Program-made: the position numbers and the translations under genes
Shown here: positions 1 through 4,877 of the stretch, piece after piece
How positions within the stretch are numbered: the first letter of the stretch is position 1
How the letters are laid out: each line of letters opens with the position of its first letter
Virus record (IMG/VR): IMGVR_UViG_2690316278_000003
Strand: one strand, 5' to 3'
Source of the DNA: a virus
Taxonomy: Duplodnaviria > Heunggongvirae > Uroviricota > Caudoviricetes
DNA: 4,877 nucleotides
The notes under the pieces: generated by a model
Database searches by the model: none
What the model was told of the DNA's origin: nothing
The model's input: only the letters and a program-made list of their open reading frames with translations

Positions 1-297
1 ATTGATTTCATCAAACTGCTCATCGTCCATTAGCAACCCCGCATGCGTCAGCGCATCCAGCGGCGCTTTCAGAATATTGTCCAGGTCACGGCGGCGCTTA
101 TCCGGTGGTTCTGCAATAATTTTTATTGCCAACCTTCCGGACAGGCTTAATTTCAGCCGCTGCTGGCGAACAATAAGCGCCACTGCCCGGCGATAACGCT
201 CCCCGGCTTTTGATACAAAATATGTGCTGCCACGACGACGCCAGTAAGTGTTCACCGTCGGCGGGTAAGGTAAAACAAATTCTATGCGCTCGGTCAT
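1..297 (-). CDS. rusA: RusA-family Holliday-junction resolvase, partial (N-terminal 99 codons; C-terminus lies beyond the left window edge)
   Basis: Minus-strand ATG at 297..295 directly after the TAA of the upstream gene (TAAATG). Hand translation gives MTERIEFVLPYPPTVNTYWRRRGSTYF...IIAEPPDKRRRDLDNILKAPLDALTHAGLLMDDEQFDEIN with no stop down to position 1. The PD(K/R)RRRDLDN...DAL...DD block matches the RusA motif recalled from E. coli RusA. Not in the supplied ORF track. Confidence 0.8.
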   Translation of the reverse strand, partial: MTERIEFVLPYPPTVNTYWRRRGSTYFVSKAGERYRRAVALIVRQQRLKLSLSGRLAIKIIAEPPDKRRRDLDNILKAPLDALTHAGLLMDDEQFDEIN

Positions 298-1356
298 TTA
301 TGCTTTCCACTTCAGAACACCCGAATTTCTCGCGTGCATTAAAAAACGAATCAGCAACAACAGCTGACTGCCGTGTTTCTCTTCAAAATCTTTTACTCCG
401 GCATGTAGTTCGTTACGGCATTTACGGCATAACGGAATAACAAACAAATCATCAGCCTTTGTTCCCATCCCTCCCAGTCCATGACCAATGATGTGATGCG
501 GATCATCTGCCTGATTGCCACACGTCATGCATTTCTGCGTTTTTACCCAGCGCGTGTATACAGGCATCTCTTCCCGTTGTGATTTCTGGCGCTGGAGATA
601 CTGAGCCGGTGACTCCGGATCAACGGCAATGCTGACCACCGTCTTTTCCTGTGGTGGGTTCTGTTGCTGGTGGACGTGAGGCAGTAACGCAATATTTTTT
701 GTGCGCTGCTTCAGTATGCTGGTGGCTGTCTGCTCTCCCGGTATGATGTCGCTTTCACTGTACACAGAGCGAATTTTTTCCGCACGCAACCCCAGCGAAC
801 GACGTAATACCGCTTCCGGTAGCGCGTCCGCCACCTGATTGCGGACCGCCCACCAGGATAATTCAGCCAGAGATAATTCACGCTCCTGCGTACCGCTTAT
901 TGCGTGACCGATGACGTCAATCATCCATGCTGACAGGTTTTGATGAGCAAGTTGCTCGAGTGATTCGGATGTCTGGTCACGCAGCTGGTTGTCGCAGTGC
1001 CAGCACAACACCATTGCGCCGGTACCATAACGGTGAATGACGGTTTCGCTGTGATGATAATCGCCGTGTGGCCACTGGCAGGATTTAATATGGCGCAACA
1101 GCCAGTCAGACAATGCACCAGCACCACCAGCAGCACGAATCACCCGTGCGTTACTGAAAAACGGCAGCAATGTTTTGTCTTCCACCAGCGGCTGGCGAGC
1201 GGCAGGAACGACCCCGGACGGCAGATTACGCATGCTTTTTGGTTCCGGCTCCACCAGTATTCTGCCGTTATGGAATGCTGACATTGATTCACGGCCTGGC
1301 TTAACGATAACCAGACCGAGTTCCGGTACCAGAACAGGTCGAAGTAATACCCGCAC
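298..1356 (-). CDS. YdfU-like phage protein (DUF968-type) with Cys/His-rich HNH-like C-terminal motif; 352 aa if the GTG start is used
   Basis: Long 352-codon minus-strand ORF. Apparent start is GTG at 1356..1354, 4 nt after a GGAGG SD and just after the upstream TAA. C-terminal region has CMTCGNQ...DPHHIIGHGLGG...LCRKCRNELH. Size and position (after a rem-like gene, before rusA/Q) match ydfU of the K-12 Qin prophage by recollection. Start codon is uncertain; the first in-frame ATG is codon 25. Confidence 0.75.
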   Translation of the reverse strand: MRVLLRPVLVPELGLVIVKPGRESMSAFHNGRILVEPEPKSMRNLPSGVVPAARQPLVEDKTLLPFFSNARVIRAAGGAGALSDWLLRHIKSCQWPHGDYHHSETVIHRYGTGAMVLCWHCDNQLRDQTSESLEQLAHQNLSAWMIDVIGHAISGTQERELSLAELSWWAVRNQVADALPEAVLRRSLGLRAEKIRSVYSESDIIPGEQTATSILKQRTKNIALLPHVHQQQNPPQEKTVVSIAVDPESPAQYLQRQKSQREEMPVYTRWVKTQKCMTCGNQADDPHHIIGHGLGGMGTKADDLFVIPLCRKCRNELHAGVKDFEEKHGSQLLLLIRFLMHARNSGVLKWKA

Positions 1357-1357
1357 A

Positions 1358-1636
1358 TTACCTCCAGATCCGTTGCTGGAATGTGCGGGACGGACGCGTT
1401 GGCCGTTCGGAGTAAGGGAGCCTGACGGAGATTATCCAGTGACGGTAGTCGAGGCTAAGGGCTTTTTTAACCTCGCATCCGCGCCTGCGGTAACACTGAA
1501 TGAGCCATTCGGCCTGTTCTTCAGTGCATGGGGGATGCTGGTACCAATCAGATTTAAATGCGTGAGAGCGCCGCCCGTGCCTGCTGGCAAAGACGGCTGA
1601 ATTATCAGAATTGTGTAGTCTGGAATTTTGCGCCAT
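1358..1636 (-). CDS. hypothetical small protein (92 aa), translationally coupled to the downstream YdfU-like gene
   Basis: ATG at 1636 preceded by GGAGAAAGCCG (SD-like), the same initiation context used by the 200-aa gene in the other module copy. Stop TAA at 1360..1358 abuts the YdfU-like start. Unusually rich in rare AGG/AGA codons, so coding status is uncertain. Confidence 0.45.
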   Translation of the reverse strand: MAQNSRLHNSDNSAVFASRHGRRSHAFKSDWYQHPPCTEEQAEWLIQCYRRRGCEVKKALSLDYRHWIISVRLPYSERPTRPSRTFQQRIWR

Positions 1637-1702
1637 CGGCTTTCTCCGGTGGCACAGTGTTACTCAACAGGGGTTCAGCCCTGCGCTGAATTGTAGATGA
1701 AT

Positions 1703-1963
1703 TCACTCATCTTCAAAAGCAGAAAAACCAGCCTTAATCCCAGCTTCTTTCAGAGACGGCAACGATGTGACAAATTCATTTGCACGCGAAATAAAACCAT
1801 CCGTCACAAGCCCATCCACAAAATGAATTAACGCAGCTCCACTCTTCCTTTGTTGAGACTGTAAACATTTAATACGGCAGTGGCTGACAATAGCGCCATT
1901 CTCAACGCGCACAGTATAGAGGCCATCTTCACTAAAAATTTCACGTAATTCTTCGATTTTCAT
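1703..1963 (-). CDS. Rem-like small phage protein (86 aa), paralog of the ORF at 4295..4582
   Basis: ATG at 1963..1961 with GGAAGGA SD 8 nt upstream; begins MKIEELREIFSEDGLYTVRVENGAIVSHCRIKCLQSQQRKSG. About 85% identical at its N-terminus to the second copy. Placement directly downstream of hok mirrors the hokD-rem arrangement of the K-12 Qin prophage (recalled synteny, not a sequence match). Confidence 0.7.
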   Translation of the reverse strand: MKIEELREIFSEDGLYTVRVENGAIVSHCRIKCLQSQQRKSGAALIHFVDGLVTDGFISRANEFVTSLPSLKEAGIKAGFSAFEDE

Positions 1964-2083
1964 CAACAGAATCCTTCCAGATAAATAGCACTCCCCTGTT
2001 CGGGGTCCATCCCTCTTCTCCCTGCGCGCTACTTAAGTATTTTTGATTCTATTCCGGCACCATCTAAAACTTCAAACGCGTTG

Positions 2084-2115
2084 AAAATAAAAACAAAAAC
2101 CCGCCGAAGCGGGTT
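2084..2115 (-). terminator. Rho-independent terminator downstream of hok copy 1
   Basis: Minus strand reads CCCGC-TTCG-GCGGG followed by TTTTTGTTTTTATTTT (plus-strand stem 2100-2104/2109-2113, A-tract 2084-2099). Confidence 0.6.
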
Positions 2116-2183
2116 AAGTGTGGGTGCATTGAGGATGCCTGACCCATCAGAGGTGGCGAGGGATTTCTCCCCCGCCTGGTCTC

Positions 2184-2339
2184 TTACTCCTCAGGTTCGT
2201 AAGCTGTGAAGACAGCGACCTCCGTCTGGCCGGTTCGAATTCGTACCTCGCAGAGGTCTTTCCTCGTTACCAGTGCCGTCACTATGACGGTTAAACAGAT
2301 GACGATCAGGGCGATTAACATCGCCTTTTGCTGCTTCAT
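2184..2339 (-). CDS. hok: Hok/Gef-family type I membrane toxin (51 aa)
   Basis: Hand translation from ATG 2339..2337: MKQQKAMLIALIVICLTVIVTALVTRKDLCEVRIRTGQTEVAVFTAYEPEE, matching the Hok/Gef family and closely the HokD/RelF sequence as recalled. Strong SD AAGGAGAAG upstream. The track ORF 2184..2396 is the same frame with a 19-codon in-frame upstream extension (MNGKSRLASYVPKGKEKQA) that lacks an SD. Confidence 0.9.
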   Translation of the reverse strand: MKQQKAMLIALIVICLTVIVTALVTRKDLCEVRIRTGQTEVAVFTAYEPEE

Positions 2340-2404
2340 AGCCTGCTTCTCCTTGCCTTTCGGCACGTAAGAGGCTAACCTAGATTTGCCGTTCATAGAT
2401 TGAG

Positions 2405-2469
<65 letters not shown>

Positions 2470-2471
2470 GC

Positions 2472-2548
2472 TGGCCCACCACCGAGGACTCGAACCTCGC
2501 ACCGTCAACTTAGAAGGTTGATGCTCTATCCGGATGAGCTAGTGGTGG
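2472..2548 (-). tRNA. tRNA-Arg (anticodon UCU)
   Basis: Minus strand CCACCAC-TA-GCTC-ATCCGGATA-GAGC-A-TCAAC-CTTCTAA-GTTGA-CGGTG-CGAGG-TTCGAGT-CCTCG-GTGGTGG-G-CCA. All 7 acceptor pairs, anticodon stem and T-stem form; 77 nt with encoded CCA. Anticodon TCT in a 7-nt loop. Confidence 0.85.
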
Positions 2549-2549
2549 T

Positions 2550-2626
2550 TGGTGGCCCTTGCTGGACTTGAACCAGCGACCTGGCGATTATGAGTCGCTC
2601 GCTCTGACCAACTGAGCTAAAGGGCC
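2550..2626 (-). tRNA. tRNA-Ile2-like (anticodon CAU, ileX/ileZ type; automated tools may call it tRNA-Met)
   Basis: Minus strand GGCCCTT-TA-GCTC-AGTTGGTCA-GAGC-G-AGCGA-CTCATAA-TCGCC-AGGTC-GCTGG-TTCAAGT-CCAGC-AAGGGCC-A-CCA; 77 nt, acceptor fully paired, CCA encoded. Acceptor and T-arm closely resemble E. coli ileX as recalled. Separated from tRNA-Arg by 1 nt. Confidence 0.85.
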
Positions 2627-2635
2627 GGAGGCAGA

Positions 2636-2665
2636 ATAATAACCATATGTCATCACATCTGCAAA
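2636..2665 (-). promoter_or_regulatory. Candidate sigma70 promoter for the tRNA cluster (weak -35, good -10)
   Basis: Minus strand TTTGCA/TTGCAG (2665-2659), 17-18 nt spacer, TATTAT (2641-2636), then GC-rich CTGCCTCC before the tRNA-Ile 5' end at 2626. By-eye hexamer match only. Confidence 0.25.
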
Positions 2666-2712
2666 CTCATCTGACCACCAGCACGTTTAACGTCCTGTGC
2701 CGTTTTTCAGGT

Positions 2713-2738
2713 ATAAAAAAACCCGCATAAAGCGGGCT
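2713..2738 (-). terminator. Rho-independent terminator about 80 nt downstream of the Q-like gene (tR'-like position)
   Basis: Minus strand GAGCCCGC-TTTAT-GCGGG followed by TTTTTTTAT (plus-strand stem 2722-2726/2732-2736, A-run 2713-2721). Confidence 0.55.
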
Positions 2739-2815
2739 CTTTCAAATGTCCATGTCTGCTATTCGCCTCGCGGTACAGCTTTGCGAAGCGTACAAGAATT
2801 GAAGCAGTTTTTACG

Positions 2816-3370
2816 TCAAAAAGCAATAACTTTTTTCTCTATACCAAAAGCCATAACCATTGGTTTGTACAAAATAAATTCTGCCACCTTTAGCCAATGC
2901 TCAATGCGTCTTTCACAGGTTCTTAAACTCCATTTCGGGTGTGCATCATTCAGCAGTTCAGCCATTTTGCGTTTGGTCATCCCCCGCCCCTCATACCGTT
3001 GCCGAAGGACGCTAATCAATCCTGGATGCTCTGCCAGCACCTCACTTATGACCCGATCAATACATAACGCCTCTGCATCAGTACAATGCGCCAGCCAGCT
3101 CTTTTGCTTACCGTTAATCATATCCCGCAAAAAAGCCTCAAGTTCAGACTTGTTCAGACCTGCTTTTTTCATCCTCCGGAGCGCCTCGTTAATTGCCGTT
3201 TTTGTCAGCTTTTTAGAGGTCAACATCAGGTTAAACATATTCCCCGTCTTACCGCCACCAATATACGACCAGCGCCCCCACATACGTAGTTTTCCCTGAA
3301 TCCAGACACTTTCCAGCGTGGTGAGACGAAGGTGTTCTCCGCTTTTTCCTGTATTCGTTGGGTAAATCAT
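2816..3370 (-). CDS. Putative late-gene regulator in the antiterminator-Q position (184 aa); assignment by synteny only
   Basis: ATG at 3370..3368 preceded by AAGGAGG, overlapping the YbcO-like stop (TTATGA). Product begins MIYPTNTGKSGEHLRL. Sits between a ybcO-like gene and the terminator/tRNA cluster, where Q lies in lambdoid and Stx phages. No Q sequence motif recognised. The 40-codon upstream extension in the track is rejected. Confidence 0.55.
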   Translation of the reverse strand: MIYPTNTGKSGEHLRLTTLESVWIQGKLRMWGRWSYIGGGKTGNMFNLMLTSKKLTKTAINEALRRMKKAGLNKSELEAFLRDMINGKQKSWLAHCTDAEALCIDRVISEVLAEHPGLISVLRQRYEGRGMTKRKMAELLNDAHPKWSLRTCERRIEHWLKVAEFILYKPMVMAFGIEKKVIAF

Positions 3371-3657
3371 AAATATCCCTCCTTTCTCCAGATTTCTTGT
3401 GTGCGAAAAACACCTTCTGCATGCATCAGGCGTAATTCTTCTTTGGTGTAATCGCTGGTTTTTACCCGCCCGTCGATTAAATCGTGGCACGAGCTACAGG
3501 CAATCGCTGCCTGCATATCGTGTGGCTTTATCGCTGTTCCGCACGTTCCCGCCAGTCGGTAATGCGCCAGCACAGACGTTTCCGGATCGTGATTGCAGTA
3601 GCCAGGAATTCTGACGGTGCACATCTGCCCCCGCGCCGCTTTACGTAAATCCACCAT
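3367..3657 (-). CDS. ybcO: YbcO-like (DUF1364) phage protein, putative nuclease, 96 aa
   Basis: MVDLRKAARGQMCTVRIPGYCNHDPETSVLAHYRLAGTCGTAIKPHD...IACSSCHDLIDGR matches the recalled DLP12 YbcO pattern (ADLRKAARG..C.VRIPG.CN..PETSVLAH.RL...). ATG at 3657..3655 overlaps the upstream TAA by 1 nt. Confidence 0.85.
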   Translation of the reverse strand: MVDLRKAARGQMCTVRIPGYCNHDPETSVLAHYRLAGTCGTAIKPHDMQAAIACSSCHDLIDGRVKTSDYTKEELRLMHAEGVFRTQEIWRKEGYL

Positions 3658-4256
3658 TACGCAAACTCCAGCAGCTGCGCGGCCACATTTTCGACTTGTT
3701 CCGGAGAGGAAAATTTACGGAACAGAATCCAGTTCCACAGCACATTCAGAACAGATTTATAAACCTGCTGAAACTCGGTTTCGTCCATATTCGCAAACGC
3801 GATAGATTTCGCCCGACACCCACGGCTACCGTCCGGATAAAAATGCTCGGTGTAAAATCCAGCCTGAATGGTTACCCACTCGCGAAAAGCCTCAAACGAC
3901 TTTAGCAATGCCGTATCCCGGGTTCTGCGTGTCGCAACTGTATTCAGATATTGCTCTGCGGCTTCGCTCAGAGCTGGCGTATGTTCCCGGCCTACTGATT
4001 CACACAGGTAATCAACGAAACCGGACACCAGTTTTCGTTCGCGAGGCGTGATCGCCCCACCGACCGGAGTCCAGTAATCGAAACCCAGTTGCAGGAGTTT
4101 GAAAAAACGCTTGTGGAATGCGTAGTTACACACACGCTTAAAGTCTGCGTGTATCCACTCACCTATTTTGATTTGATGCAGAAAATCGCAACTCTCCGGC
4201 GTCGCCGGGAGAAGTAATCCGGAAGAGGTTTGTTTGACCAGTTGTATATGTGCCAT
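3657..4256 (-). CDS. Hypothetical phage nin-region protein (200 aa), possibly DUF1367-family
   Basis: ATG at 4256..4254 preceded by GGAGAAAGCCG; product begins MAHIQLVKQTSSGLLLPATPE. Continuous ORF to TAA at 3659..3657, coupled to ybcO. The track's 14-codon 5' extension has no SD. The DUF1367 suggestion rests on typical prophage gene order and is unverified. Confidence 0.7.
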   Translation of the reverse strand: MAHIQLVKQTSSGLLLPATPESCDFLHQIKIGEWIHADFKRVCNYAFHKRFFKLLQLGFDYWTPVGGAITPRERKLVSGFVDYLCESVGREHTPALSEAAEQYLNTVATRRTRDTALLKSFEAFREWVTIQAGFYTEHFYPDGSRGCRAKSIAFANMDETEFQQVYKSVLNVLWNWILFRKFSSPEQVENVAAQLLEFA

Positions 4257-4294
4257 CGGCTTTCTCCGGTGGCACGGTGTTACACAGCAGGAGT

Positions 4295-4582
4295 TCAATC
4301 CTGCTCAAGATTGTAGATGAGTTTATTCTTCAGCAAAAGCAGAAAACCAGCCTTAAAACCAATCTCTTTCAAAACCCGTAATGATGTGACAAATTCGTCC
4401 TCACGCAAAATAAAACCGTCCGTCAGAAGTCCATTACAAAAATAAAATAACACAGCACCGCTCTTCCTTTGTTGAGATTGCAAACATCTAATGCGGCAAT
4501 GGCTGACAATCGCTCCATTCTCAACGCGCACAGCATAGAGGCCATTTTCACTAAAAATTTCACGCAATTCTTCGATTTTCAT
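4295..4582 (-). CDS. Rem-like small phage protein, second copy (95 aa, divergent extended C-terminus)
   Basis: ATG at 4582..4580 with GGAAGGA SD; MKIEELREIFSENGLYAVRVENGAIVSHCRIRCLQSQQRKSG. Paralog of 1703..1963; the C-terminus differs after KAGF because of a 1-nt difference in a homopolymer. Confidence 0.7.
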   Translation of the reverse strand: MKIEELREIFSENGLYAVRVENGAIVSHCRIRCLQSQQRKSGAVLFYFCNGLLTDGFILREDEFVTSLRVLKEIGFKAGFLLLLKNKLIYNLEQD

Positions 4583-4700
4583 CTTCAGAATCCTTCCAGA
4601 TAAATAGCTCTCCCCTGTTCGGGGTCCATCCCTCTTCTCCCTGCGCGCTACTTAAGTGAGTCGATTCTATCTGCGAAGGTGCGCGAATCAAATTCACCGG

Positions 4701-4754
4701 AAATAAACAACAAAAAACCCGCCGAAACGCTGAGAGATCACAGCGATGGGCGGG
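4701..4754 (-). terminator. Rho-independent terminator downstream of hok copy 2 (extended two-part stem)
   Basis: Plus-strand CCCGCC (4718-4723) pairs with GGCGGG (4749-4754), with an inner CGCTG/CAGCG stem. On the minus strand it is followed by a T-rich tract (plus-strand A-tract 4701-4717). Positional homolog of the 2084-2115 terminator. Confidence 0.5.
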
Positions 4755-4831
4755 TTAAGTGCGGGTGCGTTGAGGATGCCTGACACATCAGAGGTGGGCG
4801 GGGATGGGATCAGCTCCCCGCCCGGTCACTC

Positions 4832-4877
4832 TTACTTCCTGGATTCGTAGTCTACGAAGACAGCGACCTCCGTCTGG
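4832..4877 (-). CDS. hok: Hok-family toxin, second copy, partial (C-terminal 15 codons plus stop; rest beyond the right edge)
   Basis: Minus-strand translation of 4877..4832 gives ...QTEVAVFVDYESRK then TAA, homologous to the C-terminus of hok copy 1 (QTEVAVFTAYEPEE) and other Hok/Gef proteins. Embedded in the duplicated module. Confidence 0.7.
   Translation of the reverse strand, partial: QTEVAVFVDYESRK

Follow-up and report, generated by a model that had tools for sequence, protein, structure and literature searches.

Results

Gene organization of the locus

The window, that is, the whole stretch of 4,877 nucleotides analyzed here, derives from a tailed-phage record (IMG/VR IMGVR_UViG_2690316278_000003), and its genes all lie on the minus strand (Table 1). 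It carries two hok-rem modules that are 85% identical and whose homology ends a few bases past the ATG of the next gene, each of them followed by a different operon. Neighbouring genes of the operon behind copy 2 are joined by stop/start overlaps (TAATG and ATGA), and those behind copy 1 abut; in related phages rusA is followed by Q. Rem has been described as an antirepressor of DicA, the repressor of Qin-type prophages (PMC10448788). Promoter-like sites precede both rem genes, and the predicted fold of the rem 5′ UTR was no more stable than those of its shuffled versions.

Table 1 Features of the two rem-linked loci, their leaders and the operons behind them
Feature	Position	Strand	Details
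Promoter-like sites upstream of each rem	2075..2046 and 4691..4664		Promoter scan
rem, copy 2	4582..4295	minus	95-aa rem variant (ORF table); after the end of a hok gene
−10 hexamer, copy 2	4310..4315	minus	TACAAT; same register as copy 1
Whole leader, copy 2	4242..4310	minus	Covariance-model match, 52.0 bits, E about 2e-12
Hairpin 1, copy 2	4286..4305	minus	AGCAGGA-UUGAAC-UCCUGCU; MFE fold, −11.0 kcal/mol, z −3.4
Hairpin 2, copy 2	4250..4275	minus	GUGCCA/UGGCAC stem; −15.0 kcal/mol, z −5.25
SD and start codon, copy 2	4267-4264 (SD); 4256-4254 (AUG)	minus	GGAG; AUG of the DUF1367/IrsA gene
Operon behind copy 2 leader	2816..4256	minus	DUF1367, YbcO, Q-like DUF1133
DUF1367/IrsA gene	4256..3657	minus	NinB/Orf recombination-mediator family; Pfam DUF1367, E 9e-96; PHROG NinB/Orf mediator
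YbcO	3657..3367	minus	
Q-like DUF1133 antiterminator	3370..2816	minus	Followed by a terminator and a tRNA cluster
mok/hok	2396..2184	minus	Terminator 2115-2098
rem, copy 1	1966..1703	minus	Stop codon 1705-1703
Candidate −35, copy 1	1718-1713 or 1716-1711	minus	TTTTGA (17-nt spacer) or TTGAAG (15-nt spacer); weak
−10 hexamer, copy 1	1690..1695	minus	TACAAT; just 3′ of the rem stop codon
Whole leader, copy 1	1622..1690	minus	Covariance-model match, 52.9 bits, E about 1e-12
Hairpin 1, copy 1	1667..1684	minus	CAGGG-CUGAAC-CCCUG (1683..1668) plus a G1684·U1667 pair; MFE fold and RNAalifold consensus
Linker, copy 1	1657..1666	minus	UGAGUAACAC; predicted mostly single-stranded
Hairpin 2, copy 1	1629..1656	minus	UGUGCCA/UGGCGCA stem (one U·G) and inner CGG/CCG helix; −15.7 kcal/mol, z −4.2
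SD and start codon, copy 1	1647-1644 (SD); 1636-1634 (AUG)	minus	GGAG; AUG of the 92-aa ORF
Operon behind copy 1 leader	1..1636	minus	92-aa ORF, DUF968/YdfU, RusA
92-aa ORF	1636..1358	minus	
DUF968/YdfU HNH protein	1356..298	minus	
RusA	297..1	minus	Truncated by the window end

Two hairpins precede the first gene of each operon

The initial annotation of this DNA had pointed out a hairpin downstream of each rem and, next to it, an inverted repeat around the start of the following gene. Structure prediction bore out both observations: hairpin 1 folds at 1683..1668 in copy 1 and at 4305..4286 in copy 2, exactly where it had been placed, and the inverted repeat forms a second stem-loop, hairpin 2, in both copies. 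In RNAfold the two hairpins constitute the minimum free energy (MFE) as well as the centroid structure of both copies, and the leaders of copies 1 and 2 (86 and 84 nt) reach −27.5 and −26.8 kcal/mol (z −3.18 and −4.68, respectively), values that none of 200 dinucleotide shuffles equalled for either leader. In copy 2 the 95-aa rem variant ends at the UGA within the hairpin-1 loop.

In both copies, the 3′ arm of hairpin 2 holds the UG of the AUG together with the four to five bases that follow, in codons 2 and 3. The SD sequence GGAG is mainly apical, its pairing being limited to its two G's within a predicted 3-bp inner helix (CGG/CCG) that is not kept in relatives. The proposed occlusion of both SD and AUG thus stands for the AUG, which is buried in hairpin 2, and fails for the SD, which is mostly exposed in the loop.

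Between the two copies, one hairpin-1 pair has changed in a compensatory manner (G-C versus A-U) and another alternates between G·U and G-C. Taken alone the two copies are weak evidence of covariation; the evidence from 69 distinct relatives, given below, is strong.

Both helices covary among relatives

Given 41 non-redundant leaders aligned with MAFFT, RNAalifold found both helices unaided. In this alignment 80.5% of the cells pair, against 29-47% when the partner column is slid, and the covariation score of 0.271 (0.08-0.11 with slid partners) was reached by none of 500 shuffles. When 69 distinct leaders were aligned to a covariance model (CM), 90.5% of the cells paired, compared with 27-43% in slid positions, and compensatory changes were present in eight of the 13 pairs; the CM alignment is fitted to the structure and therefore leans toward it, a bias of which the MAFFT alignment is free. 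The covariation envisaged in the initial annotation is thus present well beyond the two copies of the window. The pairing is shared by the two helices, with 90% of the cells paired and compensatory changes at four of five pairs in helix 1, and 90.7% and four of eight pairs, respectively, in helix 2. The central pair of hairpin 2 is C-G in 32 leaders, U·G in 22 and U-A in 14, across several genera. Two compensatory changes alter the encoded protein: in Photorhabdus (GUGUCAU/AUGACGC) the compensatory change costs Ala2, which becomes Thr, and in Citrobacter braakii (GCACCAU/GUGGUGC) it goes along with a GUG start and the replacement of Ala2 by Val.

The predicted energy of hairpin 2 averages −15.6 kcal/mol, with values between −11.2 and −22.3, and 68 of 68 MFE folds pair the UG of the start codon. 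In the predicted structures the AUG therefore lies within a stable, conserved and covarying helix, as expected of a start-codon-sequestering translational operator. Since the RNA stem constrains the initial codons, the three unrelated first genes behind the leader all start with Met-Ala or Met-Arg (AUGGCRCA or AUGCGCA).

The conservation of hairpin 1 is of another kind. Among the 41 non-redundant leaders, its loop (U, G, A, (A), C) and the G-C pair that closes it show little or no variation, and the hairpin is weak in many members, with a mean of −5.3 kcal/mol and a weakest value of −0.9 kcal/mol. The linkers between the hairpins, 5-18 nt long in the 69 leaders, are 66% A+C and 65% unpaired in the MFE structures. 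A four-segment attenuator, or any other coupling of hairpins 1 and 2, was considered and discarded: when the 5′ arm of hairpin 1 was masked, hairpin 2 stayed intact in 68 of the 69 leaders, so the hairpins are structurally independent. A supposed arrangement of stop codons in all three frames ahead of hairpin 2 was likewise abandoned, as the excess is modest (1.84 versus 1.18 frames) and mostly reflects the UGA of the loop. One subfamily of leaders (L287 type) has a competing CUGCUG-CGC-CAGCAG hairpin.

Inverted repeats may also act as DNA, for instance as an operator, a recombination site or a cruciform, or they may be a functionless trace of shared ancestry between duplicated copies. The paralogy of the two copies, with the above identity extending over the hok-rem module, and the position of the unit at a mosaic junction would suit such explanations. 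The alignment, however, contains 68 G·U cells, which would be C·A mismatches on the opposite strand, and the covarying pairs are less well kept in antisense. Moreover, the loop that separates the arms of hairpin 2 varies from 11 to 24 nt, and the stem sequences differ freely between genera with their pairing retained. These three features indicate a sense-strand RNA and not a DNA site, and we consider the DNA-level and ancestry explanations to be scarcely credible. A sigma-54-like TGGCAC on the plus strand was dismissed by eye, as it coincides with an arm of hairpin 2 and its −12 element is out of register.

The leader is widespread and independent of rem

All 80 loci found through rem are at least 90% identical and share the same downstream gene, and are thus uninformative; the informative loci were those found via the downstream genes, and one genome per species was then taken. 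The leaders share a TAnAAT hexamer, followed after 5-8 nt by a stem of 4-9 bp whose loop contains YUGAAC, the linker, and a second stem of 6-11 bp with AUGGCRCA as its 3′ arm. This unit precedes all enterobacterial DUF1367 genes whose 5′ end was recovered, even at a protein identity of only 42%, and was found in Escherichia, Salmonella, Citrobacter, Pantoea, Erwinia, Serratia, Yersinia, Klebsiella, Enterobacter, Pectobacterium, Rouxiella, Xenorhabdus and Photorhabdus; in the one-genome-per-species set it was absent from the non-enterobacterial DUF1367 genes. E. coli K-12 has two model matches. One, in Qin, lies between rem and ydfU ahead of an unannotated 92-aa ORF, and the other, in DLP12, precedes the small gene ylcH, which starts AUGCGCAC; the transcripts are predicted to begin around 1,644,632 on the minus strand for Qin and around 572,316-572,320 on the plus strand for DLP12. 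Counting only its rem-type form, the leader occurs in 2,855 of 5,426 complete E. coli genomes.

A search of both strands of 100 viral contigs (about 1 Mb) with the covariance model returned exactly one significant match per contig, and the complete phages examined, PPompW and Gifsy-1, likewise had one each. The model gave no significant match in the whole HK022 genome (best 11 bits, E 0.1) and none in the ren-ninB segment of lambda. Rfam 15 has no family that matches either 1622-1690 or 4242-4310 up to E ≤ 1, nor one that covers the leader in eight related loci, and we found no description of it in the literature on ybcN, ylcH, irsA and DUF1367.

At least 13 unrelated upstream sequences are joined to the same leader, and three unrelated genes stand first behind it, namely DUF1367/IrsA, the 92-aa ORF and ylcH of K-12. 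The suggestion that recombination has occurred at this point is supported, and the junction is a recurrent mosaic boundary at which lambdoid modules reassort. The description of the first hairpin as one that follows rem does not hold in general, since the unit also occurs without rem, after hok or other intrinsic terminators, after genes of the ImmA, HTH or AraC type and after unrelated ORFs. Nevertheless, the upstream neighbour is often Rem-like: a phmmer search with Rem matched 11 upstream ORFs (E. coli, Salmonella, Pantoea and Enterobacter among others), and in many genomes the stop codon of such a small antirepressor lies 8-19 nt before hairpin 1. The link to rem thus reflects a common arrangement of antirepressor, leader and first nin gene.

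These contexts also bear on whether hairpin 1 could be a 3′ element of rem, either a terminator or a 3′ stabilizer like lambda tR2. It does follow rem immediately, and tR2 occupies the homologous slot in lambda, where it is preceded by a similar CATCTACA string. However, a U-tract is missing behind both hairpins, hairpin 1 being followed by UUGAGUAAC and GUGUAACAC, and a terminator scan lists neither of the two; the presence of the unit in the absence of rem, even right after real terminators, and the location of the copy 2 hairpin still within translated rem speak further against such a role, which we judge very unlikely.

A probable promoter ahead of hairpin 1

In 13 unrelated upstream contexts, a hexamer reading T (12 of 13), A (13 of 13), n, A, A, T (13 of 13) precedes the first paired base of hairpin 1 by 5-8 nt. 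The best −35 match at a distance of 16-18 nt averages 3.38 of 6 positions, compared with 2.48 ± 0.24 after shuffling (maximum of 1000 shuffles, 3.31); an extended −10 TG is present in four of the 13 contexts, and eight of the 13 have either this TG or a −35 with at least four of six matches. Near-consensus examples are TTGACA-16-TAAAAT in Yersinia and TTTACA-16-TATACT in E. coli. For copy 1, the predicted +1 is about G1684 or C1683. Because the unit has a conserved −10 of its own, the preferred interpretation is that hairpin 1 opens the next transcript and does not close that of rem, and the placement of the unit right after intrinsic terminators is what would be expected where a transcription unit begins.

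In the rem-type copies of the window, the −35 reaches only 3/6 or has a 15-nt spacer, and a simple promoter scan lists no promoter there; copy 1 is missing from that list because its −35 is poor. The promoter may therefore be weak at these loci, and much transcription may start upstream of rem, which would put hairpin 1 inside the RNA. No match to the leader 5′ ends was found in the promoter and transcription start site (TSS) supplements searched for K-12, EDL933 and Salmonella (Cappable-seq, dRNA-seq/Term-seq, ROSE, EDL933 and Salmonella Typhimurium ChIP-exo), whose tables were incomplete or came without sequences.

An A/U-rich single strand beside a stem-loop is also the classical context of RNase E cleavage. 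The hexamer could accordingly be an RNase E entry site, with hairpin 1 shielding the 5′ end of the downstream piece (or acting as a 3′ barrier for the one upstream) of a longer antirepressor-irsA transcript, so that a processing or segmental-stability element would uncouple the antirepressor mRNA from the nin-Q mRNA. The short distance between the antirepressor stop codon and hairpin 1 in many genomes is in line with this, as is the description of the Gifsy dinI-antirepressor-irsA genes as one LexA-controlled operon (PMC3121763). Such processing accounts less well than a promoter for the TAnnnT signature of a −10, accompanied by an enriched −35 or TG in unrelated upstream DNA. In addition, the hexamer is retained where an intrinsic terminator adjoins upstream, and a primary TSS has been reported at the equivalent position of Gifsy-1, according to a secondary mention of those data. 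We therefore rate RNase E processing as improbable.

The leader in Gifsy-1

The gene order of the Salmonella prophage Gifsy-1 is dinI, a small antirepressor, irsA (STM2620), two small genes plus NinG, and Q (STM2617). Its single model match (36638..36568, 47 bits) lies in the gap between the antirepressor gene (gfoA) and irsA, and the leader there consists of TTGACT-18-CATAAT, 7 nt and ACUGG-CCUGAACAA-CCAGU. The distance from the predicted +1 (A36632) down to the antQ start codon is 1,606 nt. In Hershko-Shalev et al. 2016 (PMC4825925), who cite Kroger et al. 2013 for it, the antQ TSS is located "1,600 bases upstream of antQ", a rounded, secondary figure; the same paper defines the antQ operon as SL2582-SL2579 and shows that expression of the antirepressor raises the RNA of this operon and that over-production of the Gifsy-1 Q is toxic to the host. 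The agreement of the predicted +1 with that approximate figure supports the promoter assignment, as far as the quoted passage goes, and the LexA-controlled dinI promoter would be more than 2,200 nt upstream. Since dinI, antirepressor and irsA form one LexA-controlled unit according to Lemire et al. (PMC3121763), the leader can also be reached by read-through.

Discussion

In this work, we analyzed two hairpins found downstream of the two rem genes of a phage sequence. Taken together, the results point towards a promoter that drives the irsA-nin-Q operon and a 5′ leader, formed by the two hairpins, with which its mRNA begins, hairpin 2 restraining translation; to this reading we assign a probability of roughly 0.6. 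The initial annotation, which saw in the hairpins a structured control of translation or stability at the boundary between module and cassette, is partly supported: it was right in spirit, as the burial of the AUG in hairpin 2 makes translational control the most likely role of the junction, and wrong in its attribution to rem.

In the mechanism that we propose, largely on the basis of structure models, a sigma-70 type −10 located 5-8 nt upstream of hairpin 1 would make the transcript begin at the base of this hairpin. A 5′ stem-loop without overhang protects an mRNA from 5′-end-dependent decay, and hairpin 1 may protect or stabilize the RNA in this way. A purely protective role leaves the invariant loop of hairpin 1 unexplained. 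Hairpin 2, whose G+C-rich stem (about −15 kcal/mol) encloses the AUG and codons 2-3 and whose loop displays the SD, would make initiation at the first gene either low or conditional. Structures this stable at a start codon cut initiation by orders of magnitude unless it is aided, and the exposed SD and the single-stranded linker could act as a standby platform. If the first cistron were little translated, the downstream genes would be damped through lost translational coupling and, possibly, Rho-dependent polarity, and Q might thus be kept low when the promoter fires in a lysogen, where Q is harmful. Given that the genes overlap or abut and that Q is harmful in a lysogen, restraining the first cistron would be expected to affect the genes behind it as well. 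Repression by hairpin 2, stabilization by hairpin 1 and the effect on Q are all inferred from these models. A rut-like excess of C over G after the AUG, which would favour Rho loading, was modest over 80 nt from the start of the first genes and was set aside as non-decisive.

The combination of an invariant loop with an often weak stem suggests that hairpin 1 has a sequence-specific partner, and we infer that a putative partner reading the YUGAAC loop exists. This would allow a factor-dependent translational switch, in which a protein or RNA conserved among Enterobacterales or their lambdoid phages binds the loop and thereby opens or bypasses hairpin 2. Such a switch extends the promoter-and-leader reading without excluding it, and is compatible with everything seen. 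Loop and closing G-C pair are near-invariant in the 41 leaders while the stem of hairpin 1 covaries freely, a −15 kcal/mol stem at the AUG would leave the gene almost silent if nothing relieved it, and the three unrelated families of first genes make it unlikely that the gene product itself is the partner. Nonetheless, we regard it as rather unlikely: our searches yielded no candidate partner and no alternative pairing between the two hairpins, and the com-mom region of phage Mu, on which the analogy draws, bears no sequence resemblance to the leader.

Many of the prophages concerned have no annotated N, and small antirepressors (Rem, GfoA/GftA) encoded just upstream control them. This raises the question of whether the leader could be a promoter-proximal antitermination RNA, similar to nut/boxB or to the put sites of HK022, that lets polymerase read through the terminators of the nin region to Q in prophages devoid of N. 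A two-hairpin RNA right after a promoter and ahead of Q would be suitably placed, the Qin-like phage PPompW has no annotated N, and the loop of hairpin 1 presumably resembles loops of the boxB type (CUAACC in phi21, GAAnA in lambda). The leaders, however, contain no boxA (CGCUCUUUA-like) string, there is a single copy per phage with none near the early promoters or the immunity region, and the best model match in HK022 is the insignificant one reported above. Besides, hairpin 2 overlaps the RBS and the start codon, so that translation would melt it. A nut-like array was also looked for in the complete PPompW genome, where the other YUGAAC hairpins turned out to be chance matches in structural genes, none of them near dicA or dicC. 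On balance, antitermination by the leader appears decidedly improbable.

It is tempting to speculate, with even more reserve than for the translational switch itself, that the leader is a switch timing Q in lambdoid prophages that lack N and nut, a conserved factor of the host or the phage reading the YUGAAC loop and either opening the start-codon hairpin or making polymerase termination-resistant. If this were true, the decision on the activator of the late genes would be made on an RNA of about 70 nt. The operon headed by the leader ends in Q, which turns on the lysis and virion genes; a covarying and hitherto unannotated leader sits where the silencing of Q in lysogens and its release on induction may be set, and it offers an easily mutated target.

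Comparison with known systems

The closest known counterpart is the antQ operon of Gifsy-1, which is the same unit as the leader operon and whose first and last genes are an irsA/DUF1367 homologue and a Q-like antiterminator. The accessible text of the antQ study (PMC4825925) covers the TSS and the operon membership, and within that text leader hairpins, covariation or occlusion of the AUG are not described. Compared with Gifsy-1, the copies in the window are of the E. coli type, have rem upstream and lead to a Q of a different family (DUF1133).

Other similarities concern position and architecture. Lambda tR2 shares with the leader the slot between a small regulator gene and the first nin gene, as well as the upstream CATCTACA string; unlike the leader it is an intrinsic terminator with a U-tract, and lambda ninB is without a start-codon hairpin. 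The boxB elements of the nut sites of lambda, P22 and phi21 and the put sites of HK022 are likewise small promoter-proximal hairpins of lambdoid phages with conserved loops and covarying stems, whereas the leader is without boxA, occurs as a single copy away from pL and pR, overlaps the RBS and has no match in HK022. The stem-loop predicted to start at the +1, or within a few nucleotides of it, recalls the 5′ stabilizers of the ompA type, which need no particular loop sequence; in the leader, by contrast, the loop is invariant and the stem often weak.

With respect to the proposed function, two precedents are relevant. Small RNAs open the rpoS leader, an analogy for a switch that depends on a factor. 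In the com-mom operon of phage Mu, Com binds a hairpin next to a stem that occludes the start of mom. The leader has no sequence similarity to this region and exposes its SD in a loop, yet it shares with it the arrangement of two adjacent RNA hairpins, the downstream one covering the start of the regulated gene. Altogether, the leader is an RNA motif that has so far gone undescribed, is widespread and is of a familiar mechanistic kind.

Leader copies in Escherichia coli K-12 and the N-terminus of the 92-aa ORF

Both the leader and the gene that follows it in copy 1 have counterparts in E. coli K-12. The Qin prophage carries, between rem and ydfU, an intact 92-aa ORF that is a homologue of window ORF 1358-1636, is preceded on its 5' side by a leader and lacks an annotation in the RefSeq record. 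A further copy lies in DLP12, where hairpin 1 comprises 9 bp (arms UCACCGGAG/CUCCGGUGA, loop CCUGAACAA) and hairpin 2, whose 11-bp stem carries a single bulged U, buries the AUG of ylcH and places GGGA in a tetraloop; this copy scores 28.6 bits with the covariance model although it was outside the seed alignment. As for the product of window ORF 1358-1636, the PHROG family phrog_1212 (66 positions) aligned with residues 27-92 only of the 92, and the first 26 residues may constitute an N-terminal extension specific to leader-fused copies. These 26 residues include codons located within hairpin 2.

Positions of the features in the window and in related loci
Feature	Location	Strand	Remarks
Promoter-like site TTGAAG-18-TAGAAT	window 2046-2075	minus	upstream of rem copy 1
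Promoter-like site TTGATT-16-TAGAAT	window 4664-4691	minus	upstream of rem copy 2
rem 5' UTR	window 1967-2040 and 4583-4658	minus	
tRNA cluster	window 2404-2626	minus	downstream of Q-like gene
Sub-threshold IsrK match	window 2094-2175, 2716-2789	minus	Rfam
Sub-threshold IsrK match	L287 442-523; L208 156-237		Rfam
Qin 92-aa ORF	L442 2807-3085 = NC_000913.3 about 1,644,306-1,644,584	minus	
DLP12 leader copy	L441 3508-3582		E. coli K-12, upstream of ylcH
Alternative hairpin CUGCUG-CGC-CAGCAG	between hairpin 1 and AUG		L287-type leaders
ren-ninB gap	L439 670-745 = phage lambda 40,569-40,644		

The two rem copies and the architecture of the window

The window (1-4877) consists of two hok-rem-nin(-Q) modules in tandem, with a Q gene between them, along with a terminator and tRNA genes. 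The contiguous whole window was found in none of 5,426 complete E. coli genomes, among which the best single genomic place covered 80% of it in 6 pieces at 90% identity.

An A-run is one base shorter in rem copy 2 (4295-4582, minus strand) than in copy 1, so that the frame is shifted near the 3' end and the product has 95 aa; the UGA stop codon of this copy is the UGA within the hairpin-1 loop UUGAAC. A Rem-family cluster of 95-aa proteins from Shigella and E. coli, 80% identical to copy 1, holds 82 member sequences, and Rem forms of 95 aa are therefore common. The promoter-like sites of both copies are situated directly 3' of the hok terminators and are followed by a block of about 80 nt, near-identical in the two copies, which includes a CCCC-GAACA-GGGG hairpin; taken whole, this rem 5' UTR block was no more stable than its shuffles (z +0.4 and +0.6).

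ARAGORN identified tRNA-Met (CAT) and tRNA-Arg (TCT) genes in the tRNA cluster; a third, truncated tRNA-like stretch (2404-2462; Rfam, 33.5 bits, model positions 8-63) received no ARAGORN call. The IsrK matches reached 20-27 bits against an Rfam gathering score of 50, and these stretches coincide with terminator-containing regions 3' of hok and 3' of the Q-like gene. IsrK is a Salmonella prophage sRNA, and isrK of Gifsy-1 lies directly downstream of antQ.

Leader variants and comparison with known elements

In related loci with L287-type leaders (e.g. L287, L348 and L294), the 5' arm of hairpin 2 can pair within an alternative hairpin in place of hairpin 2. Alternative and hairpin 2 are of near-equal energy, the choice made by RNAfold differs between members, and the alternative is restricted to this subfamily, being absent from the others.

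Seven Xenorhabdus loci (L394, L396, L398, L400, L402, L405 and L412) carry GTCGGTAGC(A/G)TAA some 35-45 nt before the -10 hexamer, and a short GGGTT-GTA-AACCC hairpin follows this motif; the motif appears similar to GGCGGTAGCGTG, the ops/JUMPStart element that RfaH uses. The ren-ninB gap of phage lambda starts with CCATCTACATTAC, a near-match to CATCTACAAT, the string in which rem-type leaders have their -10 hexamer; next comes the tR2 terminator in place of the leader's two hairpins.

Follow-up and report, generated by a model that had tools for sequence, protein, structure and literature searches.

The window analysed here (the whole stretch of 4,877 nucleotides, from the Caudoviricetes record IMGVR_UViG_2690316278_000003) carries every one of its genes on the minus strand. 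In the order of transcription, a hok gene (hok-2, cut at the window end) and a terminator-like hairpin are followed by copy 2 of a conserved block and by rem-2, after which come a DUF1367 gene, a YbcO-family gene, a Q-type antiterminator gene (DUF1133), and two tRNA genes plus a truncated third; then mok/hok-1 (2396..2184), a terminator (2115..2098), copy 1 of the block, and rem-1 (1963..1703), downstream of which come first a 92-aa ORF and then a DUF968/YdfU gene. In lambdoid prophages of the Qin, Rac, and PPompW types, this gene set makes up the nin-like early-right region; complete phages carry dicA, dicC, the replication genes, hok, and rem, in this order, followed by ydfU or DUF1367-ybcO and then by rusA and Q. 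The features around the two rem genes are the following:

2098..2115, minus strand: intrinsic terminator of the hok-1 mRNA, a 7-bp stem (AACCCGC-TTCG-GCGGGTT), then a T run
2046..2075, minus strand: predicted sigma-70 promoter of rem copy 1, with a -35 TTGAAG (2075-2070), an 18-nt spacer, and a -10 TAGAAT (2051-2046)
4664..4691, minus strand: predicted sigma-70 promoter of rem copy 2, with TTGATT, a 16-nt spacer, and TAGAAT
2007..2029, minus strand: the 23-nt core in copy 1, GCGCGCAGGGAGAAGAGGGATGG, at about +10 to +32 of the predicted transcript
4626..4648, minus strand: the core in copy 2, identical to that of copy 1
1963..2010, minus strand: mini-ORF of copy 1, MDPEQGSAIYLEGFC, 15 codons, the stop overlapping the rem ATG as TGATG
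4585..4629, minus strand: mini-ORF of copy 2, MDPEQGRAIYLEGF, 14 codons, ending in TGA, then AG, then the ATG (4582)
1993..2005, minus strand: hairpin CCCC-GAACA-GGGG of copy 1, beginning 5 nt after the ATG of the mini-ORF
4612..4624, minus strand: hairpin CCCC-GAACA-GGGG of copy 2
1972..1978, minus strand: Shine-Dalgarno sequence GGAAGGA of rem copy 1, 8 nt before the ATG, read from the sequence
1703..1963, minus strand: rem copy 1, 86 aa, Pfam PF27490 (Rem), 74% identical to K-12 Rem
4295..4582, minus strand: rem copy 2, 95 aa, with a frameshift relative to copy 1 that alters the C-terminus

The PF27490 family is found only in Escherichia and Shigella. Ragunathan et al. showed in 2023 that Rem is an antirepressor of DicA, which lifts the repression that DicA exerts on the dicBF operon of Qin; when Rem was produced ectopically, dicBp was derepressed 165-fold, and these authors stated that the signal that induces Rem is unknown and that the Gifsy antirepressors, which are related to Rem, are LexA-controlled (PMC10448788). 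No description of the rem promoter or of its leader was found in that publication or in other searchable papers.

The preliminary description of this DNA drew attention to a block of about 75 nt before rem with three substitutions between the two copies, and the alignment bears this out, since 72 of the 75 positions of 1964-2038 are identical (96.0%). The identical run within it, which had been put at 46 nt, exists but is 48 nt long (1991-2038 = 4610-4657), the earlier mapping being off by 1-2 nt. The block was also said to be better conserved than the genes on either side. On the hok side this holds, with 63.7% identity between the copies for the 3'UTR plus terminator of hok (p = 4e-8 versus the block), 80.4% for the 3' end of the hok coding sequence, and 34% for the segment between the terminator and the -10. 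On the rem side it holds for the gene as a whole, which is 79.6% identical from nt 61 to the end, that is, from codon 21 onward (Fisher p = 7e-4 versus the block), but not for the first 60 nt of rem, where the identity is 95.0% (p = 1.0). As this beginning of rem is as conserved as the block, the low-divergence segment spans from about -75 to +60 around the rem ATG.

Two copies in one window are a narrow basis of comparison, and about 400 loci were therefore assembled from IMG/VR prophages, species-representative genomes, 16 deposited phage records, contigs with the most divergent Rem proteins, and a metagenome scan that used the core as its pattern; in the most divergent of these loci, Rem is 52-60% identical or is not detectable by BLAST. 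For 75 unique homologs, the leader has a nucleotide diversity of 0.076, against 0.139 for rem and 0.222 for its third codon positions, so that the leader is clearly more conserved than the gene beside it. Many genomes carry several copies, in up to five places, and the cassette is common to cryptic prophages and to viable phages with different immunity regions. Some of the phages that carry it also carry Shiga toxin or type III effectors.

The earlier proposal that the conserved block includes a promoter controlling rem is partly supported, in that a sigma-70-type site is present, though it lies just upstream of the block and not inside it. In copy 1, where transcription would start at about 2039, this site is the only promoter-like match in a scan of 1600-2450, and that of copy 2 is the only one in 4200-4877, the sequence between -35 and -10 in copy 2 being unrelated to that in copy 1. 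The same holds more widely: the upstream sequences of the homologs fall into 12 mutually unalignable clusters, and yet TAGAAT is present in every one of them (and is invariant in all 75 unique sequences), with a TTGnnn 16-18 nt upstream of it in 12 of 12. After TAGAAT, 7-8 nt are free to vary, and from the predicted start on the sequence is conserved again. The terminator of hok-1 shields this promoter from upstream transcription. It is therefore very probable that the block is the 5' leader of rem, driven by the predicted promoter between the hok terminator and the block, and that promoter and functional leader together serve rem.

Several other signals were sought in the same region. A LexA box (CTGT-N8-ACAG, with up to two mismatches) is absent from 1970-2257 and from 4534-4727, and none was seen by eye in the upstream classes outside the window; inspection by eye also gave no obvious similarity between the leader and the dicA-dicC operator region. 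At neither copy did an antisense promoter reach the threshold of the scan, and no complementary RNA was found, while a sigma-32-like reading of the plus strand was a weak match and was dropped. The searchable papers and their supplements have no start-site entry for the hokD-rem spacer, and neither a ribosome footprint nor a binding factor for the leader was found in them.

Within the leader, the constraint is concentrated in a purine-rich core, GCGCGCAGGGAGAAGAGGGATGG, which contains two SD-like motifs (GGAG and GAGG) and the ATG of the mini-ORF; the purine tract that had been remarked upon is indeed present, at 2023-2011. The core is 96-100% identical in every class of Rem, even in the Rac type (Rem 52-60% identical) and in Rac-SA53, whose Rem has 58 aa. 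The other segments, compared between the same classes, reach 42-65% identity in the 60 nt upstream, 38-69% in the spacer between the -10 and the core, 72-93% in the rest of the leader, and 46-73% in rem beyond nt 60. Three metagenomic loci go further still: the promoter, the core, and the hairpin stand before an unrelated 3' leader and a 55-aa ORF (MNDKELIAALSVPGNYEVIVLENGEF...) that is faintly Rem-like and unrecognised by BLAST, the homology stopping directly after the hairpin. The suggestion of a constraint at the level of nucleic acid is thus well founded, with the -10 at 100% and the core at 96-100% identity against the divergent-Rem loci, where the flanks range from 38% to 80%.

The core was found only upstream of rem-like genes. 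It occurs once per phage genome, and in the complete 44-kb genome of a PPompW phage it is unique, with no second copy of either the core or the hairpin elsewhere. Essentially every locus retains the ATG, the sole exception seen (L170) being a recombinant within the leader that is without the core altogether, and all variants seen have GGAG, GAGG, or both intact. The core shows no dyad symmetry, and its 5' GCGCGC edge is invariant in a way that ribosome binding does not account for. The translation-initiation region of hok, GCAAGGAGAAGCAGGCTATG, resembles the core. A homopurine mirror repeat, AGGGAGAAGAGGGA, was considered as a possible H-DNA element and rejected, being too short and broken in the K-12 type.

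One simple explanation of such uniformity is that the block is a promoter and nothing else, situated at a mosaic junction where it acts as a linker for recombination and is homogenised between co-resident lambdoid prophages. Homology breaks off sharply at two points, precisely at the -10 and immediately behind the hairpin; the third codon positions of rem nt 1-60 are unusually uniform (0.06 versus 0.27), which is what a segment of recent exchange should show; and many genomes have several copies, in up to five places. Exchange, however, explains how a sequence spreads and not why 23 nt remain at 96-100% between stretches of 7-16 nt that vary freely; nor does it explain a variation as patterned as that observed, with a free loop and a fixed stem in the hairpin, an invariant -10, and a -35 TTG that is kept in otherwise unrelated sequence. 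Recombination at the mosaic junction probably contributes to the uniformity, but it is unable to explain this pattern, and as a full account of the block it is improbable.

The preliminary description also saw in the block a coupled mini-ORF of 14-15 codons, or a leader peptide, as the feature under selection. Mini-ORFs do lie at the positions given, 2010..1963, where the TGA shares its A with the rem ATG, and 4629..4585, where the stop is 2 nt before the ATG at 4582. Across the homologs, the start is kept everywhere the core survives, and length, frame, and stop position are variable, as the classes show:

Window type and Rac-SA53 (MAPIKGNAIYLEGF, with a TAATG overlap): 14-15 codons
K-12/Qin type: 3 codons, ATG GTC CCT TAA (MVP*)
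Rac-442/2 and MNDKE types: 8 codons
Type with one additional G (+1 G), in 21 loci of IMG/VR and the genome sample: in-frame fusion to rem
Variants with -1: out-of-frame run into rem
Several loci: point nonsense mutations

Of 128 unique segments, 52 have the 14-15 codon form and 50 the 3-codon form, the remainder being 8-codon frames, frames cut short by a stop, or frames that continue into rem, either fused to it in frame or out of frame. The 3-codon form of K-12 and Qin is the commonest in all three samples: 2063 of 3022 records from complete E. coli genomes fall in the identity band of the K-12 locus, which is the one locus of that band read at the level of sequence, and the form accounts for 65 of 120 metagenome hits and about 80 of 232 IMG/VR loci. 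It is also that of three isolated phages, mEp460_ev081, PhiR42_1, and HannyBb.

Could the 14-15 codon frame, coupled to rem by its overlapping stop and start, nevertheless be what is selected, whether for the coupling or for the peptide? Both copies in the window and the divergent Rac-SA53 keep 14-15 codons that end in TGATG, TGA-AG-ATG, or TAATG, the SA53 type having preserved its frame through an in-frame deletion of 3 nt, and Gifsy-1 offers a precedent in its orf45-anrP pair (see below). The frame is broken, however, in 59% of the unique segments and in the commonest form, including the three isolated phages, so that the uORF is disrupted in most homologs. The indels in the mini-ORF nearly all shift the frame, and six or seven independent ones have lengths that three does not divide. 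Among the distinct codon changes, 3 are synonymous, 12 are nonsynonymous, and 4 involve stops; as the corresponding count for rem was unaligned, diversity by codon position served as the control in its place, and this is flat in the mini-ORF (0.062/0.098/0.116) and not in rem (0.098/0.108/0.272). Outside the window and SA53 types, the frame ends 34, 22, 20, or 8 nt short of rem or 23-32 nt within it, or is fused to rem, and a stop position so variable means that no single geometry of coupling can be the selected feature. The search among homologs for purifying selection on the uORF, which had been proposed as a check, thus revealed no coding signature and a constraint that is nucleotide-level. 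The mini-ORF is not a conserved coding unit; the version based on the peptide is largely refuted, and the model of a selected, coupled frame of 14-15 codons seems about as improbable as a mere linker.

The hairpin CCCC-GAACA-GGGG is present as described, with 2005-2002 paired with 1996-1993, and its region retains a GC stem of 3-5 bp in 25 of 25 sequence variants, 98% of the stem cells in the alignment being paired. The loop takes substitutions and five independent indels, which results in GAACA, AAACA, GAGCA, GAAA, GAGA, UAAA, UCA, GAA, UUAA, and AUAAA. The changes in the stem are C-to-U on the 5' arm only, so that a G-U pair is preserved in the sense RNA. Double-sided compensation was not observed among the 25 variants, and an RNA structure is therefore compatible with the data but not demonstrated by them.

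Apart from this hairpin, the leader does not behave as a structured RNA on either strand: the minimum free energy of the sense leader is -16 kcal/mol, with z = +0.43 against shuffled sequences, and that of the antisense leader has z = +0.48. A scan of the whole window with Rfam 15 at E values up to 1 gave no match over 1963-2040, and at E values up to 10 the block attracted two eukaryotic microRNA models with 15-19 bits against gathering scores of 60-100, which were taken as chance; the isrK, rsmX, and sok matches are all on the hok locus or on terminators, off the block. Two longer helices were examined and set aside. One, proposed by RNAalifold, pairs the GCGCGC of the leader with rem +47..+57 (UGCGCG), and the changes on its 3' side are uncompensated; the other, the outer helix of the centroid structure (UAAGUAGC/GCUAUUUA), is broken in the K-12 and L081 classes and is without support.

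The GAACA, GAAA, and GAGA loops on a CCCY/RGGG stem bring to mind the boxB of lambda, GCCCU-GAAAA-AGGGC, and thus a nut-like element that would load an N-type antiterminator. A boxA (CGCTCTTA-like) is, however, lacking from the leader, an N gene is not annotated in the PPompW-type phages, and the 44-kb genome holds no second copy of the hairpin or of the core. Moreover, the loops of the K-12, Rac, and MNDKE types are not GNRA (UAAA, UCA, UUAA), and others are AUAAA. This is the least credible of the explanations, and there is very little chance that it is right.

The pieces of the locus that are constrained are, then, the -10, the purine-rich core with its SD motifs and AUG, the 4-bp GC hairpin behind the AUG, and, in most classes, the ribosome-binding site of rem itself, the SD of rem being invariant in the close set and replaced in the Rac-type (GGAAAAT) and MNDKE-type leaders. 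In its layout, rem is a small antirepressor gene of the nin region, with a promoter of its own behind an upstream terminator. These results suggest, although we hold it tentatively and as slightly less than an even prospect, that the promoter and leader form a portable control cassette for antirepressors of the Rem family, maintained by selection on the nucleic acid and working through translation; confidence in the translational mechanism is modest.

If translation is indeed the target, the core would most likely be the principal site at which ribosomes enter the rem mRNA and regulators contact it. Ribosomes that start at the AUG of the core would read a short frame of arbitrary sequence and stop at a point from 34 nt upstream to 32 nt downstream of the rem start, and the initiation of rem could thereby be influenced by termination-reinitiation, by occlusion, or by the leader being kept open. 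A factor that silences rem in the lysogen, and a signal that releases it, would presumably both act on the core and the hairpin.

A DNA operator would yield the same pattern of conservation as an element that acts in the RNA, and this makes it a serious rival. Here, the core, with or without the inverted repeat CCCC-N-GGGG, would be bound by a host repressor other than LexA that blocks RNA polymerase, and the SD motifs, the ATG, and the mini-ORF would be incidental. A position from +10 to +45 is typical of roadblock operators. The core is common to prophages with different immunity (the Qin/DicA type and the Rac type), which fits a common host factor, and the hairpin of the MNDKE class is a perfect 12-bp palindrome, CCCCTTAAGGGG; the lack of any special stability in the leader RNA is also in keeping with it. 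What a symmetric protein site does not lead one to expect is a core without dyad symmetry, or C-to-U changes that are confined to the 5' arm of the stem, a distinction that matters for an RNA. In addition, conservation starts at the predicted start of transcription and not over the promoter, and neither a known operator consensus nor a LexA box is recognised. On balance, an operator is unlikely, but it is the alternative that we take most seriously.

Another possibility is that the leader is a platform for a global RNA-binding regulator, the candidate being CsrA, which would bind the GGA motifs of the core and of the rem SD and repress translation until titrated. There are six GGA motifs in about 60 nt, which cannot be distinguished from SD-like sequence; CAGGGA and AGGGAUG in the core match the SELEX core CARGGAUG, AAGGAUU overlaps the rem SD, and a spacing of about 43 nt is within the bridging range of the CsrA dimer. 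On the other hand, an SD-like sequence has GGA in any case, the predicted fold does not put the motifs in hairpin loops, and the leaders of the Rac and MNDKE types lose the site that overlaps the SD, so that CsrA would seem rather improbable, a little less so than the linker or the coupled frame. Consistent with this, rem was not seen in the searchable part of the supplement on CsrA CLIP and ribosome profiling in E. coli. The searchable Hfq CLASH and RIL-seq supplements have no rem entry either.

The signal that induces Rem must evidently act at this cassette. It is possible, if rather doubtful, that the invariant -10, core, and hairpin constitute a hitherto undescribed cis-regulatory receiver shared by Escherichia prophages of the Qin, Rac, PPompW, and mEp460 types. 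If this were true, one host factor or signal could, via this receiver, coordinate the SOS-independent induction of several prophages, or the expression of DicB/DicF, in the same cell. The cassette offers a compact target, of about 90 nt, with which it could be learnt how non-SOS cues reach the switches of lambdoid prophages in E. coli.

Control of a phage antirepressor through its leader or an upstream ORF is known, and the rem cassette itself is absent from Rfam and from the searchable literature. Wherever the upstream sequence of a class could be read, the type I toxin-antitoxin locus hok/sok directly precedes it, with one exception (L322), in which another gene and its terminator precede the rem promoter. 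The block, situated beyond the hok terminator, is not part of the hok mRNA with its fbi/tac/sokT elements, and in K-12, where mok/sok has been lost from hokD, the block is still present.

A different likeness is to immunity systems in which an RNA intervenes. In P1 (immI, with c4 RNA-icd-ant) and P22 (sar RNA-ant), the synthesis of the antirepressor is reportedly controlled after the start of transcription, and in P1 the expression of ant is linked to the translation of an upstream ORF. Both of these phages use a dedicated antisense or processed RNA, and none was found at rem in the window.

In layout, the nearest relatives are the Gifsy antirepressor loci, in which a terminator, an own promoter, and the antirepressor follow one another within the nin region (PMC3121763). 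With gfoA and gftA of Gifsy-1/2/3 and with tum of 186, rem shares the character of a small antirepressor, encoded downstream of the replication genes, of a short, non-cleavable repressor of the DicA/GfoR type (PMC3121763). The Gifsy and 186 loci, like the antirepressor promoter of N15, are LexA-controlled, however, and the rem copies of the window are without a LexA box; moreover, the conserved element of rem lies in the transcribed leader and not over the promoter.

The closest functional analogue of the rem leader is orf45-anrP of Gifsy-1. There, orf45 precedes the antirepressor gene anrP with overlapping stop and start, its translation is needed for anrP, and it is conserved in its nucleotides and not in its peptide (PMC4825925). 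The isrK-orf45-anrP region resembles that of rem in having a small ORF 5' of the antirepressor, a Q-type antiterminator nearby, and a terminator hairpin upstream (PMC4825925). The Rfam isrK model has two weak matches in the window, of 25.7 and 19.9 bits where the gathering score is 50; they fall on the hok 3'UTR hairpin with the hok terminator and on the terminator-like hairpin that follows Q, and the block is outside both. The Gifsy-1 promoter precedes the terminator, and orf45 is activated by read-through together with the short trans-acting IsrK RNA (PMC4825925), whereas the rem promoter follows the terminator, has no known partner RNA, and is succeeded by a leader without strong structure. 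Since AnrP, at 187 aa, is unrelated by size or annotation to the 86-aa Rem, the parallel between orf45-anrP and the rem leader is one of analogy and not of family membership.

Two copies of the hok-rem module (hok, its terminator, the promoter and leader of the antirepressor gene rem, and rem itself) lie in tandem in the window (1-4877), with DUF1367-YbcO-Q and tRNA genes in between, and the window looks as if it were the junction of two early-right prophage regions. It was not found colinear in any complete E. coli genome of the collection searched, in which the best match covered 80% of it at 90% identity and was split into six pieces. One module junction is marked by a third tRNA, which adjoins the mok start at 2396:

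2404-2462, third tRNA, truncated (Rfam, 33.5 bits, model positions 8-63 only)

ARAGORN made no call for this tRNA.

Both copies have a hairpin past the end of rem, ahead of the ribosome-binding site from which the following gene is read:

1663-1690, minus strand, hairpin past the rem-1 stop (copy 1)
about 4284-4308, the corresponding hairpin (copy 2)

Its stem covaries from class to class, being GCGGGG/CUCCCGC in K-12, CAGGG/CCCUG in copy 1, and GCAGGA/UCCUGC in copy 2, while the loop YUGAAC and the GAGTAACACYGTGCCACCGGAGAAA that follows are kept. A small transcript, 'IGRSTe', has been reported from the ydfU-rem spacer of K-12 (PMC4681348, supplement).

Among the homologous rem loci, L319 (metagenome contig OGHK01012368.1) has a rem broken 7 nt past the start codon by foreign DNA, from about nt 150, and its rem promoter and leader are intact despite this interruption; judging by its ORFs, the foreign DNA is probably an insertion sequence. 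In three phage records (L242, 2406-2522; L259 and L260, 306-422), a 38-aa 'hypothetical protein' with a GTG start is annotated; this ORF merely runs across the terminator of hok and the promoter of rem, and its annotation is very probably spurious. The hok translation-initiation region, GCAAGGAGAAGCAGGCTATG (2337-2356), is similar to GCAGGGAGAAGAGGGATG (2008-2025) of the rem-leader core, the conserved transcribed segment downstream of the rem promoter, a likeness that may reflect common ancestry or just SD-rich sequence.

LexA-box-like CTGAAAAACGGCACAG (2695-2710, one mismatch) lies immediately past a terminator-like hairpin downstream of Q. Rfam isrK gives weak matches on the minus strand (gathering score, 50): one of 25.7 bits (2094-2175) spans the hok 3'UTR and terminator, and another of 19.9 bits (2716-2789) spans the hairpin downstream of Q. 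In the Salmonella prophage Gifsy-1, IsrK is located between Q and an antirepressor operon.

Follow-up and report, generated by a model that had tools for sequence, protein, structure and literature searches.

Introduction

In plasmid R1, PNPase and RNase II shorten the hok primary transcripts of 398 and 441 nt to a mature mRNA of 361 nt (Faridani et al. 2006, PMC1635323), and a stem-loop in the 3' untranslated region (UTR) halts this 3'-to-5' exonucleolytic trimming and stabilises the truncated, active mRNA (PMC1635323; PMC9841398). Among 22 substitutions in the 3' UTR that lead to a loss of toxicity, 19 disrupt a CG pair of the terminal stem (Le Rhun et al., PMC9841398), and in the case of two substitutions, G345A and C358A, the truncated hok mRNA is lost (PMC9841398). 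The literature on R1 hok already describes this element, including where it lies, how it is conserved and what it does; the hokD gene of Escherichia coli K-12 has the same hairpin.

Here we analysed a stretch of 4,877 nt (hereafter, the window) that carries two copies of hok, each with a GC-rich hairpin just 3' of its stop codon. An earlier note on this DNA had tentatively read these hairpins as the fold-back-inhibition (fbi) element of the hok mRNA. We conclude, with a probability of about 0.82, that they represent the 3' road-block stem-loop of the hok family, which in the R1 hok mRNA occupies nt 342-359, and so the note was a correct sighting of a known element under the wrong name.

Results

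Organisation of the window

The window represents part of a lambdoid prophage that is read on the minus strand, and all the features described below lie on that strand unless otherwise stated. In the order of transcription, the window starts with the 3' end of hok copy 2 (CDS 4832..4877, ending in QTEVAVFVDYESRK and a stop codon at 4834..4832), whose CDS is cut by the window end, followed by a rem-like ORF (4582..4295), DUF1367 (4256..3657), YbcO (3657..3367), a DUF1133/Q-like antiterminator gene (3370..2816), tRNA-Met(CAU) and tRNA-Arg(UCU) (2626..2472), a tRNA-Thr(UGU)-like gene missing its 3' acceptor strand (2404..2469; 33.5 bits, covering tRNA model positions 8-63 only) and hok copy 1 (CDS 2184..2339, 51 aa, stop codon TAA at 2186..2184). 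Downstream of copy 1 lie a second rem-like ORF (1966..1703), a 92-aa ORF and then DUF968. In the Qin prophage, Rem acts as an antirepressor against DicA (PMC10448788).

The product of copy 1 is a toxin of the Hok/Gef family (PF01848, E = 1.2e-23) and is identical to HokD of E. coli K-12; DNA resembling this copy was found in 4,713 of 5,426 complete E. coli genomes, annotated as hokD. The C-terminus of copy 2 was also found in two other loci, of E. coli and Shigella (L012 and L013). When the window as a whole was compared with E. coli, no match exceeded 80% coverage, the best one having 80% coverage and 90% identity. The two hok and rem-like modules (1640-2400 and 4260-4877) lie 2.6 kb apart and are 86-91% identical to each other 3' of the hairpin, and the window resembles two nin-type regions in a head-to-tail join. 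In addition, we observed a strong terminator-like hairpin, AAAGAGCCCGCUUUAUGCGGGUUUUUUU, just 3' of the Q-like gene (2716-2789), which gives a weak isrK-shaped Rfam match (19.9 bits) and probably serves as a tR'-type terminator for a short leader RNA that a late promoter would produce ahead of the tRNA genes.

Structure and stability of the two hairpins

Since hok is encoded on the minus strand, the relevant hairpin RNA is the reverse complement of the sequence as it was presented. Sequence inspection and folding confirmed both hairpins at the positions given in the earlier note. That of copy 1 spans the 22 nt from 2176 to 2155 and reads GGCGGGGGA-GAAA-UCCCUCGCC, forming nine base pairs closed by a GNRA-type tetraloop; the A-C mismatch described previously becomes a G·U wobble when the sense strand is considered, and so all nine are standard pairs. 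The hairpin of copy 2 (4823..4796) reads GGGCGGGGA-GCUGAUCCCA-UCCCCGCCC, with nine base pairs and a loop of 10 nt. The spacer between the stop codon and the hairpin, given earlier as eight to nine nt, is 7 nt in copy 1 and 8 nt in copy 2.

Both hairpins are more stable than nearly all shuffled sequences, with an energy of -18.8 kcal/mol for copy 1 (z = -4.2; none of 200 shuffled sequences was as good) and -20.9 kcal/mol for copy 2 (z = -2.8; 3/200 shuffles as good). In an ensemble fold of the whole putative transcript of copy 1 (2406..2088), all the pairs of its hairpin formed with probabilities of 0.96-1.00.

The earlier note had further claimed that pairing is preserved by compensatory changes between the two copies. 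This part proved overstated, as the stem core, GGCGGGGA/UCCCCGCC, is common to both and not a single stem pair is substituted on both sides; each copy merely has one extra pair, at a different place (the mid-stem G·U in copy 1 and a G-C near the base in copy 2). Compensatory substitutions were found only across the wider hok family (in four of eight pairs, see below). The loops of the two copies also differ, GAAA in copy 1 and 10 nt in copy 2, the latter (GCUGAUCCCA) resembling a 5-nt tandem duplication, AUCCC-AUCCC; this hairpin variant is present in L012 and L013 as well. Among hokD loci, G·U, A-U and G-C are all seen at the mid-stem position, a normal route of pair-preserving change.

Conservation and covariation across hok loci

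We assembled 143 hok loci, consisting of 53 loci drawn from one genome per species, 80 IMG/VR prophage contigs and 8 plasmid loci, and taking in also hokA, hokB and hokE of K-12 and one intact hokD locus of E. coli. These span hokA/B/C/D, the R1/F-type hok of plasmids, and loci of Kluyvera, Photorhabdus, Erwinia and Pantoea. A stem-loop of dG <= -10 kcal/mol starting 6-9 nt past the stop codon was found in 137 of the 143 loci, compared to 92 of 1,700 shuffled controls (5%). The median energy of these stem-loops is -17.3 kcal/mol, and in 121 of them the loop is of 4 nt, mostly GNNA. The six exceptions comprise two IS186/IS421-type insertions in the hairpin (K-12-type hokC and hokE), two frameshifted pseudogenes and two single mismatches in the stem. 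The two insertions occur at the same relative site, between GGGGAGURAUCCC and AUAAGCGC, in E. coli hokC (L015, ~868-880) and in K-12 hokE (L065, ~8455-8470), and the hairpin fits what we take to be the GC-rich target type of IS186, GGGG-N6-CCCC.

To count pair changes, we used a gap-free alignment of 26 nt (A3) holding 23 distinct hairpins of 8 bp with a tetraloop, from various genera and plasmids. A MAFFT alignment of 48 diverse 42-nt segments (A2) was left out of the counts, having misaligned the 9-bp, 10-nt-loop, R1-type and hokB variants, and a model-based alignment (A4), in which the near-palindromic stem mixed sense and antisense matches, was used for sense/antisense scores only. In A3, all 184 of 184 cells pair, and four of the eight pairs changed on both sides (CG to UA, GC to AU twice and AU to GC). 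Such two-sided changes numbered 0.6 ± 0.7 in shuffled alignments (0/500 reached four) and 0-2 when the partners were slid by 1-3 columns, though these controls remove phylogenetic relatedness incompletely. RNAalifold, run on 16 diverse 3' UTR starts with no structure given, likewise returned the hairpin as the sole consensus helix in the first 70 nt.

We then built a covariance model from the 23 hairpins of A3, none of which comes from the window, and scanned the window with it. The best two matches were exactly the two hairpins, on the minus strand (22.2 bits, E = 9e-5 and 18.5 bits, E = 1e-3), and in loci with both strands among the matches of the model, the sense strand scored ~10-20 bits above the antisense. 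These higher sense scores, together with the G·U pairs that are formed on the hok sense strand, fix the strand of the element. Moreover, the homologous hairpins measure 18, 20, 22, 24 or 28 nt, and as these lengths do not differ by multiples of three, an overlapping ORF is excluded as the source of the conservation. The proposal that selection acts on RNA structure at this site, put forward from the two copies, is thus supported by the wider family.

Correspondence to the R1 stem-loop

In the F/R1-type plasmid locus, numbered from the 5' end of the hok mRNA (GGCGCUUGAGG...), the hok stop codon occupies nt 330-332 and is followed 9 nt later by the hairpin GGCGGGC-GCAG-GCCCGCC, at nt 342-359. 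Both G345 and C358 lie inside this stem, the mature end at nt 361 falls 2 nt past the hairpin base at nt 359, and the fbi core, GAAGCGCC, begins at nt 391. The hairpins of the window match this element in position and in sequence and therefore correspond to it, and the order of the module, namely hairpin, fbi homologue and terminator, is kept in both copies. By analogy with R1, we infer that the road-block and stabilising function carries over to the hokD-type copies, a 3' processing stop at their hairpins being extrapolated from R1.

A GC-rich stem of 9 bp directly after a stop codon might also be an intrinsic terminator or attenuator of hok itself, or the terminator of a convergent transcript of the plus strand. 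We consider this highly improbable, as the hairpin is followed by no U-run on either strand (sense, ACCUCUGAUG; plus, TGGTCTCTTAC), no gene of the plus strand converges on the site, and a terminator scan found only the canonical one, 40 nt downstream (2115..2098 plus a T-run); the missing U-run and the presence of this terminator together exclude such a role. The intrinsic terminator of copy 1 (2089..2115) consists of AACCCGC-UUCG-GCGGGUU and a U-run, and that of copy 2 (4705..4756) has the same CCCGCC/GGCGGG stem, with an insertion of 24 nt in its loop, and then a U-run. The insertion carries a 5-bp hairpin of its own. In copy 2, both stems were kept despite the duplication in the hairpin loop and the insertion in the terminator loop.

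The outline of this segment, ~80 nt of hairpin, spacer and terminator, is similar to that of isrK, and the Rfam isrK model (RF01394) indeed matched 2094..2175 with 25.7 bits and the intact hokD locus L002 with 24.9 bits; like isrK, the segment is located near an antirepressor gene. That it encodes an isrK-like, Hfq-binding sRNA nevertheless has next to no probability. The score reaches half of the value of 50 bits set as gathering threshold, the model finds nothing in copy 2, and what was matched is only the shape of a hairpin plus terminator and the loop string AAAUC. True isrK RNAs, in contrast, score 72-76 bits, have covarying stems and a CAAAAUC loop, and adjoin the C4 antisense RNA in P1-type (C4/ant) immunity modules with no hok nearby, and their sequences are unrelated to those examined here.

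The fbi element lies 3' of the hairpin

The reading of the earlier note, according to which the hairpin is or carries the fbi element and controls translation and Sok binding by pairing with the mRNA 5' end or with the Shine-Dalgarno (SD) sequence of hok, has some appeal: fbi, like the hairpin, is a GC-rich element of the hok 3' UTR, and short GC-rich strings are common to the hairpin arms and to tac and fbi (in copy 2, GCGGG and CCCGC). Yet fbi is single-stranded and complementary to the 5' end of the mRNA (tac), whereas the hairpin is complementary to itself. We found a true fbi homologue in both copies, a CUCAAYGCACCCRC motif located 21 nt 3' of the hairpin. In copy 2 it reads CUCAACGCACCCGC (4774..4761) and forms 13 bp, with one bulged C, with the tac of intact hokD loci, GCGGGUGCUUGAG; in copy 1 it reads CUCAAUGCACCCAC (2133..2120), departing from the majority CUCAACGCACCCGC at two positions, and that copy has no tac to partner it. 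The CUCAACGCACCCGC motif, with its GCACCC core, is invariant in an alignment of 16 3' UTR sequences and is also present in hokA and hokB of K-12, while R1/F-type plasmid loci have GAAGCGCC in its place. A full leader, beginning with GCGGGUGCUUGAGGC and carrying the hokD-type tac, was found in 74 of 81 loci (the 80 prophage contigs and L002), and in 60 of these 74 the fbi partner of tac is exactly CUCAACGCACCCGC.

Energy calculations pointed to the same element. The duplex of fbi with the tac of intact hokD loci reached -21.8 kcal/mol in copy 1 and -27.2 kcal/mol in copy 2, and that of the hairpin with tac only -9.4 and -15.0 kcal/mol, respectively. The latter are weaker than the self-fold of the hairpin (opening cost, -17.3 and -19.4), and so opening the hairpin would not be repaid. 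In a sliding scan of each 3' UTR, the best partner of tac was found at 2136..2118 and 4777..4759, that is, at the fbi motif, and the hairpin was accordingly rejected as a candidate fbi element. The R1 numbering separates the two elements in the same manner (fbi from nt 391, hairpin at nt 342-359).

Pairing of the hairpin with the hok SD, another suggestion of the earlier note, fared no better, as the duplex of the two (-9.5 kcal/mol) is on a par with those of shuffled hairpins (-9.6 ± 2.5 kcal/mol), and in the ensemble fold of the copy 1 transcript the SD pairs with upstream leader bases or with the terminal U-run. Taken together, these data render the fbi reading of the hairpin very improbable, and they place the real fbi of hokD-type loci at 2133..2120 and 4774..4761.

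Copy 1 has lost its leader

The notion that hok has lost its 5' leader proved right for copy 1. Intact hokD loci are homologous to it only from 2406 onwards, a position inside the SD of mok, where GAGG is changed to CUGG, and the Rfam sok/leader model (RF01794) scores it at 19.5 bits, matching only the 3' third of the model, compared to a gathering score of 59 and to 102.1 bits in the intact locus L002. The residual leader (2340..2406) retains a mok-type ATG (2396..2394) in frame with hok and the hok SD, AAGGAGAAG (2354..2346), and lacks tac, most of the leader that is targeted by Sok and the mok SD. Copy 1 therefore has an fbi homologue and no tac, and in copy 2 fbi is present and the leader region lies beyond the window end at 4877.

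In place of the lost leader sequence, the tRNA-Thr(UGU)-like gene, which is not called by ARAGORN, is fused directly to the remaining leader at ~2405/2406, placing a leaderless hok downstream of the Q-like gene and the phage tRNA genes. A search for this tRNA-hok junction in 5,426 complete E. coli genomes, IMG/VR and the JGI metagenomes yielded no match, which indicates that it is either recent or artefactual; the junction is a product of rare (illegitimate) recombination or an assembly chimera. It is this replacement of the 5' control region by a truncated tRNA gene, and not the hairpin, that is the locally unusual feature of the window.

Examination of the leaders of other loci provided two additional observations. 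In the L067-L146 subfamily, the upstream ATG is likewise in frame with hok, and the ~15 nt that follow the mok-type ATG (corresponding to 2393..2379 of the window) are hypervariable, occurring in at least 10 versions between near-identical flanks and alongside identical HokD proteins; this segment is presumably a Sok-recognition region that is diversifying. A plasmid locus of Enterobacter cloacae (L062) has the gene order relB-relE-hok, as in relBEF of K-12, together with an R1-type Hok and the hairpin GGCGGGG-GAAA-CCCCGCC, which suggests either more than one origin of the relBE-hok fusion or its movement as one block.

With its leader gone, the hairpin of copy 1 could be a passive relic, inherited from a recently rearranged intact locus, without present function and possibly not expressed at all. 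An intact prophage locus carries exactly the 3' UTR of copy 1, which leaves no time for decay; the genomes and metagenomes searched lack the tRNA-hok junction, and no promoter-like site was found directly upstream of hok copy 1, the nearest one lying upstream of the tRNA genes (2665..2636). Against this, the K-12-type hokD located behind relBE is leaderless too and its hairpin is still intact, and a stable 3' stem-loop shields any mRNA from 3' exonucleases, with or without a leader. We regard this possibility as unlikely, though not negligibly so, and it bears on the present utility of the hairpin and not on the identity of the element.

Discussion

How the road-block stem-loop may operate in the two copies can be outlined from the R1 system. 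A downstream intrinsic terminator ends the primary transcript of complete hok/Sok loci, and this transcript is kept inactive by pairing of the 3' fbi with the 5' tac. 3'-to-5' exonucleases (PNPase and RNase II in R1) then slowly strip off the tail that carries the terminator and fbi and halt at the base of the GC-rich stem-loop; what is left is a truncated mRNA that ends in this stem-loop, is refolded, can be translated and is very stable. Copy 2 may follow this classical scheme if its leader is intact, its truncated mRNA being either bound by Sok or translated. In copy 1, with the truncated tRNA gene in place of tac, the Sok target and the mok SD, fold-back control cannot operate and the regulatory purpose of trimming is gone; there, the hairpin and the terminator may act only as a generic stabiliser, protecting the 3' end of whatever transcript covers hok. 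Such a transcript could be initiated by a Q-dependent late promoter or at the promoter-like site (2665..2636), reading through from the tRNA genes in the latter case.

One aspect of the conservation is not readily accounted for by this scheme. Four pairs at the outer end of the stem, GGCG/CGCC, hardly vary in sequence across Escherichia, Photorhabdus, Erwinia and plasmid loci (A3; loci L003-L066), although the Hok proteins of these loci fall to 33-39% identity and the hairpin loops vary freely. This near-invariance exceeds the need of a pure stability role and hints at a further constraint. We therefore raise, as a long shot, the possibility that the hairpin is also read in a sequence-specific manner, beyond serving as a barrier to exonucleases; the reader could be a protein or RNase that determines where trimming stops, and other options are a short-lived alternative pairing as the RNA folds during transcription, and recognition at the DNA level, the last being an option on which the IS186-type insertions at the same spot in K-12-type hokC and hokE bear. 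If true, leaderless copies such as copy 1 would retain this reading as their sole hok-specific control at the post-transcriptional level.

The conspicuous conserved hairpin that follows prophage hok genes is, in our view, the known processing-stop and stabiliser stem-loop, and as such has little discovery value; it may be of more use in annotation. Rfam holds no family for the hok 3' UTR, the leader alone being modelled, as 'sok', and the small covariance model built here picks out the element in the subfamilies tested, for the most part chromosomal and prophage loci of the hokA/C/D type, together with some plasmid hok loci.

Compared to the R1 stem-loop, the hairpins of the window are alike in lying close to the stop codon (9 nt in the R1 type, 7-8 nt in the window), in being GC-rich stems of 7-9 bp that begin with the same GGCGGG...CCCGCC, and in preceding fbi and the terminator, copy 1 sharing a tetraloop as well. 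They differ in their details, the R1 stem having 7 bp and a GCAG loop and those of the window 9 bp, with a G·U pair in copy 1 and a 10-nt loop in copy 2, as well as in the length of the tail to be trimmed (37-39 nt in R1, compared to ~65 nt in copy 1 and ~90 nt in copy 2). Unlike R1, copy 1 also lacks the 5' elements that make trimming regulatory.

A closer relative of copy 1 is hokD (relF) of the Qin prophage of K-12, which encodes the identical Hok protein, carries the same 22-nt hairpin and is also leaderless, the two being ~97% identical in DNA over a stretch that begins shortly before the SD, includes the 3' UTR and extends to rem. In K-12, however, the leader is replaced by relBE, which is followed by hokD, its 3' UTR, rem and ydfU, with homology starting at position 2353 of the window, whereas in copy 1 it is replaced by the truncated tRNA-Thr gene, downstream of the Q-like gene, and homology to intact loci starts at 2406. 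Unlike K-12 hokD, moreover, the window holds a second, diverged hok-rem module 2.6 kb away. Finally, generic 3' stem-loop stabilisers, such as terminator hairpins and REP elements, are also stable stems near the mRNA 3' end that impede PNPase and RNase II; the hok hairpin is set apart from them in being internal to the primary transcript and terminal only after trimming, and in being specific to its family, at a fixed distance from the hok stop codon.

What the first reader, a model, noticed from the sequence alone, without database searches (positions are those of the whole stretch)
2627..2815. Compact Q-to-tRNA spacer: terminator hairpin then a candidate stable-RNA promoter
The spacer between the Q-like stop (2816) and the tRNA-Ile 5' end (2626) is about 190 nt. 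It holds a clean intrinsic terminator (2713-2738) about 80 nt after the stop, then a candidate promoter (TTTGCA, 17-18 nt, TATTAT, GC-rich discriminator) that would start transcription 2-4 nt before the tRNA. If real, the tRNAs and the downstream hok could be expressed independently of Q antitermination, which matters for whether hok is made in the lysogen. Where pR' and the qut site lie relative to the terminator is unresolved.
Basis: inference. Interest (0 to 1): 0.4.

Follow-up and report, generated by a model that had tools for sequence, protein, structure and literature searches.

The report
Phage late-promoter terminator plus tRNA promoter
The 190-base gap between a prophage Q-type antiterminator gene and its tRNA genes holds two ordinary, already-described kinds of control element: the late-promoter/terminator cassette that Q acts on, and a separate promoter that probably lets the tRNAs be made without Q.

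Summary
The hairpin (core 2736-2722, U7 2721-2715) is a strong intrinsic terminator (-18.2 kcal/mol, z -6.1). The promoter-like site is TTGCAG (2664-2659), 17 nt, TATTAT (2641-2636), ending 9 nt before tRNA-Ile.

That site matches 'pT', the putative tRNA promoter annotated upstream of ileZ in 933W-type Shiga-toxin phages. Its hexamers and spacing are kept in 36 of 39 distinct upstream variants, in at least five different contexts. Published dRNA-seq in E. coli Sakai reports a primary start site driving those tRNAs.

The unresolved pR' probably lies upstream of the terminator and overlaps the Q stop codon. A conserved cassette, TTGnnn-17-TTnAAT-5-TAnGCT (2826-2787), follows DUF1133/AntQ-family Q genes in 22 of 24 evaluable loci. 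It has the geometry of lambda pR' plus its sigma-dependent pause element. The hairpin is therefore tR', ending a predicted 66-77-nt leader RNA.

The spacer is a mosaic, with a junction near 2674/2671. It is 100% identical in an intact E. coli prophage whose lysis genes follow the tRNAs.

The tRNA-Thr is 3'-truncated and fused to a hok gene that lacks its own promoter, so read-through into hok is plausible but untested. This is a new member of a known kind and of modest interest.

The parts
2816..3370 (-). Q-like antiterminator gene (184 aa) of the DUF1133/AntQ family
   Evidence: Pfam DUF1133 2e-107 and Phage_antitermQ PF06530 at 29.4 bits against a cut-off of 26. PHROG 753 'anti-termination protein Q-like' 9e-80. 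phmmer to phage 21 Q, PDB 6P18, E 4e-4 in two colinear segments. It lies directly upstream of tRNAs and the lysis cassette in the intact prophage of E. coli CFSAN029787. It is 80% identical over residues 1-175 to the Q-like gene that precedes isrK in Salmonella locus L011, taken here as the Gifsy-1 AntQ equivalent.
2821..2826 (-). Candidate -35 hexamer (TTGCTT) of the pR'-like late promoter, inside the last codons of Q
   Evidence: TTG lies 17 nt upstream of TTnAAT in all 34 distinct cassette variants, whatever the reading frame or stop position of Q. That set was selected by a pattern requiring these letters. The unbiased count is 22 of 24 evaluable DUF1133 loci.
2798..2803 (-). Hexamer 1 (TTCAAT), the candidate -10 of the late promoter
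   Evidence: Variants: TTCAAT 18, TTGAAT 11, TTAAAT 4, CTAAAT 1. It is 17 nt from the TTG. It lacks the canonical A at position 2. This is an inference.
2787..2792 (-). Hexamer 2 (TACGCT, consensus TAnGCT): candidate sigma70-dependent pause element, or alternatively the true -10
   Evidence: TAnGCT is invariant in A2 and T6 and lies 5 nt after hexamer 1 in all 34 variants. The geometry matches lambda-type pR', seen here downstream of K-12 Qin ydfT as TTGCAT-17-TAAAAT-6-AACGAT. The whole 40-nt pattern is expected 0.00 times in the window.
2715..2791 (-). Predicted short leader RNA: about 77 nt if it starts at A2791, about 66 nt if it starts at A2780
   Evidence: Inferred from hexamer positions and the terminator. 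Homologous cassettes share about 35 nt at the 5' end, then diverge, and all end in an intrinsic terminator. It does not belong to the Rfam isrK family (19.9 bits against a cut-off of 50).
2714..2744 (-). Intrinsic terminator (tR'): core stem 2736-2722, U-tract 2721-2715
   Evidence: Folding energy -18.2 kcal/mol, z -6.09. In nearly all of the 24 sequences listed (the window plus 23 loci), an equivalent hairpin plus T-run lies about 50-140 nt after the Q stop; Pantoea L013 and Salmonella L011 are exceptions.
2671..2674 (-). Mosaic junction between the Q-cassette segment and the pT-tRNA segment
   Evidence: O157-type prophages match window 2860-2674 at 95% and then diverge. Stx phages match 2671-2600 at about 80%. 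O157 prophages carry 1.2-1.5 kb there, a small ORF plus a DNA methylase or HTH gene.
2636..2664 (-). pT-type tRNA promoter: -35 TTGCAG 2664-2659, 17-nt spacer, -10 TATTAT 2641-2636
   Evidence: Found. Same hexamers, 17-nt spacing and distance to the tRNA as the annotated 'pT; putative tRNA promoter' in a 933W-type phage (L002 3008-3036) and as Sakai Sp5. Among 36 variants the -10 has mean pairwise identity 0.98, against 0.70 for the spacer and 0.40 for the upstream 17 nt. A TSS is reported in Sakai (PMC7547250).
2627..2635 (-). G+C-rich discriminator and 2-3-nt 5' leader (TCTGCCTCC)
   Evidence: Read directly from the sequence. The distance from the -10 to the tRNA is 9 nt in 36 of 39 variants.
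2550..2626 (-). tRNA-Ile(CAU), ileZ-type
   Evidence: Rfam tRNA 70.5 bits. ARAGORN finds anticodon CAT. The identical sequence is annotated tRNA-Ile in RefSeq.
2472..2548 (-). tRNA-Arg(UCU)
   Evidence: ARAGORN. Rfam 56.4 bits.
2408..2470 (-). tRNA-Thr(UGU) remnant, truncated at the 3' end within the T-arm
   Evidence: Rfam matches only model positions 8-63, 33.5 bits. ARAGORN does not call it. Homology to intact copies stops at 2408.
2184..2396 (-). mok/hok toxin module lacking its own promoter and about 110 nt of 5' leader; a possible read-through target
   Evidence: Pfam HOK_GEF 3e-23. Alignment A2 to intact hok/sok loci. The only predicted terminator downstream of the tRNAs is at 2115-2098.

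Best explanation
The spacer joins two regulatory units of known kinds.

Unit 1 (2826-2714) is the late-gene control cassette of a DUF1133/AntQ-type Q protein.
- It is a sigma70 promoter whose -35 (TTGCTT) lies in the last codons of Q.
- Its -10 is TTCAAT. A second -10-like hexamer, TACGCT, sits 5 nt further on and overlaps the start site.
- By analogy with lambda pR', the second hexamer would hold sigma70 and pause RNA polymerase so that Q can load.
- Without Q, transcription ends at the tR' hairpin (2736-2715) and gives a short RNA of about 77 nt (about 66 nt if TACGCT is the real -10).
- With Q, polymerase reads through tR', the tRNAs and everything downstream.

Unit 2 (2664-2627) is pT, a constitutive sigma70 promoter (TTGCAG-17-TATTAT). 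It starts 2-3 nt before tRNA-Ile and makes the Ile(CAU)/Arg(UCU) tRNA cluster independently of Q, also in the lysogen.

The two units meet at about 2674/2671. Other prophages carry a 1.2-1.5-kb insert there.

Shown here: the terminator fold, the sequence conservation, the matching elements and the mosaic junctions. Taken from the literature: a TSS for the corresponding promoter in Sakai Sp5. Inferred: the exact pR' hexamers and start site, pausing, and Q loading.
For: Terminator:
- Folding energy -18.2 kcal/mol, z -6.1.
- In nearly all of the 24 sequences listed (window plus 23 loci) a hairpin plus T-run follows the Q stop; Pantoea L013 and Salmonella L011 are exceptions.

Q identity:
- Pfam DUF1133 plus PF06530, PHROG 'Q-like' and phage 21 Q structure, E 4e-4.
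- The same Q, a 100% identical spacer and the tRNAs precede holin-lysozyme-Rz-terminase in E. coli CFSAN029787.

Late-promoter cassette:
- TTGnnn-17-TTnAAT-5-TAnGCT is found in 22 of 24 evaluable loci retrieved by Q protein homology across Escherichia, Shigella, Citrobacter, Salmonella, Enterobacter, Klebsiella, Buttiauxella, Pantoea and others. It lies at the stop codon in 20 of them.
- It persists about 800 nt downstream when an isrK-anrP module is inserted, and about 580 nt downstream when a hok gene is inserted.
- It is expected 0.00 times by chance in the window.
- The TTG is kept whatever the Q reading frame.
- The same geometry is seen in a lambda-type pR' in K-12 Qin.
- The cassette definition (Q gene, pR', SDPE, terminator, late genes) is as given by Yin et al. 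2019 (bioRxiv 10.1101/651190).

pT:
- It matches the annotated pT of a 933W-type phage and Sakai Sp5 in hexamers, spacing and distance to the tRNA.
- Of 36 variants, 34 have TATTAT and 2 have TATCAT, all with a TTG 17 nt upstream. Mean pairwise identity is 0.98 for the -10, against 0.70 (spacer), 0.68 (discriminator) and 0.40 (upstream).
- At least five unrelated upstream contexts occur, including Sakai Sp10, where the tR' T-tract abuts the -35.
- The element is non-coding: the methylase stop codon lies 5' of the -35.
- dRNA-seq found a TSS driving the tRNAs in Sakai (PMC7547250).
Against: - There are no transcript data for this sequence or for any DUF1133-type pR'.
- Hexamer 1 (TTCAAT) lacks the A at position 2 that sigma70 normally needs. 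The start site could instead follow TACGCT, at about 2780.
- Neither register has a good -35 and -10 together, and no Q-binding element could be identified.
- The generic promoter scan is not above chance.
- The 34-variant table was selected with a pattern that required the conserved letters.
- Many pT variants are related by descent, so conservation overstates independent support.
- In this window the late genes do not follow the tRNAs. A second hok/nin-like block does, so the cassette may be a relic here.
- A 2-3-nt tRNA leader is unusually short.
Confidence: 0.7

Rival explanations
1. The hairpin is only the terminator of the early/Q operon. No promoter lies between Q and the hairpin, and the late promoter of this prophage is elsewhere, for example after the second nin-like block downstream.
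For: The window carries a second hok-ORF-DUF968 block after the tRNAs, which in other prophages precedes RusA and Q. Neither candidate -10 register is a strong sigma70 promoter. The consensus scanner finds no promoter there.
Against: - The 40-nt cassette is conserved far beyond its flanks and travels with DUF1133 Q genes across genera, even when displaced by insertions.
- In the intact CFSAN029787 prophage, between Q and the holin there are only this spacer, four tRNAs and about 290 nt of non-coding sequence that was not scanned for promoters.
- The geometry equals lambda pR' plus its pause element.
Confidence: 0.12
2. The true -10 of the late promoter is TACGCT (2792-2787), so transcription starts at about A2780 and gives an RNA of about 66 nt. 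TTCAAT and the upstream TTG would then serve another role, such as a Q-binding or UP-like element.
For: - TAnGCT keeps the two critical -10 bases, A2 and T6, in all variants. TTnAAT has T at position 2.
- By my reading of the 5-nt spacers listed, many of the TAGGCT/TAAGCT-type variants have an extended -10 (TGn) in front of it.
Against: - There is no -35-like hexamer 16-18 nt upstream of TACGCT in any variant.
- The invariant TTG sits exactly 17 nt from TTnAAT.
- The TGn motif is absent in the window and in most variants of its group.
- The invariant GC at positions 4-5 is not what sigma70 selects.
Confidence: 0.3
3. The TTGCAG-17-TATTAT motif is a passenger that travels with the tRNA module and is not an active promoter here. 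On this view the tRNAs are made only by processing of read-through transcripts from upstream.
For: - The variants share ancestry.
- The -35 is weak (3 of 6 matches) and there is no UP element.
- The generic scan is at chance level.
- Only one sentence of published TSS evidence exists, and it concerns a homologue, not this sequence.
Against: - The hexamers and their 17-nt spacing are kept while the spacer, discriminator and upstream flank diverge. The window has the most divergent spacer yet intact hexamers.
- A strong terminator lies 50 nt upstream and would starve the tRNAs in a lysogen.
- The 9-nt distance to the tRNA is fixed.
- A TSS is observed in Sakai Sp5 (PMC7547250).
Confidence: 0.12
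4. The short terminated RNA (about 2791-2715) is not just a by-product. It would be a trans-acting regulatory sRNA, like StxS or IsrK.
For: - Published precedent: StxS arises from pR'-tR' of Stx phages (PMC7547250).
- The cassette RNAs share a 5' part and carry at least four different 3' modules, a pattern seen in other prophage sRNA families (PMC4104026).
- The terminator has a long U-tract.
Against: - There is no Rfam family match above threshold: isrK 19.9 bits, Trp_leader 23.1 bits, isrJ no match at E<=1.
- It is not HnrS.
- No target was predicted and no Hfq data exist.
- The variable 3' part may simply be unconstrained.
Confidence: 0.2

Closest known systems
pR'-tR'-pT-ileZ-argN-argO region of Stx2 phages 933W and Sakai Sp5
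   Same: Same order of elements: Q gene, late promoter overlapping the Q stop, intrinsic terminator, then a tRNA promoter (TTGCAG-17-TATTAT, 9 nt) directly in front of tRNA-Ile(CAU) followed by tRNA-Arg. The pT hexamers, 17-nt spacing and distance to the tRNA are the same. A TSS for the tRNAs is reported (PMC7547250).
   Different: - The Q there is a 144-157-aa protein with its own pR' (TTTACG-16-TATCAT) and a 258-nt leader, StxS.
- Here Q is a 184-aa DUF1133 protein with a different cassette and a leader of about 70 nt.
- Here a methylase remnant is absent, the third tRNA is a truncated Thr rather than Arg, and hok rather than stx follows.
E. coli O157:H7 Sakai prophage Sp10 (ECs_1956-1958, ileZ4, argO4)
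   Same: Same gene order: DUF1367, DUF1364, DUF1133 Q, compact spacer, tRNA-Ile, tRNA-Arg. About 92% DNA identity through Q and the promoter cassette. The same double-hexamer cassette, short RNA, terminator and pT are present.
   Different: The spacer is 139 nt rather than 189 nt. The 3' part of the short RNA differs. The terminator T-tract directly abuts the pT -35, which is TTGCGG.
Lambda pR' / qut / 6S RNA / tR' (also seen in K-12 Qin downstream of ydfT)
   Same: Geometry of -35, 17 nt, -10, 5-6 nt, then a second -10-like hexamer with A2 and T6. This is followed by a short terminated transcript directly after the Q gene (general model in 10.1101/651190).
   Different: The Q protein family is unrelated (no BLASTP hit to YdfT). 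The -10 here is non-canonical (TTCAAT). The second hexamer is TAnGCT rather than AACGAT and sits 1 nt closer. The Q-binding element is unknown.
Phage 21 Q (Q21) regulatory cassette
   Same: Closest solved structure to the Q-like protein (PDB 6P18/6JNX, E 4e-4). The Pfam PF06530 match is above its cut-off. The cassette logic is the same.
   Different: Similarity is limited to two short segments. The two 8-bp direct-repeat Q-binding subsites of phage 21 were not recognisable here.
Salmonella Gifsy-1 AntQ-IsrK locus
   Same: The Q-like gene that precedes isrK in Salmonella locus L011, taken here as the AntQ equivalent, is 80% identical over residues 1-175 to the window's Q. A short terminated RNA starts about 35 nt after its stop codon (PMC4825925).
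   Different: - The window RNA is not IsrK (19.9 bits against a cut-off of 50).
- IsrK loci also match the Rfam C4 and c4-a1b1 families. They look like a P1 immI-type module inserted between Q and a window-type cassette that lies about 800 nt further on.

Membership tests
Q-dependent late-gene regulatory cassette (Q gene, pR', sigma-dependent pause element, terminator, late genes) | A Q-family antiterminator gene lies immediately upstream | tested here: met
   DUF1133 2e-107, PF06530 29.4 bits (cut-off 26), PHROG 'Q-like' 9e-80, Q21 structure E 4e-4.
Q-dependent late-gene regulatory cassette (Q gene, pR', sigma-dependent pause element, terminator, late genes) | A constitutive sigma70 promoter lies directly after or overlapping the end of Q | tested here: inconclusive
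   Conserved TTG-17-TTnAAT (2826-2798) is present in 22 of 24 evaluable loci. The -10 is non-canonical and no TSS data exist.
Q-dependent late-gene regulatory cassette (Q gene, pR', sigma-dependent pause element, terminator, late genes) | A promoter-proximal -10-like pause element (SDPE) is present | tested here: inconclusive
   TAnGCT (2792-2787) has invariant A2 and T6 and lies 5 nt after hexamer 1, a lambda-like geometry. Pausing cannot be tested computationally.
Q-dependent late-gene regulatory cassette (Q gene, pR', sigma-dependent pause element, terminator, late genes) | An intrinsic terminator lies shortly downstream of the promoter | tested here: met
   Folding energy -18.2 kcal/mol, z -6.1, U7 tract. 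Equivalent hairpins are present in nearly all homologous loci.
Q-dependent late-gene regulatory cassette (Q gene, pR', sigma-dependent pause element, terminator, late genes) | Late (lysis and morphogenesis) genes lie downstream | tested here: inconclusive
   Met in CFSAN029787, which has a 100% identical spacer followed by holin, lysozyme, Rz and terminase. Not met within this window, where the tRNAs are followed by hok, two small ORFs and a DUF968 gene.
Q-dependent late-gene regulatory cassette (Q gene, pR', sigma-dependent pause element, terminator, late genes) | A Q-binding element is present and terminator read-through depends on Q | not testable with these tools
   No recognisable repeat subsites were found. 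This needs in vitro transcription or reporter assays.
pT tRNA promoter of Stx/lambdoid phages (ileZ operon) | TTGCAG-like -35, 17-nt spacer, TATTAT -10 | tested here: met
   Positions 2664-2636. Same hexamers and 17-nt spacing as the annotated pT at L002 3008-3036 and as Sakai Sp5.
pT tRNA promoter of Stx/lambdoid phages (ileZ operon) | Fixed position 9 nt upstream of an ileZ-type tRNA-Ile(CAU), followed by tRNA-Arg | tested here: met
   The distance is 9 nt in the window and in 36 of 39 variants. The tRNAs are shown.
pT tRNA promoter of Stx/lambdoid phages (ileZ operon) | A primary transcription start is present in lysogens | not testable with these tools
   Reported only for Sakai Sp5 (PMC7547250). 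The exact coordinate was not available because the supplements are not held.
Stringently controlled stable-RNA promoter (rrn/tRNA type) | G+C-rich discriminator between the -10 and +1 | tested here: met
   TCTGCCTCC has 6 of 9 G+C. Most variants are G+C-rich; Sakai Sp9 (TCAGCAATC) is an exception.
Stringently controlled stable-RNA promoter (rrn/tRNA type) | An A/T-rich UP element upstream of the -35 | tested here: not met
   The upstream sequence gtgctggtggtcagatgagt is not A/T-rich, and the upstream flank is the least conserved segment (0.40).
Rfam isrK (RF01394) | Score at or above the gathering threshold of 50 bits | tested here: not met
   19.9 bits, E 0.45 at 2716-2789. True isrK loci score 67-78 bits.
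HnrS / EcOnc10 sRNA | [quoted passage not shown] | tested here: not met
   The Q-downstream RNAs differ between Sp9 and Sp10. The window RNA pairs with hha no better than shuffles do. The likely HnrS locus lies elsewhere.

The most novel reading that the evidence does not exclude
DUF1133/AntQ-type Q proteins would use a late promoter of unusual design that has not been characterised experimentally as far as I could find. Its -10 lacks the canonical A (TTnAAT), and an invariant TAnGCT pause-like hexamer overlaps the start site. The 66-77-nt terminated leaders would form a modular family of prophage sRNAs: about 35 nt shared at the 5' end and interchangeable 3' modules, some acting in trans as StxS does. 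In Gifsy-1-type phages, the true Q-responsive promoter would then be this cassette downstream of anrP, not the isrK promoter.
Probability: 0.25. Interest if true: 0.5.

Novelty: new member of a known kind. Interest (0 to 1): 0.3.

Why it matters
- The region explains how a lambdoid prophage can supply rare-codon tRNAs (AUA; AGA/AGG) to its host during lysogeny while the late genes stay off.
- It places the Q-responsive promoter and terminator for a widespread but uncharacterised Q family (DUF1133/AntQ), found in about half of complete E. coli genomes.
- In this window, any transcription from pT or pR' runs into a promoter-less hok toxin gene. The arrangement therefore bears on whether that toxin fragment is ever expressed.
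- None of this is surprising to a phage specialist. The value lies in annotation and in a testable promoter model for the AntQ family.

Tried and rejected
- HnrS (EcOnc10, 66 nt, PMC13502914) looked attractive because of its size. It was rejected. The Q-downstream RNAs of Sakai Sp9 and Sp10 differ although HnrS copies are identical. Pairing of the window RNA with hha is no better than for shuffles. A better HnrS candidate lies on the opposite strand after Rz.
- IsrK: only 19.9 bits. Genuine isrK follows a subgroup of AntQ-type genes and is part of a C4/immI-like module.
- IsrJ: expected downstream of anrP, where a window-type cassette sits, but the Rfam isrJ model scores 14.7 bits there and gives no match in the window at E<=1.
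- AgvB/AsxR lie after the moron CDS, not at pR' (PMC4104026).
- K-12 Qin ydfT is unrelated in sequence. It was useful only as a lambda-type pR' example.
- The Rfam Trp_leader hit (23.1 bits, E 0.23) is read as hairpin-plus-terminator noise.
- Reading TTGACG at the stop codon (2819-2814) as the -35 fails, because no -10-like hexamer lies 16-18 nt downstream.
- The Plunkett 1999 933W paper could not be retrieved. Searches for ileZ/argN found nothing. The Sy et al. supplements with TSS coordinates are not held.
- Gifsy-1 itself was not found in the phage collection.
- No convincing Q-binding repeats and no covariation-supported RNA structure were found in the leader.
Full report
**Layout of the window.** All relevant genes are on the minus strand. 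Read 5' to 3' on that strand, the window holds:
- a partial hok gene, from 4877 downward;
- a 95-aa ORF (4582-4295);
- DUF1367 (4256-3657) and YbcO/DUF1364 (3657-3367);
- a 184-aa Q-like gene (3370-2816);
- the 189-nt spacer (2815-2627);
- tRNA-Ile(CAU) (2626-2550) and tRNA-Arg(UCU) (2548-2472);
- a fragment of tRNA-Thr(UGU), about 2470-2408;
- mok/hok (2396-2184);
- two small ORFs and a DUF968 gene (1356-298).

- *Terminator.* The hairpin is CCCGC-TTTAT-GCGGG followed by seven T (core 2736-2722, U-tract 2721-2715). It folds at -18.2 kcal/mol, z -6.09, and no shuffle out of 200 folds as well. It starts 79 nt after the Q stop codon. The simple scanner missed it. I attribute this to the upstream A-run pairing with the U-tract, which lets greedy stem extension use up the tail.
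- *Promoter-like site.* The scanner reports TTTGCA-18-TATTAT. The same site reads as TTGCAG (2664-2659)-17-TATTAT (2641-2636), with nine G+C-rich bases before the tRNA.
- *Chance.* A generic sigma70 scan is at chance level, 2 sites against 1.3 +/- 1.2. The specific pattern TTG-N20-TATTAT is expected 0.03 times in the window. The sequence alone would therefore not establish a promoter.

**The Q-like gene.**
- It matches Pfam DUF1133 (2e-107) and, above its cut-off, Phage_antitermQ.
- It matches PHROG 753, 'anti-termination protein Q-like'.
- It weakly matches the solved phage 21 Q protein (PDB 6P18, E 4e-4, two colinear segments).
- In E. coli CFSAN029787 the same gene is followed by a 100% identical spacer. 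Then come tRNA-Ile, Arg, Thr and Val, and then holin, lysozyme, Rz and terminase. This is the position of a late-gene antiterminator.
- The Q-like gene that precedes isrK in Salmonella locus L011 is 80% identical to it over residues 1-175. I take that gene to be the Gifsy-1 AntQ equivalent described in PMC4825925.

**The downstream promoter is pT.**
- A 933W-type Stx2 phage record annotates 'pT; putative tRNA promoter' at TTGCAG-17-TATTAT, 9 nt before ileZ (L002 3008-3036). Sakai Sp5 has the same element.
- I collected tRNA-Ile upstream regions from about 155 loci by an exact match inside the tRNA, so the sample is unbiased with respect to the upstream sequence. There are 39 distinct variants.
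- In 36 of them a TAT[T/C]AT hexamer ends 9 nt before the tRNA (TATTAT 34, TATCAT 2), and a TTG lies 17 nt upstream.
- Mean pairwise identity is 0.98 for the -10, 0.79 for the -35, 0.70 for the spacer, 0.68 for the discriminator and 0.40 for the 17 nt upstream.
- The element occurs behind a DNA methylase stop codon, behind an HTH gene, directly behind a terminator T-tract (Sakai Sp10), in a further context, and in the window's own context.
- The window has the most divergent spacer but intact hexamers.
- Sy et al. [quoted passage not shown]
- I conclude that 2664-2627 is a functional member of this promoter class. The predicted start is at about 2629-2628, giving a 2-3-nt leader. No UP element is visible.

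**Where pR' lies.**
- I extracted the DNA after the stop codon of 24 DUF1133 genes found by protein homology in one genome per species.
- Twenty carry, at the stop codon, the architecture TTGnnn-17 nt-TT[C/G/A]AAT-5 nt-TA[N]GCT.
- Two more carry it displaced: Salmonella L011, 837 nt downstream after an isrK-anrP module, and Pantoea L013, about 580 nt downstream after a hok gene.
- Two lack it. One further locus is cut by a contig end.
- In 24 of 119 further isrK-bearing viral contigs the cassette lies about 800 nt downstream of isrK. In L011 it is preceded by a relic of the Q 3' end.
- In the window it occupies 2826-2787: TTGCTT, 17 nt, TTCAAT, TCTTG, TACGCT. The expected count by chance is 0.00.
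- The TTG is kept whether it lies in-frame in Q, spans the stop codon, or is non-coding.
- A variable transcribed segment and an intrinsic terminator follow in nearly every case.
- This geometry matches lambda-type pR' with its sigma70-dependent pause element. I verified that on K-12 Qin downstream of ydfT: TTGCAT-17-TAAAAT-6-AACGAT.
- It also fits the general cassette definition of Yin et al. (10.1101/651190).

The most economical reading is therefore as follows. The -35 is 2826-2821 and the -10 is 2803-2798. Transcription starts at about A2791, TACGCT acts as the pause element, tR' is at 2736-2715, and the leader is about 77 nt. The weak point is that TTnAAT lacks the canonical A at position 2. 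If TACGCT is the real -10, the start moves to about A2780 and the RNA is about 66 nt. In either case pR' is upstream of the hairpin, and the hairpin is tR'.

**The spacer is a mosaic.**
- O157-type prophages match the window from 2860 to 2674 at 95% and then diverge into a 1.2-1.5-kb insert, a small ORF plus a DNA methylase or an HTH gene, before reaching pT and the tRNAs.
- Stx phages match from 2671 to 2600 at about 80%.
- Sakai Sp10 has an even shorter version of 139 nt.
- The compact arrangement therefore recurs in nature and is not peculiar to this window.
- Shigella flexneri carries a 99.6% identical copy broken by insertions.

**Downstream consequences.**
- Homology to intact copies stops at 2408, inside the T-arm of tRNA-Thr.
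- From there the sequence aligns to hok/sok loci, but only from about 13 nt before the mok start codon. The first ~110 nt of the hok mRNA leader, including its promoter and 5' end, are missing.
- No terminator is predicted between the tRNAs and the hok terminator at 2115-2098.
- Transcripts from pT, and Q-modified transcripts from pR', should therefore run into hok. Whether the truncated mRNA is translatable is not known.
- From the established hok model (my own knowledge), loss of the 5' translational-activator element would be expected to keep it silent. This is an inference.

**Links to named sRNAs that were tested and dropped.**
- HnrS.
- IsrK.
- IsrJ.
- AgvB/AsxR.
- The isrK-orf45-anrP unit also matches the Rfam C4 and c4-a1b1 families. 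It therefore looks like a P1 immI-type module inserted between an AntQ-type Q and a window-type cassette.

**Verdict.**
- The tRNA promoter belongs to an already annotated, transcript-supported class.
- The terminator is the tR' of a Q cassette.
- The pR' position is newly inferred from comparative evidence.
- This is a new member of a known kind and of modest interest.
- The one less ordinary lead is the conserved double-hexamer late promoter and modular leader RNA of the AntQ/DUF1133 family.

Noticed in passing
window 2408-2470 (-): The tRNA-Thr(UGU) is cut in its T-arm. Homology to intact copies in E. coli CFSAN029787 and Shigella stops at 2408, and ARAGORN no longer calls it. The breakpoint joins the tRNA cluster to a hok module.
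   Followed up: partly
window 2184-2408 (-): This mok/hok copy lacks about 110 nt of its 5' leader, including its own promoter and mRNA 5' end, compared with intact hok/sok loci. The Rfam sok model scores only 19.5 bits here against 105-112 bits in intact loci. It can only be transcribed from upstream, that is from pT or pR'.
   Followed up: partly
window 1703-2396 and 4295-4877 (-): There are two tandem copies of a hok + 87/95-aa ORF module. The proteins are very similar (MKIEELREIFSE...) and have no Pfam match. This suggests two nin-like regions joined head to tail in a composite prophage.
   Followed up: no
L004 3075-3276; L011 3075-3268; L193, L194, L206, L209, L224: Loci with isrK after an AntQ-type gene also match the Rfam c4-a1b1 and C4 antisense RNA families above threshold. 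The isrK-orf45-anrP unit therefore resembles the P1/P7 immI (c4-icd-ant) module. A window-type promoter cassette lies about 800 nt downstream in 24 of 119 such loci.
   Followed up: partly
L033 15434-15510; L034 20591-20666; L007, L008: The short RNAs of the DUF1133 cassette share about 35 nt at the 5' end (…GCUUCGCAAAGCUGUAYCGCGAGGCGAA). They carry at least four unrelated 3' modules, each with its own terminator.
   Followed up: partly
L033 ~22700 (-) and L034 ~26998 (-) (Sakai Sp9, Sp10): An identical segment lies after the Rz gene on the opposite strand. It contains CTTCTACC, complementary to the hha ribosome-binding site, followed by a terminator. This is probably the published HnrS/EcOnc10 sRNA.
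   Followed up: partly
window 2094-2175 (-); L004 287-368: The Rfam isrK model gives weak hits (25.7 and 30.6 bits, below threshold) in the 3' untranslated region of hok. This probably reflects a similar hairpin-plus-terminator layout.
   Followed up: no
L013 3053-3674 (Pantoea osteomyelitidis): Here a hok gene sits between the DUF1133 Q gene and the promoter cassette. This is another case of a toxin module inserted next to the late promoter.
   Followed up: no
L009, L029 (Shigella flexneri SFBU1023): A 99.6% identical copy of this region is split in Shigella. The Q gene is interrupted at about residue 35, and a second break lies in DUF1367, presumably from insertion sequences.
   Followed up: no

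Follow-up and report, generated by a model that had tools for sequence, protein, structure and literature searches.

Gene content of the locus

The DNA analysed here (the window) is a stretch of 4877 nucleotides from the caudoviricete record IMGVR_UViG_2690316278_000003. Around the gene of interest, all features lie on the minus strand and, read in the direction of transcription, comprise two genes of a nin-type region, the 184-codon gene itself and a truncated tRNA cluster, beyond which a second gene module runs off the left end of the window:

3657–4298, minus strand: DUF1367 gene of the nin-type region preceding Q (Pfam PF07105, E 1.2e-95; PHROG 319, carrying a NinB/Orf-like label)
3367–3657, minus strand: ybcO-like gene (Pfam YbcO, E 7.7e-45)
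2816–3370, minus strand: DUF1133-family gene, 184 aa, putative late antiterminator of the Q21 superfamily (ORF, Pfam, PHROG, PDB and Foldseek)
2626–2550 and 2548–2472, minus strand: tRNA genes with anticodon CAU (Met, or possibly Ile2) and for Arg-UCU (ARAGORN; Rfam tRNA, 70.5 and 56.4 bits)
2408–2469, minus strand: tRNA-Thr (UGU), the 3′ acceptor end of which is lost at a joint (partial Rfam tRNA match, model positions 8–63)
1–297, minus strand: first 99 codons of rusA, which runs off the left end of the window

The 184-aa open reading frame occupies exactly positions 2816–3370, and its translation is the same as the sequence quoted in the first-pass annotation, which had also correctly described its surroundings: DUF1367 and YbcO are encoded upstream, and a terminator (2738–2712) and tRNA genes lie downstream. 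The stop codon of ybcO overlaps the ATG of the DUF1133 gene (ATGA), and a ribosome-binding site (AAGGAGG) is located seven bases 5′ of this ATG, within the 3′ end of ybcO. The frame can alternatively be read as a 224-aa product from a GTG; the 184-aa start is the right one, because the DUF1133 profile aligns from residue 1 and the homologues all begin at the shorter start. Since the protein has 874 database homologues and occurs in identical form in 3743 indexed blocks of the assembly collection, the reading frame did not arise by chance and is a real, intact prophage gene. One 175-aa partial copy, identical to the protein along its full length, is named as Shigella sonnei.

A distant homologue of the Q21 antiterminator

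The 184-aa protein matches the Pfam family DUF1133 (PF06576) with an E value of 2e-107 and 356.7 bits against a cutoff of 23.1, residues 1–176 aligning with positions 1–176 of the 176-position profile. Its score for Phage_antitermQ (PF06530), the family of Q21 and Q933W, also exceeds the gathering threshold, by a small margin (29.4 bits vs. 26; E 8e-7; residues 69–163 on profile positions 19–113 of 118), and the same precomputed double match is found in most of its homologues. In PHROGs, it falls into family 753, 'anti-termination protein Q-like' (E 9e-80); NCBIfam holds no model for it, and the profiles of the lambda Q (PF03589) and Q82 (PF06323) families yielded no match at E values up to 0.1.

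Searches of the PDB sequences retrieved Q21 with the single sequence (E 4e-4), with a 16-sequence family profile (E 7e-8) and, using hmmsearch, with a profile built from 49 sequences that range from Escherichia to Pantoea, Pectobacterium and Yersinia (E 4.5e-10, 42.4 bits). The only other PDB entries below an E value of 0.1 for the latter profile were two designed helical proteins (E 0.0026 and 0.019), and the rest had E values of at least 0.25; the Q21 chains are the only significant PDB sequence matches of the DUF1133 protein. The match is colinear, with the N-terminal W-x7-WG-W helix falling on Q21 residues 6–31 and the C-terminal half on residues 56–158, at about 19% identity. By these sequence comparisons, the protein is a distant homologue of Q21 and belongs to a DUF1133 branch of the Q21/Q933W family.

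A first structure prediction, from the 16-sequence alignment, was discarded as too poor (pLDDT 53.7) and redone with 49 more diverse sequences. The resulting AlphaFold model has a mean pLDDT of 73.8, reaching 88–95 over residues 101–170. The 12 best Foldseek matches in the PDB are all Q21 chains (probability 1.00; TM-scores of 0.50–0.58 normalized by the query and 0.64–0.73 by the target), whereas the first match to anything other than Q21 has an E value of about 0.9. The predicted model accordingly has the Q21 fold, with low confidence in the region corresponding to the torus. The first-pass annotation, which had proposed a profile search and a structure prediction, had stated that the protein resembles no recognisable Q family. 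This statement does not hold: the full-length DUF1133 match is joined by a PF06530 score over the gathering threshold, Q21 is recovered by profile and provides all of the leading fold matches, and both the PHROGs label and an earlier paper, in which the family was entered as 'Q antiterminator HHPred' (Pinto et al., 2021), point the same way. Its other suggestion, that of a divergent Q type, is borne out by the profile match and by the predicted fold.

Q21 (PDB 6P18, 6P19, 6P1A and 6JNX; PF06530, which also includes the Q of 933W) and the DUF1133 protein share, besides the predicted all-helical fold, the N-terminal W-x7-WG-W helix, a Cys-Thr/Asn-Asp-Asp/x-Glu/Asp-Gly/Ala-L motif and a C-terminal recognition helix with TCRR. 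Their genes occupy the same genomic slot and have a promoter and a terminator downstream. In the structural work on Q21 by Yin et al. [quoted passage not shown] The C-terminal helix-loop-helix of the DUF1133 protein (residues ~133–174), already described as resembling a helix-turn-helix in the first-pass annotation, aligns with this DNA-binding motif.

Two elements set the DUF1133 proteins apart from Q21. The segment between helix 1 and the core, which forms the torus in Q21, is ~30 residues longer (~56 vs. ~25 residues), and its counterpart in the DUF1133 protein (residues ~39–94) has a pLDDT of 47–70 in the monomer model. Conversely, the minor-groove loop is ~12–13 residues shorter in all DUF1133 proteins, even though the flanking helices align; by the alignments, the long loop characteristic of the Q21 HT[loop]H is lacking.

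Intact relatives carry the gene in the Q slot

The first-pass annotation had argued from its position that the gene encodes a late antiterminator, and the relatives agree with this argument. A prophage that looks intact and complete (locus L010; CP065613.1) displays the order hok, rem, DUF1367, YbcO, DUF1133 gene (with an identical protein), four tRNAs, holin, lysozyme, Rz, terminase and portal, and carries no gene of the other Q families. More generally, intact relatives have the DUF1133 gene in the Q slot, immediately ahead of the tRNA, holin, lysozyme and terminase genes, and their stretch from the replication genes to the terminase showed no further Q. Three further phages have the gene in that slot, annotated as Q by the depositors of the records: Klebsiella phage 1 LV-2017, the LT-II toxin phage Rac-SA53, which is complete, and Escherichia phage vB_EcoS-683R6, with 90% identity. 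We considered 41 loci, one genome per species, spanning Escherichia, Citrobacter, Klebsiella, Enterobacter, Serratia, Yersinia and other Enterobacterales, and used a small set of holins and endolysins as queries; homologues were found on the same strand within 4 kb downstream of the gene in 31 of the 41. Identical copies of the DUF1133 gene are also present in IS-riddled prophage remnants of 4.8-Mb genomes.

Conserved promoter motif, pause-like hexamer and terminator

The 3′ end of the gene and the region that follows it contain a compact set of putative transcription signals:

2821–2826, minus strand: predicted −35 element TTGCTT of the late promoter (pR′ analogue), within the last codons of the DUF1133 gene (composite motif)
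2798–2803, minus strand: predicted −10 element TTCAAT, 17 bp past the −35; weak, with T at position 2
2787–2792, minus strand: second −10-like hexamer TACGCT, 5 nt past the −10, candidate sigma-dependent pause element
2712–2791, minus strand: predicted short leader RNA (~80 nt), with a hairpin at its 5′ end ahead of the terminator (RNA fold)
2712–2738, minus strand: intrinsic terminator (tR′ analogue), AGCCCGC-tttat-GCGGGTT followed by TTTTTAT (sequence and RNA fold)
2636–2665, minus strand: sigma-70-like promoter TTTGCA, 18 bp, TATTAT, between the terminator and the first tRNA (consensus match only)

The DUF1133 stop codon falls in the spacer between the −35 and −10 elements. Alignment of the gene ends of 40 distinct loci revealed a family pattern of a −35 TTGnnn, 16–17 nt, a −10-like hexamer, 4–7 nt and a second −10-like hexamer TAnGCT, the second hexamer with its 4–7-nt gap being present in 36 of these 40. 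When the composite pattern (TTGnnn, 16–17 nt, −10-like hexamer, 4–7 nt, TAnG[CA]T) was used for scanning, it was encountered once in the window, at 2826 on the minus strand, and at the gene end in 29 of the 41 loci; elsewhere, only two matches were found in 663 kb of sequence (both strands). Three further loci have the motif 420–835 bp beyond the gene: L020 and L022, where a mobile cassette lies in between (isrK/C4 and sok, respectively), and L053 (420 bp). Since the motif reappears beyond the cassettes, it stays downstream of the DUF1133 gene despite insertions.

In relatives from Serratia, Yersinia and Rouxiella, the first hexamer pair is close to consensus (TTGACT, 16 nt, TAAATT or TATGAT), which supports its assignment as the promoter. 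The possibility that TAnGCT is the true −10 was considered and is less likely: nothing resembling a −35 lies 17 bp upstream of it, and the conserved TTGnnn-17-TTnAAT pair would be left unexplained. If transcription started at A2791, TACGCT would span positions from about −1 to +5; the sigma-dependent pause element of lambda pR′ is located at +1 to +6. Directly after TAnGCT, most loci display a short inverted repeat, GCTyG...CrAGC (window positions 2776–2789, minus strand), which reads GCTTCGCAAAGC in the window and is the perfect palindrome CTTCGCGAAG in Serratia; it may form a hairpin at the 5′ end of the RNA or be bound by a protein. A GAAAnTGC or AAACTGC sequence is conserved in the promoter spacer just 5′ of the −10. 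The promoter contains no convincing adjacent 8-bp direct repeats of the kind that serve as binding subsites of Q21, and no Q-binding element could be defined.

The terminator lies 40–95 nt past the stop codon in most related loci. The leader folds with a free energy of −31.4 kcal/mol (z −4.07), and none of 200 shuffled sequences folds as well; a weak, sub-threshold isrK-like Rfam match (19.9 bits) covers positions 2716–2789. A Q cassette consists of the Q gene, a promoter, a sigma-dependent pause element, a terminator and the late genes (Yin et al., bioRxiv 10.1101/651190), an anatomy that the DUF1133 loci appear to reproduce at the level of sequence, with the late genes being absent from the window.

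The intact tRNA cluster of the L010 prophage comprises four genes (CAU, Arg-UCU, Thr-UGU and Gly-UCC; L010 positions 10745–11055), including a complete copy of tRNA-Thr at 10902–10977. Judging from its position, the consensus-like promoter at 2636–2665 may allow the phage tRNAs to be expressed in the lysogen independently of Q.

The window joins two prophage segments

Positions 2408–4877 of the window are 99.7% identical to the L010 prophage, whereas positions 1–2406 are 100% identical to another group of loci (L056–L059), except for a 250-bp stretch absent there; in L056, the missing 250 bp belong to the rem region (window positions 1626–1875). When read base by base (2400–2415), the joint at 2407 displays one or two bases of microhomology. 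It removes the 3′ end of tRNA-Thr and everything beyond, including tRNA-Gly and the lysis genes, and fuses tRNA-Thr to a point 11 nt ahead of the reading frame of mok/hok. By these matches, the window is chimeric: it combines segments from two prophages, its native late genes have been replaced at 2407 by a second nin-type module, and the DUF1133 gene is therefore cut off from its own late genes.

CP104423.1 contains both source prophages, which share one orientation and are separated by ~120 kb, the left-hand source being the upstream one. This order is unlike that of a simple deletion; a joint produced by tandem duplication or circularisation, or an assembly artefact, would fit. The exact junction at 2407 was not found in the collection of species-representative genomes, and no complete E. 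coli genome matched the whole window without interruption, the best matches covering 77–80% in six pieces at ~90% identity.

The left-hand module consists of hok, rem, a 92-aa ORF, DUF968 and rusA. In the loci matching it with 100% identity, the module leads to a 273-aa Q of the lambda family (PF03589, with a DnaJ-like Cys motif), a methylase and a holin. By extrapolation from these loci, a canonical PF03589 Q probably serves the next late operon, beyond the left end of the window. The first-pass annotation had named a canonical Q located elsewhere and serving this late operon as evidence against its reading. For the window, this objection applies in part: such a gene follows the left-hand module in the matching loci, but the gene itself would lie outside the window.

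Several further observations concern the small genes around the joint. Two rem-like genes, of 87 and 95 aa, are located at 1703–1966 and 4295–4582 on the minus strand, and a hok-like sequence precedes each of them (including one at 4751–4877). With each rem copy following a hok-like sequence, the window holds two alternative nin-type modules in tandem, rem-DUF1367-YbcO-Q and rem-92aa-DUF968-RusA. The mok/hok toxin gene (2184–2396, minus strand) starts 11 nt past the joint and is missing its own upstream leader and promoter; the sok antisense RNA model scores 19.5 bits at 2334–2425 (minus strand) compared with 105–129 bits in intact loci. Transcription may reach the hok gene of the window only when it reads through from the Q/tRNA unit, and a working sok may be lacking.

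Relationship to lambda Q, Q82 and the isrK cassette

According to Yin et al. (bioRxiv 10.1101/651190), no similarity can be detected between the Q families. The lambda Q gene (PF03589) shares with the DUF1133 gene its probable role, its genome position and a promoter that overlaps or abuts the gene, and both cassettes have a −10-like element where the transcript starts or is predicted to start, with a short terminated leader after it. The two proteins, by contrast, do not match in sequence at E values up to 0.1. The DUF1133 protein contains three cysteines (C96, C103 and C152) and, as read from its sequence, no CxxC pair, and therefore has no zinc motif like that of lambda Q, as the first-pass annotation had observed.

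The Q82 family (PF06323), which includes AntQ of Salmonella Gifsy-1, likewise occupies the same slot, and its gene is also followed by a short terminated RNA, but AntQ and the DUF1133 protein are unrelated in sequence (no Pfam match; hhalign probability of 0.9%). AntQ, a toxic antiterminator that has been studied, was suspected to be a DUF1133 protein because the Rfam family isrK directly follows DUF1133 genes in two loci (L013 and L020). This identification was abandoned: the published antQ cloning primer encodes MNTQYLQ, and the corresponding ORF belongs to PF06323. We also rejected isrK as the pR′ leader of the DUF1133 family, given that isrK-C4-antirepressor is a cassette lying between Q and its promoter, with the composite motif reappearing 835 bp downstream in L020. 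In several prophages lacking the isrK cassette, isrJ directly follows AntQ, which points to IsrJ as the short pR′ leader RNA of Q82-type AntQ.

The isrK-C4-antirepressor cassette, which resembles P1 immI, was observed at 4588–4776 in L013, at 4588–4768 and 1290–1476 in L020 and at 3325–3510 in L102. Two unrelated Q families have it inserted right behind their genes: E. coli and Salmonella provide the DUF1133 cases, and Gifsy-1-like prophages those of the Q82-type AntQ. In the DUF1133 loci L013 and L020, the −35 hexamer of the cassette overlaps the Q stop codon.

A proposed mechanism and its alternatives

We consider it likely, with a probability of roughly 0.8, that the 184-aa protein functions as a Q-type antiterminator. 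By analogy with its homologue Q21, RNA polymerase would start near A2791, from the promoter that overlaps the Q gene at its 3′ end (−35 at 2826–2821, −10 at 2803–2798), and would pause when sigma-70 makes renewed contact with the −10-like TACGCT right where the transcript begins. The DUF1133 protein would bind the promoter DNA through its C-terminal helix-loop-helix, load onto the paused polymerase and travel along with it, its N-terminal segment restricting the RNA exit channel such that the terminator hairpin at 2738–2712 could not form. The polymerase would then read through into the tRNA genes and, in the intact prophage, into the holin, lysozyme, Rz and structural genes. Several points speak against an antiterminator: the PF06530 score is marginal, two structural elements are unlike those of Q21, the TTCAAT hexamer is weak, and the native late genes are missing from the window.

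Some of these same points would suit a protein that acts at late genes as a DNA-binding activator, recruiting RNA polymerase to the late promoter in the manner of sigma region 4, and not as an antiterminator. The kinship of the Q21 fold with ECF sigma region 4 and a DNA-binding loop unlike that of Q21 are compatible with such a role, and a −10 as weak as the one in the window is to be expected of an activator-dependent promoter. Activation alone, however, does not explain why, in most loci, a terminator is placed 40–95 nt downstream of the promoter and ahead of the late genes, nor why a second −10-like hexamer is kept at the start of the transcript. The helix that precedes the torus in Q21 is conserved in the DUF1133 proteins, and the near-consensus promoters of distant family members would need no activator. 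We therefore regard an activator as highly improbable.

The chimeric structure of the window raises a different question, namely, whether the gene is here a functionless relic of a rearranged prophage, with the late operon further downstream being controlled by a separate Q of the lambda family. The two halves of the window derive from different prophages, one of them identical to loci in which hok-rem-DUF968-rusA leads to a PF03589 Q, a methylase and a holin; the joint cuts into tRNA-Thr, and identical copies of the gene persist in the IS-riddled remnants. Yet the ORF, ribosome-binding site, promoter motif and terminator are all intact, the same protein is encoded by the apparently complete L010 prophage, and the second Q gene lies beyond the window, known only from the matching loci. 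Moreover, the lack of native late genes carries no information on the function of the protein. A relic is thus a rather improbable explanation, even if the copy in the window may have lost control over a late operon, its native late genes being missing. Antitermination by a Q21-like mechanism remains our preferred reading.

Within that reading, the DUF1133 proteins could form a functionally distinct, fourth class of Q, combining the Q21 core fold with an enlarged exit-channel segment, a shortened DNA-binding loop and loading at a lambda-style pause element at the transcript start. We put this forward tentatively and rate it as unlikely; if true, the loading geometry would be a hybrid not seen in any solved Q complex.

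Implications for phage regulation

The Q label is already attached to the family in databases: some GenBank records name DUF1133 proteins antiterminators or late gene regulators, even though Pfam keeps the family apart and both the NCBI and Pfam names still read 'domain of unknown function'. What is new is the firm homology to the solved Q21, the two structural differences and the conserved cassette. Literature searches, including those for PF06576 and Rac-SA53, returned no experimental report on any DUF1133 protein, and a paper on pR′ of Stx phages does not treat this Q type. The DUF1133 gene is, in all, an ordinary, if under-studied, phage regulator.

The link to Q21 provides annotators with a better name for these proteins, and the promoter, pause-like hexamer and terminator offer experimenters a defined cassette. 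Q proteins set the timing and level of late gene expression in lambdoid prophages, including that of toxin genes located just downstream of Q. The Q slot is taken by DUF1133 proteins in 13 Shiga-toxin phages (listed by Pinto et al., 2021) and in the LT-II phage Rac-SA53.
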